From Eledone cirrhosa (lineage: Eukaryota), in contig OZ024741.1 in the NCBI GenBank assembly GCA_964016885.1, forward strand, positions 183,644,001 through 183,708,000: a stretch of DNA of 64,000 nt, read 5' to 3'. Both the position numbers and the translations under genes were made by a program. Numbering within the stretch: the first letter of the stretch is position 1; the number at the start of each line of letters is the position of its first letter. Of this stretch, positions 1 to 64,000 are shown one piece after another. The notes under the pieces are model-generated. The model did no database searches. It saw nothing but the letters and a program-made list of their open reading frames with translations, and was not told the origin of the DNA.

Positions 1-27
1 ATATATATATATATATACATATATATG

Positions 28-105
<78 letters not shown>

Positions 106-168
106 TACATATATATGTATGTATATGTATATATATTTATATATATGTATATATATATACATATACAT

Positions 169-217
<49 letters not shown>

Positions 218-250
218 CATATATATATATACATACATACATATATATAT

Positions 251-310
<60 letters not shown>
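1..310. repeat. Imperfect (TA)n microsatellite (one of dozens of TA/CA/TATG/TATC/GA tracts in the window)
   Basis: Directly visible; produces the spurious YIYIYI ORFs. Confidence 0.98.
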
Positions 311-313
<3 letters not shown>

Positions 314-397
314 AAGGCGCGTGGCTGAGTGGTTAGAGAATTGGATTCGCAATCGGGCGATGCGTTATGTCCTTGAGCAAGACACTTTATTTCACGT
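311..397 (+). mobile_element. 5' part of a tRNA-derived SINE (internally deleted)
   Basis: GAAGGCGCGTGGCTGAGTGGTTAGAG (Pol III A-box-like head) followed by TGTCCTTGAGCAAGACACTTTATTTCAC, a motif typical of mollusc/deuterostome SINE bodies; B box missing. Confidence 0.7.
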
Positions 398-554
398 CGT
401 TTCTTCTACCTGGAGTTGCGACCGATAGAATGTATTAGCAATTGGAAAAACCAATGGAAACATTGTTTCCTCGGTCCGATTTGACGAAAGTCAATCGACT
501 CCTATATATATATATATATATGTAAAATGAATATATATATATATATATATACTC

Positions 555-586
<32 letters not shown>

Positions 587-740
587 AAGATATATATATA
601 TACACACATATTCATTTCTTCCAAGATGGCCGATTGAATACGCACGTGTGATTTTTTTTCTCCCAAATTTCTTTCTCATTTTCCCTGTTTCTTCCTTCCA
701 TCACTCTTGACTTTCTATTTATCTTCTATTTCTAACTCTA

Positions 741-777
741 TCTTCTGATGAAGGACTAGTGTCTGAAACGTTAAAAC
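741..777 (+). ncRNA. Degenerate minimal hammerhead ribozyme
   Basis: CTGATGA (745-751), stem II GGAC-tagt-GTCT, GAAA-CG-TTA (palindromic AACGTT); stem I poorly paired. Confidence 0.45.
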
Positions 778-893
778 TTTCTTCCTGCTATTTCAAGCGT
801 TAAACTAATATATTTCTTTCATGTACTGTGCTATTGTTTTGTTATTTTGTTATTACTTTTGCATACACCCCCACACACTCATACCCCCACCCG

Positions 894-934
<41 letters not shown>

Positions 935-979
935 AATATATATATATAATATATATATAGCCAGTTGTTGAGTAATAAT

Positions 980-1161
980 TGTTTCTATTTTTGGCACAAG
1001 GCCAGCAATTACCCAGTACATTACTGGTACTTTATTTTATCGACCCCGTAAGGATGAAAGGCAAAGTTAACCTCGGCGGTATTTGAACTCAGATCATAAA
1101 GGGACGTAACTCTATGCTTCAAAACATGGTGTCCGACTCTCTACCGATACTGCCAATCTAC
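980..1161 (-). mobile_element. CORE-type tRNA-derived SINE (family A)
   Basis: Shared body TTTATTTTATCGACCCCGTAAGGATGAAAGGCAAAGTTAACCTCGGCGG..ATTTGAACTC (B box on minus); 13-bp TSD GTTGAGTAATAAT at 967-979 and 1162-1174. Confidence 0.9.
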
Positions 1162-1567
1162 GTTGAGTAATAATACATTTCTATATGTGACGCCTGTTTG
1201 AACACTATGCTTTTACTTGAATTAGATATTCAATGTTAAATGTATATGTATGAACATACGTACGTAATTATGCATGTATGTAGACACCGAAATTTGTTTG
1301 TTAGCGTAATACGTAGTGTTTGTATTAAGCATGAGAGATTGAAGTTTCAGTTTAATATATTTTAATTGTAATCCTGCGTAACATGTGTGTCGCAAATGAA
1401 CATATTCCGATTCTGATTTCTACAGTGTCTGATAAGTAAATCGATCCCAGAGTTGAAGCCGATTGTGATCGATTAAGGCTTCAAGCTGGTCATTTGCGAA
1501 TAAAACATGTTAAACTGAAACTTCTATCTCTCATTCTTAATATGCACACACACACACACACGCACAC

Positions 1568-1741
<174 letters not shown>

Positions 1742-1903
1742 TAGAATTGGAGCTCTGAAATAGCAATATATATATGGATGTATATATAATGTATTTTGCA
1801 ATACACTTTATGCTTAATTAAAAGCATTTTGAAGACCGTAAGCTATTGTTTTTTAGAGTAGTGACAAATTCACTTACTTTGATCTCAGCAAACAGGGGAG
1901 ATA

Positions 1904-1948
1904 AGCCGACAAGGCGTTGTTTCGCTTTTGTTGAAGCTTATCAAGGCT
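1904..1948 (-). ncRNA. Minimal type I hammerhead ribozyme, U3-A8 variant (left-arm copy)
   Basis: Reverse complement of 1983-2027 with one change in stem III. Confidence 0.7.
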
Positions 1949-1982
1949 AACCACTCCCATCTGTAGACAGGTGGGAGTAGTT

Positions 1983-2027
1983 AGCCTTGATAAGCTTCAA
2001 CAAAAGCGAAACAAGGCCTTGTCGGCT
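1983..2027 (+). ncRNA. Minimal type I hammerhead ribozyme, U3-A8 variant
   Basis: Stem I AGCC/GGCT; core TTGATAA (1987-1993); stem II GCTT-caacaa-AAGC; GAAA (2008-2011); self-complementary stem III CAAGGCCTTG; GUC cleavage after 2023. Confidence 0.8.
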
Positions 2028-2153
2028 TATCTCCCCTGTTTGCTGAGATCAAAGTAAGTGAATTTGTCACTACTCTAAAAAACAATAGCTTACGGTCTTC
2101 AAAATGCTTTTAATTAAGCATAAAGTGTATTGCAAAATACATTATATATACAT

Positions 2154-2300
<147 letters not shown>

Positions 2301-2473
2301 CTTTTATTCTTTATTCTTTCACTGGTTTCTATCTCTAGACTGCTGCCCTTGACTTTAGTCCATCACATCAACCACAGTATTTTTTTTCAAATCCAGTACT
2401 TATATATATATCGATATCTTTTTTGTTGAACTAGTAAGTTACGGGACCCAAACATTGACACAGACACGAACGT

Positions 2474-2581
<108 letters not shown>

Positions 2582-2603
2582 GCACACGCACGCACACGCA
2601 CGC

Positions 2604-3812
<1,209 letters not shown>

Positions 3813-4294
3813 AGCTTCTTCTTCACTTATCACGCCTGCCACTCACTACAAATATCATCACCTTATGAACACATACTTCCTACCAATATATACTTTTTCT
3901 CCCTCATCTCTTTCTATATATTTTTTATTTTTTTATTTTTTTCATTTGACTTATAAAGCCCCCACCACTATTTTCTACCATACCTTTAACACATACACAC
4001 CCACCATCTTCATCCTTTACCCAGATCACTTTTTAACTATCCAGATCTCATCACAAACACTTACTCTCTACTACAACTTTTACACACCTTTTCTCCCTTA
4101 CCTGTTCTTATAAATTGTTTTTAATAATTGATCTCAGTTTTACCCCCCCCCTTATCCTTACTTACCCACTAGGATTTTAAGTGTACTCACATAAGGTTGT
4201 ATGTGGGCGCATATGCAGACAGGCTTATGTGTACATACATATATACGTGTTTATATTATTTTATTGTATGTGTGTGTGTGTATGTGTGTGTATA

Positions 4295-4382
<88 letters not shown>

Positions 4383-4764
4383 CGTGGATGTATGTATATG
4401 TGTGTGTGTATATATATATATATATGTGTGTATGTGTACGCGTACTTATAAACATAGGGATATTTATTTTGTCGGTTATTCAACACAAATATATAATTTT
4501 AATTGATTCGAAGCACTCAACAGAATTTTCTGGAGTATAATATCATTTTTTTATTTTTTCATTTTTTGGTACCCCCCTTTTTATACACCCACTTGCGAGA
4601 AGTGTGTGTATTTATAGTTTGTCTGCCTATATGTTTATGCACACACACACACGCACGTGTATGTGTGTGTGTGTATTTTTATATGTGTGTGTATGTATAG
4701 GTGTGTGTGTGTGTATTTTTATGTATACATGTGTCTATATATATATATATAGATATATATATAT

Positions 4765-5886
<1,122 letters not shown>

Positions 5887-6131
5887 GTGTATATATAAGT
5901 ATATATATGGATATATATATATGTGTGTATGTGTATGCATATATGTTTTTGTATATATGTGTATGTGTGTATGGATTTACGTATATGTTTATATGTATGC
6001 GTGTGTTGATTTTTTATTGCGTTCGTGTGTGCGCGCGCGTATGTATACGTATGTACGTGGGTTATGCACCTTTGAGATTCGTCTATCTAATTTATTGTAT
6101 GTGTATGTATGTGGATGTGTGTATATGTATG

Positions 6132-6166
<35 letters not shown>

Positions 6167-6404
6167 ATATATGCATATATATATATATATAGATATATGT
6201 ATGTATATATATATATATGTATATATATGTATGTATATTTATTTTATATATATATATATACATATATGTGTGTGTGTGTTTGTATAGGTATATATACATG
6301 TATATGTGTATATTTATATATATATATGCATATCGTGTGTATTTGTTTATTTATAAGTTGTTTTTATTTAACCCCCCCCCCACCTTTCGTTTTTATTTTC
6401 TTAT

Positions 6405-7188
6405 ATATCGTTTTTTTTGGCTTAACTGGTTAATGGCTTCTTGACCGCCTTCTCAGTTTGCATGGCCTTTATAACATATGTTTATTGCTCTGGTCTTTAG
6501 CCCATGGAGCGCTTGCCAGCATGACTCGGAATATGCGTTACGTTTCACTTCTACCCGCCGAAATGCGATTCTCGGTGAATTTTTATTTGTATTAATCTCC
6601 CGTGTCTTACAATTAACCTGTTAATAATTCTATTGACTGATTAATTGCATAAGTTTATTTTAAAAACTACCCGGTCGAGAGCTTATTCGATTTCTGTTGT
6701 TTATGCATTTTTTTTTGCATGGATTTACACATACTGAATTCATTTGCCAAAATCTGGGGGTTTTTCCCTTGTGAGTTACACATGTGCTTTTACAAAACAC
6801 TGTGTCATCCAGAACACTGGCGCAGAACAAAATACCTGTTGATAACGTGATATTCTTCGTTCGATCATTATACCAAAGGCTTATTGTTTTAATCAGACAG
6901 TATTTTGATTTAGGTGTCGCAGAAACCCTGTATTGGATTTTACCATCAATTTCTGAAGGTCCGGGTGAATATGTCATTTATTTTGTCTGACCCGTTTAGC
7001 TTTTATCGTTTTTTTTTTTTGGCTTAGGTGGTTAATGGCTTCTTGACCGACTTCTCAGTTTGTATGGCCTTTATAACATATGTTTATTGCTCTGGTCTCT
7101 TTATCCCATGGAGCGCTTGCCAGCATGACTCGGAATTTGCATTACATTTCGCTTCTTCTACCTGGTGAAATGCGATTCTCGCTGAATG
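6405..7188. repeat. Diverged ~180-bp direct repeat (6405-6580 and 7004-7188), ~600-bp period
   Basis: TGGTTAATGGCTTCTTGACCG..CCCATGGAGCGCTTGCCAGCATGACTCGGAAT..GAAATGCGATTCTCG occurs twice. Confidence 0.85.
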
Positions 7189-7203
7189 TTTATATATATA
7201 TAA

Positions 7204-7410
<207 letters not shown>

Positions 7411-7538
7411 TTGAATTTTTTGTTCTTATTTATTTATTTAGTTATTTCTGTTTCTAAACCACTTCCCAATGACTCGTACATATTGATAATTGCTTGTGCA
7501 TGCATGTGTATGTATGTATATGTATGTGTATGTGTATG

Positions 7539-7613
<75 letters not shown>

Positions 7614-7669
7614 GCACATACATATACATACATATACATACATATATATATATACATACACATACATAT

Positions 7670-7765
<96 letters not shown>

Positions 7766-8305
7766 ATGTATGTCTGTATATATATATATATATATGTATA
7801 TGTGTATGTGTGTGTGTGTATGCTTGTATATATGTGTGTATAGGTATGTATATGTACGTATGTGTATATATGTGTGTATGTGTATGTGTATATACACGTG
7901 CGCGTGTGTATAGAGCTTTTCGTTTTTGTGTTTTTGTGTTCGTATATATGTATGTTTATATGTGCATGTACACCCCTTTTTATTTGTGTGCGTGTGTATT
8001 TGTGTGTACATATTTGAGTGCATATATATCTGTGTATATGTATGTGGATGTATTTTTGTTCCCGTTCGTAATTTTATGTAGACGCAAATATGCTTATGTA
8101 AGAAAGTATACGTCTACGTACTATTACGTATATGCGTGTAGTTGAGTGTGTGTATGTTTATGTTCTGGATATTCGTTTTTTATATATATTTTTTGTAACA
8201 TTTTTTTGCCCTATTTCCTTTTTGCCCGTTTTTTTCAGCCTCACTTTCATATTTCCTTCATTTTGTTTTCAAATCCATATTTAATATAAAACACCATGTT
8301 ATTTA

Positions 8306-8366
8306 TTCATTCTGATGACTGAAGACAGACACATCATCTGTCTTCAAGAAACCACTGGTAAATGAA
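8306..8366 (+). ncRNA. Type I hammerhead ribozyme
   Basis: Stem I TTCATT/AATGAA; CTGATGA (8312-8318); 10-bp stem II TGAAGACAGA/TCTGTCTTCA; GAAA (8348-8351); stem III CC-act-GG; GUA cleavage after 8360. Confidence 0.88.
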
Positions 8367-8396
8367 ATAATTATCTTATGTTGTTTATTACATAAC

Positions 8397-8465
<69 letters not shown>

Positions 8466-8470
<5 letters not shown>

Positions 8471-8658
8471 AACCAGTAAGACCCCGACAGCTGAGCTCAA
8501 GCCGTTTCGACGGCTAATTCAGTCCAGAATTAGCCGTCGAAACGGCTTGAGCTCAGCCGTCGGGGTCTTACTGGTTCCTATTACCCACTCTACTACCCTA
8601 AGTACTTGAGTACTTTGGTGCGTTATGGTCCACCTGGTTCCTTACCACATTTCCTTCG

Positions 8659-8660
<2 letters not shown>
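8466..8660 (+). mobile_element. Fold-back cassette: palindrome 8466-8581 made of two hammerhead 3' halves, plus ~80-bp tail
   Basis: Arms 8466-8520/8527-8581; each arm read outward approximates GAATTAGCCGTC-GAAA-CGGC-ttgagctca-GCCG-TC-GGGGT; tail 8581-8660 is the reverse complement of 9376-9455. Confidence 0.75.
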
Positions 8661-8712
<52 letters not shown>

Positions 8713-9226
8713 CCCTTTGGGAAAACCACGTGTCTTATAGTGGTGCTTACTGCTAGAACGCGCACCCGCGAGGTCCAGACCGAAAAACTTGTTGACGAAG
8801 TAAATTCCTTTGTTCTGTCGTCAAAAACCATTAACTTGCAGACCCCTGCAAGTGGATTTTGTCGATTTCGGATTTACAGAAACCTAGCGGAGATGTTATA
8901 TATTATATGTGATGTATATTGTATGGTATATATTATGTGTTGTCTATGATATTAACGCGATGGTCCAGGTCAGTCAAAGATTTTTCCTGAGTTCGGTTTT
9001 CTTCGTCGCTATGGTCACTGTGGCCCGTCTGTCGATCGCTGTATTTGATTTGCAAAGCTGTCTAAACGTAATGTTATAACTCTAGGGATTATTCCCTATT
9101 GAGTGCTTAGCTGCACACCGAAACTGCATTCGTTAGCTTGGCTGCATCCAAAAGCTTCGTTGATGCTGTGCTAAATTTTGTATATATATATATATATATA
9201 AATACCATATTTATTTTTTGATACCC

Positions 9227-9277
9227 AGATTCCTGATGATTTCTAAAGAATGAAACAGTTCTAGTCCTGTAGAATCT
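9227..9277 (+). ncRNA. Type I hammerhead ribozyme
   Basis: Stem I AGATTC/GAATCT; CTGATGA (9233-9239); stem II TTC/GAA closed by U.U; GAAA (9252-9255); stem III CAG/CTG; GUA cleavage after 9271. Confidence 0.85.
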
Positions 9278-9375
9278 CATCTATATTAAAACTTTTATAC
9301 TCTGCAATGTATTGAGTACCTTACTTACTGTGGTTACCTCCGATTCAACCCGGAATAACGTATATATATATATAT

Positions 9376-9572
9376 AACGAAGGAAGTGTGGGAAGGAACC
9401 AGATGGACCATAACGTACCAGAGTACTCAATACTTAGGGTAGTAGAGTGGGTAATATGAAAATGTTTAACCCCGATGGCAGAGCTCAAGCCGTTTCGACG
9501 GCTAATGCTGCAGTCCAGAAATAGCCATCGAAACGGCTTGAGCTCTGCCGTCGGGGTTAAACATTTTCATAT
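9376..9572 (-). mobile_element. Second, diverged copy of the fold-back half-hammerhead cassette (inverted relative to 8466-8660)
   Basis: Palindrome 9454-9572 containing GAAACGGCTTGAGCTCTGCCGTCGGGG; shares its tail with 8581-8660. Confidence 0.75.
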
Positions 9573-9721
9573 ATATATATATATTAAGACAGGGGGGAAG
9601 AAATAAATGGCTTCACTTGTGCTTTCAACAAATTTATATTCTTCACAAAATCCCAAAAGAATTTTTTTCCGGATTAGAAAAAATTTTTTCTTAAAAAAAA
9701 AAAATTATTTTATAAATTAAG

Positions 9722-9786
<65 letters not shown>

Positions 9787-10251
9787 TATATGTGTGAGTA
9801 TACTAGCAGGTTGTTATAAATGGTGTTAAAATTGGAAGAATACATTGGATAATGTATGTCTGAAAAAAAAATACTGGATGGCCACGGCTGGTAAGTCTGG
9901 TTATATATCTGCGGGATCAAGGTCCACTTATAGCCTAAGAAACAACAACAACAATGACAGGAACGAACCCGTAAAGAATGCAATTGAAATACCCAGTTTT
10001 GTGACATTGAAGCTTTATTTCTTATTCAAAGATCTAGTCCAGTGCTTCTCAGCCTTTTGTGTACCATGCTCCACTTCAACATCTCGGAAATTGTTACCCC
10101 CTACTTTGATATGAATACAGCAATGATCAACTGCAAATTGTAAACACATTGGCGTATATGTGGTGCTAGGTGCACAAGAACATGTGTGGAGTAGGTGAGA
10201 CAGGAGTTTCCGACAATAATAAGACTAAATTTGCTTTAGTGTAAAAGTAAA

Positions 10252-10449
10252 TCATCATCATCGTCATCATCCTGTGGCTTCAGCCGAAATAGACTCAACC
10301 ATTGATCTCCACGTGGGTCTGTCGTTCATTGCTGCCGCCAAATGCTGGATTTCAATACCAGAATCACCGGAGATGACATCGGGATAGGAGAGCTTGCGCC
10401 CCCTATTATTAGTGACTGCTTGTGGTTTCCAAAGCACTAATGGGGACAC
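10252..10449 (-). mobile_element. RTE-clade LINE 3' fragment
   Basis: LWKP..RGRKLSYPDVI..AAAMNDRPTWRSMV resembles the RTE ORF C-terminus; (TGA)n tail; short flanking duplication AGTAAAT. Confidence 0.7.
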
Positions 10450-10657
10450 AGTAAATAAGGTAAAACCTGAAGTTTGTTCTCATAACATCGTTTTCAAATT
10501 CCCCTTCCTTAAATATTCAAATTACGCCTCTGTGGGGCGAGTACCCAACGTAAGGAATCACTGATATAGTCTTATGTCACAAATGTTACGTCGAGTCCAC
10601 ATGATAGTTATGTTAAAGGTACAAGCATCTTTGACATACTCAACCACTTTCACTATA

Positions 10658-10877
10658 TTGGTTTCTGATTTAGGTACGAGGCAAACAAATTTGGTGAAGG
10701 GGAAAGTCGATTAAATCGACACCAGTACATTATTGATACTTTATTTTATCGACTCGGTAAAGATGAAAGGCAAAGCTAACCTCGGCAGGATATGAACTCA
10801 GATGGTAAAGGTGCGTAACCCTATGGCATAAAACATACTGTCTCACGCTCTATCGATACTGTTAATCCACCGCCCTT
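10658..10877 (-). mobile_element. CORE-type SINE (family A, longer variant)
   Basis: Same body motif as 980-1161; 16-bp TSD AACCACTTTCACTATA at 10642-10657 and 10878-10893. Confidence 0.88.
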
Positions 10878-12561
10878 AACCACTTTCACTATAATACAAG
10901 GACTATATCGCTAATTCAAGGACCCAGTCACGCTAACTCCACCCGTGTTAATTATACAAATACCTGGCGGTGGTAGTAGTGGTAGTGGCGTTTGGTGGGG
11001 ACACTCAGCCACTTAAACTATAATCTAATGAGTAGGTAGTTGAGCGAAAAACTGGAATACTCTTCGTTGTAACTAACGTGCGTTTCATTTACGCTCGGAG
11101 AAAGTTGCTCGTCATTCATGTTTACACAGCTGGCTGTGAGCGTATAATCACTGAAATGGTTTCGATTCCCAGATGAAGAAACAAATATATGAAGAAATAA
11201 AAAAAAGGTCTAACTACTTTATCAATACACTTCCTTCCAAAGATGTTGACCATATATTTGTCTTTCTTTTTCATTAGCTTTGTTTGCTTCTTCGTTCGCT
11301 GGTTCGTTCATTCACTTGTTTGTTTCTTTCATTATTTCATTGTGTTTCTTTCCTTTCTTATTTCTTCTTGTTTGTACGTCTTCTTGGCTGGCAGACGACA
11401 ATATTAAAACAACTGATGCATGACTACTATTTCAAATGACTAACCATATTCACGACGTTAGAATGATAAACTTGGACGCTTTTTAACACACATCATCTTG
11501 TCTATTTTGTCTCTTTAACCAACAACCCAGTCATGTGTTTTACTTTTCCTTTCCTTTGTTTATGTATTACCTTTCGTTTTTTTTTTTTATTGTATTTTTC
11601 TGTATTATCCCTACGTTTATACCTGGCACCAACGGTTTTTAAATGGTTTCCTCAAACAATTCTGGCATTTGTTTGCTACAGCCCCTTATATTGTTTCTTC
11701 TTGATCCATGCTGACAGTGTCAAGGGAACATTTTCATCTATATTTCGAGTGGTTGCTTTTCGTTTCAACGATCCAGGCGCCAGACATTTGCATTCACTCT
11801 CCTTCCACCAACTTAACCCAACCTCGTACCCACAACTTATCCAACCACATTCTCAGCCCCAACCAACTCCAAACAACCAGCCCAACCAGCCCAACCAACC
11901 AACTAAACAACATTCTCTCTATTTTTTCCTTTTGTTCTATTTTTCCTTTTATTTATTTTAAATGTTCGTTTTCATTACATTTATATATTGTTTTTTTCTC
12001 TCTCTTCTTTCTTTCTTTCTTTCATTTTCTTTCTTTTTTATTTCTTTATTTCCGTTTGTCTGTCTGTCAGCCTGACTCCGTTTCTTTCAATTCTGCTGCC
12101 GAACCCGCTCCCCTCCGCCTACTTTCTCTTTATTTTATCACGTGTTTGTGACCTGGACATGCGCAAACCGTTAATCTTCATCATTTCCTTGACAACTTCC
12201 AGCCCATATAATCAATTTTTATTTAATTTTTTTCTCCTCTCCTTCTCAGGTTCATCTCCTATATTCACATACACCCTTTCTCTCTCTCACTCCTTTCTTT
12301 CCTTCTTGCTACCTTTATTTCCCCTCCACCAACCGATCCCTACCACATTCTGACGTTCTTCCCAAACCCACTTCTTAACTTATTTCACTTCGCCATTCCA
12401 CGATGAAGAGAACTGTAATTTGCTCCCCTGGGGCGGCTTTCTATTTCTCATCTCATCTCATCCAAACTATTACTTTCCTTCTTTCTTTTACTTCCTCCTT
12501 TCTTTCTATCAATGTATCCATCTGTCTCTTGACAGTCTCGTGATGCCATCACGCTGTTTAC

Positions 12562-12620
<59 letters not shown>

Positions 12621-12756
12621 CCTATCGCTCTTTATATATGTGTGTATGTATGTATGTATGTATGTATGTATGTATGTATGTATGTATGTATGTATGTATG
12701 TATGTATGTATATGTGTATATGTATACACACACACACACACATATATATATATAAG

Positions 12757-12818
<62 letters not shown>

Positions 12819-12856
12819 TACACATACACATGCATACTCACATATATAAATGGATA

Positions 12857-12916
<60 letters not shown>

Positions 12917-13490
12917 TACACAGATACACACACACATACATATATCCACCACTAGTCTCTGATGACGAGATCACGCTTCAGTGAACAGCGAACAAATATT
13001 GCTGCCGGGAGATATCCCATTTTGATTAGAATTGCTTGTCACGTTCCCATGCTGGAATCGATAATACTTCATTCACTAAGTTGGAAGCATGGAAAAATTG
13101 AGGGGGAAAAAAAAAGAGGGAGAGAGAGAGGGGGGGGATAAATATATATATATATAGGGAGAGAGATGGAGAGGGAGAGATAGATAGGCAGATGCAGTGA
13201 GTAATGTAAATAGATATATTAAATAAATGAAAAAAGACAGTAACGATAGAATGAAAAGGGGGGAAGAAGGGGAGCGAAAGATAATAATAATAATAACAAT
13301 GATGATGATGATGATGATGATGGTGATAACAAAAACAAGAAGACAGAAAATATGGCGATGAAAGATGATGAAGATGAAGGAAATGAGGAGGAAGTGGAAG
13401 TGAAGAAGAAGAAGAAGAAGAAGAAGAAGAAGAAGAAGAAGAAGAAGAAGAAGAAGAAGAAGAAAAGGAAGGTAGGAAGGTAGAGAACAG

Positions 13491-14540
13491 GAACAATAGC
13501 TACTACAACAACAATAGCTACTACAACAATAACAGCAACAGCAACAATAGCTACTACAACAACAATAGCTACTACAACAATAACAGCAACAGCAACAATA
13601 GCTACTACAACAATAACAGCAACAGCAACAATAGCTACTACATCAACAATAGCTACTACAACAATAACAGCAACAGCAACAATAGCTACTACAACAATAA
13701 CAGCAACAGCAACAATAGCTACTACAACAATAACAGCAACAGCAACAATAGCTACTACAACAATAACAGCAACAGCAACAATAGCTACTACAACAATAAT
13801 AGCAACAGCAACAACATTGACAGCAACAATAGCTACTACAACAATAACAGCAACAACAACAACATTGACAGCAACAATAGCTACTACAATAATAACAGCA
13901 ACAACAACAATGACAGCAACAATAGCTACTACAATAACAACGACAACAACAACAACAACGGTAACAATAACGACAGCAACAACAACGGTAACAATAACGA
14001 CAGCAACAACAACAAGAGTAACAACAGTAACAACAACAATGACAACAACAGTAATAACAGTAACAACAACAACAGTAACAACAACAGTAACAACAGTAAC
14101 AACAACAGTAACAACAGTAACAACAACAACAACTACGACAACAACAGTAACAACATTAACAACAGTAACAACAACAACTACGACAACAACAACAACAACT
14201 ACGACAATGGCAACAACAGTAACAACAACTACAACAACAACAGTAACAACAGTAACAACAGTAACAACAACAACAACAACTACGACAACAACAACTACGA
14301 CAATGGCAACAGCAGTAACAACAACTACAACAACAACAGTAACAGCAACAACTACGACAACAACAACTACGACAACAACAACTACGACAACAACAACTAC
14401 GACAATGGCAACAGCAGTAACAACTACAACAACAACAGTAACAACAGTAACAACAACAAACACAACAACAACTACGACAACAACAACAGTAACAACAGTA
14501 ACAACAACAACAACAACAACTACGACAACAACAACAGTAA
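13491..14540. repeat. Degenerate (ACA)-based trinucleotide array with a 33-bp higher-order unit in its left half
   Basis: Unit ACAATAGCTACTACAACAATAACAGCAACAGCA repeated; grades into (ACA)/(GTA)/(ACG) mixtures; preceded by (GAA)n at 13403-13463. Confidence 0.92.
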
Positions 14541-14642
14541 CGAGAAACTGCTCAGCCAATGAATGGAGGCAGAGAGAAACAGCGATTAAGAGAAAGTTGG
14601 TTTGAAGATTAACTGTGATGAATGGAAAAATCAGGAACGATA

Positions 14643-17600
14643 TGGTGGTGGTGGTGGTTGTGGTGGTGGTGGTGGTGGTGGTTGTGGTGGTGGTGGTGGT
14701 GGTGGTTGTGGTGGTGGTGGTGGTGGTGGTGGTGGTTGTGGTGGTGGTGGTGGTGGTGGTTGTGTTGGTGGTTGTGTTCGTAGTAGTGTTGGTAGTTGTG
14801 GTGGTGATTGTGGTGGTGGTTGTGTTGGTGGTTGTGGTGGTGGTTGTGGTGGTGGTTGTGGTGATGGTTGAGTTGGTGGTTGTGTTGGTGGTTGTGGTGG
14901 TGGTTGTGGTGGTGGTTGTTGTGTTGATGGTTGTGTTGGTGGTAGTGTTGGTGGTAGTGTTGGTGGTTGTGGTGGTAGTGGTGGTTGTGGTGGTGGTTGT
15001 GGTGGTCGTTGTGGTGATGGTTGTGACTGTGGTTGTGGTGGTGGTTGTGGTGGTGGTTGTGCTGATGGTTGTGTTGGTGGTAGTTATGGTGGTTTTGTTG
15101 GTGGTTGTGGTGGATATTGTGGTGGTGGTTGTGGTGGTGATCGTGGTGGTGGTTGTGGTGGTGGTTGTGGTGGTGGTGGTTGTGGTGGTGGTTGTGGTGA
15201 TGGTTGTGGTGGTGGTTGTGGTGGTGGTTCTGGCGGTGGTTGGGTTGGTGGTAGTGTTGGTGGTTGTGTTGGTGGTTGTTTTGGTGGTTGTGTTGGAGGT
15301 TGTGTTGGTGGTTGTGTTGTTGGTTGTGTTGAGGGTTGTGGCGGTTGTTGTGGCGGTGTCTGTGTTGGTGGTTGTGTTGGTGGTTGTGTTGGCTGTTGTG
15401 TTGGTGGTTGTGGTGATAGTTGTGCTGATGGTTGTGGTGGTGGTTGTGTTGCTGGTTGTGTTCGTGGTGGTGGTAGTGGTTGTGGTTGTGGTGGTGGTTG
15501 TGATGGTGGTTGTGTTGTTGGTTGTGGCGATGGTTGTGGCGGTGGTTATGGTGATGGTTGTGGCGGTGGTTGTGGCGGTGGTTTTGGTGATGGTTGTGGC
15601 GGTGGTTGTGGTGGTGTTTGTGGCGTGGTTGTGGCGGTGGCTGTGTTGGTGGTTGTGTTGGTGTTTGTGTTGGTGGTTGTGTTGGTGGTTGTGTTGGTGG
15701 CTGTGTTGGCTGTTGTGTTGGTGGTGTTGGTTGTGCTGGTGGTTGTGTTGGTTGTTGTGGTGGAGTTTGTGCTGGTGGTTGTGTTGTTGGTTATGGTGAT
15801 GGTTGTGGTGGTTGTTGTGGTGATGGTTGTGGTGGTGGTTGTGGTAGTAGTTGTGGTGGTGGTTGTGGTGGTGATTGTGGTGATTGTTGTGGTGGTGGTT
15901 GTGTTGGTGGTTGTGTTGGTGGTTGTGGTAGTGGTTGTGGTTGTGGTGGTGGTTGTGTTGGTGGTTGTGTTGTTGGTTGTCGCGATGATTGTGGCGGTTG
16001 TTATGGTGATGGTTGTGGCGGTGGTTGTGTTGGTGGTTGTTTTGGTGGTTCTGTTGAGGGATGTGTTGGTGGTTGTGTTGGTGGTTGTGGTGATGGTTGT
16101 GGCGGTGGTTGTGTTGGTGGTTGTGTTGGCTATTGTGTTGGTGATTGTGGTGATGGTTGTGCTGGTGGTTGTGTTGGTGGTTGTGTTGGTAGTTGTGGTG
16201 GTTGATGTGTTGGTGGTTATGGTGATGGTTGTGGTGGTTGTTGTGGTGATGGTTGTGGTGGTGATTGTGGTAGTGGTTGTGGTTTTGGTGGTGGTTGTAG
16301 TGGTGATTGTGGTGATGGATGTGGTGGTGGTGGTGGTGGAGGTCGTGGTGGTGGTGAGTGTGGTGGTGGTGGCGGTGAGTGTGGTGGTAGTTGTGGTGGT
16401 AGTGGTGGTCGTGGTGGTGCTTGTGGTAGTGGTAATTGTGTTGGTTGTGTTGGTGGTTGTGGTGGTGGTAGTTGTGGTGGTGGTAGTTGTGGTTGTGGTG
16501 GTTGTTGTGTTGGTGGTGGTTCTGGTGATGGTTGTGGTGGTGGTTGTGGTAGTTGTGGTGGTTGTGGTGGTGATTGTGTTGATGGTTGTGTTGGTGGTTG
16601 TGTTGGTGGTAGCTGTTGGTGGTGTATTGGTGATTGTGTTGGTGGCTGTGTTGGTGGTAGTTGTGTTGGTGTTGGTGTTGGAGGTTACGTTGGTGTTTGT
16701 GTTGGTAGTTGTGGTGGTTGTTGTGTTGATGGTTGTATTGGTGGTTGTGGTGGTGGTTGTGTTGGTGGTTGTGGTGCTGGTTGTGATGATTGTATGTGTT
16801 GTTGTGGCGATGGTTGTGGTGATGGTTGTGGTGGTGGTTGTGGTGGTGGTTGTGGTAATGGTTGTGGTGGTTGTGGTGGTGGTTGTGGTGGTGGTTGTGT
16901 TCGTGGTAGTGTTGGTTGTTGTGTTCGTGGTTGTGTTGGTGGTGTTGGTGGTGTTGGTGGTTGTGGTGGTTATTGTGGTGGTGTTTGTGGTGATGGTTGA
17001 GTTGCTGGTCGTGTTGGTGGTTGTGGTGGTGGTTGTGGTGGTGGTTGTATTGGTGGTAGTCTTGGTGGTTTTGTTGGTGGTAGTGTTGGTGATAGTGTTG
17101 GTGGTTGTGATTGTGGTTGTGGTGATGGTTGTGGATGTGGTAGTGGTTGTGGTGGTGGTAGTAGTGGTATTTGTGGTGGTGTTTGTGGTGGTGGATGTGG
17201 TGGTTATTGCGCTGATGGTTGTGGTGGTGGTTGTGTCAGTGGTAGTGTTCGTGGTTGTGGTGGTGGTTGTGCTGATGGTTGTGTTGGTGGTGGCTGTGTT
17301 GGTGGGTGTGTTGGTGGGTGTGGTGGTGGATGTGGCCGTGGTTGTGTTGGTGGTTGTGGTGGGTGTGTTGGTGGTTGTGGTGGTGGTTCTGGTGGTGTTT
17401 GTTGTGATGGTTGTGTTGGTGGTTGTGTTGGTGGTTGTTTTGGTGGCTATGTTGGCTATTGTGTTGGTGGTTATGGTGATGGTTGTGCTGGTTGTTTTGT
17501 TGATGGTTGTGGTGGTGGTTGTGGTAGTGGTTGTGGTTGTGGTGGTGGTTGTGGTGATGGTTGTGGTGGTGTAGGTCGTGGTGGTGGTGGTGAGTGTGGT

Positions 17601-20600
17601 GGTGGTGGTAACTGTGGTGATGGTGGTGGTGGTAGTGGTAGTGAGTGTGGTGGAGGTCGTGGTAGTGGTGGTTATGGTGGTGGTAGTTGTGGTGAGTGTG
17701 GCGGTGAGTGTGGTGGTAGTAGTGGTGGTGATGGTGGTGGAGATTGTGGTGGTGGTCGTGGTGGTAGTGGTGGTTGTGGCGGTTGTGTTGGTGGTAGCTG
17801 TTGGTGGTTGTAATGGTGATTGTGTTGGTGGTAGTTGCGTTGGTGTTTGAGTTGGTGTTTGAGTTGGTGGTTGCGTTGGTGTTTGTGTTGGTAGTTGTGG
17901 TGGTTGTTGTGGTTGTGTAGGTGGTTGTGGCGGTGGTTTTGATGGTTGTGTTGGTGGTTGTGGCCATGGTTGTGTTGATGGTTGTGGTGGTGGTTGTGGT
18001 GGGGTTTGTGGTAATGGTTGTGGTGGTGGTGCTGGTTGTGGTGGTGGTTGTTTTGATGGTTGTGTTGGTGGTTGTGTTGGTGGTTGTGGCCATGGTTGTG
18101 GTTGATGGTTGTGGTGGTGGTTGTGGTGGGGGTTGTGGTAATGGTTGTGGTGGTGGTGCTGGTTGTGGTGGTGGTTGTTTTGATGGTTGTGTTGGTGGTT
18201 GTCGTGGTGGTTGTGGTAATGGTTGTGGTGGTGGTTGTGTTCGTGGTAGTGTTGGTGGTTGTGTTGGTGGTAGTGTTGCTGTTAGTGTTGGTTGTTGTGT
18301 TGGTGGCTGTGGTGGTGGTTGTGGTTGTTTTTGTGTTGGTGGTAGTGTTGCTGGTAGTGTTGGTGGTTGTGGTTGTGGTTGGGGTGGTGGTTGTGGTGGT
18401 GGTTGTATTGGTGGTAGTCTTGGTGGTTGTGTTGGTGGTAGTGTTGGTGATAGTGTTGGTGGTTGTGATTGTGGTTGTGGTGATGGTTGTGGTTGTGGTA
18501 GTGGTTGTGGTGGTGGTAGTAGTGGTATTTGTGGTGGTGTTTGTGGTGGTGGATGTGGTGGTTATTGCGCTGATGGTTGTGCTGGTGGTTGTGGTAGTGG
18601 TTGTGGTTGTGGTGGTGGTTGTGGTGATGGTTGTGGTGGTGGTGGTGTAGGTCTTGGTGGTGGTGGTGAGTGTGGTGGTGGTGGTAACTGTGGTGATGGT
18701 GGTGGTGATAGTGGTAGTGAGTGTGGTGGAGGTCGTGGTAGTGGTGGTTATGGTGGTGGTAGTTGTGGTGAGTGTGGCGGTGTGTGTGGTGGTAGTAGTG
18801 GTGGTGATGGTGGTGGAGATTGCGGTGGTGGTTGTGGTGGTAGTGGTGGTTGTGGCGGTTGTGTTGGTGGTTGTGATGGTGGTTGTTGTGGTGGCTGTGT
18901 TGGTGGTAGCTGTTGGTGGTTGTAATGGTGATTGTGTTGGTGGTAGTTGCGTTGGTGTTTGAGTTGGTGTTTGAGTTGGTGGTTGCGTTGGTGTTTGTGT
19001 TGGTAGTTGTGGTGGTTGTTGTGGTTGTGTTGGTGGTTGTGGCGGTGGTGTTGATGGTTGTGTTGGTGGTTGTGGCCATGGTTGTGTTGATGGTTGTGGT
19101 GGTGGTTGTGGTGGGGTTTGTGGTAATGGTTGTGGTGGTGGTGCTGGTTGTGGTGGTGGTTGTTTTGATGGTTGTGTTGGTGGTTGGGTTGGTGGTTGTG
19201 GCCATGGTTGTGGTTGATGGTTGTGGTGGTGGTTGTGGTGGGGGTTGTGGTAATGGTTGTGGTGGTGGTGCTGGTTGTGGTGGTGGTTGGTTTGATGGTT
19301 GTGTTGGTGGTTGTCGTGGTGGTTGTGGTAATGGTTGTGGTGGTGGTTGTATTCGTGGTGGTGTTGGTGGTTGTGTTGGTGGTAGTGTTGCTGTTAGTGT
19401 TGGTTGTTGTGTTGGTGGCTGTGGTGGTGGTTGTGGTTGTTTTTGTGTTGGTTGTAGTGTTGCTGGTAGTGTTGGTGGTTGTGGTTGTGGTTGGGGTGGT
19501 GGTTGTGGTGGTGGTTGTATTGGTGGTAGTCTTGGTGGTTGTGTTGGTGGTAGTGTTGGTGTTAGTGTTGGCGGTTGTGTTGGTGGTTGTGGTGGTAGTT
19601 GTGGTGGGTTTGTGGTTTTGGTTGTGGTGGTGGTTGTGGTGGTAGTTGTGTTGATGGTTGTGTTGGTGATTGTTGTGGTGGTTGTGTTGATGGTTGTGGT
19701 GATGGTTGTGTTGGTGGTTGTGGTGGTGGTTGTGGTAATTGTTGTGTTGGTGGTAGTCTTGGTGTTAGTGTTGGCGGTTGTGTTGGTGGTTGTGGTGGTG
19801 GTTGTGGTGGGTTTGTGGTTTTGGTTGTGGTGGTGGTTGTGGTGGTGGTTGTGTTGATGGTTGTGTTGGTGGTTGTGGTGGTGGTTGTGTTGATGGTTGT
19901 GTTCGTGGTTGTGTTCGTGGTAGTGTTGGTGGTTGTGTTCGTGGTTGTGTTGGTGGTAGTGTTGGTGGTTGTGTTGGTGGTTGTGTTGGTGGTGTTGGTG
20001 GTGTTGGTGGTTGTGGTGGTTATTGCGTTGGTGTTTGTGGTGATGGTTGAGTTGGTGGTTGTGTTGGTGGTTGTGGTGGTGGTTGTATTGGTGGTAATCT
20101 TGGTGGTTTTGTTGGTGGTAGTGTTGCTGGTAGTGTTGGTGGTTGTGGTTGTGGTTGTGGTTGTGGTTCTGGTTGTGGTTGTGGTAGTGGTTGTGCTGGT
20201 GGTTGTGGTGATGGTTATGGTGGCGGTGAAGGTCGTGGTGGTGGTGGTGAGTGTGGTGGTGGTGGTAAGTGTGGTGATGGTGGTGGTTGTAGTGGTGGTG
20301 AGTGTGGTGGTGGTTCTGGTGGAGGTCGTGGTGGTGGTGTTAGTGGTGGTGAGTGCGGTGGTGGGTGTGGTGGAGGTCATGGTGGTTGTAGTAGTGGTGG
20401 TGATGGTGGTGTAGATTGCCGTGGTGGTTGTGGTGGTAGTGGTGGTTGTGGTGGTGCTGGTGGTAGTGGTAATTGTGGTGGTTGTGTTGCTGGTTGTGAT
20501 GGTGGTAGTTGTGGTGGTGGTTGTGGTAGTTGTGGTGGTTGTGTTGTTGATTGTGTTGGTGGCTGTGTTGGTGGTAGTTGTGTTCTGTGTTTGAGTTGGT

Positions 20601-23600
20601 GGTTGCGTTGGTGTTTGTGTTGGTAGTTGTGGTGGTTATTGTGATGGTGGTTGTGGCGGTGGTTTTGATGGTTGTGTTGGTGGTTGTGGCCATGGTTGTG
20701 TTGATGGTTGTGGTGGTGGTTGTGGTGGTGGTTGTGGTAATGGTTGTGGTGGTGGTGCTTGTTGTGGTGGTGGTTGTTTTGATGGTTGTGTTGGTGGTTG
20801 TAGTGGTGGTTGTTGTAATGGTTGTGGTGGTGGTTGTGTTCGTGATAGTGTTGGTGGTTGAGTTGGTGGTAGTGTTGCTGTTAGTGGTGGTTGTTGTGTT
20901 GGTGGCTGTTGTTGTGGTGGGTGTTGTGGTTTTGGTTGTGGTGGTGTTTGTAATGGTGGTTGTGTTGATGGTTGTGTTGGTGGTTGAGGTGGTGGTTGTG
21001 TTGATGGTTGTGTTGGTGGTTGTGGTTGTGGTTGTGTTCGTGTTAGTGTCGGTGGTTGTATTGGTGGTTGTGTTCGTGGTAGTGTTGGTGGTTGTGTTGG
21101 TAGTTGTGGTGGTGGTTGTGGTGCTTGTTGTGTTTGTGGTGGTGGTGGTGATTGTGGTGGTGGTTGTACTGTTGGTTGAGTTGGTGGTTGCGTTGGTGGT
21201 TGTGGTGCTGTTTGTGATGGTGGTTGTGGTGGTGGTTGTGGTGGTTGTTGTGTTGGTGGTAGTGTTGCTGGTAGTGTTGGTGGTTGTTGTTGTGTTGGTA
21301 GTTGTGGTGGTACTCGTGGTGGTTGTTGTGTTGGAGGTTGTGGTGGTGGTTGTAGTGATGGTTGTGTTGGCGGTTGTGTTGGTGGTTGTGTTGGTGGTTG
21401 TGGTGGTGGTTGTGGTAGTAATGTTTGTGGCGGTGGTTATTGTGGTGGTTGTGTTGGAGGTTGTATTGTCGGTTGTGGCAATGGTTGTGGTAGGGGTTGT
21501 GGTGATGGTTTTGCTGATGGTTGTGGCGGTGGTTGTGGTTGTGCTTGTGGCGGTGGTTGTGGCTGTGGCTGTATTGGTGGTTGTGTTGGTGTTTGTGTTG
21601 GTGGTTGTGTTGGTGGTTGTGTTGGTGGCTGTGTTGGCTGTTGTGTTGGTGGTGGTAATTGTGCTGGTGGTTGTGTTGGTAGTTGTGGTGGTGGTTGTGG
21701 TGCTTGTTGTGTTTGTGGTGGTGGTGGTGATTGTGGTGGTGGTTGTACTGTTGGTTGAGTTGGTGGTTGCGTTGGTGGTTGTGGTGCTGTTTGTGATGGT
21801 GGTTGTGGTGGTGGTTGTGGTGGTTGTTGTGTTGGTGGTAGTGTTGCTGGTAGTGTTGGTGGTTGTTGTTGTGTTGGTAGTTGTGGTGGTACTCGTGGTG
21901 GTTGTTGTGTTGGTGGTTGTGGTGGTGGTTGTAGTGATGGTTGTGTTGGCGGTTGTGTTGGTGGTTGTGTTGGTGGTTGTGGTGGTGGTTGTGGTAGTAA
22001 TGTTTGTGGCGGTGGTTATTGTGGTGGTTGTGTTGGAGGTTGTATTGTCGGTTGTGGCAATGGTTGTGGTAGGGGTTGTGGTGATGGTTTTGCTGATGGT
22101 TGTGGCGGTGGTTGTGGTTGTGCTTGTGGCGGTGGTTGTGGCTGTGGCTGTATTGGTGGTTGTGTTGGTGTTTGTGTTGGTGGTTGTGTTGGTGGTTGTG
22201 TTGGTGGCTGTGTTGGCTGTTGTGTTGGTGGTGGTAATTGTGCTGGTGGTTGTGTTGGTGGTTGTGGTGGTGGTTGTGGTGATGGTTGTGGTGGTTGTTG
22301 TGGTGATGGTTGTGGTGGTGGTTGTGGTAGTGGTTCTGCTGGTGGTTGTGGTGGTGATTGTGGTGATGGTTGTGGCGGTGGTTGTGTTGGTGGCTGTGTT
22401 GGTGGTTGTGGTAGTGGTTGTGGTTGTGGCGGTGGTTGTGATGGTGGTTGTGTTGTTGGTTGTGGCGATGGTTGTGGCGGTGGTTATGGTGATGGTTGTG
22501 GCGGTGGTTGTGGCGGTGGTTTTGGTGATGGTTGTGGCGGTGATTGTGGTGGTGTTTGTGGCGTGGTTGTGGCGGTGGCTGTGTTGGTGGTTGTGTTGGT
22601 GGCTGTGTTGGTGGTTGTGGTAGTGGTTGTGGTTGTGGCGGTGGTTGTGTTAGTGGTTGTTTTGTTGGTTGTGGCGATGGTTGTGGCGGTGGTTATGGGG
22701 ATGGTTGTGGCGGTGGTTGTGTTGGTGATTGTGTTGGTGGTTTTGGTGGGGGTTGTGTTGGTGGTTGTGGTGATGGTTGTGGCGGTGGTTGTGATTGTCT
22801 TTGTGTTGGTCGTTGTGGTGGTGGTTCTGGTGGTGGTTGTGGTGATGGTTGTGTTAGTGATTGTGTTGGTGGCTGTGTTGGTGATTGTGGTGGTGGTTGT
22901 GTTGGTGATTGTGTTGATTGTTGTGTTGGTGGTTGTGGTGGTGGTTCTGGTGGTGGTGGTTGTGGCGGTGGTTGTGATTGTCGTTGTGTTGGTCGTTGTG
23001 GTGGTGGTTCTGGTGGTAGTTGTGGTGCTGGTTGTGTCGGTGGTTGTGGCGGTGGTTGTGGCGGTGGTTGTGTTGGTGGTTGTGGTGGTGGTTCTGGTGG
23101 TGGTTGTAGTGATGGTTGTGTTTGTGGTTGTTTTGTTGGTTGTGCTGGTGGTTGTGGTGATGGTTGTGCTGGTGGTTGTGTTGGTGGTTGTGGTGGTTGT
23201 TGTGGTGGTGGTGGTTGTGGTGATGCTTGTGGTAGTGGTTGTGGTCGTGGTGGTGGTTGTGGTACTGATTCTGGTGATGGTTCTGTTGGTGGTTGTGGTG
23301 GTGGTTGTGGTGGTGGTAGTTGTGGTGGTGCTTGTGGTAGCGGCTGTGGTTGTGATGGTGCTTGTGGTGGTGTTTGTGGTGGTGGTTGTGGTGTTGGTTG
23401 TGTCAGTGGTTGTGGTGATGATTGTGTTGGTTTTTGAGGTGGTAGTTATGTTGATTGTGGTTGTGGCAGTAGTTGTTGTGATCGTAGTTGTGGTGGTTGC
23501 ATAGGTGGTCGTCTTTGTGTTGATGGTGGTTGTGAAACTTGTAGGAGGTAGTGGTTTTGTTGGTAGACGTTGTGGCTGCTGTGGTAGTGGACGTAGGTTT

Positions 23601-23755
23601 AGGGGTATTGGTGCTGGTAGTGTTGCTAGTGGTAATGCTTAGATAGTTGGAGTAATTGTAGACATTGTAGTGGTTCTGGTGTTGTTATTGTGGCGATGGT
23701 TCTTGTAGTGGTTGTTATTGTTGTTGTTGCTGTTGTTGTTGTGTTGGGTGGGGTA
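14643..23755. repeat. ~9-kb degenerate GGT/TGT/GTT array (12-bp core GGTGGTTGTGKT) with internal segmental duplications
   Basis: T at almost every third base; 579-bp tandem duplication (anchor at 21121 vs 21700); 17.8-18.45 kb recurs at 18.9-19.55 kb; 15.5-15.65 kb recurs at 22.4-22.6 kb; many triplet-phase shifts. Confidence 0.93.
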
Positions 23756-23906
23756 ATGATGGAGAGACGTTCTGTCAGATTGTATTAATGTCAAATGATT
23801 TAGAATGAACGAGATAGAGATAGAGAGAGATAGAGAGTGAGTGTGTGAGAGAGTGAGAGATAGTGAGAGAGTGAGTGAGTGAGAGAGAGAGAGAGAGAAA
23901 GAGAGA

Positions 23907-23950
<44 letters not shown>

Positions 23951-24081
23951 TAGGATGACAAAGAAAAGCGAAAAGGAAAGAGAGGAGGAAATAAAGAGAA
24001 ACATACGGAATAAAGCGCAAGAGATTAATAAAATGGATGGAGGGGCGAAGGAATGGGGTAGAGAGGGTGTGTGGGTGTGTG

Positions 24082-24150
<69 letters not shown>

Positions 24151-24199
24151 CCGAGAAGAAAACGTAACAAACTATTTTCATTTTATATTTGTTGGTCCT

Positions 24200-24420
24200 T
24201 GTTGTTGTTGTTTAGCCCAAGGTCAGTTCTGACCGAGCAAACCTATTATCAAAGGCATTCCATCCGTGATCATCTTTTTTTCAGACATAATGCATCTAGA
24301 ACTACATTCTCTAATACGTCTTGTTTTTTGTTTTTAAAGACGGTAGTGTATGATTTGGGGAAGATTTGGCTGTTATTTCTAGCAGGCTGAATGATTACGT
24401 AGAGGTTCACTTGTTGATGT
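24200..24420 (-). mobile_element. Probable 3' fragment of an interspersed retroelement with (CAA)n tail
   Basis: TTGTTGTTGTTTAGCCCAAGGTCAG..GACCGAGC..ACCTAT..TCAAAGGCATTCCA resembles a common cephalopod repeat end (recalled, not searched). Confidence 0.4.
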
Positions 24421-24464
24421 ACGTTGGTTAGCGCCTCTATGGCGATGAGACGAGTTATAATAAT

Positions 24465-24654
24465 TGTTTCTATTTTAGGCACAAGGCCAGCAAATACCAG
24501 TGCATTACTTGTACTTTATTTTATCGACCCCGTAATGATGAAAGGCAAAGTAAACCTCGGCGGGATTTGAACTCAGATCATAAAGGGGCGTAACTCTATG
24601 CTTCAAAGTATGGTGTCCGACTCTCTACCGATACTGCCAATCCACCGCCAATCC
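24465..24654 (-). mobile_element. CORE-type SINE (family A) inserted at the tail of Tx1 copy A
   Basis: Family motif; 17-bp TSD AGACGAGTTATAATAAT at 24448-24464 and 24655-24671. Confidence 0.92.
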
Positions 24655-24671
24655 AGACGAGTTATAATAAT

Positions 24672-25199
24672 GCTTTCTTTATTAGCCACAGAGGGCTAAT
24701 AAAGATTAGAAAATAAACATTGAAAAAAAAAAAACACAACAGAAGAGGAGACTCCAAAGGTAACTCGTGGCGAAAGCCCACAAAGCCACGGTCACCCTGA
24801 CCCCAAGGGCAAGAACCCTCACCCAGTTGTGCTCTTTCAATACTACAGACACGCATTCAATGCTGGCCCATTCACACGGGCCATTCTTGCCTCTCTCACC
24901 CACCTTTCAACAAACTGGCTGGAAAGCAGCACTTCCCTCTCTACCCTAATTTTATTTTTCAGGTGAAACCTGTAAAAGTTAATGAGAGCGTCGCCGAAGA
25001 GGAAAATGCCAGTCTTCAACCCTTTCAGATGCGTCCACCATACGCCCTCTTTCACCATGGCAACCTAGCAGATAAAAATTGCCTGCCTTTTCAGGTTAAA
25101 GGAGGGCGGCGTGGCAATCTATGATGGACTCAGCTGATAGCCGGATCTGTCCTACTCGCGACAGAAGATATTCGACATAAACCCACAAGTCAGCGAAAC
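24672..25199 (-). mobile_element. Tx1/L1-clade LINE copy A, 5'-truncated (ORF2 C-terminus + 3'UTR)
   Basis: KEGVWWTHLKGLKT..LINFYRFHLKNKIRVEREVL is homologous to copies B-D; 3' end CTGTGGCTAATAAAGAAAGC-(ATT)n. Confidence 0.9.
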
Positions 25200-25222
25200 G
25201 CAGACACTAGAAAAGTAATAAT

Positions 25223-25410
25223 TGTTTCTACAATTTGGCACAAGGCCAGCTATTACCCAGTGTATTACTGGTAGTTTATTTTATCGACCCTGTAAGGATG
25301 AAAGGCAAAGTTAACCTCGGTGGAATTTGAACTCAGACCATAAAGGGACGTAACTGTGCTGCAAAGCATGGCGTCCGACCCTCTACCGATACTGCCAATC
25401 CACCACCCTT
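25223..25410 (-). mobile_element. CORE-type SINE (family A) inserted at the tail of Tx1 copy B
   Basis: Family motif; TSD AAGTAATAAT at 25213-25222 and 25415-25424. Confidence 0.9.
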
Positions 25411-25424
25411 AAACAAGTAATAAT

Positions 25425-28400
25425 GCTTTCTTTATTAACCACAAGGGTTTACACAAAGTAAGACATTAAGAACAATACAGGACGGTACAAATGGGCATTT
25501 CTGCGTGTAAAAAAACAAAAACAGAGGATGTAACAAAAAAGGAACAATGAAAAATTCCCCAATAGGGTGGAGACTTCCGAGGGCCATCGTGGAGAAAGCC
25601 CATTAAAAAAGCCATGGTGACCCTGACCACTAGGGCAAGTGCCCTCTCCCAGTTTTCCACCTTCAATTTACAGACACATACTCAGAGTATCAGCTATCTT
25701 TCAACAAATGCTGGGAAGAGAGCACTTCCCTCTCTACCCTGATTTTCCTTTTCAAATGAAATTTAAAAAAGTTAATCAGGGCATCACCGAAGAGGTAAGT
25801 GCTCGTCTTCAGCCCTTTCAAACGCGTCCACCATACTATCTCTTTCGCTATGGCCACCAGACAGATAAAAACTGCCTGCCCGTTCCGGCTAAAGGAGGAG
25901 GTTGGGGAAATCCTCACGATGGACTCAGCTGATAGCCGGATCTGTCCTACACGCGACAGCAGGTGTTCGTCATAAACCCACAAGTCAGCAATGCTCGGAC
26001 ACTGGACGAGTCCGTGCAGAACGGTTTCGTCACCCTGCGCGCATCTCGGACATGTCCGGCTGACGGCACTTCCATGCCTGTAAAGTTTATCCCGAACTGG
26101 CAAAGCTTCTCGGTAGCACTGCCAGGGATTTCTGGAAGTTGTCCATAGGCCCCGGCCCGCAAGTTCTTCCGAAGAGATTGGCTAGTTAATTTTCGTCGAT
26201 GCCTAGAGTTTCCCCAAGTACGTCGTCACTCTTCCCTTCCACTAATCCTCTATAGAACGCCAAGGTGGATTTTCCACCGTTCACATTGCTCGAATAGTCG
26301 AGGGCTGTGAGCGCTTGAAGATATTCCAGTCTCCAAGCGTTCCCTCTCGGTCTTCGCTTGACCCAGGACTGAAGCTCCGTCAAGGAGACGAGCTGGGGAA
26401 AGACGCTTCTAGCAAACGGCGACCACACCTGATCACCGTCGAGGAAGAGGTGGAGATGTCGTAGCCTGAGTGCGTGTCTGCTCATCATCAGCCGCGGCAT
26501 GCCCAGCTCTCCACGTAGCGGGTGTTGACAGCAGATGGACCGCTTGACCATCGGAGCGCGTCCCTTCCACAAAAAGCAGTCAGGTGAGGCTTAGGACAAG
26601 GCACGACGGTCAGGCGGTAGCAGATGACGGACGCGATGTACGCATTCGCCACCACCGCTCGACCTTTCAGGGATAGCTTCCTCTCTGCCCATTTCTGGGT
26701 GAGAGAAGCCACCCTTCTAGTCTCCTCGTCCCAGTTTTTGTTCGCCTGGAGGTCCTGACCGAACCAGACCCCTAGCAATTTAACCGGTCCGTCCGTCCAG
26801 CGTCCGGCGACGCTGTTGTACGGCATGGACCTGCCTCTCCAGGTGCCGAAACTGGTTGATCATTGCACCTGTCACCGCCTCGTATTCTCTTTGTGTAGTG
26901 CTGATCGCCTCGATGTGTTTGGCGTTCGCACCACTACGGTGATATCGTCAGCATATGCTGACACGGATCTTCCGCGTCCTAGTTCGCGCGGAACCCCCTC
27001 AACGTCTCCAGTTTGTGCAGTAATGGCTCGAGAGTCAATAGGTACAATAGGGACGAGAGGGGACATCCTTGGCGGACCGAGCGCATGATGTTGAACGGTT
27101 CCGAAAGGTGACCGTTCACTCTCACCACAGAGAAGATGTCGCTGTGCATGGCAGCGATCCAGCCTTTGAAGACGGGCCCAAAGTCAGCCGCCCTCAGGAC
27201 TGCCGCCAGATAACGATGGCCAACCCTATCGAAAGCTTTCGACTGATCTAAATTGATTAAGGACCCACCCGTGCCAGGTTCCCTAGCTACCCTCTCCACG
27301 ATGTAACGCATGAGGTGGAGGTAGTCGTGGATGGATCTGTCGGGAATGGCGCACGTCTGCGCCTCTCCCACCAGACCACCAACGACAAGCTCTAACCTCT
27401 TTGCTAGCACCTTGGCCAAATTCCTGAACTCTGTGTTTAGCAGAGTTATGGGCCTGATATTATCTATGTTATCCCCCTTGTTCGGATCCTTTCTCAGCAG
27501 CGCCACCGCTCCTCGGCTCACAGAGCTGGGAATTCTCCCGTTCTGTTGCCAGTTGCAGTAGACGTCTGCCAAGAGGCCTCCGAACAAGTCTGGCATGCGT
27601 ACGTAAAGTTCATAGGGCAGACAATCCAAACCAGGCGATTTACCCCTTGTGCAGTCATTGCCTCCCATACTTCAGCGGCTGTTATCGGCTTTTCGCAATA
27701 CTCCGCCTCAGTGGCTGAGAGTCGCGGCAGTCCGTCGAGGTAGGCACTAAAGTCCATCCCTCGATCCGGCCCATCACTGCCCCCGAACAGCTGAGCGAAA
27801 TGTCGCTGAAAAGCTTCACACATTTGCCCGGGATCGACTAGCATGCGCCCGTTGTGGTCCACCAAAGACCAGATCGTGGCTTTGTTGTCACGACGCGCCT
27901 CCGCCACTCGGGCTCATTGAACGGCTTTTGTCCCCTCGTGTCTGAGAGCACGCTCCTTAGCTCTGACAACGCAGCCTTCGTGCTTTGCATTGAAGAATTG
28001 GTCAAGGGCCAATTTCGCCGCAAGTACTTTCGGTCACGATGTCTTTACTAAGCGCCTCGTCTAATTTTCTAACTAGTTCTTCCTCTGCTTTATTTTTCTC
28101 TATTGCTAAAGCCTTACTAAACCTAATGGACTCTATTCTAATCGCTCTTTTCAGAGCAAACCACCATTTGTTGTTGACGATGGCCCCTGTCAACGCCCAC
28201 TTAACTAGTTCGCTAATTCGGTCTCTGTAGGCCTTGCATGCTGTTAATGACACGTTTAGCTTCCAGTAGCCGGGTCCCTGTCTATGAAGCCTATCTAAGT
28301 CAACCACACAGATCACGAATTTGTGGTCCGTGTAGTCGACTATTTTGAAATGTGGGCAGCCTATGCTAGACCTAACTATTTCCCTACAAAATACCCTATC

Positions 28401-30582
28401 TAGATATGATCTGGATGACCCGATGCGGTTTGTCCTTGTCCACATTGGCACATTCGGGAAATCCAATCGGTACCTGTCAGACATTTGAAACCGTCTGAGC
28501 AGGTTTGCGAGGCTTTTACACCCTCCTCCCATATCTGCTAATCCCACAGTCTCAGCGTCCATCTAAGATCCCGTTCCAGTCGCCAACTAACACTAAAGAG
28601 CGGGACGTTCCAAGAAAGGTCTCCAGACGCCGGAAGAAATCACCGATTGTGGCTTCCTCCGGAAGGATATCCTTATAAATCCTCCCGGAGAGTGCTTGTC
28701 GGAAGTCTCTCGATGTCCTTGGGGAATTTTTGTTTTAGTGTCGTGTACGTTTTCTGTGTGATGCGAGTGATTTGTATGTGTGGAGGTGGTGTGGATTTTG
28801 GGGGTGAATTTGTGTAGTCTTTTTCTGTGATGCTGGTGTTGTGGTGAATGTAGTGTAATAATTGGTTGTTGTTCAAATTTAATGCTGTGTAGTGTGTATC
28901 GTTTTAGTTGTTTTGTTTTGTTTGCGTTTGTTGTGGGTTTGTTTCTGTTTCGCTTGGTGATTTTTGCGGTGTTGGTGATGGTGGTGTTGGGGTTAATGAT
29001 GGTGATGGTGTTGTTGTTATTTGTGGTGATGGGTTTTGGCTGTGGCGTGGTGGATGGTGGAGGCGCTGGTGCCAATTCTGGCGCGGTGGGTGGTGGCGGT
29101 GGTGGTGTTGGTCTTGCTACTGTTGCTGTTGCAGTTGCTTCAGTTGTTGCTGCCATTTCTACTGCTGGTTTTGATTGTTGAGTCACTGTGTGGGTAGGAG
29201 AGGTGGCTTCAACTTTTTAGCCTGAGGGCAGAAAGCCTTTAGATGAGTTCCTTCGCCACAAACAACACACCTCGGCCTTCTACCCTCAAGGTGAGGTGGC
29301 TGCCGTCATTGAGGTCTATCACCTCTGGAATTTCCTCTATGTTTTGGGGGTCCGCTTGGCTCAGGAGTTCCATCCCAGATCCGGACCAGTTCTCCTGCTT
29401 TTCTTTTGTTACTTCAATTACTTTAGTGTTGGCTTCGATGTCGGTGCCGACGGCAGCCATTAGCCAGGGAATTTCGATGGCCGGCGCAACGTGGGTCACC
29501 CTGATCTTCACGAGTCTCTGACCACAATAGCTTGGGACGAGTGTGAACTCGTCACTTCTTAATGGGGCCATGGAGTTCTCTCTGGTTTCCTATGGGGTTC
29601 CAAAGAACACGTCCACGGTTTCATATTTCTGCCCACGTCTGATGTGGGTTTTTTTCGCCCACACAAGATTTTTGTATCTGGGACTCGGATGCCCGTTCCA
29701 CTCATGATGCCCGTTCATCCATGATTTTGTGTTTATCGTCCGATATGACACGGTGCATAGGCGCCGAAGCTCCATTTTATTAGATGGTGTAGATGGGTGG
29801 GGATGGGGGTGGGGGGCTGACCCTGTACCCATCTTTTTTTATCATTCGCTTGGCTTCATTCAATTCATCCTGGCTTACCTCGATTGTTTCGCTTTTCTTG
29901 GCTGCTTTCGCAAACGACACATTTTGTTTTTCGCTGCTGTTGATGTTGTTGTTGTTATTCTCATTCTTGCTGTTGTTGCTGTTGTTGTTATTGTTATTTT
30001 TGTTATTGTTATTTTTAGTTTCAGTTGTGGTGGTGGTGTCAGTGGTGTTCGGCGTGGAAGAGTCGATTTTGGGTGAATCCATTTCGATGTTACGAGATAA
30101 TAATTTATTTTGTTTCTGTTGTCGCTGTGGTGGTGGTGGTGGTATCAGTGGTGTTGGTTGTTCTTTTTGACATTGTGGTAGTGGGGGTGGCGGCTTTAAC
30201 ACCTGTAATTATAGGTAATGGCGGGAAATCCATGTCTTTATGCGGCAAATCTAAATAATTGAGACTGATATTAATTATATTTTCAGTGTTGTCAACCGTG
30301 TCAAGGTTTACAATGGTGGTGGTGGTGGGGGATGTTAGTCTGTTAAAAACACGAGATTTGTCGTCTACGTTTTTTTAAAAGAAATATTTTGTTTGATAAA
30401 TAAAAAGTTTATATTTTGGGCTCAAGGCCCCAATATTATTGAGTGTCCTTTTCAGAAAGCAATACATGTGAACTTATAAACACTTAACAACAAACATTTT
30501 CCATAACTGGCAATTTGAAACAGCTGAAAACAAAAAAACCTTTGTGGAGCTCACGATAACACGATTTCCTACGTAGGTCGCC
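25425..30582 (-). mobile_element. Tx1/L1-clade LINE copy B, near full length, decayed (ORF1 with CCHC knuckle; ORF2 APE-RT-zinc finger)
   Basis: ORF1 ~28680-30250 incl. CVVCGEGTHLKAFCP; APE RSYLDRVF, YTDHKFV, GPGYWKLN; RT GKSPGLD, RPITLLN, LDQSKAFDRV, VRQGCPLS, SAYADD, LLGVWFG; CPRCAQGDETVLHGLVQCP; frameshifts; deletion across the ORF1/ORF2 junction. Confidence 0.93.
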
Positions 30583-30600
30583 AATAATAATAATAATAAT

Positions 30601-32387
30601 GATTTCTTTATTGGCCACAAGGGCTGACATCAAGAAAAAAACATTACAGACGGCACAGGACGGTACAGGACGGTACGATGTGGGTTTTGTGCGTGTAAAG
30701 ATTTTTATTATTTATATAAGAAAAGAAAAAAAAGACATAGAAACATATATATATATAAACAATAAAAATGAAAATTGAAACAATGAAAAATTCCCCAATA
30801 GGCGGGAAACCTCTGAGGGTTACTCGTGGCGAAAGCCACACAGAAGACCACGGCCACCCTGACCACCAGGGCAAGCGCCCTCTCTCAACTTTTCCATTTC
30901 TCAAACTACAGGCGTATATTCAGAGCGAACCCGTTCACTCGGACCATTCTCGCTACATTCACCCACCTTTCAACAAACTTGCTATAAGGCAGCACTTGCC
31001 TCTCCACCCTGATTTTCCTCTTCAAGTGAAACTTGAAAAAGTTAATTAGGGATTCGCCGAAGACGAAAGTATCTGTATTTAACCCTTTCAACCTTGTCCA
31101 CCGCTCAATCTCTTTCGCCATGGCCACCAGGCAGATGAAAACCGCCTGCCCTCCCTCCTCGAAGGAAGACGGCGAGACCATCTGCACAATTGACTCAGCA
31201 GTCGATAACCGGATCGGTCCTACACGCGACAGAAACCGTTCGACATAGCTTCACAAGTCAGCAATGCTCGGGCACTGAACGAGTGCGTGCACGACGGTTT
31301 CGTCGCTCTGCGCGCATCTCGGACAGGCTCGGCTTACGGCACTTCCGTGCCTGTAGAGCTTATCTCGAACCGGCAACGCTCCCCGGTAGCACTGCCAGAC
31401 CAGGGATTTTTGGAAGTTATCCATAGTCCCTGGGCTGAAAGTTCTCTGGAGGAGAGCAAACAGCTGATTGTCTTCGGCACCCAAGACCTCTCCGAGAATG
31501 TCGTCACTCTTCCCCTCCACTAGTCCTCTATAGAACGCCGAGGTGGATGTTCCACCGATACTGGTACCCAGCTGGCAGAGGGCAGTGAGCGCCTGGAGAC
31601 ATTCCAGTTTCCAAGTGCAATCCCTGGGTTTTTTCCTGACCCAGGACTGCAGCTCCGTCAAGGAGACGAGCTGTGGGAAAACGTTCCTGGCGAACGACGA
31701 CCACACCTGTTCACCGTCAAGGAAGCACCAGAGATGTCGCAGCCTCAGCGCATGTTTGCGCATCATCAGCCATTGCATGCCCAGTCCTTCACGCAACGGG
31801 TGTTGACAGCAGATGGATCGTCTGACCATGGGAGCGCGTCCCTTTCACAAAAAGCGGAAGAGAAGGCGCTCCATTTTGGTGAGAGTTGGGCCGGGGCAAG
31901 GGACGACGGTGAGGCGGTAGCAGATGACGGATGCGATGTACGCATTCGCCACCTCCACCCGGCCTTTCAGGGACAGCTTCCTCTCAGCCAATTTCTGGGT
32001 GAGAGAGGCCACCTTGCTCGTTACCTCGCTCCAGTTTTTCCCATCTGAAGGTCCAGTCCGAACCAGACCCCGAGCAATTTAACCGTTCCGTCCATCCAAC
32101 GCCCCACGACGCTGTTGGGCGGCATGGACTTGCCTCTCCATGAGCCGAGCTGCAAGCCCACCGACTTTTCCTGGTTTATCTTTGCTCCTGTCACCGCTTC
32201 GTATTCCTTGAGAGCGGTGCCGAGAATCTGGGCGTGTTTGGTGCTCGACACCACCACGGTGATGATGTCGGCGCAAGCCGACTCGGGTTTCCCGCATCCT
32301 AGTTCGCGTGGGACGCCCCTCATCGCCCCAGTTTGTAACGGCTCGAGAGCCAATACGTACAAGAGGGACGAGAGGGGACAACCCTGA
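30601..32387 (-). mobile_element. Tx1/L1-clade LINE copy C, 5'-truncated inside RT
   Basis: Begins at QGCPLSSLLYVLALEP, continues through GLGM..W and CPRCAQSDETVVHALVQCP to the 3'UTR; (TAA)n at both ends. Confidence 0.92.
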
Positions 32388-32397
32388 TAATAATAAT

Positions 32398-32442
32398 TGT
32401 TTTTACTTTTGGCACAAGACCAGCAATTACCCAGTACATTGC
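32398..32442 (-). mobile_element. 3'-terminal fragment of SINE family A
   Basis: TGTTTTTACTTTTGGCACAAGACCAGCAATTACCCAGTACATT matches the SINE 3' end; embedded in (TAA)n. Confidence 0.8.
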
Positions 32443-32470
32443 TAATAATCATAATAATAATAATAATAAT

Positions 32471-35400
32471 GGTTTCTTTATTGGCCACAAGGGTTAACAT
32501 GAAGAAAAACATTAGAGACCGTACAGAAAGGTACAGGACGATACAAAGTGGGTTTTGGTCGTGTAAAAAAGGTTATAACAAGAAGATAGAAATATAAAAA
32601 AAAAAATCAAACAACAAAGATTCCCCAGTAGCGGAGAAACCTCCGAGGGTCACTCGTGACGAAAACCACACAAAGGACCACGGCCACCCTGACAACCAGG
32701 GCAAGCGCCCTCTCTCAGTTTTCCCCTCCTCAGTCTACAGGCGCATACCCAGAGCGGGCCCGTTCACTCGGACCAGACTCGCTACATTCACCCACCTTTC
32801 AACAAACTTACTAGAAGACAACACTTGCCTCTCCACCCTGATTTTCCTCTTCAAGTGAAATTTGAAAAAGTTAATCAGGTATTCGCCGAAGAGGGAAGTG
32901 TCTGTCTTCAATCCTTTCAACCTTGTCCACCATACAATCTCTTTCGCCATGGCCACCAGGAAGATAAAAACTGCCTGCCCTTCCTCCTCCTTAAAGGAGG
33001 ACGGCGGGGCTATATGTACAATGGACTCAGTCGATAACCGGATCCGTCCTACACGTGGCAGCAAATGTTCGACATAGCTCGACAAGTCAGCACTGAACGA
33101 GTGCGTGCACAACGGTTTCGTCGCTCTGTCCGCATCTCGGACAGATTCGTCTGACGGCACTTCCGTGCCTGTAGAGCTTATCTCGAACCGGCAACGCTCC
33201 CCGGTAGCACTGCCAGGCCAGGGATTTCTGGGAGTTTTCCATAGGCCCCGGGCTGAAAGTTCTCTTGAAGAGAGCGAACAGCTAATCGTCTTCGACGCCC
33301 AGAGTCTCCCCGAGAACGTCGTCACTCTTCCCTTCCACTAGTCCTCTATAGAACGCCGAGGTAGATGTTCCACCGATATTAGTGCCCAGCTGGTAGAAGG
33401 CTGTGAGTGCTTGGACGCATTCAAGCTACCAAGCGCTATCCCTCGGTCTTTTCCTGATCCAGGACTGCAGCTCCGTTAATGAGACGAGCTGGGGAAAAAC
33501 ACCCCTGTTCACAGTCAAGGAAGCACCAGAGATGTCGCAGCCTCAGCGCGTGTTTGCGCATCATCAGCCACGGCATGCCCAGCCCTCCACGCAACGGGTG
33601 CTGACAGCAGATGGATCGTCTGACCATGGGAGCACGTCCCTTCCATAAAAAGCGGAAGAGAAGGCGCTCCATTTTTGGCCGGGCAAGGCACAACGGTTAG
33701 GCGGTAGCAGATGACGGATGCGATGAACGCATTGGCCTCCTCTGCCCGACCTTTCAGGTGAGAGAGGCCACCCTGTTCGTCATCTCGCTCTAGTTTTTCT
33801 CCATCTGGAGGTCCGGACCGAACCAGACCCCGAGCAATTTAACCGGTCCTTCCGTTCAGCGCCCCACGAGGCTGTTGTGTGACACGGATTTGCCTCTCCA
33901 GGTGCCGAGCTGCAAGCCCACCTTCTTTTCCTGGTTTAACTTTGATCCTGTCACTGCCTCATATTCCTTGAGAACGGTGCCGAGAATCTGGACATGTCCG
34001 GCGATTGACACCACCACGGTGACGTCGTCGGCGTAAGCCGATACGTATCTCCCACATCCCAGTTCTCGTGGGACGTCTCTCATCGCCTCCAATTTATGCA
34101 GTAACGGTTCTAAGGCCAATACGTACAAGAGTGACGAGAGGGGACAACCCTGACGGACCGAGCGCATGTCTGGAATGGCGCATGTCTGCGCCTCTCCTGC
34201 CAGATTACCGACGACAAGCGCCAATCTCGTTACTAACACCTTGGCCAAAATCGTGAAATCTGTGTTTAACAGATTTATGGGCCTGAAGTTGTATATAACA
34301 CCCCCTTTGTTCGGGTCTTTTCTCAACAGCATCACCGCTCCCCGGCTCACAAAACTGGGAATGCTCCCGTTCTGCTGCCAGTTGCAGTAGACGTCTGCCA
34401 AGAGTTCGCCAAACAAGTCTAGCATGTACGCATAAAGCTCATAGGGCAGACCATGCAAACCTGGCGATTTACCTCTCGGGAAGTCAGACATCGCTTCCCG
34501 TATTTCACCTGCTGTTATCGGCTTTTCGCAATACTGCACTGGGGACGTCGAGAGCTGCGGCAGTCCCTCGAGGTATACTTTGATCTGGCCCGCCGCCGCC
34601 GCTCCCAAAACAGTTGAACAAAGTGCTGCTGAAAAGCCTCACACATCTACTCGGGTTCGAGTAACATGTGCCCGTTTTGATCAGGCAAGGATTGAATTGT
34701 GGCTTTGTGCCACGTCGCGCATCCACGACCCGGGCCCATTGGACAGCTTTTGTCCCCTTTTGTCACAGAACACGCGCTCTAGCTCTGACAACACAGTCTT
34801 TGTGCTTTGCATTGAAGAATTGGTCGAGTGCCAATCTTGCCGCAAGCACGTCGGTTGCGATCTCTGTCCTAAATGCCTCTTCTAGCTTTCTAACTAGCTC
34901 TTCTTCTACTCTATTTTCTTCTATCTTTACTCCTTTGCTAAACCTTATTGATTCTACTCTAATAGCCCTTTTCAGGGTAAATCACCACCTGTTGTTGACG
35001 ATCGCACTCGTCAACGCACGCTTAACTAATTCGCTTATCCGGTCTCTGTAAAGTTTGCGCGCCGGGAAAGACGCGTTCAGCTTCCAGTAACCGGGTCCTT
35101 GCCTATGAAGTCTATCTAAGTCGACTTCACAGATCACAAATTTGTGGTCCCTGTAGCCGACTACTTTAAATTGTGGACAACCTACACTAGCCTTATCTGT
35201 TTCCCTACACAATACCCTATCTAGATATTATCTGGATGACCCGATGCGGTTTGCCCATGTCCACATTGGCACATTGGGATAATCCAGTCGATACCTGTCA
35301 GATAGTTGAAAACGTCTGAGCATGTTGGTGAAGCTTTTACATCCTCCTCCCTTATTTACTAGCCCCACATAATCCAAGCGTGCATCTTAGATACCATTCT

Positions 35401-37189
35401 ACTCACCCACTAACACTAAAGAGCGGGACGTTCCAAGAAAGGTCTCTAAACGTCTGAAGAAATCTTTCCGTCCTGCCTCTGTTGGGGCGTAGACGGCTAC
35501 TAGCCTGAAAGCATTGCCTTCGGCCCTGCTTCAAAGATGACCCCAGGCCGCGTACATTTATACTGTCTATTCTAAGTACGGCCATGTTGGGTGAGGAATG
35601 GAGTAAGTGAGAAAGGATCACCTACCCTGATCGTGTGGGAAAGGGACAGTTGAACCGTCCCTTTGGCTGGTTATGGGTGTCTCCAAGATGATGTCGATGT
35701 ATATCCTTTTGGTAACTGACCCTCTGAAGTCTCCAACTGCGTTGGGGAATTTAAATGTTTATAATGTTCTATTTTAATTTCAATAATGTTTATATTTTTA
35801 GGGAGAGTTCTTGGTGTTGGTGCGGTGTAGTAATTTTTGTCCGTAATGTCTGTGTGCTGCTTTATATGTTCTAACAGTTCTTTATTTGCCATGTTTATGG
35901 CTGTGTAATGTTTTTTGGGTGGTTTGGTTTTGTTGCTGTTTTCTTGTTGCTGCTGTTGGGTATGTTTGTCTTGTGTTTGCGATGTTGACGTTTGTGATGA
36001 TGCTGGTGGTGGTGGTGTGGTGGTTGTTGGTGGTGATGTTGGTGGTGTTGCTGCGAGTCGCATTGCAGCCTTTTCCCCTCTTTGTTTGCCTTCGCTTTTG
36101 GAGGGTGAATCTAAGGGTTTTTTTGTTTGTTGTTTTTTGTGGCAGACCGTTTGCCACTTCACTCCCACCTCAGACTCCATGTCGGATTCCGTGGCGTCTG
36201 GGAGGGTATGTGCTCCACAGCTGTTGGTGGTGGTAGTGGAGCCCCCTACGGTGATTTTGTTGCTGGTGCAGCTACTGCAAATGTAGCTACTGGTGTTGCC
36301 GCCACTGCTGCTGCTGTTTTAGTTGTCCGTGGCCTTGGTACGGGTGCCACGGACGTTGCCCTTCTACTCACCGTTGAAGGGGCTTCTGCGTTTGTTGCCT
36401 GCTCTGCTCTTGGTAGCAGCGGACCAGGCATTGGAAGGAGGGGGCCATCTTCTTCGCTGTCTTCTGCGGGCAAAAGGCCACGAGGTGACCCTTTGACCCA
36501 CAGAGATAACATTTTGGCCGTCTTCCTTCCACGCTTATAGGGAGTTGGAGTCCTTCCTCCAGGTCTATGATATCGGGGATAGCCTCGATATACTGCTGGT
36601 CAGTTTGTATAAGCATTTTCATGCCTATACCTGACAAGTTCTCTCTCCCTATTTTCTCTACTTGCAGCATGGTCGTCCCGTCCTCGATTCCAGCAAGGAC
36701 AGACGCTGCCAGCCAAGGTATGGGTACGTCGGGTGGGACCTGGGTCACTTTGACCCTCACAATTTTCTGCTCGCAGTAGGAGGGCACCAAGACTATCTCC
36801 TCATTCTTTAGGGTTTCCAAAGAGTGAGACTTCGCCTCTTGGTGGGTAGCTAAAAAGTACGTCTACTGTGGCGTACTTTCTGCCTCGGGTGATGTGGGCT
36901 TTGCGCGCCCAGACGCACCCCAAGGCCTTTTGGATTTGAGCCTCCGTGGCTCTCCTCACCCGATGTGACATTTAGCTTACGGTGCGGTAAGTCACCGTCC
37001 GTAGCTGTTGGTCCTTGAAAAAATCGGGTGGAGGTTTCAGGGAAACTCTACTGGCATTTCTTGTCACCATGGCTCTTGCGACTGCCATCTCCTCCTATGT
37101 GACTAGCACTGTTTCGATATTTCTGGCCACACCAGAAAAAGAAGTGGCCTCTTTTTCAGCGGCACCACTATTGCTGCCGCTACTGCTCT
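32471..37189 (-). mobile_element. Tx1/L1-clade LINE copy D, near full length, decayed
   Basis: ORF1 ends at 35671 and has CYLCGSKGHLVAFCP; ORF2 starts MAVLRIDSINVRGLG at 35585; GPGYWKLN, GKSPGLHGLPYE, RQGCPLS, SAYADD; internal deletions in APE and RT. Confidence 0.93.
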
Positions 37190-37216
37190 AATAATAATAA
37201 TAATAATAATAATAAT

Positions 37217-37405
37217 TGTCAGCAATTTGAGGGGAAGGGAAAATCGATTAAATCGACCCGTGTATTAGTGGTGCTTTATTTTTATCGACCCTGTAAGGAT
37301 GAATGGCAAAGCTAATCTCGTCGGGATTTGTATTCCGAACGTAAAGGGCCATAACCTATGCTGCACAGCATGGTGTCTGTCACTCTATCGATACTGTCAT
37401 TCCAC
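37217..37405 (-). mobile_element. CORE-type SINE (family A, longer variant, diverged)
   Basis: TTTATCGACCCTGTAAGGATGAATGGCAAAG body; flanked by (TAA)n. Confidence 0.85.
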
Positions 37406-38159
37406 AATAATAATAAGAGTTTGGTGCCCAGGGGAGATCAAATGTAGACACCTAATTCCCCAATGAATGCAAGTGTTTCTGCCAGAGGAGCTACCTCCAG
37501 AGCTGGAATCCAAATAATTAGCATCCTAGGCTAGCTCTACAATGTGCATTCCATCCCACAGCTACGCGCCCCATTATCCTAAATATAATTATTTCAACTT
37601 ACAGTTTGATAAGTTGACGAACCTAGCTTTTGACACTTTTTGCGCTGCATTTTCTTCTACACAGTCTCCATTCATCAACGCCAAATTATGTGACAAGTCA
37701 CAACACCCTACGAACATCTACACCGCTTTGGATATTACCATTAATCTGCTACGTGATATATATGTTTAGTGATTTATTTATTGATCAGGGAAATTACATA
37801 CTAAATTTATTTATACAAATTTGTATAAAATTGTGATCCATTAAGGTTAAGTATTGCACTTTTCTGAGGTCTGCGCTATAGGTGGCTGCCTGGTTGGCCT
37901 TAATGGTAGCACAGGCCATGGCTGCTGCCTTCAAAATGTTTAGTTATATCAATAAACAAATTAAAGCATTAAGAAATTATGAAAATCTCAGTAAAAGAAT
38001 CACAAAATGAAATTTAACTATCGTTTATAATTCTTAAGATCTTGTTGGATAATCTTAGTCTTTCAGAAAACTGTGGAGGAATAAGTCACGAAATCGATGA
38101 AATGCATAAAAAAACTGCAATGTATGTGTGCAGTGTTTGTGTTCAGCATTGGTCAATAA

Positions 38160-38390
38160 AAAATATTGAACGAATTAGGGCTCGAACTCTGTCTCTTCCA
38201 GCATACTCACCGGACCTTTTATCAACCGACTACTACTTTTTCAAGCATTTCGACAACTTTTTGTAAGCAATACAATTTTCAACAACCAAACACCCTTCGA
38301 AGAATTCATTGCTTCCAGAACTTCAGAATTCTATGGTATCTGAATAAGTAAATTTGTATCTTGCTGGCAAACATTTGGAAATTCTAATGC
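38160..38390 (+). pseudogene. Mariner (Tc1/mariner) transposase C-terminal fragment
   Basis: LPAYSPDLLSTDYYFFKHFDNFL matches the mariner YSPDLAPxDY(H/Y)xF motif; followed by FEEFIASRTSEFY..SCWQ in another frame; stops present. Confidence 0.85.
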
Positions 38391-38999
38391 CATGTGGTGG
38401 TGTGTTAAACTAATTCTACTATCCAAGAACAGAAATGGTCTGACAGATACCCATCCACACAGTGTATTCTGATTTTAAGATTAAAGTTTTAAAAACTCGT
38501 ATCAATTTCTGAACAACCTGGTATTTCTAATTCTGAACAGATTCTTGCGAACATTTATAGTATTAGATTAACCTCTATAATGTTTAATGTAATGCATTAA
38601 TTGATGCCTAAGCAAGGTTGTTAAGTAATTACAAAATAATTAAAACTCAAGTGCACTAAAATATTATGTAAAGAAAAAAAATGTTAATAATAAAGGCAAT
38701 GCAATTAGTAACAGACATTGTCATCACAAAATATCTTCAAAGAAAATATTCCCATCATTTATTAAATTATCTATCTTCGTCGTCATTGACAACATGGGCT
38801 GCCAGCCATTTTAAATGTTCATGATGAAAATGTTCAGAAAAATCTATAAAATATAACATATTTTACTTTTAAATTATAACCAGGTGTTGTTGGAAAACAT
38901 AGAAGGCAATTATAGAGTTCGTTACTTACAATCAATGAAAACATTTTTTCAAGAGGTGGTTTGCAAATATGGCTTGTTCTGGTTATATACGGTAACATG

Positions 39000-39155
<156 letters not shown>

Positions 39156-39559
39156 TGTATAGATTTGAACACATTTTTGTGAACATTTGGACGTTCGGTG
39201 TCGACCCATCATAACGTAACATATCGGATATTTATCGGTCCAATACGTCACCAGGATTATGAAATTCTTGAGCAAGCCATTGGTTGAAGGCGTATCTGCT
39301 AGAATTACGAACTTAACGGCCAACAGACATATCCAGAAATACGCATAACGGCAGTACATCTAATAAATTAAAATACAAAAAAAGCAGCACCCTGTCTTCA
39401 TATTCATGCATACACCAATACTCAGTTTTGTACAGGGTTATATGAACCCTACATCATAGTTCTACATGCTATGGTACAACTGACGTGAAGATATTAATCT
39501 CCTGTTTACATTTGAATTACTTGATTAAAGTACTGCACTAATAATTAATTAATCATTTA

Positions 39560-39760
39560 AATAAAAGCAACTATATAAGTTACACTGGGAGATCCTAGTT
39601 AAGGCTAGATCGTATAACGCAAATAAAAGACCATGTGACCTCTGCGCCGCTGAGGCCCTGGAAATACTCTACGCCAAAGACCACATCTTAAACAAAAAAT
39701 CTGAGGCAATTTCGGCTTGTAAACATAAATTGCACAAAACTTTCCTGTATTATAGCCCCA
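39560..39760 (+). mobile_element. Penelope-like element, extreme C-terminal fragment
   Basis: RPCDLCAAEALEILYAKDHILNKKSEAISACKHK parallels the CxLC..E..I...LNxxxE..xC.H tail of the PLE at 2750-3812. Confidence 0.7.
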
Positions 39761-40674
39761 CATTATACCCTAACGGATAGTACGAACTATACGCGGGTAT
39801 TTTACGTCTTGATGTGGTAGTTAAGTATATGTTATGTTTATACCATTACTTATTTGTATAGGTAAGTATATATTACCTGTATGTTTTGTGAAGGTACGTA
39901 TACTTTCTCGTACGTATATTTGATTGTATATGTTATAGCGTATATATTATATATTCTGGTACATATGCATTTGGTTATGTGTATACGCGAGTTTTGCGTC
40001 TGTGTGAGTATGCGGGTTCGTACGTATATAGGGTGTGTGTATATGTGTACTTAGTGATTTGGTTGACGTACGTCTCCGAACATATGTGTATTTACATGTA
40101 GGTATGTGAGTGCGCGCGTTATATACGTATTTATTTATTTATATACGTTTTTTTAATTATATGTATACACGCACACACACACATATATATATATATATTT
40201 TTTTTAATATATATTTTATTGTGTATTTGGTGTATACATTCGTATGTGTGCGGGCACAGGCGTTGCGTGGGTTCTGTATGTGCGTGCGGGTTTTTTTTTG
40301 TGTACGTGCTTGTATTTGTATACCTATGGCAAGTGTTTTCGCGTATGCTTGTGTATGTACGTATATGGATGCGTGTATGTATTTATTTAATTTCAATTAC
40401 CTCTGTATTTTATTGACTTTATTCTTAACTCTGAAGCCGAGAATCATTCGGTTTCCTAGTTAGAATTTTAGTCTACGACTTCAGTTATACCATTTATGTG
40501 GTTTTGTCTTTGCGTGCAATTGTTCTCCCCGCTCCACATAATGACGTATTTTTTTCCAATCATTGCCAGAGAACGTCTCCATGAACCACCTAATAGAATA
40601 TTAGTCTACGACTTCTTTTATACCATAAACGTGGTTTTGTCTGCGTGTAATTATTTTTCACCGCTCCAAATAAT

Positions 40675-40850
40675 TGTTTCTACTTTAGGCCAGCAATTAC
40701 CCAGTACATTACTGGTACTTTATTTTATCGACCCCGTAAGGATGAAAGGCAAAGTCAACCTCGGCGGGATTTGAACTCAGATCGTAAAGGGACGTAACTA
40801 TGCTGGAAAGCATGGCGTCCGACCCTCTACCGATACTGCCAATTCACCGC
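40675..40850 (-). mobile_element. CORE-type SINE (family A)
   Basis: Family motif; flanking duplication (TTCA)CCGCTCCAAATAAT. Confidence 0.9.
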
Positions 40851-40994
40851 TCCAAATAATGACGTATTATCTTCGTTTTTCCCCCGTTCTTTGCCAGGGA
40901 ACGTTTCCACGAACCAAAGTATCGTCTTCCTTTCTTCCTCCGGTTGTTACGTTTTTTTAAATATTTACTTCTGCGTTCACAGATTAACTTTTTT

Positions 40995-41045
40995 AGTTTC
41001 AGAAGATCCCGTTAAGGGTGAAAGCAGCGATTCTTTGCTTAAACT
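40995..41045 (+). ncRNA. Degenerate hammerhead (core CAGAAGA); more decayed partial copy at ~41960-42006
   Basis: Stem I AGTTT/AAACT; stem II t-CCC-gttaa-GGG-t; GAAA; stem III GCA/TGC; U4 mutated to A. Confidence 0.55.
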
Positions 41046-41232
41046 TTAATCTGTTATTTTAATAAATATATATATATAATTTTGCAAAACAGTTTTTATA
41101 ACTGTCTAGGTGTCTTCAGGCAGTTGCCCAAAGTAGGTATGTTATTCTTTTTCTTGATTTACTACTTTAAATTAAGTCCGGCAAGCCATATTGTTAGAGT
41201 TAGTATTTTTTCACCCTACCAAATCTGGTATA

Positions 41233-41310
<78 letters not shown>

Positions 41311-41480
41311 TATGCTGAGTTAAAAACTCAAAATAGTCTCTTACAATGTGTTCGAATTGTAAAGTCCAGGTTTGGTAGGGTGAAAAAATACTAACTCTAA
41401 CAATATGGTTTGCCAGACTTAATTTAAAGTAGTAAATCAAGAAAAAGAATAACAAACCTATATTGGGCAACTGCCTGAGA

Positions 41481-41561
41481 ACACCTAGACAGTTATAAAA
41501 ACTGTTTCGCAAAATTATATTAAGCGAAGGCGTCACCAACTCTCTGCTCTTCAGTATGTGT
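41481..41561 (-). ncRNA. Type I hammerhead ribozyme inside an inverted-repeat cassette
   Basis: Minus strand: stem I ACACATA/TAGGTGT; CTGAAGA; stem II GCAGAG/TTTTGC; GAAA; stem III CAGTT/AACTG; GUC. Downstream flank recurs inverted at 41073-41228 and 41753-41845. Confidence 0.82.
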
Positions 41562-41883
41562 AAAAATTAACGATCCTTCCACTTCTAAAAATCATAGGAG
41601 ACTGAATTGTGTGCGATATGAAATAACGCACATGTCTTCGGAGCCTAGCTTGTCTCGAAAACCTCTGCCGCTAAAAATAGCAGCCTGGTTAACACGACAT
41701 TAAAATTAGCTCAACATGATTGAGGTGACAATAATTATACTGAGTTAGAAACTGATTTACTACTTTAAATTAAGTCTGGCAAAACATATTGTTAGAGTTA
41801 GTATTTTTGCCCCTAGCAAACCTGGTCCTTTACAATTCGAACACATGTATGTTTATATTTGTGCTTATCTCTCTTGTATGTTC

Positions 41884-41941
<58 letters not shown>

Positions 41942-42017
41942 ATATATAAATATAAAACCGTAGAAGATCCCGTTATGGGTGAATGCAGCGATTCTTTGCT
42001 TAAACTTTAATCCGTTA

Positions 42018-42071
<54 letters not shown>

Positions 42072-42184
42072 AGTATGTATGTATACGTACATACATATAT
42101 GTATACAGACGTACAGTAGCATGCATATATATATATATATAGTTATAACTAGCACCAATTCCTTCACCTATTTTGGCTCCACTT

Positions 42185-42495
42185 CCACCTCTTTTAAAGC
42201 TCGTCTCTATAATCATCATTCATCTTTTAAATACAAACTTTAAAGAACCAACACGGCTCTCTCAGAACTCATATGGTCCTTGAAAGACAAAAACATTAAA
42301 TATACCATCTTTTGGAAGAAGGTTTCTTCTGCGTCCTCATACTTGAACAGCTCTCTATCTAAAATCTGTAATCTCTGCCTAAATGAAAAATTTACCATTA
42401 TCTCTAATCTAGATTCTATAATAAATAGACGTACAGATTTGTTTTCTATCTGCCTGCATAAATTCCATAGGACTTTTCACAAAGTATACAGCTAA
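42185..42495 (+). mobile_element. Penelope-like element GIY-YIG C-terminal fragment
   Basis: [61 protein letters not shown]. Confidence 0.82.
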
Positions 42496-42659
42496 TATTC
42501 AATTCTTTATCAATTTAGAATCTTTTCTCAAAGGCACATATACATACACCTCTTTAAATTATACCCATCTTCCTACCTTACGTCAAAGGGCATTATACAC
42601 TCTATAATACTTGTTTACTCATTACCCTCATTCTATCTTCACCTTGTAAAATCCTTCAT

Positions 42660-43645
42660 AACATATACATTTGTTTTTTTGACATTAGAATATTCATCCG
42701 CAATTATTATTTTTTTCTCTCCATCATCAAACTTTTTAATCTCAATACATTAACTCCCTCTCCTTCTTTTGACGCTAGAATATTCATCCTTAATTTATTA
42801 TTATTTTTTTCTCCCCATCAACTAACTCATTCTTAATACATATTAACTCTTTCTTCGCACATATTATCAATTCCTTCAATATACAAACCTTAACTTCACA
42901 TTATTTTTCTCAAATCATCTAATACACAAACCTTAATAATTTTTTAATACATATTAACTCTTTCTTCGCACATATTATCAATTCCTTCAATATACAAACT
43001 TTAACTTCACATTATTTTTCTCAAATCCTTCAACACACAAACCTTAATAATTTTTTCTCTTCATTAATTTTGAAATTGCCATAATACTTATAAACATACA
43101 CTTTTTTGACGTTAGAATATTCATCCGCAATTATTATTTTTTCTCTCTATCTTCAAACTTTTTAATCTCAATACATATCAACTCCCTCTCTTTCCTCGTA
43201 CATATTTTTTCCCTTCGTTAATTTTCAAATTTTTTCAAATTCTTTTAAGTTATACATTATCTTCCAACGGTTCTCGACCTCTCTATGTAAAACAATATAT
43301 CTTTTCTCAGTTATAAAAACTATCTCTTTCTCTCTATCACCCATCTCTCCCTCTCCACCTTCACTCTCATCTCCTCCCCTTTTTTCATCCTTTCCACCCC
43401 CCCTCTCTAAATAAAATATTTTTTCCTCGTACATATTTTTCCCTTCGTTAATTTTCAAATTCTTTTAATTTATACATTATCTTCCAACAGTTTTCAACCT
43501 CTCTATGTAAAACAATATATCTTCTCTCAGTTATAAAAACTATCTCTTTCTCTCTATCACCCATCTCTCCCTCTCCACCTTCACTCTCATCTCCTCCCCT
43601 TTTTTCATCCTTTCCACCCCCCCTCTCTAAATAAAATATTTTTCC
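42660..43645. repeat. AT-rich tandem/dispersed repeats downstream of the PLE fragment (~115-bp and ~230-bp units)
   Basis: 42834-42940 repeats at 42945-43050; 43192-43420 repeats at 43422-43645. Confidence 0.85.
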
Positions 43646-43741
43646 CAATATCACACATCAATCTAAAACTACTTTTCATATGTTGATTTAAAACTGCACT
43701 ATCCACAAGTGTTTTTTTAGCCTTCATATCATGTTCTCCTG

Positions 43742-43808
43742 TTTTATCTGATGAAAACACAAATATTATTGCATGATGATGTTTGTTTTTGAAATGCGCA
43801 TAATAAAA
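43742..43808 (+). ncRNA. Type I hammerhead ribozyme (probable pLTR of the PLE at 42185)
   Basis: Stem I TTTTAT/ATAAAA; CTGATGA (43748-43754); stem II AAACA../..TGTTT; GAAA (43791-43794); palindromic stem III TGCGCA; AUA cleavage after 43802. Confidence 0.82.
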
Positions 43809-43840
43809 TACATGGAACTCCTTTAACCATCTTTTGATCT

Positions 43841-43974
<134 letters not shown>

Positions 43975-43999
43975 GCATATATGTATGTGTACCTGTATG

Positions 44000-44067
<68 letters not shown>

Positions 44068-44181
44068 TGATACTGTACGTCTGTATACATATATGTATGT
44101 ACGTATACATACATACTTACATTTAAGTAAGTGCCATACTAGGAGTGAGAAATGAAATTTCGTTTTCATTTTATTTCAACT

Positions 44182-44216
<35 letters not shown>

Positions 44217-44291
44217 ATACATATACATCTATATATCTATATCTATATATCTATATATGTATATATATATGTATATATATATATACATATA

Positions 44292-44392
<101 letters not shown>

Positions 44393-44415
44393 GTATATAT
44401 ATATATATACATATG

Positions 44416-44516
<101 letters not shown>

Positions 44517-44606
44517 ATATATATATATATGTATATATTTATATATTTGTTATTATTATTTTCAGTATTTATACAAATATGCAACTTAACAATATTCTGC
44601 ATATAC

Positions 44607-44644
44607 GCAATTGACAATGCATTTAATGCTGAAACCGGTATTGC
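44607..44644 (+). ncRNA. Minimal hammerhead ribozyme, U3-A8 variant
   Basis: Stem I GCAA/TTGC; core TTGACAA; stem II t-GCAT-tta-ATGC-t; GAAA; palindromic CCGG; GUA cleavage after 44640. Confidence 0.75.
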
Positions 44645-44981
44645 AAATAAATTAATGCGTTGAAATTTCACTAAAATGTCTTCAACATTTTCTACTAAAA
44701 AATGTTTTTCCTATCTACTATTTGTTTTTATATATATCAACTAGTGTGTTACCTTTCTACATTCGATATATATACAAATATATATATATATATATATTGT
44801 CTGTTTTAATTCTTTTAATTCATATTAATTTATTGTTGTGGCCTTTATTCTATTCTCCAAATCTCACTTGTTGTTAATTCTGGATTTGGACTTAAGTTCT
44901 GCCATTTTGGATTAACTCTTTTCCTTCCTCCTTTCCCCATCTTTTTTCTCTCCCTTTATCTCTCGCTTTCCCACTCAATTA

Positions 44982-45145
<164 letters not shown>

Positions 45146-45281
45146 AGTGTAATTTTCTACACAAAACGAAGGTTATAGAGAAAATTGAGGTTGGTAATGG
45201 CACATGGAATATATAAGAGACAGAATACTTTTTTGTGAAAAAACATAATTTTATAAGGTAAGGAAATAATAAAGGGTATAA

Positions 45282-45329
45282 AAAATGACCGGTTTCGATG
45301 GGTCTGCAAAAGCCATCTTTTCAAATGTT
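45282..45329 (-). ncRNA. Minimal hammerhead ribozyme, U3-A8 variant
   Basis: Minus strand: AACAT-TTGAAAA-GATGG-cttttgcagac-CCATC-GAAA-CCGG-TC-ATTTT; stem I has one mismatch. Confidence 0.68.
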
Positions 45330-45679
45330 GATTAATATTAAGAAAAATTAATAATACGAAGAGTTAAAATTTGAGACTTGAAAATTCAAGTATAAAATTC
45401 ATTGTGGGATTTCATAGCAGTTTTCATCTAGGTAGCAACAACAGGTTGACTGCTGTGTCCCTTTCTGGTAGTGAATGAGAAGTTATTTGGGGTGTGGGTT
45501 ATTTTATAAAGGTCAGATTTAGCAATCGCCAGCTGCTGGTCAGTGAGGGGGTGGAAGCAATATACACACACATATATCTTCCTGTGATGGGTAGGAGAGT
45601 GGAGCGTGATAGAAAAGGATTTAGTGCACTTACACCTATATATACACACATACCTTCATCCACACATACATACATATAC

Positions 45680-45718
<39 letters not shown>

Positions 45719-45779
45719 CACACATACATACACACACACATACATATACATACACACATACACACATATATATACACAT

Positions 45780-45838
<59 letters not shown>

Positions 45839-45877
45839 TATATATACATACACATACATCCAGATACACACATACAT

Positions 45878-45967
<90 letters not shown>

Positions 45968-46015
45968 CCACACATACATACACACACACATATATATATA
46001 CATACACACATACAA

Positions 46016-46048
<33 letters not shown>

Positions 46049-46571
46049 CACACATACACACACATATATATACACACACACACACACACACGCATATATA
46101 TATATATACACATACGCATACATCCAGATACCCACATACATACACACACACACACACACACGCACACACAATACATACATCCACATGCACACACATACTC
46201 ACACACACACACACACACATACATACACCCACACACAGAGAAATGGCCTTCAAATATATATATATATATATACATACAGACACATATATTTTTTCCATAA
46301 TATAAGAAGTTGGGGCAGTGAAATTAAAATACAAGTCATTCTGATCACATTGAGTTCTTCATGTAGATTGGGCCCCGCAACCGACAGTGGTGAATTCTGT
46401 GTGCGCATATATATATAGATATATGTGTGTGCACGTGCAGGGTTTAACATGGATGTGTTGGTCACACAAAGGCATGGTCTGTCAATGAATAAACCTGATT
46501 CTACAGAATTGGTCTCTGGTCTTTAATAGTAGTGATTCCGTGCGTATGTGTGTTTATATTTTATGACAATT

Positions 46572-46877
46572 CTATTGGGGTGATAACCCGTTTAGTTTTG
46601 GTTTAAATTTGTTAAGGAATAGATTTTCTTTGTTTATTCTTTGTTGTTGTGTGAACGAATCTGAGCACTTGTAGAAGGGGAAGATTTTAAAGTTGGGTAG
46701 TGTCATTCCTGCGCAGTTCGCAATATGGCTGCTCAAGGGGATTTTTCTTGTGTTAGCGTCCCGGATTTGTTGGCGGTGGATGGTCATTCTTTTGCGTAAT
46801 GAGGTGCCCGTCTGTCCTATGTAGTTGTGTTTGCACCCACCGCAAGTTATTGCGTAAATCAAGTTCTCCGAGTTGCA
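46572..46877 (-). mobile_element. Penelope-like element GIY-YIG endonuclease (5'-truncated, frame open; Neptune-like)
   Basis: CNSENLIYAITCGGCKHNYIGQTGTSLRKRMTIHRQQI..SHIANC..RINKENLFLNKFKPKLN: IY..C..C..YIGQT..R...H...E...LN signature. Confidence 0.88.
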
Positions 46878-46945
46878 TATATACATATATTTTATTTTAT
46901 TGAATTGTACTAGCTTACACGCAAACGCACACACACACACGCATA

Positions 46946-47027
<82 letters not shown>

Positions 47028-48136
47028 TGTGTGTGTGTGCGTTTGCGTGGAAGCTCGTACAATTCAATAAAATAAAATTGGTTTGAGATCTGAGTTTCTC
47101 GGAGCTGCACCAGTGAGATCTGAGTTTCTCGGAGCTGCACCAGGCTCAAGAGTTTCTACCCACTGTTTGCAGAGCAGAAAGACATAGACCTTAATATATA
47201 AAACAACAGAAGGGTGGAGATGAGGCATTTTTGAAGACAATGATTCAAAGTTTTGGAATCTGTGATGGAATCAAAAATAAATAAGAAATACTGGAGGATA
47301 TTATCAAACAATTTCAAAATCTCTTAACCAGTTAAACAAAGAATAAATAAATCAGAACGAGAAAACCTGATGATATTACCTGTTGAAGGTTTTTCTAAAG
47401 ATAACACTAAAAGATTTCTTTTTAAAAATATCCCCTGTTGAGCCACCTTCAATAGGTTTCAATTAGAACTGAGAGCAGCCCCCAGCAATTCATTGGTTCA
47501 TCAATTTTTAAAGAAATAAGACACAATTACAATCTTTGAAAAATAAGCAATGCATAATGTTAACAATGGATATACAAGGATAGACAATCAGAGCGAAAGA
47601 AAATTGACTTAAACAAGATGATGATGATGGTTATGATAATGATGGTGAGGATGTCGATAATGATTATTTCATTTACTTGCCACAAGGACATGTGCATTCA
47701 TACTAAATGTGTTACAAAAGGGTTTACGTGACGTATAGGAATATATGTATATATGTCTGTCTGTAGGTCTCTTTCTCTCTCTCTACCAACCATCCATCCC
47801 TTTCTCTCCCTCAACGGAGAACCTCAACTGCTTTACCAACCTGGTGTCAGTTTTCATGCATGCGTAGTGTAAGCTACCAAGTAAATATTTATAGATTAGG
47901 ACAATATATCAGAGACAAATAATTTTCTGTTTGATATTTTCTACTCCTTTATTGTTGAGTTTATAGACGTGATATATATATAGCTGCTACATCTAACGGT
48001 ATTTATACTCGTCACTGTTCTGATCTACAAATATTTACTGAGTTGCTTAACCTAGCATGCGTGGAAACTGACACCATGCAGGTAGAGCTGTTGATGCCCT
48101 CCGTTGACTAACATTTGAATATTAATTTATATTTTC

Positions 48137-48295
48137 AGGGTCGGACGCCATGCTTTCCAGCATAGTTACGTCCCTTTACGATCTGAGTTCAAATCCCGCC
48201 GAGGTTGACTTTGCCTGTCATCCTTACGGGATCGATAAAATAAAGTACCAGTAATGAACTGGATAATTGCTGGCCTTATGCCTAAAGTAGAAACA
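48137..48295 (+). mobile_element. CORE-type SINE (family A), 5'-truncated
   Basis: GAGTTCAAATCCCGCCGAGG B box; flanking duplication ATTAATTTATA(T/C)TTTCA. Confidence 0.9.
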
Positions 48296-48652
48296 ATTAA
48301 TTTATACTTTCAAAGAATGCTATCTGACTAAGCTGACTTCTTCAATGCTGGTTCACTTTATTTTATGTAATAGAATGGGCAATAATGTCTTATCAGTGGA
48401 AACTGCAGTAATGGAGTGATTTTTAGGTCTCTATACTAGGAATCTACCTATAGCTAATTTTGTATAAGTTATTCTATATATATTTACATAATTCTCTAAG
48501 TGATATTTATTTTCTGTATGTCAGTGCCAAATAATTTTCGGTTTGATATATAATATTAGAAAATATATAGCTTTCACCATATTCTTGACTAAAGGAATTT
48601 TAGCCTGATAATGGGGTTTAGAACCCTCAGATAAATGGAAAAAGATGAGTAT

Positions 48653-48723
48653 TGACGTAAATGGGAGTCGAACCCACATCTGTGGTTATCGCGACCACTC
48701 TGCTACCATTACACCAACACATC
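48653..48723 (-). pseudogene. tRNA-like cloverleaf (pseudogene or head of a tRNA-derived repeat)
   Basis: GATGTGT acceptor pairs with TTACGTC-A; A box TGGTGTAATGGT; anticodon arm GTGGT-cgcgata-ACCAC; T arm GTGGG-TTCGACT-CCCAT; lacks U33 and purine 37. Confidence 0.72.
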
Positions 48724-48914
48724 ACTATATATAGCAACGTGTGCATACGCCGTATTTGAGTAAATAGAATAAGCCTGCTTTGTATCTTCATATTTATACA
48801 CACACACACACATACACACACATATATACACACACACACATATATATATATATTTTTTATTTTTTTATTTTATTGAGTTGTACTAGCTTACACGCAAATG
48901 CACACACACACAAA

Positions 48915-49002
<88 letters not shown>

Positions 49003-49114
49003 ATAAGGTGGTAATAAGGTAGTAATAAATTACTATCTTTCACTGTTTAAGGTTTAAAATATATATAACTATAAAAAGTTTTAGTATATACATAACCATA
49101 AATAGTATCCTTAA

Positions 49115-49171
<57 letters not shown>

Positions 49172-49394
49172 AGTAAAAATTAGCGAGAGAATCGAATTTC
49201 AGCCTATGAAATAACGAAAAAAACACTTTCGAATTGTGAGGCAAGCGCTCAATAATTCAAAAGAATTAGAGCTTACAACTTACGTTAAAGGCCAAACACA
49301 CTGAGATGGTGGTTAAACTAATTATCCACACAGCGAAGATTCGATCTCCTATTTCGGGTCAAACAGATATACAGATATAAAAATATATGAAAGC

Positions 49395-49459
<65 letters not shown>

Positions 49460-50459
49460 TCTTGATTGGCCAGAGGTGTTTATTTCCAGGTACCTTATGA
49501 ATTTGACTTTCCGTATTTATTACTATTGTGAAATATTGTGGCTTTTTTTGGGTTGTAACTTCTCTGTTTTTTAGCCTAGGAAAATATATATATATATGCC
49601 TACGTATATAATTACACACATATATGTATTTATTTTCTTTTATTAATTGAGTTCTTTACACGAGGAATTAATATTGGTTTGGTAATAACTAATTAACCCG
49701 CGTGTGTTTTATATTTTACTCTTAATAATTCGGCCGGAGAATTATATTCCCATTAGCCTTTTATAGCATAACTTTCTGCATTTACTGCGGTTATGAGAAG
49801 CGGTTCTTATTCAGGTACAACTTCTGATTTAGCCTAAGAAAATATCTATATGCGTGTGTAATTTATACAAGCATATATTTATTTTTTTATTTTCAATTGA
49901 GTTCTTGAACACGTTGGATTGATAATGTTTTCAAAAAAACTAATTAACCCGCGTGTATATTATTATTTTTTTCCTCATTTCGTGAGTTGTCTCCCCTTCC
50001 CGCTTCCTGTCGCTATGATACTTCCTCAGTCAAAAACTACTGGAATTTCAAATTTGGTGGTCATTCGAGGCGAGAGAGAGCTACTTTACGGACATGATTT
50101 TTGACAGCGGTAAGAAATGGTTTTCTTATATCAATGTTTAATGGGCGTCCACTGATGATTTATAAGTGCCCACCTATATATATTCTTACATGAATATATA
50201 TTAGGCTTCTACATAAACTGGAAACATTCTCCCAAACTTGTAGAAAACTTATAATGAAACAATTGTTTGGAAAGAGAGATATACTTTAACTTTAATTATA
50301 TCTCATAAAATAATACAACTGGTTTTTCCACATTATACATATTGTTAGCATCCCAAACACTTAAATTGGGTTTATATTTTAATATAACCTAATGTTTGTT
50401 GAGTGAGATGGTTACCAGTCAGAGTTTAGCTTTAAACTATCTCTGTTATTGTATTAAAT

Positions 50460-50497
<38 letters not shown>

Positions 50498-50697
50498 TTA
50501 AGGATACTATTTATGGTTATGTATATACTAAAACTTTTTATAGTTATATATATTTTAAACCCTAAACAGTGAAAGCCAGTAATTTATTACTACCTTATTA
50601 CCGGTAAGATAAATAGCTCAATGTAATAACATCAGTTGTTCTACAGAGCAGTTATATAGAATTCACATGAATCAAAGTTCTGTTCAAACCATTTATT

Positions 50698-50744
50698 AGC
50701 TTACAATTGTTTCATCCAAACCGAGGTTTGGTGTCTTCGGAGCT
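50698..50744 (-). ncRNA. Hammerhead relic (core CCGAAGA)
   Basis: Minus strand: AGCT-CCGAAGA-caCCAAAC-ctcg-GTTTGGat-GAAA-CAATTG-TA-AGCT; U4 changed to C. Confidence 0.62.
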
Positions 50745-50785
50745 TATTTCAATGTTTGTTTACATACATGACCTCCTTTCCAATA

Positions 50786-50918
<133 letters not shown>

Positions 50919-52013
50919 TGTGTGTGTGCGTTTGCGTGTAAGCTAGTACAATTCAATAAAATTAAATTGGTTTGAGATCTGAGTTTCTCGGAGCTGCACC
51001 AGGCTCAAGAGTTTCTACCCACTGTTTGCAGAACAGAAAGACATAGACCTTAATATATAAAACAACAGAAGGGTGGAGATGAGGCATTTTTGAAGACAAT
51101 GGTTCAAAGTTTTGGAATCTGTGATGGAATCAAAAATAAATAAGAAATACTGGAGGATATTATCAAACAATTTCAAAATCTCTTAACCAGTTAAACAAAG
51201 AATAAATAAATGAGAACGAGAAAACCTGATGATATTACCTGTTGAAGGTTTTTCTAAAGATAACACTAAAAGATTTCTTTTTAAAAATATCCCCTGTTGA
51301 GCCACCTTCAATAGGTTTCAATTAGAACTGAGAGCAGCCTCCAGCAATTCATTGGTTCATCAATTTTTGAAGAAATAAGACACAATTACAATCTTTGAAA
51401 AATAAGCAATGCATAATGTTAACAATGGATATACAAGGATAGACAATCAGAGCGAAAGAAAATTGACTTAAACAAGATGATGATGATGGTTATGATAATG
51501 ATGGTGAGGATGTGGATAATGATTATTTCATTTACTTGCCACAAGGACATGTGCATTCATACTAAATGTGTTACAAAAGGGTTTACGTGACGTATAGGAA
51601 TATATGTATATATAGGAATATATGTATATATGTCTGTTTGTCGGTCTCTTTCTCTCTCTCTACCAACCATCCATCCCTTTCTCTCCCTTAACGGAGAACC
51701 TCAACTGCTTTACCAACCTGGTGTCAGTTTTCATGCATGCGTAGTGTAAGCTACCAAGTAAATATTTATAGATTAGGACAATATATCAGAGACAAATAAT
51801 TTTCTGTTTGATATTTTCTACTCCTTTATTGTTGAGTTTATAGACGTGATATATATATAGCTGCTACATCTAACGGTATTTATACTCGTCACTGTTCTGA
51901 TCTACAAATATTTACTGAGTTGCTTAACCTAGCATGCGTGGAAACTGACACCATGCAGGTAGAGCTGTTGATGCCCTCCGTTGACTAACATTTGAATATT
52001 AATTTATATTTTC

Positions 52014-52172
52014 AGGGTCGGACGCCATGCTTTCCAGCATAGTTACGTCCCTTTACGATCTGAGTTCAAATCCCGCCGAGGTTGACTTTGCCTGTCATCC
52101 TTACGGGATCGATAAAATAAAGTACCAGTAATGAACTGGATAATTGCTGGCCTTATGCCTAAAGTAGAAACA
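52014..52172 (+). mobile_element. CORE-type SINE (duplicate of 48137-48295)
   Basis: Same sequence within the duplication. Confidence 0.9.
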
Positions 52173-52422
52173 ATTAATTTATACTTTCAAAGAATGCTAT
52201 CTGACTAAGCTGACTTCTTCAATGCTGGTTCACTTTATTTTATGTAATAGAATGGGCAATAATGTCTTATCAGTGGAAACTGCAGTAATGGAGTGATTTT
52301 TAGGTCTCTATACTAGGAATCTACCTATAGCTAATTTTGTATAAGTTATTCTATATATATTTACATAATTCTCTAAGTGATATTTATTTTCTGTATGTCA
52401 GTGCCAAATAATTTTCGGTTTG

Positions 52423-52491
<69 letters not shown>

Positions 52492-52667
52492 AATACAATA
52501 TCGGAGAAAGCTTTTTAGCGATACTCCGACCAAATTCCAACTCACTCAACAAACATTAGGAAATAAGTGATTATATTCCCAATTATGCGTTCGGGGTGCT
52601 AACTAAAAGTATTGCGTGGAAAATTGGCTGTATTATTTCAAATGAGACCTATCTAATATATCTCTTC

Positions 52668-52773
<106 letters not shown>

Positions 52774-52848
52774 ACATGTGCATACGCTGTATTTGACTAA
52801 ATAGAATAAGTCTGCTTCGCATCTTCATATTTATACACACACACACAC

Positions 52849-53006
<158 letters not shown>

Positions 53007-53367
53007 TATATGTTCAGTAGAAGTTCTTTTGGTCAAAACAGGAATAAGCAGGAGAAAGCTCTCTACAATCGCAACTTGTCGTTATGATGGAGATTCAGTA
53101 TAATAATAACATTAAGAAAAATGGTGATGTGACATAAATCGTTTATTCATAATAATTATTTCAACGGTTCCCTTATGCAATCCATGATGTAATTCATGCT
53201 TTTGTTGTTGTTATGAGAACGGTACCTTAAGATGAAAATGCCGCAGGAAAAAGAAAACCACGTCCTTCTTCTCGTGCACCCTGCTGGCATTAAACGATTA
53301 TGTAACAGCAGCATTTTTCCTAGTGTTAGACACACACGCACACGCACACACACACACACACACGCAC

Positions 53368-53484
<117 letters not shown>

Positions 53485-53857
53485 GTGTATATGTGTGTGT
53501 GTGTATACACATATACACCCACCCACACACACACACACACCCACACACATATACACCAAAAGGACGTTGGCATTATGGAAGTCTAAAAGAGTAATCAATA
53601 TCTGTAAATAATTTAATATTTAAGTTCAGTGACTTAAGATATTTCACTAACTAAATTATATCATTACATGGAAGATAACCTACACGAAACATAGAACTAG
53701 AGATATAATTTAGGTAGAAATATAGTTATACAAAGAGAGACAAAAGGCATGTTTTATTTCTTAAGTAAGGTCGTGAATAAATTGTTTAAAGAAATTGTTT
53801 AAAGAAACTTTAGAGTTATGGAAACATAAAACGGCAATGGATATGCATCAACGATTT

Positions 53858-53949
<92 letters not shown>

Positions 53950-53954
<5 letters not shown>

Positions 53955-54300
53955 GGATGGAATAGAATGAAACGAAATTTCATTTCTCACTCTTAGTACT
54001 GCACTTACTTAAATGTAAGCATGTATGTATGTATACGTACATACATATGTGTATACAGACGTACAGTAGTATGTATATATATATACATACATGCACACAT
54101 ATATATATATGCACGTATCGGTTTACCGAACATTTATTATAATACGTGCATATATATATGTGTGCATGTATGTATATATATATACATACTACTGTACGTC
54201 TGTATACATATATGAATGTACGTATAAATACATACTTACATTTAAGTAAGTGCCGTACTAAGAGTGAGAAATTAAATTTCGTTTCATTCTATTCCATTTA
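53950..54300. repeat. Inverted repeat (~160-bp arms, 25-bp spacer); same family at 42068-42127, 44064-44175 and 54560-54665
   Basis: 53950-54117 is the reverse complement of 54143-54300. Confidence 0.9.
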
Positions 54301-54408
54301 TCGTTTTCGGTGCGCCCACCCGACTGAACTCACTCGATATGCAAATTAGGCTGCTCGCCGTTAATATGCATAAGGAAAGTATATACTTTCAGACGTTCAA
54401 CCATCTGG

Positions 54409-54467
54409 CAGGAAGGTATACGATGCTGACGATAGCTAATAAGCTTGAAACTAGTTGATCGTTCCTG
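54409..54467 (+). ncRNA. Type I hammerhead ribozyme, slightly degenerate
   Basis: Extended stem I CAGGA..ACGAT/ATCGT-TCCTG; CTGACGA (54426-54432); stem II t-AGCT-aata-AGCT-t; GAAA; palindromic CTAG; GUU triplet; G.G mismatch at the base of stem I. Confidence 0.7.
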
Positions 54468-54679
54468 TGTCAGTGTTGAACAAAAAGGTGACGAGGTTGC
54501 CTAAACACTGTACGGCGTAATTCGGGCTGTTTGTTTGTTTACAAACAAACAAACCGAGCATTATAATAAATGTTCGGTAAACCGATACGTGCATATATAT
54601 ATGTGTGCATGTATGTATATATATACATACTACTGTACGTCTGTATACATATATGTATGTACGTATATATACATATATA

Positions 54680-54753
<74 letters not shown>

Positions 54754-54756
<3 letters not shown>

Positions 54757-54979
54757 AATGTAAGCTATCGCCGTATTTTTACTAAAGAAATTAAAGAAAA
54801 TTATTTAGCCTGATAGTGGGGTTAAGAACCCTCGGAGAAATGGAAAAAGATGAGTATTGACGTACATGTACGTCAATACTCATCTTTTTCCATTTCTCCG
54901 AGGGTTCTTAACCCCACTATCAGGCTAAATAATTTTCTTTAATTTCTTTAATCAAAATACGGCGATAGCTTACATTTAT
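54754..54979. repeat. Spacerless 226-bp palindrome; arm homologous to the region 3' of the tRNA-like sequence (48570-48660)
   Basis: Centre CGTACA|TGTACG at 54866/54867; 113-bp arms with ~2 mismatches near the outer ends. Confidence 0.95.
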
Positions 54980-55171
54980 AATTTCAAACCCGCTCGCTGT
55001 TTCGAAAATATTCTTACACACACACACACACAGACCCCCCCCTCCCATATATATATATATGTATATATATATTTATAATGGGAGATAATCGACACTAAAT
55101 ATAGGGCTGGAAATATAATATAACGTAAGTGGAGTTATACTTACACGATAAATTGATAGAGAATTAATAAT

Positions 55172-55338
55172 GATTTCTAATTTAGACACAAGGCCAGCAA
55201 TTATCCAGTGCATTACTGGTACTTTATTTTATCGATCCCGTAAGGATGAAAGGCAAAGTTAACCTCGGCGGGATTTGAACTCAGAATGTAAAGGGACGTA
55301 ACTATGTTAGAAAGCATGGCGTCCAACCCTCTACCGAT
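55172..55338 (-). mobile_element. CORE-type SINE (family A)
   Basis: Family motif; flanking duplication AATTAATAAT. Confidence 0.9.
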
Positions 55339-56239
55339 AATTAATAATGTAAGGGAAAAAGATTATATAGGTATTCATAACCTAGGAAGACAAATAGGGT
55401 TCATTTAAAATTAATAATATTCTAATAGGGGGATATGAATTATGAATTGTATAAGATATAAATAGGGCGCAAAGTGTATATGATTCGAAATTCTAAGTGT
55501 TAATAATATACTTCAATGTTGGTACAATGGATATATATGATATAAAAGAAAGAGGAGTAAATTGTTCTATGTGAACAGGAAGGGATTATCTCATTTTTCA
55601 AATTTAATAGGATACATTTTGAAGTGATTATTTCTAGCGCTTCAGTTTAACAAAGATTGCATTTAGTTCCGATTCCACCATAGGAGTTTACAGAATTTCA
55701 ACATCCTACCCTATAAAGTATCTAATGTTATCACTTTTTAAATACCAGATCAATTTATCTAAGGAAGTAGTGTTTTTTTTTTAATTTTTCATTCTTAAAA
55801 CAATGTAAATGCGCATAAAACCTCGTTTTGAACTAGTTTGCAGTAGCTTCTATGTAATTGCATGTGTTATGTGTTCAGACTTCACACTTATACACAATAT
55901 TACTTTTAAGACAATTTCACCCTAATAGGCAAGATTCAGAGACCCTACAATTGCATTTAGATATAGCAATGTTAGTATTAAGTGGCCTGTTCAACTCATT
56001 ATTATACTTAGTCATAAATCAAGAAACCATTATTATAGTTAGTCATAGCATTATTTATACCAGACAACCATTATTTGTAGCAGACAACCTAAATGTATTA
56101 TCACCATAACTAACATTATTTAAGACCATAGAAGGGTATTATTGTTTATAAGATTTGTTTGTTCAGCTTTATGTTTATAAATAAATTTTCCTATGGTTAT
56201 TGAATGCCAAAAAAATAGTTAAGTTTGGTGTGGTCGAGA

Positions 56240-56960
56240 AGGATAGTTCGACTGTAGTGGTATTGATAATTATTATTCATCAATTTCCCCTATTCTCATA
56301 AAAAAGCACTAATAATGGCCAAGAATCTCACCGATATTATTAGAGAGGAAATTGATATCCTCTTGGTTACCAGATGCACTATCATTGAACTTGATGGCAG
56401 CCTTTGGACGAGGAAAAAGCGTCCAAATAATTTCAAGGTTACCATGGGACCAAGCGACTCGATCCAGGTCAGTGACATTGCTGGGTTGTTTCTCTAGAAT
56501 ATCCAAACATGAAAGGTGGTCTGCATAGGGACGACACTCTTTTTACTTTTAGAGATCTTAATAACTACGAGCTTGAGAGAGTTAGAAAACACTTGTATAA
56601 ATTCTTTAAAAACTATTACTTAACTATTACCATCACTATTAATACCAAGATAGATTTCTTTATTTGCCACAAGGGCGTATTTATACTAAAATAGTTAACT
56701 TCTTAGATGTCATGTCACATTTGATTTGGATTCCGAAATATATAGACCCTACTACACACCTGGTGAATTTTTATGTTATGTACATAAACATTCGAATGTT
56801 GTAGGGGCTACCCTAAATCCGTTATTAAATCTATTATTACTAATATATCTAGTAGAATTTCTAAACTCTCGGCAAACGAGCATTTGGATCGAAAATTCCC
56901 ACTATAACGAAGTATTTGCAAACTCAGGAGATATTGAGAAAACACGCTTCAAACCAACTA
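56240..56960 (+). mobile_element. Decayed Penelope-like RT fragment
   Basis: FKVTMGPSDSIQVSDIAGLFL (PLE MG..S motif), GGLHRDDTL (catalytic DD), LERVRKHLYKFFK..LTITI, YRPYYTPG..YVHKHSN; broken frames. Confidence 0.78.
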
Positions 56961-57799
56961 AAAGGGTCTATAAATATAGTACCACTCACGTGCTGGAGTT
57001 GATCCTCTCACTCTCTCGCTGGAAAAATTCGGCAGAGAGGGTTAGGCTTCACCAGATTTAAATGCAAAAGATGGATCACGACGGCACCCCTACGACTCCA
57101 ACAAAAGTTAAAGACCTATAGTATGTATGTATGTATGTATGTATGTATGTATGTATGTATGTATGTATGTATGTATGTTGGTGCTACTGGTAACATGTAT
57201 CCCAGTACAACCTGTCTCATGGTCGGGTCGTTGGCGACTAAACTGGCAACCCCACCAAGGTTTCTTGGTGAGGAGGGTGGCTTTGGACATCCTGCAGGAC
57301 TAAAAACAAAACCTGTCAAAAGGCAAAGGGGCTCTTAAGAGTCAATAGCCATCCAAAATCACCGGGAGAGATGACCCCTTAGCCTTTGTCAAGGCATAAT
57401 TCTAGGAGAAGGAAAACTCTGATATAACACCTGCAACCCTGATGGTATCCAATGATGTTGAATTGTTCTTCTTTTTGGTAAATATCATCTTGGTTAAGAG
57501 AGTGGGACTGGCTTTGTGCAGTGCCTTTGCTCACTATAAAAGCTTCACAGCACAGGCATTGCTTTATATCTGGAGATCTCTCTGCACTTGTCGTCACATG
57601 GTACCATTGGCCCAGCACTATGTGTCAATAATTGTCACAAGTGTAGTGTTTGTACCAGAGTTTTCAAGTCGCTGGCTGGACTAAAAAGTCACATTCGTTC
57701 AGCGCATTGGTAGGGGTTCTCCTACATGGATATAAAGTAGTGGCCGTACTCGAAAACGAGTTGGCAGCCACCATGTATGTATGTATGTATGTATGTTTA

Positions 57800-58458
57800 T
57801 CTCTTTCTCTTAATTTCGAGTATATTTTTTTGACCCGCCACCTTCCTGGTGGCAAGGTTGTAAAAGAAAAGAAATTGTCATCCCTTGAATCGCATGAATG
57901 TTTTGCAAATTTTGAAGGTGCCAGCTATCGCAGCCATTTGTAGACTATGAATTAGGGAGCTGCGCTTTTTGTCCGCAAATCCAAGTTCAGTCATACTTTG
58001 GTCTAAGAGGGTTGTTATATAACCCGTAGCTCCAATAATGATGGGTATGAAGCTAAAGGTGTATCTTGGATACTGGATTTGTAAACTCCTCATCAATGGT
58101 CCGTAGATGTCCTCCTTCTCCTGTATTTTTCTGACAACGTTTACATCAAGTGGGCAGCTGATCTCCACAACAGAACACGTTTTCAATGTGTGGTCCCAAA
58201 CAACAATATCAGGCCGGTTGTGCTTTAATTTGGTGGCAGTTTTTATTTTCAGGTTCCACCAGTATTCCTTAGTGCCATCTGTCTCAATATATTCTTCCTC
58301 GTTTGTTGTTAATTTTTTTTCCGAAGTGCGTTCCAGATGGTTCTAGCTATCCCATCGTGTCTCATGGGGAGGTAGTAGCGAGATGACATTCTTTCGCAGC
58401 TGGCAACAATGTGGCTTACATCCTCGATCTTTGTTTTACATAGCCTACATTTATTGTC
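57800..58458 (-). mobile_element. RLE-type (R4/Dong- or NeSL-like) non-LTR retrotransposon, 3' portion
   Basis: CRLCKTKIEDVSHIVASC (CCHC), RHD, HNRPDIVVWD..VVEISCP..EKEDIY (PD..E.K restriction-like endonuclease), PIIIGATG; (TATG)n at both ends. Confidence 0.88.
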
Positions 58459-58480
58459 AGTATGTATGTATGTATGTATG

Positions 58481-60124
58481 TATGGTTTTCGTGCTGGACG
58501 CGGCACTACTGATATGATCTTCTCAGCTAGACAGCTCCAGGAGAAGTGCATGGAACAAGGCTTGGATCTGTATCAGGTTTTTGTCGATCTGACAAAAGCT
58601 TTCGATACTGTTAACAGAGATGCATTATGGAAGGTTCTCCAGAAACTTGGTTGCCCTGATAAGTTCCTTGCTTTAGTTAGGTCTTTCCATGACGACATGA
58701 AGGCTTGGGTTAATGTCGGAGGTAACATGTCGGAGCCTATCTCAGTAAAAAATGGAGTGAAACAGGGGGATATTCCAGCACCGACCCAGTTTGCCATATT
58801 CTTTGCAATGGTTTTCTGTATTGCATTCAGGAATTGCGAGCATGGTGTTTACATCCGATATCGAACCTCAGGCAGCATATTTAACATCAGGCGCTTTGCT
58901 ACAAAGACAAAAGTATTTACATCAATCATAAGAGACCTCTTGTATGCAGATGATTGCGATCTTGTAGCGCACACAGAGAGTGATATGCAGCACATGTGGA
59001 ATGCATTTTCTGACGCTTGCACTGCCCTAGGATTGACTGTCAGTCTCAAGAAAACCGTCGTCATGTACCAACCTGCCCCTGGTAAGCAGTACACTGAACC
59101 AAATATCTATGTGTATGGTAAACGACTTGGAGTGGTTGATCAGTTTGTCTACCTGGGAAGCACTGTCAATCGATACGGCAACCTTGACAGTGAAATCTCA
59201 CTTAGGATTAGGAAAGCAAGTGATGCTTTCGGAAAGCTAGAAAGGCGACTCTGGGGTCGGCGAGACATATGCAGGAGGACAAAGGTAAAGGTGTACAAGG
59301 CATGTGTGCTCTCTTGTCTTCTTTATGCCTGCGAGACCTGGGTCACATATCGACACCATCTTAAGCAATTGGAGCGTTTCCATCAGATGTGTCTCAGACG
59401 GATCCATGGCGTTCACTGGAGGGACCACATCAGTGATGTCGAGATTTTGGAAAGCTCTATGTGTGACAGTATAGAAGCTCTTGTGCTTAAGCAACGACTC
59501 CGTTGGAGTGGTCACCTTGCCAGGATGAAGGATTCTAGAATACCAAAACAACTCTTTTATGGAGAGTTCGTTAAAGGAAAACGACCGCCACATAAACCAA
59601 AAAAGAGGTATAAGGATTCCTTGAAAGCCTCTTTGAAAGACGCTAACATCTCTGCTGATACATGGGAAAATATTGCTGCTGATCGTAATAAATGGAGAAA
59701 GATTGTATATGAGGGAAAAGTTGCCTTTGAGGCATCTCGAATCGCATACGAGAAAGTAAAGCGGGATGTGAGGAAGGGCATTGCTGTTGCACTTCCAGAC
59801 GGCGAGGGTCCTCCTATGGTGCTGACATGCAGCGTCTGTGCGAGACTCTGCCTAAGCAAAGCTGGACTCGAAAGTCATCTGCGCAGTCATAAAGTAAGAC
59901 CAGTGGTTGACTACCAGGCTGCTGTTGGAGATGCTACTCATCATACTTGCCAAACATGTGGTAGAGAATGTAAATCAGCAGGAGGGCTCAAGCGACATGC
60001 AAAAGTACATGAACTCCAGCCACAGCCGACTATTCCCAGTGAATGTTTTGGTTGCCGACCCTGTGCAAGACATTTTAGATCATTGGCTGGGCTAAAAAGC
60101 CACATTCGATCGCAGCGCTGTTAG
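58481..60124 (+). CDS. RTE reverse transcriptase (5'-truncated) with three C-terminal zinc fingers
   Basis: YGFRAGRGTTDMIF, FVDLTKAFDTV, GVKQGD, LLYADD, FVYLGS, LLYACETW, RLRWSGHLARM; CSVC..H..H, CQTC..H..H, CRPC..H..C. The first ~24 aa of the listed ORF (58409) are read-through from flanking DNA. Confidence 0.88.
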   Translation, partial: YGFRAGRGTTDMIFSARQLQEKCMEQGLDLYQVFVDLTKAFDTVNRDALWKVLQKLGCPDKFLALVRSFHDDMKAWVNVGGNMSEPISVKNGVKQGDIPAPTQFAIFFAMVFCIAFRNCEHGVYIRYRTSGSIFNIRRFATKTKVFTSIIRDLLYADDCDLVAHTESDMQHMWNAFSDACTALGLTVSLKKTVVMYQPAPGKQYTEPNIYVYGKRLGVVDQFVYLGSTVNRYGNLDSEISLRIRKASDAFGKLERRLWGRRDICRRTKVKVYKACVLSCLLYACETWVTYRHHLKQLERFHQMCLRRIHGVHWRDHISDVEILESSMCDSIEALVLKQRLRWSGHLARMKDSRIPKQLFYGEFVKGKRPPHKPKKRYKDSLKASLKDANISADTWENIAADRNKWRKIVYEGKVAFEASRIAYEKVKRDVRKGIAVALPDGEGPPMVLTCSVCARLCLSKAGLESHLRSHKVRPVVDYQAAVGDATHHTCQTCGRECKSAGGLKRHAKVHELQPQPTIPSECFGCRPCARHFRSLAGLKSHIRSQRC

Positions 60125-60263
60125 TTGCTATCGCGTGTGTGTGTGTGTGTATAGATATGTTTATGTGTGTACGTGTGTGTATATATATATATATGTAAAT
60201 GTATATTATCATTGTTGTTGTCGTTATTATTATTGTTGTTATTATTATTATTATTGTTATTAA

Positions 60264-60320
<57 letters not shown>

Positions 60321-60476
60321 ATATGTGTATATATATATTTCTTTTTTTTAAAATTTATTTATTAATTTTCTTTTTTCTTTTTTCTTTATTTCTTTATTTT
60401 TTATTTTTTATTTTTTATTATTTTTTTTTCTCCTCGCGCAATGGCCATACTCGATAACGAGGGGGCAGCCATCATC
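58481..60476 (+). mobile_element. RTE-clade LINE, 5'-truncated, apparently young
   Basis: Open RT-to-stop frame; 3' terminal hairpin CTCG-ataa-CGAG and CATCATCATGT tail running into (ATGT)n; 5' end also in (TATG)n. Confidence 0.92.
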
Positions 60477-60689
60477 ATGTATGCATGTATGTATGTATGT
60501 ATGTATGTATGTATGTATGTATGTATGTATGTATGTATGTATGTATGTATGTATGTATGTATGTATGTATGTATGTATGTTCTTCTGGTGTTATAATTTC
60601 ACAAAGTTTTACCAATAGAGAGAGAGAGTCAGTTTCTAACATAGACACAAGACTCTCTCATTGGAATTTACACAACATCAACTAGGTAG

Positions 60690-60986
60690 ATATGTATGTA
60701 TGCATGCATGTGTATATATGGATGTTATTGTATGTGTGGATCTGTATGTTTTGAGTTGTATGTGTGCATGTGTATATGCTTTGCATCTGTACATGTGTAT
60801 ATGCAGTTATTAGATGTGGAATTTTTGGAATGTTTTACATATTTTTACTGTTCCATTAATGGATTCTACTTGTAGTTTCCTAACTAGTTGTGTTTTTTCT
60901 GTTCCTGTGAAGCCTAGCTTCTCAAGATTTGTATTGAGGCAGTTACTAACATACCCCAGTGCCCCAATAATCACAGGCATAAATCT
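60690..60986 (-). mobile_element. Second RLE-type LINE 3' end, related to 57800-58458
   Basis: Minus strand 60985-60811 reads FMPVIIGALGYVSNCLNTNLEKLGFTGTEKTQLVRKLQVESINGTVKICKTFQKFHI*, aligning with FIPIIIGATGYI..GTFKICKTF; (TATG)-type repeats at both ends. Confidence 0.85.
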
Positions 60987-62720
60987 GTATGTATGTATGT
61001 ATGTATGTATGTATGTATGTATGTATGTATGTATGTATGTATGTATGTATGTATGTATGTATGTGTGTGTGTATGTATGTATGTATGTATGTATGTATGT
61101 ATGTATGTATGTATGTATGTATGTATGTATGCATGCATTTATGTATGTATCTTTGTATGTATGAAGTTATATAGTTATTTCTCCAAAGTTTCTCATATAT
61201 TTAACCATGTAAGTCATTTGTACATATATTCTGAGAATCTAAACTATAATAAAATAAGGAGTGCGGGACTGCGTCCAAAATATATTTTTTTTTATCCCGT
61301 TTGTAAAATAAGTTGGATTACTTTCAATAAATAATGAATGAGTATTACATAATTTATCTACTAATTTTCGTTATTCGTGATTAAATATAAATAATTTTGT
61401 TGCTTATTTTAAGATTCACTTCTTTAAAATGTTCACATGTGAATACTTCCGGTTAGCGATCGCTTAAATAAACATTCATATATTTCCGTCCCTAATTTTC
61501 CCCTAATGCAGTTTATATATAATATCGTCTTTTTTTAATGTATCATGGATTACGTTACTGATTACATAAGACAGTGTAACACAGTCTTCGTTCAATTTCT
61601 GTGTATAGTCAATTACGATGTTATTTGTTGTATCATATCTACATGCATATATACTTGCGTATAATATCAATATGCACACTACACATGCTAGCAGAAAACC
61701 ACCCGAGAGTGTTTTTTCTGTTAGTTTATGTAATTACATCAGAGAAATAATTATTAAAATATAATTTTTATCTTTAATCACTTCCATGCAGGAGTAATCA
61801 ACATAAACCATAGGGTTTCTCTTATGCACACTATGAATTCATCAAAACGAAAATTTTCCGGTTTGCATGATTGCTCATATATCTGGTAATTCTGGTATAT
61901 ATGGCACACCTCCAAAATGTAAATACGTTCAACGGCATTGCCGTCATTAATGATGGCACGGGTCCACTAGTACGTATATATATATATATATATATACGCC
62001 GATATATATATATATATATACGCCGATATATATATATATATACGCCGATATATATATATATATATATATCGGCGTATATAGATGTGTGAGAGGCTATGTT
62101 TCATCCTATACAAGCTTAGACAAACATGCAAATATAGAAACATACAAACCACACACACACACACGCACGCACACACACACACACACAAACACACACACAA
62201 CACACACTCACACGCACAGAGGTAATATAACGTAACATACACAACACATATTTTGATAAATACATAGCGCTCTTTCGCAGATGTTCATGAGAAATTAATG
62301 AGTATGCCATTTAATTCAAATAAACCTTTCAGCATCAATAAAACACCACTGTGCCCATGAAATAGCGAGTTAGTATAGGGAGTACAGAAGGACCGAACCC
62401 TCCACTGCGGGATAGCTAATTTATTCTCTTCTCCTTATTGATGTGACATCGACAAAAAGCCTCTCCCAATATCCTGTCACGCAAACTCTATCATTATACA
62501 GCTTCGTATCTTAAGCTCATTTATACGTGAGTATTTATGTATATATATATGCACGCGCGCATACACACACACTCCCATTTCCCTCTTTCTCCCATATACA
62601 TATATATATAGAAGTGTGCGTGTGTGTGTATATATATATATATATACACATATATGCCTACGGATACTTAGATGCATATATATATATATATATACACATA
62701 TATGCCTACGTATAGTTAGA

Positions 62721-62772
<52 letters not shown>

Positions 62773-62866
62773 TCTAAGTATCCGTAGGCATATATGTGTG
62801 TATATATATATATACACACATACACACTTCTCTCCCTCTTTCTCAGATATATATATGTGTGTAAAA

Positions 62867-62917
<51 letters not shown>

Positions 62918-63083
62918 GTTTTGTTGTAGGTTTGTGATTGCTCTCTCCCTAATTATTCTATTTGTTCATTTTATTTATTTATTTATTTATTCATTTATTT
63001 ATTTATTTATTTTCCTATTTTATTTTTGGCGGTGGGGGTTGCCATGTTTACCTCTTTAACTTCCGTCATGACATTGAAGCGTG

Positions 63084-63360
63084 TAGAAAACAACAACAAC
63101 AACAACAACAAAAACAATACTCACTCCAACAGCAACAATAATAACAACAGCACCAGAAGCAGCAACAGCAGCAATAACAATAACAATAAAAACAGCACCA
63201 TCAATAGTATCAACAGCAGCAGCAACAGCAGAAACAATAACAATAACCACAAGAACAACACAACAAAAGAAACAACAATGGCAATAGCATCCATATAAAA
63301 AATAACTGCTACGGCAACAACAAGGACAACAAGAAAAACAGCAACAACATAAACAACAAA
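63084..63360. repeat. Degenerate (AAC/AGC/AAT)n tract
   Basis: Directly visible. Confidence 0.9.
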
Positions 63361-63429
63361 AATCTTAAAGACATCTTAAAGAAATCTTAAACCTCACATT
63401 TCTTTACTTTCGCATAAATCAAACTCAAT

Positions 63430-63800
63430 GATCACATTCATAGAATCATAACTTTAAAATCCTATCTTTTATAACGAAGATCTTTGCGGATCACAACGTT
63501 AGGACCATAAAGTTTAAAATTTTTGGAACGTAATTTAGTGATCATAACTTTAGAATCATAACTAAAGAAACATATCTTTAGGACATAAGCTCAGGATCTT
63601 AAATTTACTTTCATAATTTTTAGGATCCTGGTGTTGGGATCGTAACATGGATATTAATACTTTAGAATCATACCTAAAGGATAATAACTTTAGCACCATA
63701 ACATTAGGATCATAACGTAAGGTTTATATCTTTAGGATCATATCTTTTCGAATCATAACACCGGGATTGTAACTCAAGCCTCATAATCTTTCTCTCCATA
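63430..63800. repeat. Degenerate ~15-bp minisatellite (consensus approx. TTTAGGATCATAACT)
   Basis: Recurrent TAG(G/A)ATCATA(A/T)CTTT units. Confidence 0.75.
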
Positions 63801-64000
63801 TTTCTAGAATCACAAAGGGTAATCATTGATTATGTTAGTGATATATGGTACAAACACGTTATAAATCTCAGTTCTCGTGATCAAATATTACCAGTACATT
63901 ACTCTTATTGCCAGATTGTAATTAAAGACAAAATCAATACAGAAGGTCGACTGTGTATGCGTCCTCTATAGATGTATTTTCTACTATTCTCTTAATATGT

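Follow-up and report, generated by a model that had tools for sequence, protein, structure and literature searches.

Paired long and short arms in palindromic stubs of a putative hammerhead-bearing Penelope-like element in Eledone cirrhosa

The Penelope-like elements (PLEs) of the Hydra clade, as described by Craig et al. 2021 (PMC8557442), are generally <3 kb in length, have (TA)n targets and a single ORF encoding an RT followed by a GIY-YIG-like end, with RW[RK], DKT and CxCx5C motifs. Their pLTRs, which contain a hammerhead, are present as partial tandems, an inverted 5′-truncated copy adjoins the 5′ end and there is a tail, of 30-40 nt, at one end only. The element described here shares this organization but has a tail of 80 nt and a period of 3.1 kb, slightly above the size given for Hydra and, unlike the Hydra PLEs, most of its copies are reduced to ~200-nt palindromic stubs. 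Its hammerhead has a U3-A8 core and a ~40-nt insert closed by stem II, whereas the six Hydra rows listed in the same source have CUGA cores.

The related element Poseidon, from the green anole, nicks and extends both strands of an AT-rich target in vitro, has two internal RT start sites that define its tail and has a ribozyme at the pLTR-ORF junction (Frangieh et al. 2024, PMC11167929), features that have counterparts here. In that study, the two strands did not differ in their choice of start site, uncut RNA was the main substrate and RNA reads that end at the ribozyme cut were not seen. The first two of these results do not predict a strict pairing of long with short arms, whereas in E. cirrhosa this pairing is nearly strict and fossil ends are found at the predicted cut. 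The PLE hammerheads of Cervera and De la Pena 2014 (PMC4209133) resemble the one here in being type I, in their location in the pLTR, in the U3-A8 core variant, in an extra nucleotide before G10.1 and in a palindromic stem III loop. Those of that paper are minimal, whereas here there is a stem III of 4-5 bp and a long stem II, and in vivo evidence for PLE hammerheads is there stated to be absent. Short non-coding, pLTR-derived hammerhead sequences mobilised by PLEs have also been described as non-LTR retrozymes (bioRxiv 10.64898/2026.07.22.740005) but these are head-to-tail tandem monomers whereas the stubs here are head-to-head, with one lone tandem. The origin of the tandem and inverted PLE insertions and the role of the hammerhead are given as open questions in PMC8557442 and PMC4209133. 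An inverted truncated copy and a one-sided tail are, then, known features of PLEs. The literature search returned no paper on strict long+short pairing or on insertions ending at a ribozyme cut, and these two features appear to be new as far as that literature shows; Repbase may already hold the family.

Two fold-back units and their parent element

The window, the whole stretch of DNA that was analysed, is 64,000 nt of contig OZ024741.1 (forward strand, 183,644,001 to 183,708,000) and contains two fold-back units, each ~200 nt, 87% alike, in opposite orientation and of different subfamilies. Positions within the element are counted from the G of GAAA, which places the predicted cut at +23, the end of a short arm at +43 and the end of a long arm, that is one with the 80-nt tail, at +123. 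In unit 1, the short arm (8466..8520, minus strand) starts 12 nt upstream of GAAA, takes in stem III and the predicted cut, between 8486 and 8485, and reaches the near start site. The long arm (8521..8662, plus strand), which is 96% identical to the parent pLTR, extends from 18 nt upstream of GAAA across the predicted cut, between 8561 and 8562, and through the tail to the far start site. (TA)n tracts, assigned to neither strand, lie at the 3′ ends of the short (8401..8468) and long (8660..8709) arms. Unit 2 begins in a (TA)n tract (9361..9376) at the 3′ end of a long arm of another subfamily (9374..9506, minus strand), which runs from ~10 nt upstream of GAAA over the predicted cut, between 9474 and 9473, and through the tail. 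A strandless filler of 5 nt, or up to 7 (9507..9511), separates this from the short arm (9512..9572, plus strand), which starts 18 nt upstream of GAAA, and so further 5′ than its long partner, crosses the predicted cut between 9552 and 9553, and ends in a (TA)n tract (9570..9583). The spacer between the units (8710..9360) is not element sequence; it has no match to the parent, and parts of it resemble the flanks of other loci. With opposite orientations and different subfamilies, the units are two separate insertions.

The palindrome at 8466-8581 has a length of 116 nt, with 55-nt arms paired at 54 of 55 positions around a 6-nt centre, and the single mismatch between the arms of unit 1 falls at a subfamily-diagnostic CpG site. 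The one at 9454-9572, of 119 nt, is paired at 49 of its first 51 positions and has a ragged centre. The first-pass annotation had read each palindrome outward as the stem II 3′ strand, GAAA, stem III, GUC and a stem I strand, with CUGANGA in neither, and had noted that the variants after GGGGT differ between the cassettes but are common to both arms of each. Both observations hold, and GUC is followed by GGGG. It had also placed the end of the short arm at a (TA)n tract, as is the case in both cassettes, but overlooked the 80-nt tail that is present on one side only and is also (TA)n-ended. Fold-back joints of the same family are present in contigs from public sequencing runs; the window's own axis, with 31 letters on either side, was not among the public-run contig pieces listed.

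A scan of the window with Rfam gave no hammerhead and only a tRNA-like match (48653-48723, minus strand, 36.7 bits) that is probably a tRNA-derived repeat. Elsewhere, the window contains an (ACA)-rich array (13486-14541) that precedes an 8.9-kb G/T-rich array with a 12-nt unit and extreme strand skew (14643-23499), and a 581-codon frame (58379-60124, plus strand) with RVT_1 and C2H2 zinc fingers, a fragment of a non-LTR retrotransposon unrelated to the palindromes.

The 16-mer of the arm has 70,853 exact matches in the 3.0 Gb of genome searched and the reversed control has none, so the arm is not a chance sequence. Extension of the pattern to -30 left 4,695 matches, and most of the 30 loci examined share hundreds of upstream bases. 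In L122, one of 20 larger stretches taken from the genome, an inverted truncated copy is followed by pLTR-ORF-pLTR, and a partial pLTR tandem, an inverted truncated copy and a one-sided tail are also found in L125 and other long loci. The L122 ORF has 786 codons and RT motifs. Of 7,998 scored sequences, 661 are homologous to it at E ≤0.001, and none bears a useful name; sequence searches against Pfam, PHROGs and the PDB gave nothing informative. The ORF contains RWR (RWK or RWR in the homologues), DKT, a CxCX5C linker, CxxC and CxH near the end, and a VIY...YIG motif that is conserved in the homologues, with no CCHH on reading the protein and the homologue alignment. The structure model (pLDDT 89) has TERT as its best fold match (Foldseek E 6e-8; VIA comparison Z 17.8, rmsd 4.3, 291 aligned). 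The C-terminal part is nearest to GIY-YIG Atlas clusters (0.95-0.96), with the Pfam family on 59% of one cluster. No GIY-YIG chain is among the fold matches listed for the whole model, a list filled by RT, and a model of the lone domain has a pLDDT of 34. By sequence and model, the parent is predicted to be an autonomous PLE with a TERT-like RT and a GIY-YIG-like end, and its motifs and (TA)n target appear to fit the description of the Hydra clade, a likeness judged by eye. As an inverted truncated copy and a one-sided tail are typical of PLEs, the cassettes represent a known arrangement, shortened to an extreme. A tRNA-derived SINE was dropped as a candidate once the parent had been found. 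So was a MITE or fold-back DNA transposon, an alternative named in the first-pass annotation, as the arms belong to the 3′ end of an RT element and their 5′ extent varies.

The predicted hammerhead and ends at its cut

That the arm is the 3′ half of a hammerhead, as had been proposed from the window, is supported by the existence of intact copies, but their core is YUGANAA (U3-A8) rather than the CUGANGA then expected. The motif CTGANGA, 12-40 nt upstream, has 51 matches and the 30 examined are chance or foreign occurrences, with no intact copy. In the parent, the 5′ half of the ribozyme is ACCCC followed by YUGANAA, for which there are 5,658 matches. Among the 100 of these listed, position 8 is always A, all four bases are found at N7, and the core is U3-A8 in 76 and C3-A8 in 24. 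A C3-A8 core is unpaired and likely inactive; these 24 halves occur in long paired copies, possibly of a subfamily that is mobile without an active ribozyme.

The type I features present are three stems, a conserved core, the 3-8 pair, a variable N7 and G10.1-C11.1. In stem II, -1 to -11 are paired with a strand near -50 to -60, and a second hairpin lies within it. Of 19 distinct intact copies, 11 have all three stems in their lowest-energy fold, but the fold is no more stable than that of shuffled sequences (z-score -0.46) and an Rfam scan of the parent gave no hammerhead match. The ribozyme's 5′ strand, which lies ~50 nt further upstream and has a different sequence, is not in the cassettes, where the inverted arm corresponds to the 3′ strand in reverse complement.

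Some copies end at the predicted cut. There are 876 tiny long+short palindromes genome-wide and, among the 100 listed, read by eye, both arms end exactly at the predicted cut in 30, with a further 5 within one base of it. The palindromic stem III forms the centre of about half of the 100. Of the 30 joints, 10 are blunt, a form also obtainable from a CG overlap, 8 have one A or T and 12 have 2-6 nt between the arms. Joints with both arms at the predicted cut and 2-6 extra nt occur at 82 loci genome-wide and at none in a control placed 2 nt upstream, a control that needs four more fixed bases, including a CpG, which lowers the count but should not abolish it. All 19 of the 82 loci that were fetched are long+short. 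A cut-site joint with A, AG or AATT between the arms is also present in contigs from two runs of one sample, possibly the assembly's own. The simplest reading of these ends would be run-off on ribozyme-cut RNA, with a stall at the edge of the core as the alternative, and ends at this position suggest that the ribozyme cleaves in living cells.

Pairing, joints and 5′ ends of the arms

Close palindromes, those with an axis gap within the limit set by the search pattern, number 11,308. A long arm is paired with a short arm in 11,061 (97.8%). The others are long+long (133) or short+short (114), for each of which ~2,800 would be predicted if arms were chosen independently. By eye, (TA)n is present at both ends of 29 of 30 copies, and it flanks 19 of 19 cut-site loci. 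Loose contig ends in a public run fall at +43 and +123. In two long+long copies (L192 and L203, near 1700-1813), one arm extends 91 or 114 nt beyond the usual long end, a hint of rarer RT start sites further downstream.

The concordance of the arms was determined from the first 100 long+short rows, of which 92 were obtained; 91 of these are distinct, 88 are in register and 82 have both ends at -10 or further, with samples drawn from the first 49 Mb of one contig. The two arms of a copy differ at 1.3 of 46 sites versus 4.4 when shuffled (5,000 shuffles). Among the 82 copies, all 73 that are unambiguous (9 are ambiguous) have the same subfamily in both arms, with 27.5% expected. Where both arms depart in the same way from the common types, that departure is shared with other copies in 22 of 26 cases, which places its origin in the source. 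In long insertions, whose spacers are of kb length, the arms agree wherever the comparison is informative (L121, L130, L133 and L137); partner arms differ by 2 versus at least 28 for other copies at L121, and by 1 versus 10 at L133. For 6 of 12 long insertions, of a young subfamily, the partner arm is no closer than other copies, and these say nothing on concordance. Arms of two subfamilies are present in L007, L010 and, read by eye, 5 of 49 long+long rows. At five loci (L031, L039, L043, L051 and L053, near 1300-1520), selected by a pattern that favours the partner family, the arm is head-to-head with another family, the same at all five, whose minimal hammerhead has a canonical CTGAAGA core and a stem III that is TA-palindromic.

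The junctions are diverse, with filler in 38 of 88 and overlaps of 0-2 nt in the remainder, and fillers of at least 5 nt are largely local copies in 8 of 15 cases. The proposal made from the window that the inversion arose separately in each copy is borne out, the junctions being made anew at each insertion. At the 47 filler-free junctions, the long arm extends further 5′ in 27, the short arm in 13 and the two are equal in 7, and the commonest single junction type has the short arm 6 nt further 5′. In 13 of 53 cases, the long arm to which a short arm is joined ends 3′ of the core.

To locate the 5′ ends, the first 100 exact arm matches on contig 1 were used, unselected for upstream sequence. 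Of these arms, 14 end at 0 to -9, 65 at -10 to -24, 4 at -25 to -60 and 17 beyond, a density of ~5% per nt within the main stop interval versus 0.5% per nt over the next 36 nt. This stop is ragged over 12 nt, with peaks at -18 and -21, whereas the ribozyme-cut ends are sharp. Arms that reach only a short way and have no close inverted partner still end within -10 to -24 in 14 of 21 cases, and summed contig depth in a public run rises ~15-fold across the interval. For the 17 arms >60 nt, the partner also passes the interval in 12 (8 insertions), stops in the tail in 1 and is absent or unclear in 4, and so none of the 13 identified partners ends within it; one 50-nt arm has a partner that stops near GAAA. 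A stop common to both arms points to a property of the template. As short arms contain sequence that their long partners lack, and the stop is retained where there is no palindrome, copying of the short arm from the long cDNA is excluded as a general route. Tabulated against stem II, as the first-pass annotation had suggested, the breakpoints are non-random and lie mostly inside the region that stem II closes. Snap-back on stem II is not supported.

What we take to be an initiator-like motif is present at -18 and -22. A G that could be cap-derived is found at -19 in 16 of 40 versus 37 of 162 cases (p 0.04), in a weak and confounded test. A splice acceptor was discarded as the cause of the stop, as neither a peak of ends at -16 or -11 nor a common upstream exon was observed. 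One locus (L304, 645-1374; contig C1, 27.009 Mb) has a short arm and three head-to-tail 257-nt units, each extending from -21 into the beginning of the ORF, the last of which ends at the long site. Circular RNA or repeated template jumps would give such a retrozyme-like array. A non-LTR retrozyme was rejected as the identity of the family, as the units in the window are head-to-head and this, the only tandem seen, is bounded at -21 and not at the cut. At two other loci (L045 and L050, near 1300-1520), palindromes of other hammerhead-like elements switch into the arm at the same stop interval, and so other families in this genome may form the same stubs.

How the stubs may be made

In L1 twin priming, both target strands prime on one RNA, which results in an inverted 5′ segment and a joint with microhomology or filler, and the two cDNAs cover different segments of the RNA. 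Here, in contrast, the arms mostly overlap and both reach the same 5′ stop. We consider that the stubs were probably generated by two-ended priming on one RNA, with two fixed start sites, run-off at the 5′ end and end-joining. The element protein would nick both strands of the (TA)n target, and from both nicks the reverse transcription of one RNA would be primed, its two start sites being fixed and separated by 80 nt. Both cDNAs would then be copied to the 5′ end of the RNA and their ends joined, likely by host end-joining. The parent, the (TA)n target, the two fixed 3′ ends, the long+short pairing, the shared subfamily, the shared stop and the microhomology or filler at the joint are direct observations, from which we infer the single RNA, run-off at its 5′ end and the end-joining. 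The RNA would have a 5′ end of three kinds, mostly 10-24 nt upstream of GAAA, sometimes at the ribozyme cut and sometimes far upstream, the last in the long copies. A start of transcription within the ribozyme is our guess for the main stop, with not quite an even chance of being correct; it fits the peaks at -18 and -21, the presumed initiator-like motif and the L304 units that start at -21. A processing cut in the apical loop would be the alternative. The ragged ends, the weak result for a cap-derived G and the Penelope of D. virilis count against such a start. For that element, PMC2377424 and PMC4209133 place the start upstream of an intron whose end abuts the ribozyme, and the transcript there therefore starts upstream of the ribozyme. 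The ragged main stop, the two-subfamily copies and the 50-nt arm with a partner near GAAA count against priming on one RNA with run-off.

Priming of the two ends on two RNAs from the same active source locus, one per protein subunit, is unlikely. A burst from one locus would also give matching subfamilies, and the few two-subfamily copies and the five loci with an arm joined to another hammerhead family mean that two RNAs can be used, but two RNAs alone do not account for arms that stop together, be it at the cut, within the main interval or far upstream, or for 97.8% long+short pairs. We give rather less credence to both cDNAs stalling on a long, uncut RNA at ribozyme structure (the distal part of stem II or the core junction), followed by trimming and joining with no RNA end involved. 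In the folded parent, the main stop spans the 3′ strand of the distal hairpin, its ends are ragged, and the cut site coincides with the border of stem I and with that of a G run. However, chance stops should affect the two arms separately, whereas none of the 13 identified partners of arms >60 nt ends in the interval; the ends at the cut are sharp, with untemplated additions and a control of 0, and the head-to-tail units of L304 each start at -21.

The mechanism suggested by the first-pass annotation, snap-back of a first cDNA on the hairpin of stem II with self-priming of the second strand, now seems improbable. Concordant arms, long arms that more often extend further (27 versus 13) and an axis within the region closed by stem II are as it would predict, but the inverted arm is the 3′ strand in reverse complement, with the ribozyme's own 5′ strand absent from the cassettes, the short arm often has sequence absent from the long arm (13 of 47 filler-free junctions, and the 13 of 53 with a long partner that stops 3′ of the core), the loops are 0-2 nt with filler in 38 of 88, and the same stop occurs without a palindrome. 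It would survive only with later opening of the hairpin tip and reshuffling, and arms that do not overlap would still not be covered. An ordinary fold-back or MITE end, an assembly artefact, or the collapse and homogenisation of long inverted copies are very improbable and already contradicted, with the stem III class excepted, as about half of the 100 tiny palindromes listed are centred on stem III, as collapse at microhomology would give. The arms are the end of an RT-coding element and point outward into (TA)n, joints occur in independent contigs, the stop interval holds in the absence of a palindrome, and most symmetric variants recur in several copies, hence come from the source and not from homogenisation.

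With two-ended priming on one RNA as the preferred reading, the family may, tentatively and with rather less than an even chance, be a fossil record of one RNA primed twice, at two fixed sites and once per target strand, with its 5′ end captured by both cDNAs. More than 10,000 stubs would map a start inside the ribozyme, and so a 5′ copy unable to self-cut, and a few hundred would bear witness to cleavage in vivo by a U3-A8 hammerhead, with the cut RNA then integrated. Through the stubs, the genome has gained ~115-nt palindromes in (TA)n by the tens of thousands, and repeat annotation would likely miscall them as MITEs or SINEs. Simple counts set rules for any model, namely 97.8% long+short pairs, agreement of the two arms and of their stops, and ends that lie exactly at the predicted cut, and the open ORF in the young subfamily makes each of these rules testable with purified protein.
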